A stretch of DNA of 63,568 bases, filler included, from Platydemus manokwari (lineage: Eukaryota): NCBI GenBank assembly GCA_037951405.1. It is 6 parts of 6 records of this genome, joined end to end, with 100 filler letters (N's around TTAATTAATTAA, not from the genome) between each part and the next. Parts side by side here need not be neighbours in the genome. Positions count along the whole stretch, not along the records: positions 9,665 to 23,321 come from JBBMOY011655848.1; 5 more parts are not named here. One strand, given 5' to 3'. A program made the position numbers and the translations under genes. Shown here piece after piece: positions 1 through 63,568 of the stretch (positions within the stretch are counted from its first letter, which is position 1; each line of letters opens with the position of its first letter). The notes under the pieces are model-generated. The model saw nothing but the letters and a program-made list of their open reading frames with translations. It had not been told where the DNA came from and did no database searches.

Positions 1-44
1 TGAGCAAGTAGCTGATGTAAAATAAGGTAAACGAAATCCTCATT

Positions 45-331
45 CTATGATGTACTTCGTGTTGAATTTTCGAACGGATTGCTTTTGCCATTCAGAAATT
101 CTTCACATTCAACGCAAATTGGAACCTTGTTCTGAATTCCCAGTGACGGCAGAGCCAATTTACTACCCCAACATGAATTGCAAAATAAATAGCCACATCG
201 TCGACAATGATGTTTCCTACGAAAAACATTAAAATTTCTATCACAATGACAACATCGAGGAAAGAATTCATCCGATCTCCATTCAGGTCGACATGGTTGT
301 AAATTTTGATCAATGAATTGAATAGAATTAT
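45..331 (-). CDS. Terminal exon of a FYVE zinc-finger protein gene (absent from the ORF track; upstream exons not identified)
   Basis: Minus-strand frame after an AG acceptor at 333-332 reads NSIQFIDQNLQPCRPEWRSDEFFPRCCHCDRNFNVFRRKHHCRRCGYLFCNSCWGSKLALPSLGIQNKVPICVECEEFLNGKSNPFENSTRSTS*. It has WxxD, R(R/K)HHCRxCG and the full set of Zn-ligand cysteines. Confidence 0.93.
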
Positions 332-559
332 CTAGAGAAAATTATAAAATATAAATGATAATATTATTGATCTTCAATATCAAAGATAAAATAAAATATC
401 GATTATAAACCAAATCAATTGATCAAGTTTTATAGAATATAGAATATATCATTGATTAAATCTGGGTTCATACCAAGAACTAATTATATAGAGGGGTACT
501 GAATAAAGATATTATATTTTCTATATCTAATACGTGAGCAATAATATCAATAAATCAAT

Positions 560-2700
560 ACGCAGATAATTTACAAATCAGGCATGCATTATTCGAGTCA
601 GTTGGCACGAACATTATAAAAGAGTCCATTTTAACAATAACTGCCAGCATTTTTTGCTCGGTAACTTGCATTCTCTATTTTTACTTTTGTGATTTTTCCG
701 AGAGCCAATTTTTTGGGTTTTTTCTGTTTCGGCTTTCGGGTACTGATCCAGTCTTGAGGGATAATTTGCTATTGCATTGTAATACAGTTTTAATTGTGCG
801 TTTAAGGGGGATTCGTAAATGGAAATGTGAATGTGGTATGTATGTGTGCATGTTGTTTCATTGATATTGATTAGTGATTGCGCAAATGTCAGTTGCTACG
901 ATCCAATGAACTTCTAAGAGGTTATTACATCATCAGTGATAAGATGATGAATTGTGTTAAATAAATTAAATTCTTAACATGACGACCAAAGTCCAGAATT
1001 TTATCAAACCTCCAGAACAGTTAAAATCAAAAGATGATTTGGACAAATTCATCACAGAAACAAAGAGATTCTTCGAGTTGACTCATCAGCCAACAGAATT
1101 CGAAGAAACAATGGTGAAGGCTTTTCTTGCTATAGAATTTCTACCAATATATAAGGCCACCGAAGGAAGAGATTTTGAAGAGAGGATTAGGAAATTGTTC
1201 GAACCCAAAATGAACCTTCCTGTAGGTCTTGATGCAACATTAAGATCCTTTCTAAAGGAAAGGAAGAAAACGGCAATCAATTCTCCGAAAAAATTGAGAA
1301 GCTAACAGACAATAACCTTCAGCATAAATTAACCAAGCCGTCATTAATAATGTTTTTGACTCAACACGCAATTGAGGATGTGGAAATAAAAAAGAAATGA
1401 AAATGTGGGAAGCAAAAAACAGTGCACCAAACAAAAGACGTCATTTAGAACATGTAAGACATTAAAAAAGGAATAGAGGGAAAGAATCACTTGCTGCGAT
1501 TTATAAGAAATTGTTATTTGCAGATATAACTTTGCAGATATAACAAAGAATATAAAGCAATGGAATTCTCTAATTTGAAGAAGCCAACTCTCAGATCGTC
1601 AACATGAAACGAAAAGACAGTGACAAAATGGACGATATCAAAACACATGGAACTCGGACACATCGTAGCTCAATGCTGCAACGTACACTATCTTGTTTGG
1701 GGTAGAAATGGCCATTTTCAGTATCAATGCAGAGTATACAATCAGGCCAGTGCACCCCCACGACGACACTTTGAGAACTTTCAAAACCGAGGCAGACGGG
1801 ACCCACAATCGAAAGGATCATTTTATTTAAAATCAGGAGAGCAGAGGAACTTTAATGCCATTAATGACAATGATGAAGCGATGGAAATGGACATAGAGAA
1901 GTAGCCTCCTTACAGGGAGGCGTTAGGAGCCATAAAATTTAAGTAGGCATGTAACTGATACTGAATGTATGAATGAGAATGTATGTGAAATGAATGTATG
2001 TGTGTCTGAATATATGAGAAAGAATGATGATTTTATTTCGAATGATTGTGATTGTATTTCCATTGATGATGAAACCTCTTACAATATCCCTATATTTAAG
2101 AATAAGCTGGATAATATTGTTAAATTTAAAAATTTACATAAGTATGCTAGTAATGCGGTGGATGTAAGTAATGTTTGTAACTTGAAGAAAGAAAAATTGA
2201 ATATCGTTTATGATGTTATGAATGGAAGACCCAGCATTAAGATTTGGTTAGGAAAGCGTATTAAATTGCATTCCTTGTTGGATACAGGTGCTAAAATAAA
2301 TGTCATCATCGAATCAATGATTAAAAAACTAAATATTATTGATAGAATAGGTGAATCTTTGATAAAAGAGACTTGCGCAAATGAAAGCAATTTAACGATT
2401 CTTAGAGACAACGATGAGGGACATTACCAAAATAAAAAAATTTTATGTGGCAAAGACTATAACTCCAAATGTAATGGCTGGCTTTGATATGATGAATGAA
2501 TTTAATATAGAAATGAGTGTTAAAAATGTTGGGGACAATTGAACAGGTTCCGAGTATGTTAATGTATTAGACGTGAAAATAGATAAATTTCATCAAAAAT
2601 AAGTGGGACATAGGTAAGACAGATTTTCTTAAGCATTAATCCTCGAAGACAGCCTATACATTTAGAAATCAAGATCAACGAAATGATTAAAGAAATGGAA
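560..2700 (+). mobile_element. Decayed Ty3/gypsy LTR retrotransposon, 5' part (LTR-like region, gag, degenerate zinc knuckle, aspartic protease)
   Basis: Gag-like ORF 979-1305; knuckle remnant GRNGHFQYQC near 1700; protease motif HSLLDTGAKINVI in ORF 1969-2487; RT-start remnant NPRRQPI near 2640. Many frameshifts and stops. Boundaries approximate. Confidence 0.8.
615..757 (+). promoter_or_regulatory. LTR-like promoter cassette, copy A
   Basis: TATAAAAGAG...CTGCCAGCATTTTTTGCTCGGTAAC...CTTTCGGGTACTGATCCAGTCTTGA upstream of gag in the same orientation. The same blocks recur with similar spacing at 35246 and, partly, at 38666. Confidence 0.5.
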
Positions 2701-3642
2701 AATATTATTTTAAAGCTAAATTTCGTATCCTCTGATATTAATCATATTTTGAAAATTAAAATAATGTATATAGGAAACAATAAAAATTCTCGAAAATTAA
2801 TAAATAAAAATTATCTTTTTGAAATAAAATCTAAAATATGTGTTATTATTTGTTAAAATTATATTACTAGTAATGAGAAGATTACTTAGTTAGTAAAACA
2901 ACATTCTTGTGAAATTATAAAACACTATCTTATTTTATGTTTTATAATTTATGATTTTGTAAAAACATTATAGCAAAGTTAGTATTTCATTCAAATGTAC
3001 ATCAAAATATTTTGTTAGTTCTTTAATTTCATTACTTATTCTTGCTGAAATTCTGATGGAATAGTTGTTCACTAAAATTTAATTTAAATACCTTTTGCTA
3101 TTTTAGCCTTATTCTTCTACATGTCACATTTATTAAATATTTACCTTGATATAGATAATGCTAATTATACAATACTATTAATTTATTTTTGTAACTTTTA
3201 GAAAGTTAATTTCGCCTAAGCACAGAGAAATCTACTTCTGATCTTTCGTTATTATATCCAATAAAAACTATGGTTATTTTGACTTATTTGCAATACATCT
3301 ACATAAAAGCACATCATTTTTTACTTGAAATAAATTAAATTCTTGTGTGTAGGTTATGGTATCTAGAGGCTTGTCCAAAAAATATGTTTTAAATATGTTT
3401 CGAATATAATTCACTTTATAGTTTTCAAAATAATAATTATTTATTTAAACATCTCATTAGCATTGTGAAATAAAATATAAATATAAATATGGTATTCTCC
3501 ATTTGTCCCATGCGACCTTTTAGGAGAAATAAATGAATTACTTATCAAATATTATTATTTTATTCATCTAACCAATCATATTTTAACAAATCATAATTAA
3601 ATCATATTTAAATAGGAAAAAAACGGTAGTTTCTCATTTAAA

Positions 3643-4518
3643 ATGAATAGCACGTATTTATCACAGTGCTTAACTGTACCGTTTATTAAATCAATTCCAA
3701 AATGGTATCACAGCATCATTTATTTACCATTATCGATTTTAGGATGTATTCTAAATATTGTGTTATATATCTGCTACAATAAACGAAGATTTGAAATTTT
3801 GGGAAAACGAAAAACATTTATATTTATAAGAAAATTACTAACCTCTGTTTATATTTGTTCATCGATCGTCATATTCTTTGAAAGTACAGTTCTCATATTT
3901 TACCAAAATAGAAGCGATATTTTCTTTCATCTAATGCTTCAAACAAAATCCATAATTTTTGTATTGGAACTTCTTATTTTCAATGTTTTAGCAATTGACC
4001 GGTTATTGATAATTTTGAAACCATTTTCTGAATGGTGGAATGCAAAATTTGTAAAGATAACTGTAGGATTAACATTTTTTACACATATTACTTTGGAAAC
4101 GATAACAAGAACAATGATTATTGTTCAGATTCAATGCATAACAAATAAAACTCCACATTTCTTTCTATTCTATTACAAAAGATTGGTAATTCTCATATTT
4201 GTAGCTACAAATATCATTGTTTATGGATCTATTATTGTTGTTTTTGGATGGAGGCTGCACAGAAATAAATCAATCAATGACAGAGTGCGTTTGGGAAATT
4301 TTATGAAATTATCTTTGATAACAATCGAAACCAATTTTATTTACTTATTGTCAATTATTCCGTATTTATCGATATTTTTTCGCATTGGTAGCATCGAATC
4401 AGATACAGTAACAAATATATATTTTATCAATTGCATTACAAACGTGATAATAATTTCATTGAATAATTCATTTTTACGGACAAAATTGCTTTGTAAAAAT
4501 AAAATTGGAACACATTGA
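3643..4518 (+). CDS. Intronless divergent class-A (rhodopsin-like) 7TM receptor, 291 aa
   Basis: Seven hydrophobic segments; TM1 G..LN, TM3 LAIDRLLII, TM5 IVYGSI, TM6 Pro, TM7 FINCITNVII. Clear paralog of 30505-31398. Confidence 0.85.
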   Translation: MNSTYLSQCLTVPFIKSIPKWYHSIIYLPLSILGCILNIVLYICYNKRRFEILGKRKTFIFIRKLLTSVYICSSIVIFFESTVLIFYQNRSDIFFHLMLQTKSIIFVLELLIFNVLAIDRLLIILKPFSEWWNAKFVKITVGLTFFTHITLETITRTMIIVQIQCITNKTPHFFLFYYKRLVILIFVATNIIVYGSIIVVFGWRLHRNKSINDRVRLGNFMKLSLITIETNFIYLLSIIPYLSIFFRIGSIESDTVTNIYFINCITNVIIISLNNSFLRTKLLCKNKIGTH

Positions 4519-4699
4519 ATACAAATTATTTTGGAATTGTTTTTATTTCAAAAATTATCTAATAAACTTTAAGTATAAGCGATAAATAAAAACAAATATT
4601 TTTTATATATTTCAATAACTTTATTAAAATCCATGTTGTTACAACTTTTACTTTAGGTTCAATGAAATCTAAAAATTGGGTGTAATAGATGAAATAATA

Positions 4700-5346
4700 T
4701 ACTGTAAAATCCCGAGTATAAGCTGCAGCGCGTATTAGCTGCAGATGACATTTTTATACAAATATATTTTTTAGTTGTATAAACTACAGCACGTTTAGCT
4801 GGACCATTTTCGTTAAAATACTTGATTTTAAAACAGCAACCTATCATTAAAAAACAAATTTTACCGTGATAATAACCTTTTTCTTTTAATTGTTTGTATT
4901 GTTTACATTGTTTATTGCACTGTTTTGAATCCTTGATTGAAATGGATAACGATTCTAAACAAAAACAAAAGAAACAACGAATATCTTTTAGTTCATCAAA
5001 GAAAAAAGAAATTTTTGAATTAGCTCGTCAGTTAGGAAACACACAGGAGGTTGCAAGACGATATGAAATCAATAAAACTGTTATTCAACGATGGATCACC
5101 GAAGAGTTTGTTATCAAAGCAATGAATCTAAATCGAAGATCTTTGCGTTGTTGTAACGCTAGATATCCGAAATTGGAAACGAATTTACACGAATGGATTC
5201 TAATTCAACGTGAACGAGAACTTCAAGTGTCGGTTGTTGGAATTCGTTTACAAGCAAAATTATATGTAAAGCGCACAACAGTAGTACAACAAAAAAGCAT
5301 TTCAAGCAATTTTAAGTATGTGATACGCACTGTTACAAAGATTTAG
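4700..5346 (+). mobile_element. pogo/POGK (Tigger-like) DNA transposon, 5' fragment: TA + TIR and N-terminal HTH domains
   Basis: TA|CTGTAAAATCCCGAGTATAAGC TIR-like end at 4700. Frame from ATG 4942 has a Brinker-like HTH (RISFSSSKKKEI...VARRYEINKTVIQRW) and a CENP-B HTH (YPKLETNLHEWI...R). Truncated before the DDE domain. Confidence 0.85.
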
Positions 5347-8300
5347 GGTAATTGTCGAGATGAACAGAAAAAAACAAAAATTTAAGATGATAAAGTTTTC
5401 TTTTAATTTGTTTGACCTGAGAAGACTTGATAGATCACCTTAAATAAGTATGAATAGTCAGCATATTTAATTAAAGATATAAATATTGTACATATAATTA
5501 TTAGGAGAGACTAACATATTTTTTGTAACGTGCAATAGTTACAAAAATCTCAAATCGTTAAATCGTTTTAATAAATAAAATTTTATTAAAATTATAAAAC
5601 AATGTATGCAAAGAACTTTGACTGTCATTGACCTGCTTATAAATATTCAAACTAATGATTTTGCTTTTAATTTATTCGATTTATAGGTTAAGGTGCCAAA
5701 TAAATATAAGCATTAGACATTTTGATCGATATTTATTTTAGTTCTTAATTTACATTTCAAGTGAAGTTTAATCGAAATCATTTGGTGGGTTTGTTTTATT
5801 TAAAATCTTTTATTAAATCAATAAAACGAAATTTTTATGGGTGATATTTTATAAAAAAAGTTTAATTGATATCAATGATTGGATATGAATTACAAAACGT
5901 AATTTGCGTTTCTTTAAATGGGCGATGTCCACAATAATTTATTATTTAATCAGAAGGATTTATGGATTTATTGTTTTGGAAATAGTATTAATGAATATTT
6001 TTACGTAAAAATTACTTAACAAATACATAACTAAATTTGCCGTTGTTCTCTCATAAACGATGAATGTTTCGATAAAAATAAACAGTCAATATTTTTAAAA
6101 CTTAAATTTTAATTTCTAATAAATTTCTAAAATAAATATTGATTATAGCATTGCTTTTGATTTATAAAAATTGCGTTAGCACTTCAAACACTTGGCTAGC
6201 TAAATTGAAAAGTGACATATAAATTCAGTTTTTTAACAAAATATAAAAAAACTCATAAATATAAGAAAGTTCTTTGCATTTTATTACAAAAAATATTCCA
6301 AGGATTTTCTTTTAGAATATCTTATGCTTGGCTGTATTAGCAATTTGGGTGTAACGAATAATCTTGATTTCATGAGTTCAAACAATAAATAGAAACAATA
6401 AGGGTATCAGTGTTGCAAAATGTGACCATAGAAATACTTGGAATTCATCCATAATCTGTACAATCTGTATTATAATTTACAAATTTTATAGAGTATAATG
6501 TTTTCAGCTTGTATATGTGATTTCATGTGAATCTGCACTTGATCTTGCTACTGCTAGCATAGAAACTAGTGCAACTGTTAATACCAGTGTTCATAAATGC
6601 TATAACATACACTCAACAGTTTCTGTCAATTTATTATTTACCGATATCCGAAATAACTATTCTCATATTTTGAATACAATTTCAATATGATACAAATAAG
6701 ATAATCGTGATTACTAATACAAAATTTACATACAATTAGAAAATAACCTGAACAATACTAGTTCGTAAATAGCTTTCAGGACTTCAATTATTTAATATAT
6801 TTAAACAACTAATTTATTAAATAATCCAATTTCTCAAAATATATGTTTAATATCATTATATGTTTAATATTTATTTTTACAATTAATAATTTTATTTTAA
6901 TAATTATTATTCTCTTTTTGTTTTACTTATTTATTTTAATATAAAAGGTTTCCTCATTAATTCTTTTGATTTATTTGGATAAATTAATTTAAATTATCCT
7001 GTTTTATTATATATTTTTGTTATATATGTCCTTCATATACTAAATTATTATTTATATTAAAACAAATTATTATAATCCGATTATTAAATTGTGTATCGAA
7101 TTGTTCGACATTCAAATAAATTTTAAACAGAGAATAAAAAATTAGACAAAGAGAAAAATTAAAATTGTATTCATTTAAATTGTACTGTTTCTCAAAGTCC
7201 GTGGTTCACAGTTTCCAAAATTCAGGAATTTTGTTTTCTCCTCGTATGAAGATTACTCTTTTGACTTCGATTGTTCGTTGAAGAGAATAGCGAATTTCTA
7301 AATATGATCTTCGATCTGGTTTTATTGGTTAAGTGTGTCGCACTGTTTTCTTTTTCTTAACAAAATGATAGGCATAAATCAAGTGAAAACATTATCACAA
7401 AACATTTGAACTAAAATTAATTTAATATAACTTGAATTTCGTTAATCCTACACTTTACGTATTTAGTGTCTATAAAATAAAAATGTGGAATAAAATTTTT
7501 CCATTCAATCATTTTATTTTTAACTAATTAGGATAATTATTTTTTTTTTAATTAAGAAAAAAGTTAGCTAATTTATTTGGTAATACAAAATTTTATAAAA
7601 ATTATTAAAAATAATTTCTCATAAATTAACTTACTAAAATATACTTAAAGAGATCGAAACAGGGAAATGAAAGTGAGGTATTTATTAGTGCCCCACCAAA
7701 CTGAAGAAAAATGAATAAATATTCAAAGGCAACCGTACTTATAAACAGAATAGTGTCCTAATTTTAATGAAACATTATAAAATGAGCATCGAACTCATTG
7801 AAACATGCTCTATCAGTGAATCAAATTTCGATTTATCCACATGACGAACAAAGACACAATACTAACACTGAATAAGGAGTTCATGAAAAGAATGACATGT
7901 AAGAAGTGCCTCTACCCACCAGAGTCACAAACTCATGTCTTTACTATGTGTAAACCAACATGGGCAGTGAAGACATTTCCTTTGACCAAATAATGAAAAT
8001 GCAATCAAATCATGTAGTAAATAACACAAACTTTTGTGTCTTAAATTATCATAAATGTCAATTCATTGAATTTTAATTTTGAGTAGATTTATAGATTTTA
8101 AAAAAATGAAATTCTATGATTATCATGAAGGATATCAAATGTCCATTAGACCAATCCTACAATTATGGTAGATATTAACAACACAAACTTTGAAAAATAT
8201 TCAGCACTACGGAAAAAGATTGACAAGAAAAAGCTCAACTATACAGTGGACCTTTACCCGCTTACAGTTTAGGTAATGGGAACACGAATAAAAAATAATA

Positions 8301-9564
8301 ATTATATAATACGAAAACTTGAATTTTTACAATAGCATATTATATTTGACGCAATAAATTGCATAAAATATAATATATCAACTTGGTATCTCCAAGGAGA
8401 ATTACAATAAGGCCAAAAGTGTGCTGAAAAAATCATAAGATTACAGATCAAAGAGTAGAACCAACAATGGAATTAGAAGATGATGAGTTCTAATTGGAAG
8501 TGAAACGAATAAAATGCAAAGTGCGTTGTCATTGAGTCGATTATTTAAGGAACTCTTATTTATAAAGTCAATTTTTCCTGACTTATTAACCATTATTTAA
8601 AATAAATATCTGTTTTTTTGATTTTTTAAATTTAAATTTTTCTTCATATTGATAGTATATTTTTCTTATTTTGGATAATCTATATTATAACACTGAAAAT
8701 GTCAACTTTGTTTCTGATCTACATTTTTTACTACTTGAAACTTACTCATGCATTGCAAATTTAAACATTTCCAAAACAAGCTCTTGCATATTCTGCTCTA
8801 TTTTTTTATAATAAACAAGTTGTACAGTTACAATCCCCAACCAACACTCCCATTAATTCACTGAATGTCTTGAATAACATTGACTCACCACAAAATTTGA
8901 AAATACCTATATTGTTTTCATCATTAATTGCTCCAATAATGTGCATCTATTTATCTTTGACAAAGCTTCAATATTAAAGTTAAAATAAAACGTCTTTGTT
9001 TTAAATAATTCTTATGAAAGAGAAATTTACTTGAAACAACTTGTTTTGTTGATTTTGGCGACAATAAATTTTGTGAAAATGCTGTTGTAATGAAAGCAAA
9101 TTCAAACATTTTTGTAGCCGAAATGATAGATTGACAACTTAAAAGATTTATCAAGGGAAGATAAGTAAATTGGTAAATGATCCAATTGCAAACTTCTGGC
9201 CTATTCATATTTTTATACAAGCTTATTTTGTATAGTATTCTCAACCAAGTGTATTTACACCTAAATCTTTTAGAGTTATACCCAAATTATAGTGTATTGG
9301 AAAAACATTTTTTACTCTTGATATTTTAATTTATGAAAATTATTATTAGAATAATAAGTTGTATGTCTCGATATAAATAACATAATTTTTATCTAGGCTC
9401 TCGTGATTCCACAATCTATTTTTTAATAAAAAATGTAGCATTACAGAATTTGTATTGATTAAAATTTTTTTTAAAAGACATTTTCTAAATTATTTTTTTA
9501 TTTTAAATAATTAAAAAATTAAATAGTTTTCTGATAATGAGATATCTGGTTCAATCGTAATCAA

Positions 9565-9664
9565 NNNNNNNNNNNNNNNNNNNNNNNNNNNNNNNNNNNN
9601 NNNNNNNNTTAATTAATTAANNNNNNNNNNNNNNNNNNNNNNNNNNNNNNNNNNNNNNNNNNNN
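9565..9664. other. Assembly linker/gap
   Basis: N44-TTAATTAATTAA-N44. Confidence 0.99.
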
Positions 9665-10967
9665 TGTGTGAAATATTTATGTTTGGAGAATCCATTTTTC
9701 TCTTATTTATTGTAAATATTGTGATTAATTCAATGTAAAAAGATAAGATTCTCAATCATAAAGTTATCTAGTAATATAAATTATTTTATGTGATTCATTT
9801 TTTTCTTTCGATCTTTACCGAATAATTGCGGCTCGGTACCTTAGCTTGTTCCGGGATAATTCCTTATTACTTTGTTAAATGATCTGCCATGAGGCTACAC
9901 TGACATTTCATTTTGTTTGATTTTATTTCAAATTATCAATATATTACCATAATATTACAGCTTTTTCTGGGAAAGATCATATTATTAACCGAATATAATA
10001 TATAATCAATATCAAAACAAAATATAAAGATAAATATTTTTCTTACGTCAAAAATATTTGATAATCGAAAACACTTACATTTTACGATTATTTTGAAATG
10101 CATTTGTAAAAATATATCTCTAAATGATTTCGGTTGATATACTACTTTTAAACAATGCGAATTATCAACAATGATTTCAGCTATTTACAATTTTATTTTT
10201 AACGTTGTGATTGTGTTCGGTGCTATAAATATTCTTCTATTATTAATGTGCGTTTCTGTATAAGTTATCAGTTATTTAAACGATAATTATCAGTTATTAT
10301 TGTCGATAAAAATGACCTAAATTTGTTGAATGAAACTTTTGTTTTATTTTGTTTCTACCTAATTATTTAGTTAATTATTCCGTTAGCCGTAGAATTTTTG
10401 TTGATTTTCTTCTAGTTTAATTCAGACGGGATTTATTTTTCAAAAGTTTATTTTTATCTCACATGTACCAGAAAATATGATTTCATTAAGAATGTGAAAT
10501 CTTTTTGAAATATAACAAAAACTAAATAACAGGTTTGGAGAACTGGACCGTTTGCTGATTGAACCGTTGTCAACTCCAAAGAGTTGTCCACGTATAGATT
10601 AAGTTCAAAGATTTTTCAATTAACTATCGGCGACTCTTATCTTCAAACCTGCTATTTGTTGCCGCTTTATATAATTTTATCAAAACTAAATTCTGAGTTC
10701 CCTTAACAATTCTGCTATCCTGGGTGTTGGCTCTAAAATCTGCATATTTTTCATTAGCTAATTTTTAACTTTTAATTAATCAGTCAAATTCGAGCAACGA
10801 GATTTTAATTAAATTATCTCCCAACATCGTTAAAAATATTTTTCCCCGTTCAATTTAGAAATATTTATTATCATAATAAAGCTAGAAGAGGAAAATTAAA
10901 TGTTAATATTATACTTTTAGAATTTTGTATGACAATTTTTATTTTATTTCAATGAATTTTTTATTAG

Positions 10968-13089
10968 GATGACAGATATTTTCTCTCGGGCAGTCTTGAT
11001 GGAAAATTGCGATTGTGGAATATTCCTGACAAAAAAATACGCTATTGGGTCGAAGCGTTGTTACCAAATTCATTACCAGCAGCTTCATTATTTTCGCCAT
11101 TAAAATCATCTAGTAATTCATTGCTACCTCCAAAAACTGTGATTACGTGTGCTGTTTTCGTTTGTGAAGCCACTAAGGTAGCTGTTGGTACATATGACGG
11201 TCGAATATTATTTTATACTGCTGAGGTATATCTTTATGCATGAGTGGTTATGGTTTATTCAATACAATTCACAATTTTCAGTTGGAATATATTACATCGA
11301 TGGCTATCAAAAGTTCTCACAGGAAGAATAAATATTGTCGCGTGACAGCGATTGAGGTCGATCCAACAGATTCGTGCAAAGTCGGTGAATATTTGGAATG
11401 TTACACACATAGATAAAATAATCGTTAATAGATTTTGGTAACTACCAATGATTCGCGGGTACGTTTGATTGACGCTCGAGATTATCACATCATTTGCAAA
11501 TATCGTGGCTTTGTCAACACTAGTAGCCGAATCAGAGCCAGTTTCAGGTATTTTTTTAATATTATTATTGTAATAAAGGAAAACATTTTACGATTTTATT
11601 CAAATGCACCTTGTGAATAGATTCGAAAGATGATAGCTTTGATAATCTACTTATAGGCCAGTAAGTAGTATTGACACTGTAAAATTTTTCATAAATTGTA
11701 ATTCTGTTGAAAGCGATTGATATTTCTTTTCCTTATTTTGCCATCTGTTTGAAGAGAAAAACCGTAAGAGAAAGTGAAACTGGATTTTATTTTTCCAATT
11801 AATATAATTAATCATATCACCGCATATTATCAATCTGCATATTACCAGTTATTGGAATATATTGATAAATGTTTTAGAATTTTTAGATAATATTGATTAT
11901 TTTTTACATTTTTATAATTTTCTTTTATTAATAGAAATAATACTGGACATTGGCAATTTGTTGTGTGAATGAAAGAATTAAATGCAAAATATAGAGAATG
12001 AATTAATTGATTATAATCTATGATAGAGAGAGAGAATCGATAAATAAATGTGTCCATTAGATCGGGACTTAATTTGAATTGTGATTGAATTTGGTTTGCT
12101 TTTGTTTGCAATCAAGGAAATCCATTATTTATCTTTGCTGCCATTGTAGAAAAAAAATGGTATCAATTGTTAAAGGCCATATTATTTTCAATCAAAAAAT
12201 TGCGTAATAATCAATTCGCCATATTCTCCATTTTCAAATCGTCCTGCCCACTTTTCAATATGAATTTGATTCTATAATAATATACAGACAAGAAATCTAT
12301 TTTTTGCTTATGTTTTTTATTAAAGGCAAATTCGACTCGGAATAGATTCTAGATAATGATCGATCATGAAGAACAAATCACTTCGCTTCCTCACAATAAA
12401 ACCTATAATGAGTGGGGCTTTGTTATCCTTAATAACTTTATGATTTGTTCGAGATTTTCTCAGTCTAACTATAAAAAATAAACCTATGCTTATCTATCTA
12501 AGAATGGACAATATCCTTGGAGATTGATTTAAGTTGATAGTTAAATATTTAATGGACAGAATATGAAAAAAATGAATTCATTTATGATTGCCTGATCTTA
12601 TTTTGTTTAAATTATCCGAATAATAAAGATTTAAAATTGAAATCTATTTGTTCAGCCCTACTGGTAAATATATTATCAGCGGATCCGAAAATAGTTCGTT
12701 TTATATCTGGAAAAAAGATGTTGAAGTAAACAAAATGACTCGATTCTCAACGACCAGAAAGGATCGTAATAACTATTGGGAAGCTATAAAAGGTTTATTT
12801 TCGATTATTTAATGTCAGGAAAGTCATTTCAGCCAGTTTAGCTCACGAAACAGTGGTGTCAGTTTCGGGTTTCAGTCCTGCTCCTCATCTCGTTCTGGAC
12901 AAACGATTTCGACGTCGTCACAGTATCAATATGTTGAATCATCCTTATTCTCTCGATCAACATTCTATCGTTAGCAAGCCTGATAATTATTTAGGTGAAG
13001 TTATCGTTTCAGCAGATATCAATGGAGTTATACGTGTCTTTAAAAACAGATTACATTCTCACCCCGTTTCAGCCAAACCTATTCAATGA
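10968..13089 (+). CDS. WDR44: WD repeat protein 44 (rabphilin-11), 3' five exons: 10968-11225, 11282-11380, 11432-11547, 12656-12792, 12842-13089; 5' part outside the contig
   Basis: Spliced peptide contains DDRYFLSGSLDGKLRLWNIPDKK, AVGTYDGRILFY, ILVTTNDSRVRL, CKYRGFVNTSSRIRASFS, GKYIISGSEN, RKDRNNYWE and VIVSADINGVIRVF, all matching recalled WDR44 motifs. GT-AG junctions keep the frame. Confidence 0.93.
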
Positions 13090-16000
13090 TAATAAATTAT
13101 TATTTACGTTTTTGATTTTTACTTGCTCTTATCACCATGTCGAAGTTTCTCCCTCTTTACGGTTTTATTCTGATATGGAAGTCGTTTTGAAAAATCAATG
13201 TTTTTAAAATGGTAAATTTTCACATAAATTATAATAATATAGTGCAGATTAATCAATAATTAATTTCCCTTCAATTTTGTTTGAACTTAACGAAAACAAC
13301 CTTTTATGTCTGAGCCTTAAAAGTGAATAATTGCGAGAGATTATGGCAATTATGTTGTTGACAGTTTTTGTATGGATTAGTATTATTTTTCGTTATTATT
13401 TTCTTGAAATTTTACTTTTGCTGTTTATTTTTCTTGGAAAAATCCAATAAAAATAAAATCAATAATATTTTTCGATTTAATCAATTAGCAGCCATGAAAT
13501 GTATTCGTTTGATATATGTTGTGTAATTGTATTCTGATTTTCTAAACCGATGCATTTATTTTCCAGTGTCATTGACGATTACAAATTATTGGCTGTCTTG
13601 GTAAGAAATTATAAATTATCGATTGATATACAAAGAAATATTGTTATGGACTTTTGACTATCATTTTTATATGTTGGCTATCAGTTGAATCACATCATCA
13701 GATTTCAGTTGATTGGTTTCTATATTTAAAAATATTTTAAATAAACAAATAAATACACAAATTAAATACAAATAACAATAAAAATTTTAACATTTATTTA
13801 TAATATTACAAGTTGATTTTGGTGTCGATTCCAAATCCATTTTATATGGAGGTAAATGTGGATAGAACTTTTAATCAATTTTTTGTTCAATTCTGAAATT
13901 TTTAGAGTAAATAAATCTATTGTGAGAGCATTACAATATCCGCTACACAAACCTTTTGGAGTTTTCATTTATCTCACTCAATGGCGTTAATATTTTGGCT
14001 TTATATAAATTGCATTCCAATAGAAAGTAACCAATTATTTAAATTTTATCTTACTGCAATGATATTTATACTTTATAAAATCATACTTTATGTGAAATTT
14101 GTTTAAAACTTTCGGCAGTACTATAGATTCGTGAGTTTCTTTTCATTTGTCGGTTTAGCACAACTTAACTGATATATTTGATTGGCCCCTTCAGTTGTTT
14201 TATTGGTATGTATTTTTTTAATCAATTTGATTTCACAAATTGAATTTCCTTTTGTTTGTTTATTTGTGAATAAAGAAATTATTTCACTTATCAACGACGA
14301 TTCAACTTTGGAATACCACATTAACATGAGTAACTTTTATCTCTATGCAACAGTTTGAATATTGCCGGCACGAAGATTGTACAATTAACGTTCATTAGAA
14401 AATTTGGCAAATTGTGACTCTATTCATTTACTAGTTTCTAAAATCAAAGTTTCTTCGGATATTTTTTTATCCAAGTGCATGGTTCAAGATAATCGCCATT
14501 GATTGTTCAAGCCCCTCAGAAGAAAATACGAAACAATCTTAACTAAGTTATTCATATGTTATTTTTCTTTGTAATTATTTTATTATTGTATTCAGTGAAT
14601 TTGAATATATTTGTCTTCAGTCATTTTATTTATTATATTCATATTAATATTGACAGCACCATTTTTATGATTAATTCAGTGCTAGGAAAAAATTTAGCCA
14701 TATATCGATTGTTAACGGTATGTAAAATTTTGGGGTCACTGCTTTTATTTCTTTAATTATTATTATTGGATTTGATCGAAATCTATGACTTAATCATTTC
14801 TCAGAGTCCATCTTCATCATCAAGTAGTTATATGAGCTATGTATTTTAATATTACTTCGCCTTGATGTTCTCAACTTATGTGAAGATAGGTATAAATCGA
14901 TCTTATCTAACTGTTTGTTCTTCCAGTAAAAAATAATATGCTTATCCTAATCCCGGTAACGGCAATGAATAATCTTGGATGTTACGTTATGGTTCTTCTT
15001 ATGTAGCTATTGTGTATGTATTTTAATGATAGTGGTTACTGCTTTATATATGCAGCGGTGAGTCATTCACAGATGTTCTCTGCGAATTTTATTTAATGCA
15101 CTGCATAATGTTTAATGCACTGAAATTTATCGTGCTAGAGAAATTCACTGCTTTTAAATACACAGTAATTTATTTTATTTAATGCATAGCTATTATTTTA
15201 TTTAATACATGGATATTTATTTATTCTAGTTGAATATTTTATTAGATGTGCACAATAACTTATTCCGCTTGATTATTTCATGGATAAATTCACTATGTGT
15301 ATTGTTTTAATTAGTGAATTTATTATAAGATAATTTTAACGTTCTTAATTTTATTTTATAATTGCAGGGTTTCTTATTAATTATGAAGATTATAAATTGG
15401 GTTTACACGATAATATATTATATTATAGTATATTATATTCCTTTTGGTCACAAAATCTAACTGAATTATTTTAAAAATGTTTTACATTGAAATTTCATGC
15501 GATAATAAAAATTATACATTCATATATGCAATTACTCTAGTATTAAAAATTGTCATAGGCCCCAAAACCCAACAGTTATAATTAATTTATTCTTCAAATT
15601 ATCTACAAGTTATTATAATTTATTTGAGCTGATAAAAATTGATTATGGTTACAATTTATTAGCTGCTTGGGTTAAGAAATTACTGTACAATTTCACTAAT
15701 ATCTGATTCTAACCAGAATCAAAGAGTAAGTTGCGTATGTGTTAAATTTAATGTATGGATATCAATAATTAAAGATGTAACAATTAATTATGAATTAATT
15801 ATTACAACTGATTAATAAGATTACAATGTAGTTTTGCAGTGCCCTGAAAATGTGGAAAAAATAGTGTTGGGAATTAATGATACTCTGGTGAAACAAGAGG
15901 TCAGCGGAGAAGTAGTTCAGAAAGTAGTCAAATGTTCTTTGAAAATTTACTCATAGCATCTGAGGTCAGTTGAAATGCTATTTATAATTTTTCTCCTAAA

Positions 16001-16961
16001 TTTTTGTACGATTTTCTACTATTTCATGCTTCTTTTATATTATATTTCGTGTTTCCTTGAATCATGTTTGTTTATGAATCACTGTTGTTATTTATTTACT
16101 TTGTTTCTTAGTTGCTACATGGAAGTTGTCATTAAAACTTAAAAATTGTTGTAACTGTTTATTATCAACTGTTCTATATTTTACAATCATGTGGCTTTTT
16201 TTTACCAATATATATTAATTCAATTTCTTCATAATTTTGAATGTGTAATTTACTAATTTAACTTTAATTTAATTTTCTTATGAATACTTCTTATGATATG
16301 CTTGAATTAGACATTTGATTGGAATTATATAATTGATATCGATTGCTGTAAATGATTTCCTAAATTTACAACTGAATTTGATCCTAACTATCTATCAACT
16401 TACAGTTGATATTGCTGTCAACAATTTCTTGTGTACATATACAATTGGATTTAATGATTAACAGTTGAATTTGTTCTTTACGATTTTAAACTGAAGTTTC
16501 AATTTTCTAATTAATTTTCACTAAAATTCATGACGTGTAATTTTATATTTTAATTAATTTTCACTAGTTAAAGTTTAATTAAAGTACATTGTTATATATT
16601 CTACTGTAACATGTAAACATGATGTTGTAATGTTTCCTTGCAGTTCACAAAAAACAAATTTTCTTTAGTATATGTAACTTATCTATAATTTGAATTATAT
16701 ATATAGCTAAATAATATTCATTATCAATTTGAAACTTCAATTTATTTTACAAAGTATTTATTCCTAGAATTCGATTAATATACTTTATTTAAATATTAAT
16801 TTAGTTTGTTCTAATATTTAAAATTTTGTCTATTTTATTTGGTACCTAATAAACCACGAATTTTCTATATTTTACTCCACATTAAATATATTTTTGTATG
16901 ACATTTTCTGATAAAAATTATATTTATTTATTTACGCATTATATAATTTAGTTTCTTCAAG

Positions 16962-18518
16962 ATGATTTCTCCCAAGAAATCTGTCAGTAAGTTTCTAAAA
17001 TTTTTGAAATATTAATTGCTACATTTTGCTTTTAATTTTAATTTATTTAATTTTTCAGATAACTTAAGCAATAGCAATAAATTCAAACCATTGAATGAGG
17101 CAGCTTTACAGAAATTACAAATTGATTTACAACCTTTTCTAAAAGATAAAGACCTACATAATTTGAAAATTTTAATTAAAAAACATGAGCCTTATTCGAT
17201 TAACGAAATCGAAAATATTTTATTTACAAATATTAAATCATTCCAACCTGGTACTCATCACAAAATTAGAGATTTTGTTAAACGGAGAATGAAAAACTTG
17301 AAAAAAAACAGCACCGAGTTTAATACTATTTATCAGAGCGATGATTCGAACTTAGTTAGTCCATATTCACGAGATAGTTTTTCTTCAAAAAGTAAATCAA
17401 AATCTCATTGAAATTTGCTTTAATACTGTACTATAGGTGATATTAATTTGTCTCCTAGCACTATAAGTAGCTTAAAGACAGATATCACCAATTTATGGAA
17501 ATATCCGACATATCAAAAAGAGATTTGTCAGCTTTTGTTTCAAAAAGGCGATCTTGAAATGTTATCTAGCTCGTCGATAGCCATTGATTTCGAAAATTTG
17601 AAACCGACAACTTTGTTAGCTTTACAGGAGTTTATCGGTAATTTATGAAAATATTTATATAACGATCATTGGGTATTTTTGTATTTCGCGATTATCATAT
17701 TTTATAAAACTTTTATAAGTGAATCAATGAAATTTAATGTTTGTTTTTGAAATAATGTTATTAAATAACATTTTTACTTCTATAAATATTACAAATTCCT
17801 TAAAATGATTGTGTAATTGAATCAGCCAATCATATTTCACGAAATCATTATTCGATATTTATGATGCATGTTTATATAGAAGCTAAAAATAAACTATTGG
17901 AAAAGTATTTATCCAATGAAAATCTCAAAATCCTTCATGATATTTGGATTAATGAAACATTGAGCGATGAAAAGATTAGTGAGATTTATGAAGTTATTAA
18001 AAAGAGGGAGCCCGTTAAGGTGAACGAGAATGGGATTTTTACCATTGATATGACTTCATTGAAAACGGAAACCGTGATGGATCTCATTCGATTGTTTCGA
18101 CCAAATCACAAAATTAATAAACCAATCCAACCAACGAAGAGGCCATCGATAATGTCGACACAACAAAAACCTGACGCCATTCAAGCTCCTCAACCTGGTA
18201 ATACTATTAATCAAAGTATATTTTGCTTCGGTTTCCCTGATAGTTGATTAAATTTGCCACCGATTTTCAGTGAGATCAAACCAAATCACAAAAGCACCAC
18301 CAGAAAACCATTCACGATTCGACAATGAACAGTTGCGTTATTTGTCCAGTAAAATCAAAGAATGCACCAAAAACGAAAGCATCAGTGATATCCTTCGAAT
18401 CATCAAGGAGAATGAAACTGTTGACCAACAGGGAGGTGGAATCAGTCTCAATGTGAAGAAAATGAAGGATGTAACGATAAGTAAATTGTTCAAGTTTATC
18501 AATTCCAATAAGATCTGA
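16962..18518 (+). CDS. Protein with four tandem ET (extra-terminal/NET) domains. Exons 16962-16986, 17059-17391, 17437-17637, 17880-18197 (or 18215), 18271-18518; about 374-380 aa if ATG 16962 is the start
   Basis: Four adjacent ORFs join in frame through GT-AG phase-1 introns. Repeat 2 IAIDFENLKPTTLLALQEFI matches the BET ET motif [20 protein letters not shown]. Repeat 3 is IYEVIKKREP...FTIDMTSLKTETVMDL, repeat 1 KPLNEAALQKLQIDL...ILIKKHEP, repeat 4 LRYLSSKI...ILRIIKENE...ISLNVKKMKDVTISKLFKFI. AATAAA near 18718. Confidence 0.8.
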
Positions 18519-18668
18519 TCTATCTGTGTGTGTGCATTGAAGAAATCGATTGATCACCATTATCATTTACAATTGTTTCTCCTGCTATTTTATCTCGTTT
18601 CTCAACTGATTGTCATTATCCAATCATCAATTATCAGATAAATTATTGCTAATGTTCATCCCCCTCGC

Positions 18669-18687
18669 CACACACACACACACACAC
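18669..18687 (+). repeat. (CA)n microsatellite in the probable 3' UTR
   Basis: cacacacacacacacac run. Confidence 0.9.
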
Positions 18688-21600
18688 GGACGATGTTTTT
18701 AATGACGCCTTTTTACTAATAAATATTTTTGCTTGGTTTGATAGATTTTTGCCGTTTGTGTGTATTCAGATATTTGACCGTTCCTAACAAATATTGATTT
18801 TTCTATGAATCCATTTTACATTGTGCAGTTATTGATATTTGTAGAAATATTGATTTTTTTTAATTTTTGGTTATTTGATATCTTTTGCAACTTATCGAAC
18901 CTTATATTATATTATGTATATCCGGTGTTTAATAATTATTATTGAATTAGAATTTCCTTATTGATTGTTACTTTTGATATCATACGTTATGTGAATGGAC
19001 AAATTTAGTTTTTATTGATTTTGATATTTTTTACTTGCGATTGGTTTAAACACGCACATTTTCACCTTGAAATTTTTAGTCAAATCATTCAGTGGTATTG
19101 ATTTGTTTTTGTTTATTGTCACCAATGGAAACTGCTATATTTTTAGACATGAAACTTCTATTTTAGAAATCACGTGATCAAATCATTTGCAGATCCGTGC
19201 TCTAATTCTAATTATATTTCTGTATATCTTAAAATTGGTGAAAAGAATTTTGTATGTATTTTGAAAATGGTGGCAAGTTTAGGAATTTTAAAGCAATATT
19301 TTGATCTTACTCGAATGAATACCGAATCATCAAGGCAACAACAAATTTATAATATATGTTTGTGAGTGCGCGCGGATGTTTGTAATCCGGTTGTTTGATT
19401 TATGTAGTGTAGATAATATCGCAAAAAACTATAAAGCTTTAAGATGGGAAAGTTCTAACTGTTAAAACGAAAATTGATGAAATAATAAAACATATCAATG
19501 AGGATCAGTGTAACATTTCGTGCTTAATGTTGAAGTAAATAAACAAAATAAAAGATCTCCATGTTACCACTATCATCACAATTCAGATGACAAATCAATA
19601 AAATGAACCGTAATTGAAATATTTATGATTTGCAAATATAAGAACTGATAATATTTTCACTGGTGCAATATGTGAATGGGTGTAACGTATTTTATTGAGT
19701 TAATATTGATTGAAATGTTTTTCTCATTAAGATTGGTCAAATATATTCATTATTAAAATGAATAATTGCATTCACAATTTATTATCAAGTACTTAATGAA
19801 ATGACAGTGAATATAATTATTAAAATACAATCTCCTCAAGCACAGTTACAGTTTATAAAGATAATTTATAAAAGTCAATTTAACAGTCGAATGCATACTA
19901 ATGTTAATTGCGTAATGATATTTTGTTCGAAATCAAAATGCCTGTTATGGATTGATGAATATCACTTATATTCTCCTCTAGTGACACTTTATGCATTGCG
20001 CTACGCTTAAGGGTTTTCTTGCATATCGAAATGAAATAGTTGTATTATGTCAATCATTTAGTGTGGTCTCAGAGGATCTTCTGTGAGTGACATGGAAACC
20101 ATAAAAGGAATAATAATGATTTCTATTTTAAATAATTGACCACCTCGTTGTGGACTTGGTCTATATAATATGGATATAGGAAGAGAGAGGGTAAACTAAT
20201 GTGAATCGGGGACTCGAGCGAATTAAACACACCAAACTTATACAATTAGCGAGTTTACATACTGTGGACCGAGTCAATAATAATACACAATCTGAAGGAG
20301 GCCAACAATCTAGGACTAAGCCAGAGAGTGAGGGATCGCATGGAAATTGTATAAAATTGGAATGTGATGAATGATCCCATTGATCATATCTGTGTTGATC
20401 ACATTTTGGCCATTTGAAAATATGTGATTTATTATTATTGTTATTATTTTATAATCATTTATATTATTTTAGTGATCTATTTATCAATTATTCAGTGTCC
20501 TATTTTGTTATGTCTTTGCGAAGTAAATTAATATAATAATATTCTATAAAATATTTATTATTTTTAAAAACTCAACGACAATTGAAATTGAATCATAAAA
20601 GAATGAATTTTACAAAAATAATATAATCATATAATACAGTATTACAATCACTATTGTTTATAAATGAACGAAAATAATTATTGGAATTATTATAAAAACA
20701 AATTGTAATTACAATTATTAAAATCCGTTAAGAAATCAACAATGAAAAATTGACTTATTTAGAAAAAATTCAATAAAATTTAAAATGTTGCAAATAAAGG
20801 CAACCAAAAATAATAAATAATAATAAATAAATCCACTATAGATGAGAAAAGTCAACATATATGCAAACATATGTAAACATATATAAGACGTGATTTTACA
20901 AAAGTCGAGATCGCTTGAGTCGGATTAGAATATCTCAGATTTAGACTTATGTTGCAATGCTTGTTTTACTGTTCTAATTTTACAACTTAAGTCGTATAAT
21001 TAATTATTAAAAAATGGGGTCCTAAAATAAAATTTGTTGAGTGCATTGCAAAATTCTGTATAGTTTATTTAATTATATTCTATATAAACATTTTGAATTT
21101 TTATTTAAGTACTTAAGAAGAATTTTAGTTGTTTGAAATCAAATATTAAATACACTGGAGCTTCAAAATCTCCTAAAATTTGATTATTTGAAAAAAGTAG
21201 GTTGAATTGCAATTTATTGAAAATTAGCGAGGACCCCTTTTAACATTAGAAGCAAATCGAGAGATATTCTCAATTTTTACAATTATTTTATAAAATAACC
21301 AATGATATTATTAAACATGGCTGTAATTAACTAACTCGATTTATATTTATATAAATTTAAATTTAAAAACTGAAATAATCATATAGAAGTGTTGCGATTA
21401 GAATGGGAACTTGGTTTTAAAACTATGTTTTGTCGATATTAGACATCTTAAAACGTGAGATGTTAACTGAATTATACGAATAAATCGAACATAGCAGTTA
21501 TATATAAAATTAAGTTATAAAATTACCTCATGCGCGAAAATTCATTATAACGAAAGTAGGTTAAAGGACCCTTTTTCTTAACATAAGTCCCAAATTCTAT

Positions 21601-22149
21601 TTTAATCAAAACTATTCAAACAAACTATTATTTTATAAAATCTAATTTTAAAATTTTTCAAATTTCAATTCGTTATAAATCGTCCCACCACTTATCTTAT
21701 TCTTTAAAACTAAATATCCATGTGTTACCCATAAACATGTTGTAACATGAATCACAATGTTCTCTTTAGGTTTAGCTTAGTTATGCATGTCGATCAACTT
21801 TAGACAATTGTTCTGGTTTCAATTGAACGTTGCGGTGATAAGGCACGACTTGTAACAATATTATCATAAAAAGATACAAAATGAAAAAAGGTGTTCTTTA
21901 ACAAATATATCTGACACCAAAGATAAATATTTGATTTGAAAATTGGGTCCTGTATCTCAAATTGACTAGCATTATTATTGATCAAAGATTATCCTCATTT
22001 AAAATAAATATCAACACAATGAAAATGATGAAGTATCGACTGAAATTTACTGATATCGCTACAATGTGGTTCAATGATAATGAAAACAATTCGAATAAGA
22101 TTTTCAATTAAATGACATTGTTAAAAATATTAGAATATACGTGAAGTTC

Positions 22150-22865
22150 ACCTTTTGTATTTAAATGAAAAAAGCAGGCCCCTCAATTATCGATGCACCC
22201 GTTCTGTCTAGCATAACAATAGTTGATTTACTCTGAACCATCGTCCTAATCAATTGAATAATTCAGTTAATAACTTTTAAATTAATTTCTGTTGTGAATT
22301 ATAATCTGTTAAAATATTGTGAAGGTGAATGATAAATCTTGTGTGCAAGAGCAAATGGTTGATGCCATCCTAGTGATTACGTTTGCATGAAGTTGCTACT
22401 GAAATTGATGTCATTTTTGTGATATTTTTGCCCCAGTCAAAATATGATTGAGAATTGAATAGGAAGCTAAAAGTGATATGTTTTTCACTGTCTTTTTTGT
22501 ATGTCTGTGTGCTATACAACGCAAACCAATGAAATTTTCTATACAAAAATTAAGATCTTTGAATTCGTCTGCCTTGTTTCGACTGTTAGCTTTGAACGTC
22601 TCGTGATTGAGATACAAATCAAGTAAAATTCTGACATAAAGCTTAATTTAGGTCAATTTTTAAAACGTTTTAAAAATGCCTGCCATTAGCATTTGTCTTT
22701 ACGATATAATTCTGCATTTTAGGCGACGGAATGTTATCTTGCAGAAAAATTCATTAAAGGTGCACTCTCTGTTTGGTTTTTATGTCTACGAGGAAGTGAG
22801 GTGAGTACAAGTGGCTGTTAGTGGGCTACACTTTATCTTCACGGAACCTTGGTTGAAAACCACTG
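22150..22865 (-). mobile_element. hAT (Charlie-like) transposon remnant
   Basis: Minus-strand terminus CAGTGGTTTTCAACC at 22865-22851 resembles hAT-Charlie ends. ORF 22411-22617 carries the CxxH motif (LRCIAHR). Left boundary uncertain. Confidence 0.6.
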
Positions 22866-23129
22866 GATTAAATAAACAACAGACAAATCAATTTTCACAG
22901 AATTTAAATAGCTTGATCAGAAATTACCAAGATTATTCAAGCGAACAGACAGTATGAAAGTATAAAAGAAATTAGTGAAAGCACAATTGGAAATGATGGG
23001 GAAATGCAGGAAATCTGCATTCTTATTGGTTCATGGACTTTTGAAAAACGAAATGAAAACGAACTACCTGATAATCTAAATATTTGAACAACCCTAATTT
23101 ACAATATCTAATGGGAATTGAAATAATAG

Positions 23130-23321
23130 ATAATATATAGTAAATAATAATAACAATAATAAGAATGATGATGATGACAATAATATTAATAATAATAATA
23201 AAAAAATTAATTATAATAATAAAAATAAATAATATTAATAATAGATAAATAAAAATAAATAGCAAGAATAATAATAAATGATAATAAAGTAATAATAATA
23301 ATAATGATAATAATAACTATA
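23130..23321 (+). repeat. Degenerate (AAT)n microsatellite at a contig end
   Basis: Long aat/aataat run up to the gap; it produces the spurious poly-Ile ORF 23023-23265. Confidence 0.9.
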
Positions 23322-23421
23322 NNNNNNNNNNNNNNNNNNNNNNNNNNNNNNNNNNNNNNNNNNNNTTAATTAATTAANNNNNNNNNNNNNNNNNNNNNNN
23401 NNNNNNNNNNNNNNNNNNNNN
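23322..23421. other. Assembly linker/gap
   Basis: N44-TTAATTAATTAA-N44. Confidence 0.99.
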
Positions 23422-26400
23422 TTATTAATTGTTATTTAAAATTGTTTATAATGTTTTACACTTCCGTATATGAACTTTAGAATATTTGATTATATTACTA
23501 ATTTTTATAAAAATATCATTTAGCTATAAATAAATTTTGATATCCATTATTCAAAAGACAATCTTTATCTCATATTATGAATAGATATTCCTTTGTGTTA
23601 ATTCTTTCTTTTAATTTTAAAAAATAATTGTTATACTAAAGATATCAAAATTTTAAATAAATTTTATACTTCAAACCTGATAAATGTAAATATCAAATAA
23701 AATATATCAGTTTGGAAATAATTTTTTGTTATTCAATGTTATTTATTTTTTTGAAACGATGAGTTTTTGAGTTTGACCTTAATCATGAAATTGATTGGTA
23801 GTTAATAAATGTGTCTGTATTTTTTGTTGAAGAAAATTAATTTGTTTTTTTAATATAAATGTCATTTGAAATTCGTTCTTCAGAACCTTAGGCTTAATTA
23901 TATTAATCGAGATAATCGCCCTGCAAAGATTAATGATATCTCTTATTTGTCCTAATTCCTTAGTGAGATTGAAGCAAAGTTAGAGAACCTTTTATCAAAG
24001 TGACTTTTTTATAATAGTTCTTTACTTTGGATTAGTTTTCTTAATTTAAAAGAATTCATTTTTAGAATATTTGATTAATGCTTGAAAAATTTGATTGTAT
24101 TAAGTGTATTTCTTTAGGATATGTACCTCTTGTTTTCCTTTAGGCCTTGTCTGTGGTATCCATGACCTATGACAGAGTTATTTAGTACTTAAATTTAATT
24201 ATACTTCAATATATTTACCTTGAAGTCCAGATGTGAGCTGATGAAATTTAATTAAGTATCTATATCCAATAAATAATTTGAATTGGACACCAAACTTGAA
24301 TGCAATTTATGAACGGATCAATTTATTAAATAAATAATGGGATAAATAATTTACTTATACATTTAATAATTTATAATAAGCAAAATAATAATAAGAATTT
24401 GTAATTTTAGTTCTATAATGGTAAACCGCTAGGTTTTAGCATTTTTCCGTTTAGTTGAAACTATAAGAGCCCTGATTTTTAAGTTTCTTTAATACAGGTT
24501 AACAGTAATAACAGTAGTTCCCAAAAAACAAGATTACTGGCTTCTTCTAAGGTTTCCAAAATTTTTACAAATAACCCTTTTAGAATCCTCGTTGTCAGAA
24601 CCAACACAGGCTTCCAATAGGTCATATATTTAAGATTCTATGATCTCTTGTTAATGATTGTTGGTGGCATTTAAAACTGAATTTATTATTTATAATTTCA
24701 TTAATTTTCTCATTTATTGCTAGTGAAGTAGTCAGTAATGCAAATAGGAATCGTAACAGTCAAAGTTTATTAGTGAAATAAGATTGTCATAATCTGCCAT
24801 TTCATTTTACTCTTATTCTTTACATACTATTGCTTAATTTGCTTTCTTTTTTATAGTTTATTATATAATTAGAATTGTTTGATCTTATTGGGTTTTGCTT
24901 GTCTTAATATTTATAGATATATCTCCAAATTTTCTTTGCTTTCAGTCATTGTGCTTTTATTAAAAATAATCTTATCTAGATTATTTTTATCATTTTTTTG
25001 GAAGCTTTAATTAAAGTTTTTCCTGATTTTTTCCCATCTATTGAAAATTGCAATTTCTAGAGGTTACTTCTAATTTGGGTAAAATAATGTCCGTCATTTG
25101 TTTTGTTTTCAAATTCTTGATACTTGTCACCATTGCATGATTTGATGTCTTTTCATTATCTTCAATGCAGTTACAAAAAATTTAATAATCACATTATAAC
25201 AACAAGTAACATATAAGCAATAGTTTTGAAATATTTTTTATTGAAATGGGTGTTATCAGTTTTGTAGATATAACTTAATAATAATATTTGATGAATCAAT
25301 AACAGGTATTTATAGCAGTCTAAATATAAATAATTTTCGGAATAAAAGTTTTATAAACTATTTTTCATTATAGTATTCTAATGAAAGTCCACATTTTAAG
25401 AGAAAAATCCATAAGTGACCAAGATAAATGACAATATTCAATTTCATTTTCATGTCTTCGATGTAAAAAATCACCAATATCTACACGATTCAAATTAACT
25501 TAAATATTAAATAAAATCGCAATAAACAGTAAATTAATGTCAATATACTGGAATTACACTTTTAAACTTAAAAATCACAAATAAAGATTTGTTATTTCAT
25601 TTCCTCACATCGTTTTGTTATTTTACTTTTGTTTATATTTTTATATTTTTTTTAATTTGAATTAAATTTCAAATTCAAATCTTAACCTCTAAAAATAAAA
25701 TATATTGCAACAAAAAGATCAATATTTTGCTAGCAATGAAATTTGATAAGTTTTTTTAAGAGCTTCAATCAGTCACATTGATGCCACTACATGTTCTTCA
25801 AAAGTAAATTGGTTTAAATTTAAAAAAATTATGATCTACATTTGGTTTATGAAATCTATTTCATTAAATGAGAACATCTTGAGTGCAATACAATCAATTC
25901 ATATCTTTAAATGATGAAGAAATGAGAGATAAATTTCAAGATGAAATTTTGGATTTATATTGCTAGAAATTCATTATTAAAATAAGTGATTTTATCGAGA
26001 AAATCGATTGGTCAGTGTAATTGTCAAAGCATTCAATAGACAGTTATCAGCAGTTCGAAAATGCAAAATGAAGGGTAACACAAAATATGTTTTATCAATG
26101 ACTTAATGAAACTTTACATGTAAGACGTTTAAATTATTCTACTGATCAATAATACACAAAATTTGAGATGGAAATATTCAATTTTAAATAAAACATGATT
26201 TGTACTCACATTTTGACAGCAAGCAAATTAGTAAATTTTTAATATCAGTAAAATCGATAAAATGAAATTTAAAATTAATTTATCAATATTTCAACACTAT
26301 TTTAATGATCTTGTAACGATATTAATTCCATATTTTATTTTATTAATTAGAAAATTACGAAACAATGTTTTAAAGAACAGAAAATGAAATAATGAGAAGC

Positions 26401-28749
26401 AATATTATTTTTTTCGACACTTTTTATATTTGCCATTTATCCGACATGAAACAGCATCAATTATTCAGACATGAATATTAATCAATAAATTTCAATTAAT
26501 TTGTAATTTTTAAATTAAAAATCAATATACTGATATTGAAAGTACGTGGCATATCACACAACATAAAAACGATATAAGACAAAATTGACAACCGTTGTTA
26601 AAAAAGCCCAATAAGATAAATTGAGTTCAAAAAAAGAGAGTAGAGATAATCAAAATTAACCACGAATATATAGTTCACGAATATTAAAAAACATAAAATA
26701 AAAGAAATTTTAAATTAAAAGCACTTTAAAAGGGATTTAATTATTTGTGAAATTAGTCTAATTTTTAAATCAAATGCAGTCCAAATTTTGGATAAAAACA
26801 CAACGCTAAATTCAAGTATATTATAGAAGAAATAAAAATATTTCTATAACATGCACACGGATTTAATTCTTGTTGATGTAATTATAAAAAGAATTTTTAA
26901 ATTATTGTTGATAAAGTGCATTCAACTTTTTTAATGCTTTGGAACAAAGATATGTGATACAAGATAAATTTATGTTTACTTTGATTAGATATGGATAAAC
27001 TATTGTTTTTCAGTGGATGTACAATGAAATAATTACAAAACGTTAGTTTGAGTGGTAATAATATCTTTATAATCATAATTTTTCATATTATACGATTTGA
27101 TGAATAACAACTGTGATTTATGATAGATTCCTAAACTAAATACTAAATAGAACAAAACTTCTTTAACACTAAATGTTTTGCGAAAGTTTGATATATTTAC
27201 AGTAAAAAAAAGCAAAGAAATTAATTTATAAAGTTGATAAAGTATATGTTTTTACAAAAATATACGTATAATAATAACAAAAAAAATAAATAAATTGATG
27301 AAACGTAAATACAAATAAAACGTTAAAGGTATCAAGAACCAAAAATTATCAGTGGTTGACTAAAAATGGATGCTTTTCAGTTATTCTACGCATTATGAAA
27401 TTTATTAGTAAATTAAATATTTTGTTATAATTATTTAATTTTTTATTTTTTATTCTCTGTAAAAATACGACTTTAAATTTTTACAGTAACTCGTTAATTA
27501 TTAAAACGTTATTTTTAATATCATTGACATAGCTTTTTCTTTAAACATAAATTTGACTTTGGATTGGAAGTTTTATCCGTCCGGAATTTTAACTTCATAC
27601 ACTCCATTTTTTGCTTTAATGACCCTAAATATAAGTTATCTTTCTAATTCTTATTAATTGACTAAGTTTTTTGTAAATTATTTTAAAAAAACAATTATTT
27701 ATAACATGATCAGACTCAGTGAATAATCTAGTTAGATCTCCTCTGCTCTGCTTAGTCTGTCCAAATTATCGAATTTGAAAACGTTGGAGGTTAAAAACTA
27801 TAAACCTCTGGTTCTTTTTTCATAAAATAGACTTAAAAATCATACAGTACTTATTTTAAGTACACCAAATTTTAAGAAGATTTCACAGAATGTTATAAAC
27901 TACTATGTCACACAGAGCTGTTATTTATAATAATTTAAAACTCTGAAATGAATTGAAGATGCATTCTCTTATCATCATTATTATATTGAAATTACTTAGT
28001 TTTGTGCCGAAAATCTGGCTATTGATCAAACATTATAAGATCAGAGATAGTTAAGATTCAATTAACTTTGATTTTACTAATAGTAAAAGATTATTAAGAA
28101 AGAAAATTAATTCTAAATTAATTAATTATATCCTGAAAATTTTTCTTTGAATATTAGGCGGTTTATTTGCACTGATTTACCACACCGATATTTACTTTTG
28201 TTTTTGGCGAAAATCATCTAAGAGTAAAATGATTATTTGACAAAAAAGACGACTGAATGAAGATTTAAGGAATTAGTAAGAAAATAATTTTCAATATGAA
28301 TGTATTTGGCCAAATTATATTTGTTTTTTAACAATTTATACATAGCATATATACGATAATTTGAATACAACATGGTTTTTTGAGGTAATATTGAATAAGT
28401 AAGACCAAATATTAAGTAAAATACATCATCATGTAAATGAAATGAGAGTAAAATTATAATATAATGAAAAAATAGATATTATTGATAGAAATTAATAATA
28501 AACACTGAAATAAAATTAATATAGGTTTTAAGGATTGAACTTAAACATTAATTTAATACTGAAAATAGAAAATTTTCAATTATTAAACGTAATTGCAATA
28601 AATAAACAGTATGTTCATACCATAACAAATTAGAACAATATAATTGATACTGAAGAGATGTGTCTCTGTCAACTAAACAGCAAGAAATTTAAAAGAATCT
28701 ACTAAACAAGTAAGATACATAATTTAATAGTATTGATCCCTGCAAAAAA

Positions 28750-30165
28750 TGTAGTTGTAGGATCGTAGTATGCATTGTTATTACCGTGTGATAGTCACTA
28801 ATCAGTGCTGCAGTGTAATATTGAATACATTTTGAATATTATTATCGTTTTGAATATTGTCACTCCTCCAGCAAAATTTATTTTTGGGAAGAAGATAGAT
28901 CATAATGTCATGTTAATGATATGCTAAACAAAGAAGAAATTAAAAAATTATTGATGATAATTGAAAAAGCAAAACTGTGAAAATAGCACAAGCATATTAA
29001 AGAAAAGTGACGAGGTATGGTTAAAAAACGAATATATTAAAGATCAAGGAAGATATGATAAAACATCCTTTTGGCTAAACCATTGGCCTGGTATTGGTAT
29101 AAGGAGATAAATTCTTGTTTCAAGAACGACATCAACTGGGTTATGTAACCTGGTTTTATGGCTTCCATAATTTTGTTTGCCTTGTCGTTATTAGTTTCTA
29201 AATCTTCTTCACTAACCAGGAAATTCAATGTTCTAGAGCTAAAAGCCCATTTATAGGGATTGATTTTCAAACTTGATAATTTGATCAAAATGGATACTTT
29301 GCCTTATTTCTCATTGTGTTTCCCTTCTGTTCTGCCATGACTAATATATCGTACAGATAAAGAAAAATGTCTTTATAGATTAAACTTTTAGAAATTGCAT
29401 TCATAAGTCTCTGAAACGTGGCTGATTCAATTCATAGTTCAAATGGTAGTCTTTAAAAATATAACAACCCAGGTCTAAGGCTGAATGCCTTTTTAAACTT
29501 AGAATCTTCTCCAAGTTCGGCCTGATAATATACTTGGCTTTAATCTATCCTGCAGAAAACTTTTGCGTCATATACTGAATGTACATATGTCTTCTAGATG
29601 ACATTTATCAGATTCGTTGTTCGTATATATCCTTTAAATTGAAAGGTAAGTTTCTCCTCCTATTGTAGGTCATTGCATGATCGAGAGTAAAAGACCCTTA
29701 CAATTTTATGTTTTTTAGACCTTGAAGAAGAAATAATGTTGAAATTTGTTTTTCTTTTCGATTGCCTCCTTCACAAGTTGCTTTAGGCGAAGTTTATAAC
29801 TTCTATACTTCTCTTTTGATATTTTTCCAGATCTTGACGTTGTGATGCACTTTTTCAAAAATTATTTCTTGATTTCTTTACTTGAAATATTTTTTATACT
29901 GCTATACACTTTGCACAGTTCTTAGAGTTGTCTCTGAACAGGATGTCAAATGCAAATGATAATTCCATTTCATTGAATGCAGTAAATTCCTTCCTTATCT
30001 CGAACAATTTCTTCTTTGGTTGACACATCGAAGAACCACAGCATAAAAATGAATAACAGTTTTTAGCAACGATTGTTTGCCTTTCTTCTCGTTTATCTCT
30101 CGTAGGGCAATTATTTCTGCATGCCTGCTAGCAATAATATAATAACTCCATAGCTCAAATTTATT
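28750..30165 (-). mobile_element. Internally deleted, decayed Ty3/gypsy copy, same family as 59242-62966
   Basis: ORF 29037-29288 fuses the RT connection (IKPGYITQLMSFL) directly to integrase (KQEFISLYQYQANGLAKRM). Gag nucleotides near 29940-30130 align with 62670-62860. Confidence 0.8.
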
Positions 30166-30504
30166 AAAATTTGAAAAAGCATTTTGATTGGAACCATTTG
30201 AATTTCCAATATCATTTAGCTGGATTAATTTTAATGAAGGATTAAAATTTGATAATAATTTTATGAAAGAATGAAATTTAATAATTCATTAATGGTATTT
30301 ATTAAATTAAAAAAATTGAGATCATCCAATGTATTGTTTAATGATAAAGTTTAATTTATTGTGTGTCATCTATAGAACAATATAAATAATTATATATTAT
30401 TAAATAAATAAATTAATTAAATAAATAAAATTTTGTTTTAAAAAAATTTCATGAGCAACGTAAAATAAAATTATATTAAAAGCATATTAAATGACAAATA
30501 ATGA

Positions 30505-31398
30505 TTAACGTGTTGATAAAACAGATACTTGATTTATCACAGTGATTTTTGTGCATGCCAATTTATTTCTCAAAAATCGATTATTCAGTGAAAATATTAA
30601 TCCATTAAAAATGCAATTAAGAAAAGAGATATTCACTATTGATAATGGAATGTAAAAATGTAAATTAAAAGTGCGATACAAAAGAGGGAATGTAATCAAA
30701 ATGTAAATGACATTTGTTTGAAAGGATATGAGTGACAATTTTGTGAACTCTCTGATTCGTGCATCCTCACCAATTAATTTATTCTTGAAGGATTTTAATC
30801 CAAAATTTACAATAATCAATCCGTAAATTAAAACATTGATTGTGATAAAAAATATAAGTGTAGTTTTAAGAAAATATACGAGAACATATTCCGGTGTTAA
30901 ACTTGTGATACAATTTCTCTGAACTATCATCAATATTCGATAGCTTAAATCGATTACAAGATGAAATCCAAATATATAGCCCAATAAAATTTTAAGTATT
31001 AGCTTTGTATTCCACCATCTAGCTAAGGGTTTCAATATAATCAAGAGGCGATCAAATGCCAACAAATCAAAAATCAATAATTCCGAGCAGAAGATTCCAA
31101 ATTTCATCATATTTGATAATTGTAATACAATTAATATGTCAAAGTAGAATACGAAATTCTCCAAACACAAAGTCAAAGCTGTCAAAATATCGGCAAATGT
31201 TAATAATCTCATAATCATAATGAATGTCTGCCTTTTACCAAGTATCTCTTTTGTTTTCTTTTTGTACCAAATCATTAGCAATACGTTCATAGTGAACCCG
31301 ACAATAGACAAAGGAAAATAAATAATGTAATGATACATTTCGACCCGTACTCTTTTGGATGACTGCGTTAAACATATAGATCCGTTTGATTGATTCAT
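30505..31398 (-). CDS. Intronless divergent class-A 7TM receptor, 297 aa, paralog of 3643-4518
   Basis: Shared motifs YH.IIY.PLSI.G, EILGKR.TFI.I..LLT, ELLIF..LA.DRLLIILKP...WWN.K, IVQ..CIT..TP, F.KLSLI...TN.IY, F.NCI.N..I.SLNN.FLR.KL.C. Confidence 0.85.
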   Translation of the reverse strand: MNQSNGSICLTQSSKRVRVEMYHYIIYFPLSIVGFTMNVLLMIWYKKKTKEILGKRQTFIMIMRLLTFADILTALTLCLENFVFYFDILIVLQLSNMMKFGIFCSELLIFDLLAFDRLLIILKPLARWWNTKLILKILLGYIFGFHLVIDLSYRILMIVQRNCITSLTPEYVLVYFLKTTLIFFITINVLIYGLIIVNFGLKSFKNKLIGEDARIREFTKLSLISFQTNVIYILITFPLLYRTFNLHFYIPLSIVNISFLNCIFNGLIFSLNNRFLRNKLACTKITVINQVSVLSTR

Positions 31399-32781
31399 GA
31401 ATATTGAAATGAACGATATTCAAAAGTATTTTGATTGTTATGATAAATAAATAATATGAAGTTACTGTGAATATTATGAGTGGCGTTTTAATATTTATGT
31501 AAAAATGGATAGACTGTATCTAAAACAGTATTTAACAGCCAATCCAATCCAAGTTATTTAAATTAATTTCAGCCTTTGCAATACACTCTTTATATCAATT
31601 GAGAATATTTTTATGTAAAATATTTTGAATCGATTATTCTAAAAATTTTCTTTTTCCTGTGTTAATTTTATTCAAATAAATTGAAGACCACTCATAGACC
31701 CTCATAAAAATTTGATGAGCAATCACTGGTCACTGTTTATGATTATTGAAGACAATCAGATGTAACGTCACTCAAATTATATACACGCTGTTTATTTTAA
31801 TATTGTCATTTTTATTTGTCAAATTGATTTGCTGATATATGAAAAATAGGAAATATTTAATTTCCTTTAGTTTCTTAAGCCATGACAATCGAATAAAGTT
31901 GATTGAAGCAAAGCGAAAATAACATTTACGAAAAATACGGTACTAATGCTTGCCAAACGTTTAAAAAATGTTATTAATCCTTTTCTTATAATGAATTTAT
32001 TTGATAATAATTATAAATTAAATAATGATATTTTTATTAAAAATTATTTGGAAATTATTATTGATTGTGTACATATCACTAGTTAATAATCATCAAAAAT
32101 AAAGACTTTTAAATGAGTTATTTGTTGATAAAGAAATTCCTTTAATTCAATAGGTTTTTCTCAGATAAATCTGATCTAGGAGTCATTACGATTTTATTTA
32201 TTTAACGATAACACTACTAATATTAGACCTACATAAAGTTTAAAGTAATTAGGCAACATTTTGTGGTTTACTATATTCAGAAAAGAAACTTAAACACACG
32301 ACACAAAAGTTAAAAAATACAGATCAAAGAATCATAACTTTCATATACGAATTAAAAACAAGCAACGCAATGTAATTCACACACAGTTAAAGCGTTAAGA
32401 AATATGCACAACAAGTAATCTGACTCGATTAAAAGGCGATATAAGATGAAAAGGTAAATATTGATCAGTTCAATATTAAGTTTTCACTATAGATCAAAAA
32501 TAGCTTCGATTATTTTGAACATCGTAATTTTTTTAATTAAATATAACATTTAAAATGACGTCAAATTGGGGTAGTATTACTTGAAGTATATATAATTTCA
32601 GTATAGTAACTGGAATTAATTCATTTGGAACATTCAATTTTTTTTGCATTGAAGTCACTGTCCACATTTTTCTTAATAAAATGAGCACGAGTAAAACATT
32701 GTGCTATTATCAGGAATTATTTTTCTATCATGTACAGCTTTCGAATAAATAACCATCTGTAAAAATCTAAGATGAGATTAA

Positions 32782-32875
32782 TATTAGGTGTATTAGTGTG
32801 ATTCCGGCTTTTTTTTTAAAAAAACAAAAACATTTTTTAAAATATTTATTTAATGAAATTCAATCAAAATATTTT
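32782..32875 (+). mobile_element. End of a young mariner-like element/MITE, cut by the gap
   Basis: TA|TTAGGTGTATTAGTGTGATTCCGGC...; near-identical to 63494-63568 and to the reverse complement of 53851-53955. Confidence 0.7.
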
Positions 32876-32975
32876 NNNNNNNNNNNNNNNNNNNNNNNNN
32901 NNNNNNNNNNNNNNNNNNNTTAATTAATTAANNNNNNNNNNNNNNNNNNNNNNNNNNNNNNNNNNNNNNNNNNNN
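32876..32975. other. Assembly linker/gap
   Basis: N44-TTAATTAATTAA-N44. Confidence 0.99.
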
Positions 32976-35245
32976 TATGTTATACAATGTTTCAAATTAA
33001 TAGTAAATTGTATCCTAACAACATATAATGTAAAATCTAGGAATAGTTTTGTTAAATAACAAAAAATATGTGACACAGTTGGCAAATGAATCAAAAAGAG
33101 AATACAGTAACGACTACAGAAGAGGTATATGATGATAATGAATTTTATAATATACAGTTAATCTTGAATATTAGGTTTTATGATGGGAATGTCGCTGGAT
33201 TTAGACAATTCCTCGAATTTAGGTAATTATTATTTTTATCCAATGATAGCAACAGAAAGTTTTCACTACTTTCACACTTTAATAAGAATAATATTTACGT
33301 TATAAATAAAATAATATAATAAATAGCAAATAAGAAAAAAGTGATAAAATATTTAAATTCGTTGAAAATAATTTAATTTAAAATTCCAAAGGAAAAAAAA
33401 ATAATTCGATTAAGAAATATTGATCAAAGCAATTATAGAACTATTATCGATATTAAGGCGAACTGTGTTCGAAAATAAATATACTTTGAGATGCAAATCA
33501 TAAATATATGGAAGCGTATGATTAGGAAAACTCACAGCATCGAGAATTTATAAATACTGCTTAGGACAAGAGCATAATTGAAAATACAATAATGCCTAAT
33601 AGTAAGTCGGTAACAGTAATTTATATTCATTTTACTTGAGTTTATAATCTGTAGTCAGACTTCGCTGGTATATTTTTGATAAATACTCAATAAAAGGTTA
33701 ATTTCTTGTTGATGGCTTTTATTATAATAACAGATCGATAAGATGTTGGTATTCAATGAAAACAGAAACTTCAAGTAAAAACATTTATTAAAATTAACAA
33801 AATTGAAGTTCATTAATCATAATTAAATTTGTGCAATGGCTTCATGCATGGAAAGTTTAAAAATCTAAATGAGAAATATATTGTCTGACAGAAATTAAAT
33901 ATGCCAAGTCTAAATATGTGCCATTGAAATACAAAAATATAATGACTGTAAAACATGCCAAAAATGAGAAAACTGCGAATTGGTCACCTCAGTGACTGCT
34001 TTTACAGATTTGAGAAAATGTGCTATATTTATTTTTTATCATGAGATTAAATATATATTTTGAGAAAAAAATAGTTGATATTTTTTATTTTAGTCTTGAT
34101 GAATATTTTTCCTATTTACCATTAAATATATTAAATATTATTTCTACCTAGAATCTACAAAATTATTCTTTTCCAATTATTTCAATATCAATAATAATAA
34201 TTATTGTTATGTCCCTATTACCTTTAGTTTCAACTAATTAAGAATCGAATAAGTAGTGTTCTGACCTGCTTTAATATAGTGTTTAATATATTCCATATTA
34301 CTAATAAATAAAACATTTACAAATAAATGATCCATGACTATTTTTTAATTACAGATAAACATTAAATTAAGAAATTAAAAAAATATAATATATTCCACGC
34401 GATTATCAAATAAATTTCAGATAAGGTAAAATAAACAAACCCAAATAAACATTAAATAGCGAAAATTCAAGATTTATTTCTACGATCAAATCCTTTTAAG
34501 TTTATATATCTTTTTTTTTTAATTCACATTTTATTAAAGTCATTTAATTAACCCTTTCAAATTTTCAGCCATTCAAGAATTATTATTTGCATTCCTAATG
34601 TTTAGGAGACAAACGATACATAAGAGATGGGGATATGAACTTCGAATGAAATTTATGATGATAATAGAGCTGCTATTGTTTGGTGTAAATCTCAATAAAG
34701 TTATGTGTCTTACTCAGGATCCTATTTATAGAGACACAAAAGAGAAAAAATACATTCTAATGATAACACTATGAAATTGTTCTGTGTTTAATTTTAACTA
34801 TATGTTTTATCAACAGCGTTTAACTAAAGGTTTCTATTTTAGAATACAATCCTAATATTTTGTAAAATTTTCAAAAATTTTCTCACTTTTTAATTTGAAG
34901 GAAAAAGTTTATACGCTTTTATCATTTTTTATTGAAGATTGGTGTAATAATATTGACAGTAACTATTTAGGTCTGATATCAAGTTGCTGAGATATTTTCA
35001 ACCCTCAGATAATATTTTAAACTAGATTAAATGATATTATACACCCAATAAACACACGTGTTGTTAATCAATCAGATTCACTCTAATGTTAATCCATATT
35101 TTGAAGCTAAGAATCAATAGGCGCATTAAATATTCGCAAATAACACGAGAGAAATAAGGGAAATCTAGAGTAGATCGATCCACAAACAAATTCAGAGAAT
35201 AGAAAACGAAAATCCATGACATCAAGCAGACACTACCGATGGGTC

Positions 35246-35392
35246 TATAAAAGAGATTAAGTTCCATGGATTCCTGCCAGTCTTTTTTGGTCGGTAACGT
35301 CTGTGGTTAGGTTATGTGTAATTTCAGTAATTAGTGATTTTGATTATTCTTTATTCTATTTTTTGACTTTCGGGCGCTGATTCCATCTTGAA
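35246..35392 (+). repeat. LTR-like promoter cassette, copy B (possible solo LTR)
   Basis: TATAAAAGAG, CTGCCAGTCTTTTTTGGTCGGTAAC and CTTTCGGGCGCTGATTCCATCTTGA, spaced as in 615-757. Confidence 0.55.
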
Positions 35393-35479
35393 TGATTTTC
35401 TTTGTGAATTGCGAAGAGATTTGTTATTGTTATTATTGATACTTTGAGTGTATTATTTTAGTAAATACAGATTTACACA

Positions 35480-36300
35480 TTCAAATTGTTGTTTGATAAC
35501 GCAACAGACACATTAATTGTTTTCAATCCAGTTTCTCCGATGCAAACGCTTTTAACATCATGTCTCGGACCTTCTTAATAATCCTTTTTGTTGTTGGTTT
35601 GAGGAGGCAAATTCTTGATTTATTCTGAAACGTATTGTTAATTCTTTCATTTGTCCACCTCGAAGACTCTATCCGGATCAGTGAGTATTGATTTTATAGC
35701 ACTTATAGATCTAATTATTGATGATAGACTTGGGAATACTAGTCTTATCTCGTCAAATAAGTGGTACTAAGCTTTTTAGTTTGCTAAATCAATTCACCAT
35801 AATCAACAGACGCTTGTTTTTAGTCATAAATTCCCAAAATTAAGCAATATCAACAACAATCTGTTCCAAAGGTCCAAATTCTTCCCTTTGAATCATAACT
35901 TCTTTAGTTCGACTAGGCAACATTAATAATCCGACTTTGCGTCTTGCATTCTTTAGCCCCTTGGTGCTGAGTAAGGCATTCGCCTATCCTTGAGAGTCCA
36001 TTCGCATTTCCATGATAGATCCGTTCCGACATTGAAGTTCGAAATTGAATCCGGAAAAATTAAAAACTATGTTTGAAATTGAGGACTAATTGGTTTGCAA
36101 TTTTCAAGGCCTTGTGATCAATGTGAGTCGCAAATTTCTTTCCCAGTAGATAATTCTTAAAATGGACTCATGGATTGCCAAACGCTCTTTCATCGTGACC
36201 CAATAACCTTTTTCATAATTGTTAAGAGTTCTAGAAGCATAAGCTACGATTCTCTCTTTTCCACCTGACTTAGGACGACGCCAAACAACTGTGGCAAGAA
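35480..36300 (-). mobile_element. Decayed Ty3/gypsy RNase H-integrase fragment
   Basis: 35800-35920 aligns with 60040-60150 (integrase REEFGPLEQIVVD). 36190-36265 aligns with RNase H 60320-60385 (ERIVAYASRTLN). Confidence 0.85.
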
Positions 36301-37242
36301 TACAGTAGTTTCAAAGAAGCTGTTTCAAATGAAGTAATTGAGAAATGATTTTTGGAAACTTTCTCACAAGCTAAAACAGTGTGCGACAACTTTCAGGATT
36401 TTGCAGCATCTTTTTATTGTTAGTAATGTAATGCAGTGGCAGAGTAGCGTCCTTCAAATTTAAAAGATCAATTTCTGTAATGAAGTAAACCATGAGTTAA
36501 AAATCATGTAGGATATAGGAGAATATGTGCTAATTTTTAATTTTAGAATCAAAAGAAAATTCAGCCGAGGAGAAGAATCTTATTTACGTCTTATTTTACG
36601 TATCCTATTTTCTATTTTAAAATTTTAGTCTAGTCAGCCCTGAAATGCGGATCACTTTTGGAATTGGATAGATAAATTTGGATAAAAAAACGGAGAACAC
36701 CTTAGTGCTTGCTATAATTATGTATCGATTTATACTCCGAGTGAATAAGACTACAATTATTTTCCAATTTTATTAAGAGATAAAATTTTTACGTTATGTC
36801 AAAAAATCTTTGAAATCCGTGTAACTACATTCATATACTAAATTTTTCATCCAGATCATTGACATGTGTCCAACGTTTTGTCAAAAGCCCAACACAATGA
36901 CGATAGAATTATTTTCTGAAATTAGAACCTGTCTCCATCGATAAATCCCATTTAAAATAACTAAATAAAATTTTATTTAAAACACATTTTCAAATAAATC
37001 TAAATTTAATAATATTCTTAATTAAAGCACAAAGGTGTACGGGGTAAGAATAAAACTTATTCCATAATTATTTAAATAATATTATCAATAATATCAATCA
37101 ATATTACACATCAAACAGAAAAATCATGACAGAAAATATCTCAATCGATGAAAAATTCGAAAATAAAAATAAATTAGTAGTTGATAAAATTTCGAGGAGA
37201 AAATTGAATGATAGAATATAAATAGCAAAATTATGCTTTATC

Positions 37243-40200
37243 CTATTCATTTTGGAAACTTTCACTCATCCTTCGATCGAATTCTTCTTCGTCTTTAACA
37301 TTTGGATCGGGAGTCAATTCCAAAGTTGATCGTAAAACAATATTTGATTCCTTGATTATTTCTTCTTGAATTTTTTTGCTAATGATTGCATATTTAGCGA
37401 CGGCAGGGAAAAGATAATTGTAAAAAAAGATGTGCAATTGATGAGTCCAAAAGTTGAATTGGCGTTCTTCATTCGATTCTTGGAATTCTACTTCTGGAAA
37501 TTGTGATTTAATGGGACTGAAACTGTCTGGAATGGATTCATCATCTTTTAAAACAACCTCAGGTATGCTCATCTGAAAACGTGTTCAATTCGATCAAGAT
37601 CATTTGATATTTGAACAATGAAATTACTTTCTCCGCATCTAACATCTGCTCAGATGGCTTTTGTATGTTCAAAGATTGAACATCCATTGATTGCTTTCTA
37701 TTTCGATTGTTGGTAGCTTTCGGGCTTTTAGACAATTTGGTCTGTTTTTTCGAGGTAGAATTTTTATCTGGTTCTGTTTTACGATTCTTAGAGTTGCTAC
37801 TGTCTGGGGAAGATGCTTTATTTTTGCCTGGAAATAATTAATTTTTATATAGATAAATAAATAATCAATTTATTGATCGAATATGATTATTCTCAAACAG
37901 TGAAATTATATTTTCGTGATTCTATTAATCAAAGACTATAGTGAGACACAAGGTTGATTCATACGTTGACAAAGATAATAATTGATTATATTACGATTCA
38001 CATTATTTTCATTATTATTGTTGACTTCATTATTTTCATCCCCAAAGAAGAAACTGTATAGACCGACGATAGTTGTTCACAGACTAATGTTAATAAAATC
38101 CTGTGCAAGCATTATTTGATTCTAAATAACTAAAATTTTACTCAAATACTTAAATAAAAAATTCAAAATATAAATAAAGAATTTAATTAAATAATCTATA
38201 TAGATTTTTGAATTACATTCCGCTATTTTAAAATTTTATTTTAGGACTCTATTTTTTAACTTTAGTCAATCTAATATAAAAAAAACCAATTTAAAATCCA
38301 TAAACGACGATTTAATCGATAATGAAGTAAAAAAATAATTCAAGTGCAGAATATTTATGATTTACATTTGAACTAAAAACATGATAAGGAGATGCTTTTC
38401 ATACATTAAATCTGGTATTGTCTATGGTGAGAGCCGCCAGAGTCATTTTTGAAAATTGCATATTTCCCATTTAAAAGAAGCTATAGATTCTACAGTACTG
38501 TCGATTATGTTAAAAAATAAACTTAAAAAATAATTAAAATAATGTAAATAAACATTTTTAGAAAAGTCAAAATAAAATCATTAATATTTTCCTTATATCA
38601 AAATATAAAAAATTAATAGGACCCTTTGTTTAAATAAATCAATTTAATTTAGTGTGTAGGATCAATATAAAAAGAGTCGAGTCGAAGAACAATTTCCAAT
38701 CCTTCCGGTCGGTAAACTTGTCTTTGATTTTATTAATCGCTTAATTGACCTTATTAACTTTACAATCTCTCGTGATTTTATGAGTTTATTTTAATTTGAG
38801 TTTCATGAATGTCTAGTTGGTATTTTATTCAATTAGAATTTATTATCTTCAAATGAGTTATTAATAGTATCAGGGCATATTTCTGACTATTATTTTTTTT
38901 AATATCAATATTCATTCAATTGTGAATTATTTTTCAAATTAAGCGCTCAGGAAATAATCAATAAGTGCCATTTGGATCCTAATTTGTATTTTTGGCTCAA
39001 ACTGTTCAAGATAACTGTAGTCACACATTCTAAATGATAATTTTAAAGAAAATGAAATATGATATATCACAAAGTTTTCAAAACACGCGGTTGCCAGATA
39101 CTGAAATAAACATTCTATCTGTCTGAATTACTTAACTTGCTTGATAATATCTCATGGATGTTATTTTGTGAGAATTATTTAAAGCTTTTAAATTCAATGC
39201 ATATTTTTCAAACAAGCATATGTTCCAAAGCGTTTAGATAGGATTAAGATATGAAACAACATGACGACTATATGTATAACGTAAATATCTCATTTATATA
39301 TTGATGGAAGAAGCTACTGTAGTCATCCTTCAAAATTATAAATAGACACGACCGCTACAATAATTGCCTTTTCAAATCGGTTTATCAGTCGATTTCCACA
39401 ACCCATGAACCAGTGTGTATCTTTTACATATTGCTGTTTTATACCGTAGCATGGTGGCATATAAAATAATGTGTTAAATAGACGGGAATTAACAATTACC
39501 GATATCATTAAACTATTACCTGATTGAGGTTTTCCTTGGTTACGATGGGCGACTTTTTCATCATCTTGTAAGTCGATTTTAATTGAATCTCCTGTTATTG
39601 GACTGGAAATTGTTAGTGTGTGTTCTGTTTCAGAATCATCGATGTTTTCCGATGGAATTGTGAGATTCTTGTCTTCAGGTCTCAAATGAAAATCGATCAC
39701 GTCTTTCGTAACGAAAATTGTTGCGCACACCAACATGGCTTCAAAAAATTCATAAAATGTAATCTAAATAAAATCAATCAAAACGTTTTATATGGATCAC
39801 ATATACGATTTCACTTCATGTTCCAAGCTGACAAATTCGCCATCAGTCACATTTGGATCATCCATGGAAAATATCTTGACAATTTCAGTGGCGGTTAAGT
39901 TGTTATTTATCAAACCCAACTTTTTCATCATCACCAAGAAATCTCTCATTTTCATTGAAGAATAATACGGGAAATTCTAATAAAGAAATTATATTAATAT
40001 TTCTTTTATAATTCTACTAAAAAATTCAAATCAGGAATTGAATTTTAGATCTAATATCAATATTATCTAAAGTAATCGAGTAATGTTCGTTCATACTGCT
40101 AGCACACTATCTATTTATTATTACTTGATCTCAAAATCGAGATAAGTAATATATGTGTTTTTACAAAGTTTTGGTTATTAAATATAACGTATTTGATGGT

Positions 40201-41873
40201 ATATAGAATGCACTTATCAAAATTTTGACTCGCCCTACATCTAATATGTGAAGTTGAGACCTTTCGTAGGCTAATCTTCATAGAGTCTGTGAGGATAAAT
40301 AAATTGTATTTTCATGGAAGAAGTTCCTCTCACTGTACTATCTAGTAGCACAGTAGCTGTGAAAGGGTCTAAATCGGTAACAATAAAAATGATAGACTAT
40401 GAAATGTTCTGACCTGTTGTGCTGATGGAACAAAACTGTCACATCACTTGATATTTGAAAGAAAAACTCTGCCTGACAATAAAATTTCAACAGGTGTATT
40501 TGTTCTTGTCTACCAAAAAGACTGGATGGATCACAATGGAATGAAACCGTGGTTGCAAAATGTATAGTCAAAGCGTCCCGGTGGACTATTAAGTTAAGAG
40601 TACATGGAACTGCAGTCATTATAAAAAGGGTGGGTGAATTGATGGTCTGACAAGCCAATTACAGCCCTTAGATGGGCTTGTGTATATACTATTTAGGAAA
40701 ACCATGCGAGAATACCGGAACAAGTAGATGACTGTACCACATCTTGACATCTCACCAACATGGAGAATGAAGCGGCCCATCATAACCCAAATGAGTGGGG
40801 GAGGAAACCTTGTGATGTCTTTTAAGGAGTGTGGGATTAGCAATGCTCTTGATGGAACAGAAAATGATGCGTTATGTGAAGCCTGTGATTCCAGCTTTAG
40901 TGACGAAAATCACGAATTTTCTAATTATGATTTTCACATTTACTTAGTGTCTTTACTGCTTGTGTAATGTGCTTTCACTAATATATGCTTAAATACATTA
41001 AAAACTTTTTTCCTAAATCTGCCCTGGTGAAATCGTAGTGAGTCTTGTATGCCGTTAAATACGGAAAATAAAAAATAATGTCACAAAACAGAGAGGAGGT
41101 AAATAAATTAGAATGATTTAGCACGATTTAATTTGCCACAATTATTGCCAGTAGACTCTCTGATCGATAATTTTTTTTGATTAATTTTATAATATTCTTT
41201 ATTAATTAATATATTTATCAGTCTCTGTGCACAACTGTTTAGATAAGGTGATATAATCCAATCGATATATTCGTATAAATATATCCCTACGGACCAGATT
41301 ATTTACATATTGATAACGTTATTATAAATAATAAATAGCTAACATTGACAGACAATGATTGTCAGTCAAGTATAATGGATAAAATTAGTAAGAAGTCATA
41401 TTAAGGAATTCAGGAATTTTTATATTTATATTTCAAAATTATTATAAATATTAATATTATAATCATTATTACTATTAATATTATAGCTATAATTATTGAT
41501 GTTATTATTAATATCATTAATATATTTTATTATTATTCTTGTCATCATAATAAATATTGTTATTACAAATTTAATTTTATTATTAAGACTATTATTATTA
41601 TTATCGTCTTTATAATAAAGATTACCATTACAAAACTATTATTAAATGAGATTTCAAATAATGGTTATAATGAAATAATTTCTAACTTTTCGTGGATAGC
41701 TAAATTCTTTGTAAGTGGCTAAAAGCTGAGGAAAATGAGTGAGAGCTTCATTGGTTTTTCTTTTATTGGAATATAAAACACCACCAATATTACACGAATA
41801 CGGTAGGACATTTTTGTGCATCAATTCTTCGAAGCATTTGACCAGCAGATTACCTGATATATCTTCGTAGTTA
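37243..41873 (-). CDS. RSPH10B: Radial spoke head 10 homolog B-like, 3' exons: 41873-41687, 39976-39815, 39763-39520, 37827-37628, 37572-37243; the 5' MORN-repeat part was not found
   Basis: Spliced peptide LLVKCFEELMHKNVLPYSCNIGGVLYSNKRKT...MKMRDFLVMMKKLGLINNNLTATEIVKIFSMDDPNVTDGEFVSLEHEITFYEFFEAMLVCATIFVT...FNFWTHQLHIFFYNYLFPA matches the recalled RSPH10B C-terminal region. GT-AG junctions keep the frame. Confidence 0.8.
38666..38720 (+). repeat. LTR-like promoter cassette, partial copy C, inside an RSPH10B intron
   Basis: TATAAAAAGAG followed 43 nt later by TCGGTAA, the same offset as copies A (43) and B (45). Confidence 0.35.
40330..41064 (+). mobile_element. pogo/POGK-type transposon, 3' fragment (decayed DDE domain and right TIR), inside an RSPH10B intron
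   Basis: Broken frames give VLTCCADGTKL, WMDHNGMKPWL, KRPGGLL, TSQLQPLD and SFKECGISNALDGTENDAL. Terminus ...GTCTTGTATGCCGTTAAATACGG. Confidence 0.88.
41440..41625 (+). repeat. Degenerate (ATT)n low-complexity intronic tract
   Basis: Recurrent attatt/ttatta units. Confidence 0.7.
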
Positions 41874-43733
41874 CTAAATAATATAATTAATTTACGATAT
41901 AATTATATTAATAATATATAAATGATCCATAAATTATTTCTACTAATATTATTTTTATCACAAGATTTTTTTGATCGTAAAAAATTGTAAGACTGAGTAT
42001 GTTCTATTCGTAAAATGACATCACTTAAGAACATGGGTAAAACATAAATGAATTTTAAACCTAAAAGTATATTTTATTACAATATATAGTGTTATATTGT
42101 CTCCAATGTGGTTCGTTTTCAACATCTTTTCGATCATCTTTGAACATTTTCACAGCTAACATGCTCTTGTTAAACGAATTATAATCGATAATCAAAGAAT
42201 CGTCAAGAATTTATTAAAGTTTCCAAATTAAAATGATTAGGATTTACAAATTAATCAAGACTTCATTAAAATTCATTATATTGTATTGAATGTTGTAATA
42301 AATTCATTGTTATGACTTGGACAATGGAGATTCTGCAATGATGATCATGCATCTTTATACGTTTTTAACCACCATAGAAGATTATTATCCTACTAAGGAG
42401 AGTCAATTTTAAATACGAAAGGCAATTGAAACCGACAATATGTATTAAAGAGCTCTTTATCCATAATAGAAAAGTAAGGATGGAATTGAACCACATAAAT
42501 TTAAAGTAAATACCAAATACTAATCAATATATTTATTCATTTATAAAGTAATATAGCTCATTAAAAATAAATATTCTAAATATATTGATGTGTTTTAAAG
42601 TTGTTATACTCGAATTCCTGGGTACATGAAAATATTTAAATCATTAATTAGAATTCAAAAGTTATCAATCTTTTTAATTAAATTATTAATTAATAGTTTG
42701 ATGATTTATTTAAAACTATTTCTTTTGATTTTATTATTTTACAATCATCACTGTAGTTACAAGATTATCGGTGCCAGAGGATTAATGATAAAGTTGGTAA
42801 TGCAGAATTATGTGAATCAAAAATCAAGGTGTTTTGCTAGTATTAAAATAACAAATACAATTTCGAAAGCAAGTATATGAAAAGGCAACTCAACTGTTTC
42901 ATCCTGAAATACTAAAGAAAAATAAATAAGACACGAATGCAGATTTCAAGATATGTAGTGATTATTTAATAATTAAAATAACTCTTATAAATATTTCAAT
43001 AATTGTGACCAGAATATTATACCAATACAAAGTTTAGTTGGGAAAAATTTCCCAATAGCTGATAATAATAATTTTCATAAATAATTATTAGATTATTATA
43101 CTGTAAATTGTAACTAGATATTGATTATAAACAATGTGATTTTAAGTAATTATGAGAAAAAAACAATGAAAAATTTCGAATTAATTAATTATTTAATTAA
43201 AATTTAATTTTAATTTAAAAATATTTCTAATTATGCTCGTTCAGAAATCTGTCTAAAATCTTTGAAAGTGTCTTTTTAAAAATAAAAATAATTATAATCT
43301 GCCGTAGAATATTTATCCTTTCCATTAATTCTAAAAATGAATTAATTAGTTAGGTGCAAGAAATCTCATTGATAATAACAGCAATACGAAAGTCGACGTA
43401 TTACTTAAAGCTCATCAAACCGACTATCTCAAGATGATATTTTAGGATGTTTTTTTCGAGCTAAATTTCTAAAAATAGATGTTGTATTAGTTTTGAGAAA
43501 TAATAAATTCTTAAATAAAGTGAATTCATTTGAAATATAAAGTAGAATTTACTCGTAATTATCAGCGTATATGTAATATGATATTGAAACCAAATAGTTA
43601 ATAAAGCTCAATAGAATAATTCGAGATGTTGGGTTTTGGACGATATCTGTTGGATCTGCATTGATTGAGTCAGCTGAATTTAGACAATAGCTTTAATATT
43701 CAAGAATACTTATAATGATACAGTAATATACAA

Positions 43734-43833
43734 NNNNNNNNNNNNNNNNNNNNNNNNNNNNNNNNNNNNNNNNNNNNTTAATTAATTAANNNNNNNNNNN
43801 NNNNNNNNNNNNNNNNNNNNNNNNNNNNNNNNN
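43734..43833. other. Assembly linker/gap
   Basis: N44-TTAATTAATTAA-N44. Confidence 0.99.
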
Positions 43834-44521
43834 ATGTTTAAATGATTTGGTAAAACAAAAACTTTAAACAACTAAAAAACATGAATAACTTTTGACTCAG
43901 CCTAATATTTTCTATTTAAAATGATTATTTAAATATTGATTGATTGAGGTATGTATGATGGAGGTATAATACCAGTAACCGACTAGTCGAATATTATTAT
44001 TATTATTATTAAACGATTATTTCTTTGTACTAAAACAATAAACTATATATTCAATAATTAAATAATATTATCTCCATAAAATATTGGAACTGTTTTGTGA
44101 TCTTATTATTATCCTCATAGATCATTAATTCATTTCAAAAAGAGATGATTGAACATCAAAATAAAACAACTCTTCTTCATTTTATCAACTCGATTTTTGA
44201 TATTCAATACAAGCAATAAGCAACACGATAAAAACAATTCATTATATCGGTATTTGTAGAATAATTGTATCATTAATTAATCATAATTAAAATTAAACAT
44301 TTCATAAGGATTATTTATTATTATTAAGTTTTCCTAAAATGACTTGTTATCAATTTTATATGTGATTAGCAATCAACCAATCATCATAAACCTTACGATT
44401 TATATCAAAGATATCAAACATAATTCATCATCAGGCCACTAGTTTATAATTTGACAAAGTGACATCATCACCATCTTTTTTTTAATATTCCAGCCTTAAT
44501 AAATCCTAAAAATCTGTTTTT

Positions 44522-44550
44522 AGGTGCCTTATAGTCCGGAAAATACGGTA
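44522..44550 (+). mobile_element. Isolated pogo/POGK-type right TIR with TA target site
   Basis: AGGTGCCTTATAGTCCGGAAAATACGG|TA; the reverse complement CCGTATTTTCCGGACTATAAG is a typical end for this group. Confidence 0.7.
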
Positions 44551-44835
44551 GTTCGCCAACATCGCAGAAATATATTCTTTTATTTATTTGATCCAGGAAA
44601 TTTTCGATGAAAATTTGCTAGATATTTTCTTAAGTTTTCATGTATATATTTTTTTAAAAATTCCCGAATAAATAATTGACTGAATGTGATTTATTTTCAA
44701 AAGGTAAATGTTATAAAATTATATTGTTAATACCGAAGATATTTACAATGAAAGCTCATATTGATGAATCTATTGTTATTGTTTAATATATGTTGATATT
44801 GTGGAGTTCTGTTTTTTAGTAACATTGTTTTCCAG

Positions 44836-47800
44836 GGATTTTGTTCAGTGATGCTCACAGAAATACCTGGATTACTTATTCCCGGAAATCTCGATATCGG
44901 TGTTCTTCATTATAAAAATGCCTATTATGCTTTTGCCAATAAAGCAATGGCAGAAAAATTTGTAAAAAACAGTGAAACGTAATAAAAATAAAATTTTATT
45001 CCATATAAATTGAATGTTTTCTGGTTTACAGTTATATTATTGGTGTAGGCGATATCGCCCGTAAAAATGCCGAGCTAATTCAATTACTGGAAATGCATCA
45101 GCAATTCTCAACTATTAGTACGGAAGTAAGAAATGTTTTGCTATTGATGATTTTTGATTTATTATTTGACTATGAAAATTTTGGAAAACAAATGCTCCGA
45201 TGATTTCTCGTTAAAAATAAAACACAATTTCATTCTAATATTTGAAGCTGGATTCCAGTCAATTTATAAGCCCTACGAAATGGAATGGATAGGCAAATTT
45301 GAAAATATCTTTATTTATATTGCTGTGAGAGTGCTTCCCATCGTGAAATTTCTACTGAAGGAAAATTGAGCTCATGTACATTTGCGATATCTAAGCAACT
45401 GTTGTCATGGTATAGATTAGCAAATAGGATTTTATCATTCAAATATTATGGATTATATTTCGAAATCAGTAACCATTTTTACTCGATATTGAGAAAAGAA
45501 ACAGTGATGACTCAACATTACGATTTTTGATGTCGGCATGCAAATTAATTATTCGTGTTTTAATCACAATGAAACATAATACTATATTAAATTATTTGAA
45601 ATTGAATGGAGAAATTTTTCGATTTCAGTCTGGTTCTACTGGTATAAACATGATTGAGAAACCGGTAGCAAAATCGGATGCCGAAAGTCAAACCGATACT
45701 CATTTCATGGACTCATGTATTGTTCGTAATTATTATTGGAATGAATGGGAGATGAGACGACAAGCAATCAAGCTGGTAATCAAAATCTGTTTAATTATAA
45801 TAAACAAGTCGATTTATATGTCGTTATGCAGGCCAACTTGAGACAAAAAGTAACAAAATCCATGCAAACAAACCTCAGTCATTTTAAGAGAGATAATATC
45901 TCACAAGTATATTTGCCAAAGTAAATTATTTTCTATTTTAACATATCAATGAAACCCATTTTATTAGAATTAAAAAACTGTAGCAGATTATAAACAATAT
46001 TGGAATTAGTTATTAGAATTATATTATATCTTTTTCCTTGAATAACTTATAATAAGATCATGTTACATTGATCTTATATGTGCAATAGAAATTTATTAGA
46101 ATCAGTTTCAATGACATAAGGGTGTTCCGATTTGATTTTACCGCCTAATATGTATTTTTATTAAGTATTGAAAAGCACTTCCCTTCTTCAATATTATTAC
46201 TATTATATAAATTCGTCCGAATCAGTTTCCATTTGAAGTTTTCGATCAACAGCCGAACTATGGAAATTTTTCGTGTGGTTCACATCTTCAAACCGTTTAT
46301 AATTCTGTTGGTTCTTTTGTTGCTGCGGATAACGACATTACACAAAAAGTGTAATTTCAAGGACAAATACTAAGACAAAACCTCATTATGCAGAATTTGT
46401 TAAAACATTTGTTAAAACGATTTCTATGGTACGATTGAAGATACATTCAAAACTGGTAAAAATAACATCGATAAAAATTTGTTTATTAAATCACATGATA
46501 CTTTTTAATATTTAATGCGATATATTTTATGATTAAACCATTTCGGAGTACGTTTTTAAATTCACGAATTGGTAAACAATGAGATTTCTGGCTTTTATTC
46601 ACAATTTTCCGAATCATTTGGAATGATTAATGAAATATCAATCAATCTTCTTCAAATGGTATTGAGTTCCAATGTACCAAAATAATGTTTGAGAACTACT
46701 AAGAATATAATATCTGATATCAATTTTTTGATAAATGAACTTTTTCCATTTCCATATACCATATTTTCATTATCTTTGCAAGATTTCTCTACTCACTCAT
46801 GTAGAATCAAATAAAAAATAATGCTTAAAAACTCACAATTTTAAAGCCCCGTGAAATAAGAATATAAAGTATTTTAAAAGTTCTAAAAACAATTATTATT
46901 TCATTAGATTTGATTAAGAAGTACAATAGAAATATAATTATACGATGTCTCGCAGCGAACCTTCAAGTAAAATCTGATAGAATTTATTGAATATTTAGAA
47001 TTGGGATTCATTTCCTTCAATTTTTTTTAACAGAAAACTATCGAGAAGTGACCCAACTTACTGATTATTCTAACAGCATATCAATCTACTGCTAGTTGAT
47101 TCCTTCTTTAATTGAGAGATTTGAATTAAGTTTAAGTGTTGATGAAAAACCACACGACAAAACTTCGCGATGATAACTGCTATAATAAAGTTGGTATCAT
47201 TTCTATAGATGTTAATGAAATGACTGACATTTTTTACTTATAAAAATATCTAATAATCTTAACATTTCAAAAATCTTTGATTTATCGAATTCTGAAAATG
47301 AACTTAGATCTCAAAAGCTATTACTTTTCTTTCCTTCGACAGCTTTATAATGATGACTCTGATCAACGTCTGAGCTAATGTGAAGATTTCATCTCTTTAC
47401 TACTATAAGATGCTCAACAGGTAAAAATTATTTGGACATATCAAGTCAAATTCTACCTAAACGAGTCAGTTAATCATCATAACTGTTGACAAAAACCAAA
47501 ATCGTCCTCATACGAAATCCATTAATCAACGAGGTGTCACTATTTAGGTGGAAAATTTCTGTACAATGAGTTACAGAACCCTATTTTTTCAGAATAACCG
47601 CTAAAAATGAAATTTATCAATTCATGTTCCAACATGTGCTTCCGTAGCACCACGGTGTGCTCATTTCTGCCGAGCCATTATTAGCTAATTGAGCTATAAT
47701 TTTTCAAAGTTTTCTAATTGATCGGCGAAGAACTCTATTAAAGTGGCTTCTGAGATGAACCAGTTTAATTTCATGTTATTTCTTTGGCTCATTGAGGTCT

Positions 47801-48304
47801 AGCATATGCTAGAGGTTCTAGCATACTTAATTGATTTGACCTTATTTTCTATTAAAAGGATTTCCAAATTTGTTAAAATTTTGATTTTATTATCAATATT
47901 TGGTACTGGAAGTTTTACTCAAATTATTGATTGATTTAGGAATTGATGGAATTTACTGATCGTCATAATATCAAATATTTACATTAAACCCCCATTTTAA
48001 AATTAGCCATCATTTGTTTTCTTGTAATTAAATTAAATTTTATGTTGAAGATGTTAAATATAAATTGGATTGGTAATAATAATATAATTCATAAAATAAT
48101 ATTGACATTATAATACATTATATCTATAGAGAACAATATTCACAAACCAAACGCGACAATTACTCTTCAGTTCCTAAACCGTCTGTTTTTCTCAACGGAC
48201 TCCGTGGTTGTGGTCTTTTCAGTAAAACAGTTTATAGTAAAATTGATTTGACAATTCCCGTGGAACAACAACTCTGTGGATCTAATAATGATAGATCTTC
48301 ATAA
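44836..48304 (+). CDS. CFAP206: Cilia- and flagella-associated protein 206, 3' exons: 44836-44978, 45032-45125, 45629-45775, 45832-45920, 48130-48304
   Basis: Spliced peptide GFCSVMLTEIPGLLIPGNLDIGVLHYKNAYYAF...ARKNAELIQLLEMHQQF...SQTDTHFMDSCIVRNYYWNEWEMRRQAIKLANLRQKVTKSMQTNLSHFKRDNISQVYLPK...VPKPSVFLNGLRG matches the recalled CFAP206 C-terminus. Confidence 0.93.
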
Positions 48305-49851
48305 AATCTTGAAAGAAAACGATTATTTATTATTTTTCTTTGATGGATTGCAAATTATCTGTGCTAATTGTGTTATTAATAAATTTATTAGGACGTATTT
48401 AATACTTGTGGGGTTCTATTTTTGTAAGAAAATATTTAATTTTTTATCTATTATATCTGTCAATGAAATTGTATTTCTATCATCTCCGCATCTAGTGGTC
48501 AGATTGTAACTGAAAGAATAAAATGTCAAACTAAATCAGAAATGATATAATCAGAAAAAATTGAATACAAAGTGTTTTTGGAATTTTCTGGTGACTTCTT
48601 TAATTCAAAACCTATTCTTAATTATCATTATAGCAGGAGTATGAAAATGCTCGAAACATTAATTGATTTTTTAAACAATTCTACCAATTTTTTCTTCTTA
48701 GTTTTATGTGATAATTACAAATTTATTTGTTTCTTCTTTCCTATGAGATTGGATTTTCATATCATTTCGAAACATATTCAAACATCTAAGAGATAAATCT
48801 AACTATCACCAATATAGCAGATAAATTTATTCTTAAAGTCGATGAAATGTGAAGCGTTTAAAATTATTTGAAACGACATCTAGCAATAAATATTCCTCCT
48901 ATGTCACGCAGTTAGTACAAATTGATTGAACCACAAATATTGCATTGGTGATTGAAGGAAGGAAAAACATGAAAACTACTGCATGGTATTTCATTGTGAG
49001 TAAGCATATCTGCGCAAATCAAGCATTGCGATGTACATATTGTGCGGGGACTGAACAATAGATAACTTCAAAAGATAGCTAGCTGATAAATAGCGATGAT
49101 TTCGATTCATATGTATCGCATAGAACTTCAAATTTACGCTTGAATAATTTGCTCAGTGGTGATATTGAACTCAGTGCCTTCAAGTGCCGCTTAGACTTGA
49201 ATATTTGCTGTTTAATTCATTTTTATTACAAATTAGTATATTCCTAATCCATTCGATAAAGTTTGCTTCAAATATAGTTTATTTAGACTCCATTTTTAGG
49301 AAGCATTATCATAATATTTACAATTTTTATTTCCGTACTTTCATTGCTGTAATTTCGCCAACTGTTTACCCTTATTTTCAATATAGAATTATTAAATACT
49401 GCTAGTGAATTTACTTTAATAAACACATTATTTCAAAAAATTGTATGGATTTAGACGAACGACTCTCGCCGCCCCATTATTTTGTTTGTAATAATGTTCG
49501 GTAAGATGTTACAGCATAAACTTTTCGTATCTAGTGATTTCAAACCATAAAATATCCAACCAATAGTGGGTTACTCTCTCTAGCCACTCAAACACACTTA
49601 TATAATCTGAATTCGATTGATTGATGATTGAATTCTATGATATGAAAAAGTACTTGATAAACAGAAAATATAAATATATCTATATACATTATCACCGGTC
49701 AAGATTGGTGTTTAAAAAATGATAATAAGATAAATGAAATGTTGGAATATTTTTTATATATTACCAAATAAGAAATTCTGAATTGGTAAATAAAACTTCA
49801 CTATCTTTTCATGATGATAATTAAGCGCTAAAATCAAATTTTACAAAAGTA

Positions 49852-51423
49852 TTATTCTATAACTGTCACATCATCAAACAAATCATTGTTCACTGGACTA
49901 ACATAATTAAAATATGGACAGTCTAAATGTTCGGTATACTTCTCTTTGGTAAAAGATTTCGCTATAACAGAAAGAGAAATGTGATTGTTAAGAGAATACA
50001 TTTTTTTATTCGATGGAATTTTGATTGGAGGCGAATATTCGTACATTTTCAATAAATTGAAATTCTCCAAAAGTGGCCAACTCTGTGGCTGCCAACGTTG
50101 ATTGGCATCAATCAACCCATCATGGAGTCGGCTTCGTTCATCGCTTATTAAACAGTAAAAGGCTTTGATCAATTCTGGATGCCTTTTACATCGTTGCTTT
50201 AAAATGCATTTTTGCATGAAGCTTTTCACTTTCCAATTGATTATGTAGTCCGATAATTCCTTCACTTTATCGGAAATGATATGTTGATAGGGTCGGCAAC
50301 CGAAAATCAAATGAAAAACTATTATTCCCACTGCCCAATAGTCACCTTTGTCGTCGAATATTCGCTTTTCTTCACTGATATATTCTGGAGCTGCATAATA
50401 TCGATTTCCCCACATTCGATGAGATGTTGACAAATACGGTTCTAATAAATGCGAAGATGAACAGCTGGAAGAATAAGAACATTTCTGTTGAATTTCGTAT
50501 ATTGAACATTTTCTCTTTGCTAATCCGAAATCAATTAATTTCAAATGACCCGAACATGTTAGTAAAATATTGTTTTCTTTGAGATCTCTATGAAGAACTC
50601 CATGATCATGCATAAATTTCAGAGCTCCTAACAATTCTGCGACATAAAATTGGATGATTTCAAATTGGCGCTGTGTTAAGACAGGAATATTTTTAATGTT
50701 GTCTTCATTTTGTAAAGTTGACATGAGTAATACATAGAGATCGGTCCCGTTGTCAATTTTAATAAGCTTCTTAATGTATGTTATTGTTTCACCGTCTATG
50801 AATTCTTGGACAAAAATCGCAGCCAATTTTCTTTCTATAAAACAAGCATACAATTTTGGAGTCCAAGTTCCAGACAATCGTATAAGACTGTCACGTTCGT
50901 TAATTAATTGAGAATAATGATTCTGAACATCATCACCTCGACGGGCTCCAATCATTTTGATGAGACAAATTTTCAACTTTCTATTTTTGACATTTTCCGA
51001 GCTGTTTCTCAGAGATGCTATGAATCCTTTACCAAAACTACCCTGTCCAATCAGTTTGTGATAGTTGAATTGTTTCCATGATATATTTGTGGGCATTTTG
51101 AAATGGAACTGGTAGTTGTTCAATATCGTATTCGATATTTTCATTGACAAATTCCAAGATAAGAACTCTCGATTGTAAAACATAGATTCCGAAAATAGGA
51201 AATAATCCTTTAATTTGGCAACGTATTTATCTTTAATATTAGTGAAACTTTTTATATCGCTAATACATCCATGTTGAATGGTGATCAGCTTTGATCTGCT
51301 TTTGTTACTTGCTCTCAGTGACCTTCTCGATTTAGATCGGATTTTTTTGTGCATGATTCTTTTCATATTGATAGAAAATAACTCATTTACTTGATCAATA
51401 TTTGATATCAATAAGTTATTCAT
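49852..51423 (-). CDS. Intronless divergent AGC-group Ser/Thr protein kinase, 523 aa
   Basis: LIGQGSFGKG, beta3 Lys (CLIKMI), alphaC Glu (LINERDSL), HRDLKENNILL, KLIDFGLAK, YAAPE, DYWAVG. AGC-like tail PPIKIP...PYFNYV. Confidence 0.9.
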   Translation of the reverse strand: MNNLLISNIDQVNELFSINMKRIMHKKIRSKSRRSLRASNKSRSKLITIQHGCISDIKSFTNIKDKYVAKLKDYFLFSESMFYNREFLSWNLSMKISNTILNNYQFHFKMPTNISWKQFNYHKLIGQGSFGKGFIASLRNSSENVKNRKLKICLIKMIGARRGDDVQNHYSQLINERDSLIRLSGTWTPKLYACFIERKLAAIFVQEFIDGETITYIKKLIKIDNGTDLYVLLMSTLQNEDNIKNIPVLTQRQFEIIQFYVAELLGALKFMHDHGVLHRDLKENNILLTCSGHLKLIDFGLAKRKCSIYEIQQKCSYSSSCSSSHLLEPYLSTSHRMWGNRYYAAPEYISEEKRIFDDKGDYWAVGIIVFHLIFGCRPYQHIISDKVKELSDYIINWKVKSFMQKCILKQRCKRHPELIKAFYCLISDERSRLHDGLIDANQRWQPQSWPLLENFNLLKMYEYSPPIKIPSNKKMYSLNNHISLSVIAKSFTKEKYTEHLDCPYFNYVSPVNNDLFDDVTVIE

Positions 51424-52436
51424 ATCATTTATATTATTACCACTGATATTTTTCTATTCTACTTTGACATTTTGCTAATCATTTCTGTTTTCTTAATTTA
51501 GCATTAGAGTAATTTTTTATATTAAAATCCAAAATTTTAAAAATTAAAGAAATTTTAATCACATCCCAAATTTTCAGACGTTACTTATGTTGTTTTTATA
51601 ATATATGTGGCAATTGTTAAGTTTTTCATTCAATCAAATCTAAAATATCGAAATCATTTCAATTACTAGTTTTGTTTTGAACCCAAAAATGTTTGCGAGT
51701 CACGTGAGGCAAAAAATTTTAATATTAATAAACTATACCTAAATTACATAATCATGCTATCAATAAGGAAATATTAAAAATTAAAAGCTTTCCTCATTTA
51801 TGAAAAAAACAGCTTAAAGAACTTGTTATAATATTTTAAAAAAATTAATTAAAAACCGATAAAAATAATTGAAACTAAATACGAACAATAAATATTATTG
51901 ATTCATCTATAACTAGCAGTAGGTTTCATCAACAAAGAGCTTTACAATCTAATTTTAATCATATTTAAAAATTGCAACACAATGATATTTCTAAATATTT
52001 TAGCGATATTAACTCAATATTGAATTTAAAACAATAGCATAAAACGAAATTGGTTACTAATATTCAGTAGTAAATGTCGAAAGAGTTTTTGTTAATGGTT
52101 AAGCGAAATGTTAAGCAAAATAATATTGACCGAGCTCCTTATCAGTGTAATATTTCTTCTGTAACAATCATCATAGCAGACAGTGTTTGATATTGACCAG
52201 TGAAATAATTTTTAATAAATTTTTAATTTGTTTCACTATATATTGTGATTGGTGGAGAATTTATATATTCAAATTCTAGCGTTTTATATTTTTTAAAGCT
52301 TTTATTTGTAAAAAATTGGTATTTTAATAAATTAAATGATTTTAAATTTATTAAAATAATAACAAGTACTTATTTCAAATTTAATTTGATGAAATAAAAG
52401 ACTATCTAAAACGTTTAATCATAATTATTTATGCAA

Positions 52437-53192
52437 TTAACTGGATTTAGACCGAATTTCAAAATCGTCTACCCAAACTGTTTTCCATTTGGTAAAATGT
52501 GGTACTGGTTCGATTTGATGCATTCTATAATGATTGGAAAAAGTGCATTTGCCATTACTATTATTAATACAATCAAGAATATCAATAGCATTCTGTAGTC
52601 GATAGGTTGTAGAAAATTGCTGCAAAGGAGTTGGGAAATTAGCGTTTTCTGTTTTATTCGTTGGTACATATGAAACGAATGTTGTTAAATCATTTTTCTT
52701 AGGGATTTTCGGTTCTAAACTGAGATATTGATGACTGTCAATTTTTACTTTTTCAATTTTCGGAGATTGAGTTTGCTTTAACTGACTTGATATAAGGTCC
52801 TGGTAGCCTTTCAAGTAAGAATATTGAGCTTCGAAAGACATCGTTGCAGGAAATCGAGGATAAGATGGTATGTCGGACTTATCAATTTTTCCAATGAAAT
52901 TATCGATAATATTATTGGTTTCACTGAAATTTTCATTTAATGTTGATGGCTGAGATATATAGCTACTAAGTTTTCGACGAACATCTAACATTTTCATCAC
53001 ACGTCTACTCCATAAAGCAAACCGTTTGGATGATAAGGTGTTATCGGAAATATTGTTGGTATCTTGAGATTCCTGGGTTGATTGGCTAATTGATATTTGT
53101 CTTTGAGAATTTGAATTGAGCAAAATCCCGTTACATACGGCAAAGTCGGAGTTTGTAGGTTGGCTTGATGAGGTTGATTTAGTATCCGACAT
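52437..53192 (-). CDS. Intronless uncharacterised protein, about 251 aa from ATG 53192
   Basis: Long ORF in about 75% AT DNA. Ser/Gln-rich N-terminus, then ordered-looking blocks FEAQYSYLKGYQDLI, TTYRLQNAIDILDCI and PVPHFTKWKTVW. Confidence 0.7.
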   Translation of the reverse strand: MSDTKSTSSSQPTNSDFAVCNGILLNSNSQRQISISQSTQESQDTNNISDNTLSSKRFALWSRRVMKMLDVRRKLSSYISQPSTLNENFSETNNIIDNFIGKIDKSDIPSYPRFPATMSFEAQYSYLKGYQDLISSQLKQTQSPKIEKVKIDSHQYLSLEPKIPKKNDLTTFVSYVPTNKTENANFPTPLQQFSTTYRLQNAIDILDCINNSNGKCTFSNHYRMHQIEPVPHFTKWKTVWVDDFEIRSKSS

Positions 53193-53750
53193 ATTAAAAA
53201 AGTGATATTTTAAATTTATAATAAAACTTGAACTTAAAACTGGTGTTCCAATCAACTTTTTAAGTATTAATTATCTGTAAGTTAAATAAACAGAGAATCC
53301 ACAAATAAAGCTCAATAATTATAAATATTATTAATGTTTGATTAACATTTGATTCTTTCTTGTGCTAATCAATGAGGTTTTTTCTATTGTACATAAATCA
53401 TAGTTTGTTTTGTTAAATATATTGGTATGTGCCATTACGACTAAATTGGTTCTTTATTCTCAATATAAATATAAAACCAAGAGTTACTGAAGTATTTAAA
53501 TGGCATTAAAAAATTTGATAAATCTAGCTTATAAGATTATTTTTAAATAATGAATTAAATAGTTTCATTTCTGAAATGCAGATATTTTCATAATTTTAAA
53601 GAATTTATTATTTTGTTACATTAACAAAAAATTTTAAATTTCTTAATTTATTTTAAACTTTTTATTTCCATGACATTTTTCCCCATTTTTTGAATTTTTG
53701 AAAAAAAAATAAAAAATTCAAAAATCGTAAAAAAGATCTGAAACGCGTCG

Positions 53751-53850
53751 NNNNNNNNNNNNNNNNNNNNNNNNNNNNNNNNNNNNNNNNNNNNTTAATT
53801 AATTAANNNNNNNNNNNNNNNNNNNNNNNNNNNNNNNNNNNNNNNNNNNN
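53751..53850. other. Assembly linker/gap
   Basis: N44-TTAATTAATTAA-N44. Confidence 0.99.
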
Positions 53851-53955
53851 ATCTGCAAATGGAAAATATTTTGATTGAATTTCATTAAATAAATATTTTA
53901 AAAAATGTTTTTGTTTTTAAAAAAAAATGCCGGAATCATACTAATACACCTAATA
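53851..53955 (-). mobile_element. End of the mariner-like element/MITE, reverse orientation
   Basis: Reverse complement of the 32782 repeat; ends ...CCGGAATCATACTAATACACCTAA|TA. Confidence 0.7.
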
Positions 53956-56900
53956 CAAGTCTGAGTTTTTGTACATTATATCAAGAAAAGATAAGAGTAA
54001 AAACAGCATGCACAAAATATATAATATGAATTCAATATCTCCAGATTATTGTCACATTGTTAATTGGACTTTTCAACACTGATTTCAGCCCCAACATATT
54101 TATTATTAGTTGAAATGAATGTTCGCTATTTTATGTTGAGCCGATCTTGAATATAACTTTATTTAAACTCACGATGTTGGAGTTTTTAAGATTTATCTCT
54201 AGCATTGTCGCGATTGAAGTTCTGAATGTAACAATAAATGACACAACTTGTAACAATCATTTACGAACAATGAAAAACTATATAAGAAACTATATAAAGA
54301 AACCACTAAAGCCGTTATATTTGTTCAAAGCCATTGTTACGAGATACCAAGAAACCATTGGTCTGCGACGTCAATATTTGTCATTTGCCATAAAAGCCAT
54401 TGTCAGTTAATAACGTAAGTCAGATAATATATAAACTACTGATCATTATTATATACTTATCGTTTATCATTTTATTATCGAGCTTTGACTCAAAAACCCC
54501 TATTGAAGGTAATTGGTTTTGCTGCAAGAGTGTCGAGTTAATCAATCGACATCTTAATTCCAGAATTCATTAGGATATTCGTTTTAGGTTCAATTTTTAT
54601 TCGTTGTATAATTCGTTGTATCATAAAAATCATTTTTAAACTTTTTATTTAATTTGGTATTTAAATTATGGTATTAATAAAAGTTAGTGTATTCAGCTCG
54701 TGCTCATTGATCAAGAATAGCAGTAGTTTTGAGTATAATAATTGTTGTTGAGACTGATAATTAAAAAATAAATTTTATAGATTATAGTTGCAGTATATAT
54801 TGTCATCATACGCGAGGCGAAGATAAACATTAACAATAAGGTTTAATAGATTGTACCTTGGGTTTGTAATAGAACCATGTGAGATTGATAAAGTTGGCTG
54901 TGATTTATCCCAATATTAAAATAAATTGAGAGATATTGATTGATAGAAGTAATAAAAAATAAACCAACAAACCCGAAACACATCAATACTATTGCATTGG
55001 AATTACAACATGGAATCATGTACGATTGAAAGGCATAACTTCAGAAATAAAGAAAATTAATTGTTCGAGAAATTCAAATATCCATACTGTAAACTTTTAC
55101 GGTGTTAAAATAAATATAAAACCAACGGCGAGCACGTATATCGAATTTTGTCGAATAAAAATTGGTCTGAGTTATTGTATTTAAAAATTTGGTGAGTTTT
55201 TTATTCTGAGCTATTTGATTTCAAGGTTTTCTAGTTTATTGATTCAATTATTAATTTCTGAATTTTTTAAGTTTATTTATTATATTACCACGGTGATTTA
55301 AATGAAATCTCCATTGTTTTACCATGGTAACATGTTTTTAAAATTTTAATAAATGATAATTTTTGTGTTTTTGTATTTCATGATACAAAATAAGTTCCCA
55401 TATGAGAAAAAAGCAATAAATTTTAGTGTCATGGTAATGAAAAATAAATAAAGAGAAAACAAGTGCTCGTACCAAATTTCAAGAATAAATACTGTGTTTC
55501 AATTCACTGAAAACACAAAATAAAAACAAAAAATAATTATTTAAAATGCAAAAAAATAAATAAAATTAAATGATAATTAAAGATAATTAATAATATTGAT
55601 GATGGTTGCTACTTCAGTTAAAGATAGAGATTCTTTAAAGGTATTCACTAAGATGATTTTTGTAATTTTTATGATTTTAAAAAAATTACAGAATTTTTCA
55701 ACAAATAAAAATCTATTTCAGAGAGCTTCTTTAACTGTCAGTATTAATCAGACATATAAATATTAATATTGTTAGCCGCTACTATTTTAAAAACCCACAC
55801 ATTAAAAACCAATCGAAAAGTCAAGACAGTAAATCTATTTAAACACAAATATTAAAACAAATAAATCTAATTGTATATTGATATGATTTTTTATAAATAA
55901 TGGAATTACATCTAAATAAAATTTGAATAAAATGTGAATTAAAAATTGTTTTGAATTAAATTTAAATTTAAAATTTAATTCATATAAAAAATCTCACAAA
56001 TATATTTAAATTATTTAAAAAATCACTTCATATTACATTTTAAATAATTTAATAAAATTTAAAAACATTTTTTTCCTTTCAAGATTATTAATAATTTTAT
56101 TATTAAAATTTCTTCCTTGAAATTTTCCTCACAAATATTACAAAAAATAATAACACCATTCTAGAAATAAAATAATAATATCAACATATTAATTATAAAG
56201 AATGTTATTGAAATGCAATAATAAATTATAATATTTTAAAGGTTAATAACAATAATTAGTAATGATAAATATCAAAAGAAAATTATATTAAAATATAAGG
56301 TCAAAACATGATGGAAATATATTAAAAATAATAAAGGTTATGTTGATTAAGGAATATAAACACAATGAAGCACGCAGAAGGGATGTACACTGAAGTTTAG
56401 ATTTAAAAAACTCTTTTTAGATATTTTTTAAATAGCGTTTCAATGGGTCCAGTTAACCAATGCAATATTTATGTTTTTGTGCATTTTATTCCGCTTTGTA
56501 TTAACTGTAAAGTATCTGTAAAAGTGTTTTTTATTAAAGTTAGTAAACCACTAATTGGTATCGTAATATAGAGACGTGACTGATACTGAATTTTGTGATA
56601 ATAACCAAATGTATTTCTCTGCTGATATTTCCATGAGAATCCCTGGATTGTGTTCTAGTTTGAAAAAGTATAAATAATTTTTAAATCAAACTTGTATCCT
56701 ACATTATGGATTCTTAGTACAAGTTTTGATTTAAATATATCTTTATAACCAAAGTTGTGGCTGTTTGATTCTGATCTATGTCATGTAATAAGTCAGACAG
56801 AGAGATAACGTCAACGTTGGTTTAAATTAGGCTAAAATTCCAAAGATGATAAAGTAAAAACATTACAATGAAATAAAATTAATTAACAAAATCAAAGTAA

Positions 56901-57449
56901 TTGAGAGAAAAGTGAATTATTTGCGGTTTTGGTTATCGTAAAATAGCAATTTTTCACTCCTTAATTTCCCATATATTTGTTTTTTTCTTGTTCAAAACGT
57001 TGTACTTACCTATTAAAAAGGTAGATAACTTTTTCGACATAATAATTGAGCGTAATTTCGTTTGTTCGCCCAAGATACATATGATACTAGAATTCATCTG
57101 ACAAATCTCGTACAAGCTGGTGTATATCCATTCTTAAAGTCTCAATAATGCGACTATCATCAATATGCCTCTTCAAATAACTTTTCACTTTATTTTGTAT
57201 TTATATAAATTCATTTTATTATTAATAAGGTTGGGTATCCATGGCATTTTGTTGCTTATAACTGCTGATCGGCTCTTTCGTAGGTGATTTCAATGAAAAT
57301 AATTCCCAATCTTACAATTGAGCAAAATGAAACATAAGATTATGGTTGCATATCCTTAAATTATATGTACTCATTATTTACAATCATCATCGTTATATTT
57401 TATGTATGAATAGAATAAATTTAAGTTTATAAATTATTGATTAAAGATA

Positions 57450-59240
57450 ATGATTATTATTAAAATAATACCATCGTTGCATGGTTACACTAATGTTTGG
57501 ATTTGGTTGAAAATTATAAAAGTAATATTCCTTGGTGCTAATTGCGGTGCTAATTGTTATATTATTTGAATGTTTATTGTGATATTGCTTTGATTACACA
57601 ATCACTAATTCAGTATAGACTCCATTTTGTGTAATGAGCTTGTTCCTTCTGACATTGAGCTAGACCTTTTCCCGATTCTCTCACTCTTTCTTCCATTAGG
57701 ACAATATAGTCTTCGATATACATGCATTGACATATTTTTGGTTTCAATGACCAAGTCAAATGGCATGTTGATCTTGCGCATGATACATAAAGGGTGCATG
57801 CCTGTGGTTTACATAAGATGGCAGAATATTAAGTAATGTGTCACTAATGTGATCTTTTAATTATTTGGTTTGCGCATGATATGGTGAAGTATTAAGTTAA
57901 GAAAATTATTGACTTCTCTTAAAAATTTGCTTCTTATTTTTGTCTTTCGATTGGTAAGCATCAATTATTTAAGGATTATTTTTGGAACACTATATTCTCT
58001 GGACATACTTTAATTATCATTCTGTCTGTATAATTCGATATAAGATATGCTTCAGACCAATAAGCAAGATTGTGATAAAAAGTAGGATGGATTTATTTTT
58101 ATTTTAGTATAAGATTTTCTTTCAGTTTGTTGGGCATTATGGTTAGTTTCCTTTATCCAATTACCTCTCTTATTTATCTTTAAATATTTTGTTCATTTAT
58201 CTAAGAGCATCCATTTGAATTTCATCTATTTCAATGACTATTGAATATGTTTTGACATTTTCTTGCTAGATTTTGGATTATTTTAAAGTCATTTTGAAAT
58301 TATTATGTTTCTTGATCTACCGTTGGTATAAACAATGTCTTTCATTTTCTGTATTATATATATAACTGAAGTGTGAGGATCCATAGAATAAGTCTTGAAA
58401 CTGCATCGATATCTTGTAGGAGTCATTCTAAGAGTTTGTGATATGTTTTAATATAGACTTTTTCGCCATTGATTAAATTCTTTTCGGGGTTTTTATTCTC
58501 AAACTGACATATATGATAGCATATTCGCTTTCGTTTTAATCAATTTGTCCTTGTATTGTTTTGATAAAATAAGCACTGGCGACAGTCATTTTTTAAAACA
58601 GTAAAGTTTGTTAAGAACTAGGCACCATATTACATGTTCTTCTATTAACTTGTCTTAATTAATTCTTTCGTAACCAAATTTTCATGAATTTTCTGTAATA
58701 AATTACTAGACCTTGAAATTTCAAAATTTTTTCTCATATTTTTAGGTGGTGGAAATCTTTAAATTTTTCTAAATAAGATTTATCTGGCTTACATAACATG
58801 TCTCAAATATTTTACTTCTTTCATTTTTGATTCGCTTGTTTTAATTTAAAGTTTTCTGATTTCATTTTTTAGGATACTTCTGTTACTTCTGAAGATCTTT
58901 ACTGAACTTATTCAAAAAGATATTACTGATATATACCATAGTATATCGTACTCTCATGAGAATAAGACAATTTTTCACTTAATTTAGTTCTTACTTATTC
59001 TTATATTTTTATTAAGTTCCTTGTACGACATTTAATTGTTTTATAACATCATACCCAATCACATAATCATTACTTGTAATCCCTACTACTTTAAATGCAA
59101 CTGTTATCTTTATTTAAATATATCTAAGTGAAAATTAAGTTCTCCTAGTATGAATAATGTATCACCATTTATTCTAATTGTTTCTGCCTTCATAAATTTA
59201 AATTGATTATCTTTCTTTATGATACAGTAAAAACATAAGT
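57450..59240 (-). mobile_element. Older, heavily decayed gypsy-like pol remnant
   Basis: Minus-strand fragments ...FKVVGITSNDYVIGYDVIKQLNV (protease C-terminus-like, near 59030-59110) and IDAVSRL (ADALSR-like RNase H end, near 58400). No long ORF. Confidence 0.45.
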
Positions 59241-59241
59241 G

Positions 59242-62200
59242 GTTTCCACCAATCTTTTATTCTATTTTCCAAAAATACATGCGTTTTCGTAATATTTAAA
59301 CAAATATCATTTTTTTTAATCTAAATTCCCTCTCTCCTTGTTTTGAGATCGTTTTTAGTCACTCATTTCTTCGAGGTTTTGATTGTCCCTGGAAATCAAG
59401 AAGTACTTGATGTGGACTTGAAAATTTCAAAGTTCTGTGAGGACCACAGTAACAATCTTAATCCCATGTGGTTTTACCTTCACTAAAACGTCTTCTCCAA
59501 CTGCGAAAATTCTACAACCACTTTACTCAGCATCGGATTTCTTTAAGTTTGTGGCTACTGATTTTAGCTGGTTTTCTGTTTCTTTGATGATCTGGTCTTG
59601 ATGGTTTGGTTCATTTAGTCGTAGCCCATGAATATTAATTCTTCGTCCGAACAATATTTCAAAAGGAGAATTTTGAATTGAACTTTGATACGTTGCATTG
59701 ACAATGAATTCTATCCGCGGTATTAATTTATGCCAAGCCTGTTTTTCTGATACCATCGTTATTACCACCATGTCTCTGACCGTCCTAATCATCCTTTTGG
59801 CTAAGCCATTTGATTGATGTTGGTATGTGGAGGTAAATTCTTGTTTTATTTCAAAACGTATTGCTAGTTCTTTCATTTCCCTTCCTTCGAAGACTCTACC
59901 CCAATCAGTGAGCATTGACTTTGAAACACCATACCTATATAGCCGTTTATCGATGATGGCCTTCGAAATACTAGTTTCGTCTTGTCGAATAAGTGGCACC
60001 AAGCTTACTAACTTACTGAATCTATCGACAATAACCAACAAATATCTGGTTTTAGTCATAAATTCCCCAAAGTGCGCAACATCAACAACGATCTGTTCCA
60101 GAGGCCCAAACTCTTCCCTGGGAATCATAATCTCTTTAGTCCGGCCAGTGTATACCTTTCTTTTAGCACAAATAACACAATTCGGTACTTCATGTCCAAT
60201 GCTTCGTGATCCCTTTCTATACTGAATTTCGAAATTGAATCCGGATAAGTTTGCAAACCATGTTTAAAACTGAGGGCCAATCGGTTTATTATTTTTCTTT
60301 ATGTATGCCAAGGTCGGAGACGCAATAACCTTTTTCATGACTGTTAAGAGTTCTAGAACCATAGGCTGCTACTCTTTCTTTTCCATTGTCATCCAGCTGG
60401 CTTAGAACGCCTCCAATCGCTCTGAAACTAGAGTCGGTGTCTAAAATCATCTCTTTGTTGGATTCGGAAAGGCCAAAATCGGAGCTATGCATAATTGTTC
60501 CTTGAGTTTTCCAAAACTTTCCTCACACTCTGTACTCCACATCAATTTCTTGTCACTTCCAGACATCATCGCATATAACGTAGCCGTAATTATTGCGTAA
60601 TCTTTGATGAATCTTCTGTAATAATTGCATAATTCTAGGAACGACCTCACCTGAGTGATGCAGCCAGGTTTTATTGCTTCTTTAATCCTCTTTAATTTAT
60701 CGTCATTAGTTTGTATACCTTCTGCACTAACCGTATGATCCAGGAAATTGATTTTCAAAACTGATGAATTAATCAACCTGAATACCTTTTCGAGTGTCTC
60801 ATTTTGTTCCTCTACCGTTCTTTCATACTCTAAAATATCCTCCAGATAAACATGAACGCCTTTGTAAGTGAAGTCCTTGAATATAGTATTCGTTAAAATA
60901 TAAAATGATGCTGGCGTGGTACATAATACAAAAGGTAGTTTGTTAAAACAGAATTGTCCAGTTTTAGTGCTGAACGTCGTTTTCATTTTAGAATATTCCT
61001 CAAGTTCAACCTAATAATATGCTTGGCCTAAATCTATCTTGGAGAAAACTGTCGCTCCATACACTGAATCCAATAAAGTTTGAATGTCAGGTACCGGAAA
61101 AGAAAACGTCTTAGTCTGTTTGTTTAATGTTCTGAAGTCTAAACACATCCTGATCGATCCATCTTTCTTAGGTGCCACGACCAAATGAGAATTCCAAGGG
61201 CTCTTGCAAGGCGTTATGACATTACTTTCCAGAAGATTTTCTATCAATTCTTGAATTTTGGTTTCTAAATTTATTGGTTGCCTTCTGGGATTTTGAGCAA
61301 TAGGTTCCCCTTTTGTACGGATTTCGTGCTTCACCAAATTTGTTAATTCCAAATCGAACCGAGAAGCCATAAAAATTGAGCCATTTTCTTTTATAATGAA
61401 ATATTTAATGAAATATTTAATGAAATATCATTCTGGTCAGCAATACTCTTCAGTGCTATTCTGATTCTTGGTCCTAAGCCTTTAGTAGAATTTCTTTGTT
61501 CCTTATTTTCCCTAGACACGATTTGTGTGTATTGGAGAATACGCCAGCCTTATCGAACATCAGAATTTTTAATCTGCGGCTCTCCAATGTGCTTCCAATT
61601 GCTCTTGTTCATTACTGTTATTGATGAACCAGAATCCTATAACATTTCAATATGTGTACCTTTGCACTCAATTTTACTCCACTGTCTACCATCTGCTTTC
61701 TGATACATCTGTGAATGCTAACTCTTATTCTTTCTGTCTTTCTTCTTTACTTCTATTCTATCTCTAACTGATATATGTCCTATTGACTCAAGCCCACTGA
61801 CGAGATAGGCACAGAAATTTGATTCCAGTTTTATTTGTCTTCCATAGAGATTGAGCTTACTCAATCACTTGTTTCACATTCACTTTGAATGTCGGCTTCA
61901 TTCTCCTCGGACTATTGTAACTAGGCTTCCTGGCTAAATGACATTCTCTGAACGAATGTCCTTCTATTTCGCATATCAAACATTTATTCCGCAGTGAACA
62001 TTCAAACTTCCGATGTCCAAACTCACCAGTGCCAAAACAAGCATCTGGTTACAAATAATAACCAGGTGTGTGGGTTTTTCTCTACAATCGTTGTAAAATT
62101 TAGAAGCAATAGCTTTCATTGATCTTGTTGGTCTCTCATTATTTGGAGATTCAGTGTGATTAACTGATGCTCGATGATAATCCTTTACACCAAAATCTTT

Positions 62201-62966
62201 ATCCTGCACGATTGGAATTGGCTTTTTGAATGACGTCTCGTTCTAAAAGGTCTTTCTTGGGTCACTTTGAAATACCGACTGAGCATAAGTCTTCCTGATA
62301 GCGTGTATGGGCTTCGTCATAGTTAACTTTTCAAAATTGACAGCTGGCTCTCTTCTTCTATCGTCCGACATTACATGGTCGAGAGTAAATGACTCTTTTA
62401 ATTTCTTGCAAATTAGATCTTGTAGAATAAATAGTCTTGAAATTTATTCAAAAGTGTTTTCTTGTCAAACACCTCCGAAACTAGCTTCTTTAATCGAAGT
62501 TCATAACTGCGATATTTTTCATCTGGCCTTTGTTGCATTGCTGCCAAATCCTGAACCTTGTCGTACACTGTTTTTGCATGTGAAAATGTTTCTCAATTTC
62601 TTCATTTGAAACAGCCTCTTTGAAAATGCTGAATTCTTGCCACAGTTGTTTGGCGTCATCTCTCAAAAGCATGTCAAATGCAAATGACAGTTCCATTTGA
62701 TTTAAATCCTTAGTTGTTTGGAACCATTTCTCAGTGTCTTGGATTGATGAATCGAATAATGAGGTTTTCGGAATTAATAATTTCTGCGTTTTTTGTGACA
62801 GATTCGCAAAAATTTTCTGCCTCTCTTCTCGTTTGGCTCTAGTCAGAGCACTAATTTCGGCGTGGTCGCCAGTAAAAAGACAACTCGTTTCCATAAATAT
62901 TTTTTCTATTTCAAAATTACACCGTTTGTTTTTCTAATATTTAAACAAATTTCATTTTTTATCTAA
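59242..62966 (-). mobile_element. Ty3/gypsy LTR retrotransposon, near full-length but inactivated (gag-RT-RNase H-integrase, PPT, short direct terminal repeats)
   Basis: Gag 62894-62490. Two knuckles ACFGTGEFGHRKFEC and CLICEIEGHSFREC near 62045-61940. RT SPWNSHLVVAPKKDGSIRMCLDFRTLN, FSKIDLGQAYY, VYLEDIL. RNase H LDTDSSFRAIGGVLSQ. Integrase VDRFSK...TDWG...QSNGLAKR. Purine tract AAGGAGAGAGGGAA at 59339-59326. Stops, frameshifts and catalytic substitutions throughout. Confidence 0.95.
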
Positions 62967-63493
62967 CTCCTAATATTTTCCATAGTTTAAAGTAATAATT
63001 ATTTATTAATGTCCAGATATCCTTTTCAAATTCACTTGTACAGTATGTTCTTAGATTTTTATTTAATTGAATATATTCATTTATTCTTTTTGAAAACACA
63101 TTATTATCCTATTTACCTTTTTTATTTTCATCCCCATTTCAAATAAATTTGTAGGTTTTTATAATGAAATACATAATTTTTGTTGGATCACAAAGTAATA
63201 ATTATAAGAAAGAAAATTTTTTTTAATTTCTTCTTTTTGTGCAATATTCATTAGAAAATTAACATCCTTCTCTCTGGAAATAAGGGAAAATCTATTGATT
63301 GCTTTTTACATTTATTTGTAAATTCAAGATCGACATCTAGAATTTTTGAATTATATGACATTCATTTTGTTAATGATTCAAACTCTTTCAAATCTTCATT
63401 TAATTCAACTATTTAATCTTGATCATCCCATTTAAAATTTTCATAAGGTTAATAGCCTATCCATTTAAATTATTGGCATCAATATATATTTAA

Positions 63494-63568
63494 TATTAGG
63501 TGTATTAGTATGATTCCGGCTTTTTTTTAAAAAACAAAAACATTTTTTAAAATATTTATTTAATGAAA
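63494..63568 (+). mobile_element. End of the mariner-like element/MITE, cut by the window end
   Basis: TA|TTAGGTGTATTAGTATGATTCCGGC..., near-identical to 32782-32875. Confidence 0.7.

Follow-up and report, generated by a model that had tools for sequence, protein, structure and literature searches.

A conserved animal gene for a predicted protein of four tandem, diverged ET domains without a chromatin reader

ET domains are the protein-recruiting end of the BET and YEATS chromatin readers, and they are both drug targets and viral docking sites. To our knowledge, work on them has hitherto dealt with single domains that are attached to a histone reader. In the BET proteins (BRD2/BRD3/BRD4/BRDT; PF17035), two bromodomains are followed by one ET, a fold of three helices with a long, strand-forming α2-α3 loop, and in Taf14 and AF9/ENL one ET or AHD stands behind a YEATS reader. 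The cleft of the BRD3 ET consists of L592, V596, I599, I616, and F618, and the loop 612-DEIEIDFE-619 is a strand, the acidic residues of which interdigitate with basic residues of the ligand, e.g., in IKLKI or LKIRL (bioRxiv 10.1101/2020.09.21.306696). The Taf14 ET acts as a hub: it recognizes a single motif that occurs in many complexes, and it clusters these complexes (PMC7442819). In Drosophila testis, tBRD-1, which is without an ET, works with ET-bearing tBRD-2, which provides a precedent for bromodomain and ET functions on separate cooperating polypeptides; the ET-bearing partner there retains a bromodomain (PMC4345279). The predicted protein described herein has no bromodomain at all, which sets it apart from that partner as well as from the BET proteins, and no YEATS domain is found on its contig, in contrast to Taf14 and AF9/ENL. 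Its four ET units are of the same family and fold as the BET ET and have the hydrophobic cleft positions in common with it, whereas the acidic EIEID sequence is largely replaced.

The gene lies in a 63,568-nucleotide window (the whole stretch of DNA that was analyzed, taken from the Platydemus manokwari assembly GCA_037951405.1), on a 13.7-kb contig (C1655848, positions 9665-23321) of a 911-Mb, very fragmented, AT-rich genome. To build the gene model, in-frame GT..AG pairs were enumerated as candidate introns, the resulting models were compared with three related loci (L013, L015, and L014), and splice sites were placed where conservation with these orthologous loci stops or starts. One gene model fits both the enumeration and the related loci. 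Positions 16962-18518 of the plus strand form a five-exon gene that runs exactly from ATG to stop, with a coding length of 1143 nt and a basic product of 380 residues (pI 9.4). All four introns are GT..AG introns in phase 1, with lengths of 72, 45, 242, and 55 nt, and exons 2-5 each carry one ET-like unit of ∼65 residues (Table 1). The original prediction that four ORFs join into one frame was borne out in these exons: four plus-strand ORFs with similar products lie between 17016 and 18518, and a first exon of 25 nt supplies the ATG. Exons 2-4 comprise whole numbers of codons between phase-1 introns, which is the geometry expected of exon duplication. No DNA-level repeat was found among the exons, and an assembly duplication or artifact is therefore not the source of the tandem arrangement. 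A search of the 911 Mb with a profile built from the four units indicates that the gene is single copy in its own genome.

Table 1. Coordinates of the ET gene and of neighboring features, counted along the window
Feature	Position	Strand	Remark
WD-repeat gene, several exons (RLWNIPDKK, TNDSRVRLIDARDY, DINGVIRVFKN)	11007-13089	+	Weak Pfam WD matches
In-frame TAA, 18 nt 5' of the ATG	16944..16946	+	
Exon 1 (25 nt): ATG-initiated, 8 codons + 1 nt, MISPKKSV	16962..16986	+	L013 similarity from 16961; GTAAGT donor conserved
Exon 2: ET unit 1 (∼aa 18-85), basic stretch KRRMKNLKK, linker 1	17059..17391	+	TTTTCAG acceptor and GTAAAT donor, both conserved in L013
Linker motif SDDSNLVSPYSRDSFSS (aa 102-118)	17337..17387	+	Identical in orthologue
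Exon 3: ET unit 2 (aa 121-186)	17437..17637	+	
Exon 4: ET unit 3 (aa 187-262), poorly conserved basic linker 3	17880..18215	+	Acceptor and donor conserved in L015 and L014
Exon 5: ET unit 4 (aa 316-380), stop TGA 18516-18518	18271..18518	+	Stop position shared by L015 and L014
AATAAA, possible polyadenylation signal, 200 nt past the stop	18718..18723	+	Consensus match only

The related loci were identified when 1.84 billion representatives were searched exhaustively with the four-unit profile; 13 proteins were returned. The best five of these 13 matches are fragments of one exon each, corresponding to units 4, 4, 3, 1, and 2, and all of the orthologue fragments were singletons in the cluster look-up. 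Units 1 and 2 lie side by side in L013, as do units 3 and 4 in L015, and both loci are from one ENA sample; the two contigs do not overlap and were joined as one orthologue on the assumption that they are linked. Units 3 and 4 are also adjacent in L014, from a Logan run, and its GC content of 57% indicates another organism. Scanning of the JGI metagenome contigs with the unit 4 and unit 3 alignments did not find relatives. Exon lengths (25, 333, 201, 315/336, and 248 nt) are common to the orthologues, the conservation of the start, the stop, and each of the eight splice sites extends to as many as three species, and the exon 1 peptide of L013, MVSPRKSI, resembles the MISPKKSV seen here. Over 371 codons, comparison with the AT-rich relative (L013 joined to L015) gave a dN of 0.275, a dS of ∼2.55, which is saturated, and a dN/dS of 0.11. 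By unit, dN is 0.21 to 0.31, as compared to 0.64 for linker 3. In a tree, the units group by number across species (support 100/100 for unit 1, 99/99 for unit 2, and 87/100 for unit 3) rather than by organism, from which it follows that the four-fold repeat arose before these lineages separated.

By these measures of constraint, the locus is a real, conserved protein-coding animal gene under purifying selection, as the dN/dS comparison with relatives proposed at the outset had been meant to gauge, and the tree shows the four-fold repeat to be older than the split of the sampled organisms. A decaying or nonfunctional locus, i.e., a pseudogene or a set of chance ORFs, has a vanishingly small probability in our estimation. 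It would agree with the outcome of a search of sequencing runs for the locus sequence, which found one DNA-type holder and no RNA run, but the reading frame is intact, the dN/dS is 0.11 with dS saturated, and the start, stop, and splice sites are held in common as described above. We infer from this selection that the gene is transcribed.

The assignment of the four units to the ET family was examined with several profile methods. Against the Pfam BET model (PF17035, curated cut-off of 24.5 bits), unit 4 scored above the cut-off at 26.3 bits, units 3 (21.9 bits) and 2 (18.4 bits) fell below it, and unit 1 gave no match at E ≤ 10. The Pfam AHD model gave 12.6 bits for unit 4. When the four-unit profile was compared with PDB sequences, it matched only BRD4, BRD3, and BRD2 ET chains, over the full length (E 2.5e-5 to 1e-3), and the remaining chains all had E ≥ 0.36. 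Alignment by hhalign of each unit with its orthologues against 10 canonical ETs gave probabilities of 93.7%, 96.3%, 90.7%, and 96.3% for units 1-4, with pairwise E values of 2e-7 to 1.5e-9. Together with the PDB matches, these values bear out the claim that each ORF encodes an ET unit of ∼65 residues. Across the 911-Mb genome, the four-unit profile matched only the four units here and three canonical BET genes, and the Pfam BET model gave only 12 matches at E ≤ 10; the ET likeness is not due to chance. An alignment-free language-model search of the ESM Atlas, the results of which serve as leads only, placed unit 1 (0.90) and unit 3 (0.88) nearest to BET/AHD clusters, with BET families as the closest named clusters of unit 3. 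Pairwise identity among the four units is only 16 to 28%. Taken together, the profile comparisons show all four units to be homologous to ET domains.

Folds were modeled exon by exon for units 1 and 2, the two weakest and most doubtful units. It should be noted that canonical ETs were among the sequences of the MSAs used for folding, which makes the models partly dependent on the homology call. The AF2 model of unit 1 (exon 2) has a pLDDT of ∼90 over exon residues 11-80. Its best four Foldseek matches are BRD4 and BRD3 ETs with probabilities of 0.89 to 0.97, as compared to 0.23 for the next match, and VIA gave Z of 6.8 to 7.7 to five BRD3/4 ET entries, followed by 4.8. The concern raised beforehand that repeat 1 might not fold as an ET was eased by these matches to BRD3/4 ETs. 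The AF2 model of unit 2 (exon 3; pLDDT 89.1) consists of three helices and a β hairpin and matches the BRD4 ET with a Foldseek probability of 1.00 and a TM of 0.69. The best 15 VIA matches of unit 2 are all AF9 AHD, Taf14 ET, or BRD ET entries (Z 5.9-8.9; next 3.2), and the values for AF9 AHD (Z 8.7-8.9) and Taf14 ET (Z 7.4-7.8) are at least equal to those for BRD ET. Units 1 and 2 are predicted by these models to adopt the ET fold.

A second ET gene and an additional ORF were observed elsewhere in the same genome. On a contig of 5.8 kb (C321891, 1219-3792, minus strand), a gene encodes one clear ET (2557-2859, 31.9 bits) between a K/S/T-rich exon and an acidic/coiled-coil exon, and there is no bromodomain on the contig. 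It was considered as a second multi-ET gene and rejected: an upstream ORF looks ET-like by eye and reached an hhalign probability of only 3.9%. Contig C1566966 contains an ASH1L-like uninterrupted ORF of 1147 residues (2221-5664, minus strand) that is ∼30% identical to the best annotated metazoan matches, a level which indicates that the host lineage is very divergent or unsampled. A nematode origin, to which the TTTTCAG acceptors seemed to point, is not supported, as neither an SL1 RNA nor a cuticle-collagen N domain was found, and a search for arthropod markers gave no support for an arthropod origin. The host is therefore a metazoan distant from annotated genomes.

Genome-wide searches gave 67 bromodomain and 10 YEATS matches, none of which is on the contig that carries the four-ET gene. 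Such an outcome bears on the explanation that only the 3' portion of a larger BET- or YEATS-like gene is seen here, with its reader exons upstream or off the contig. The 5' exons of eukaryotic genes can be distant, which leaves room for one more than 645 nt upstream, an AG lies shortly 5' of the ATG in both species, and the search of sequencing runs yielded no RNA run with the locus sequence. However, the contig extends 7.3 kb upstream, and a separate gene on the same strand, the WD-repeat gene of Table 1, lies between its start and the ET gene and ends 3.9 kb upstream of the latter. This WD-repeat gene presumably resembles WDR44. Moreover, nucleotide similarity to L013 sets in at the ATG, just one base before it, and both species have in-frame stops ahead of the ATG (the TAA of Table 1 here and a TAG 54 nt upstream in L013). 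The nearest upstream AG is separated from the ATG by 10 nt in one of the species and by 12 nt in the other, and any coding extension from it would consequently differ in phase between them. Based on these observations, we regard an incomplete gene model as very improbable. The expectation that the protein has no chromatin reader was upheld by the empty contig, by the conservation that starts at the ATG, and by the upstream stops, and a product that consists of four ET units without a bromodomain, YEATS, or other reader domain is supported at the level of the gene model.

With respect to the ligand-binding surface, alignment with BRD3 reveals that hydrophobic residues predominate at the cleft positions of all four units, e.g., I/Y/I/I/M in unit 3 and I/L/I/L/V in unit 4. 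The exceptions are Q and C at two positions of unit 2, and the register of unit 1 is uncertain. At the positions of DEIEIDFE, unit 2 has SSIAIDFE, in which two of the five acidic residues are kept; unit 3 has GIFTIDMT, with one acidic residue kept; and unit 4 has GGISLNVK followed by KMKD, which is basic and keeps none. Unit 1 has NILFTNIK within EIENILFTNIK, a divergent sequence. The acidic EIEID stripe is, in other words, mostly lost. Every unit has lost it in a manner of its own, and the orthologues retain the respective versions. Within every unit, conservation is highest at the cleft hydrophobics and in the loop sequence. The loss of the acidic stripe bears on the type of ligand and not on membership in the ET fold.

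The replaced acidic residues weigh on whether the protein could act upon BET proteins. It had been proposed beforehand that the protein could be a dominant-negative competitor of BET proteins or a decoy for integrase and LANA. A protein of this kind would absorb the basic-hydrophobic motifs that bind ETs (NSD3, CHD4, BRG1, JMJD6, and retroelement integrase tails) and would damp BET-dependent recruitment or divert retroelement integration. The models of units 1 and 2 have the same fold as the BET ET, unit 2 retains IxIDFE and with it two of five acidic residues, and three canonical BET genes are present in the same genome. However, the EIEID acidic residues that pair with basic ligand residues are replaced in units 1, 3, and 4, the corresponding segment of unit 4 is basic (NVKKMKD) and conserved as such in all three species, and the whole protein is basic (pI 9.4). 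In addition, units that are 16 to 28% identical and separately conserved fit four specificities better than four copies of a decoy. The proposal is weakened in that the acidic sequence required for it is lost in three units and half kept in unit 2, and we consider it quite improbable. Since the acidic stripe is mostly lost, and lost differently in each unit, an adaptor with four specificities is favored over a BET competitor or decoy.

A second group of observations concerns units that would not bind ligands at all. In the model of unit 1, the α2-α3 loop forms a short helix in place of an open strand-forming loop, and the socket of this unit may be occluded or nonfunctional. Linker 1 contains a Ser/Asp-rich motif of 17 residues, SDDSNLVSPYSRDSFSS, that is 100% identical in the orthologue although synonymous sites are saturated, and this motif may be a phosphorylation-regulated, docking, or partner site. 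The helical loop, the lost acidic stripe, and the fully conserved linker motif would each be consistent with a structural or self-associating protein, in which the units are helical spacers or oligomerization modules, or in which the linker motif fills a socket in cis. Against this stands the conservation of the cleft hydrophobics and loops ahead of the remainder of each unit, as expected of working sockets. The linker motif was also modeled as disordered, with a pLDDT of ∼50 and no docking in cis on unit 1. We judge a purely structural or self-associating role to be unlikely. A co-fold of the linker motif with units 2-4 reached a score of 0.21 as compared to a mark of 0.34, which speaks neither for binding nor against it.

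Reader-less ET proteins are not confined to this gene. The Meloidogyne hapla protein A0A1I8BMA1 (242 residues; uncharacterized) has two tandem, near-identical canonical ETs and no bromodomain; it represents an independent and simpler example of several ETs in a protein without a reader. TRFO_37509 of Tritrichomonas foetus (237 residues) has one ET and no bromodomain. In the ESM Atlas, ET-only clusters of ∼85 residues are mainly from Nucleocytoviricota (74 and 181 members), with others from Streptophyta and Nematoda. The M. hapla, T. foetus, and Nucleocytoviricota proteins are similar to the one described here in having an ET without a bromodomain. However, EIEIDF is intact in their ETs, which are canonical. 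All have fewer than three units and are nonorthologous, with 13 to 36% identity to the units here. No protein with at least three ET-matched stretches was found among the 1.84 billion representatives, where multi-exon genes from metagenomes appear only as fragments. A literature search likewise found no description of tandem, multiple, or stand-alone ET proteins, and no description of stand-alone ET domains in giant viruses was found in the literature searched. A premise that an ET always sits beside a reader is too strong in view of the ET-only proteins predicted in M. hapla, T. foetus, and giant viruses, none of which is characterized in the literature searched. Similarly, the claim that no ET-only tetra-repeat protein is known agrees with the failure to find a protein with at least three ETs, and it has to be set beside the ET-only protein with two units in M. 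hapla. The comparison supports the four-ET, reader-less arrangement as a new architecture of the ET family that is neither of the BET nor of the Taf14/AF9 type.

Our current hypothesis, to which we assign slightly better than even chances, is that this single-copy metazoan gene encodes a tetravalent ET adaptor or hub, with four tandem, diverged ET/NET domains and without a reader. The precedent for the idea of an ET hub is the Taf14 ET (PMC7442819). Each unit would serve as a socket into which a partner protein inserts a short hydrophobic motif that forms a strand, as in the BET ET, the Taf14 ET, and the AF9 AHD. The four sockets would probably have four different ligands, other than the classical basic motif of the KIKL type, because the cleft hydrophobics are kept while the acidic stripe is replaced unit by unit and each version is conserved. 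Such a hub would gather several, probably nuclear, proteins and would owe its recruitment to these partners, with no reading of histone marks of its own. The domain family and the basic stretch are what suggest a nuclear localization. A bolder proposal, that we hold only tentatively and at clearly less than even chances, is that the protein founds a reader-less "poly-ET" class, in which four nonequivalent sockets would each capture a different nonbasic linear motif and thereby cluster chromatin or transcription complexes independently of acetylation. A class of this type would amount to the hub principle of Taf14 in a domain-only form that evolved through the duplication of exons in a sparsely sampled lineage of animals.

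ET-only architectures sit unstudied in the databases, and they range from the two-ET protein of a nematode and the mini-ETs of giant viruses to the four-ET protein described herein. Should the adaptor hypothesis be true, the ET fold can serve as a free-standing multivalent adaptor, and the repertoire of ET ligands would extend past the basic-hydrophobic motif. The four natural variants would then be a ready-made specificity panel for the ET socket.
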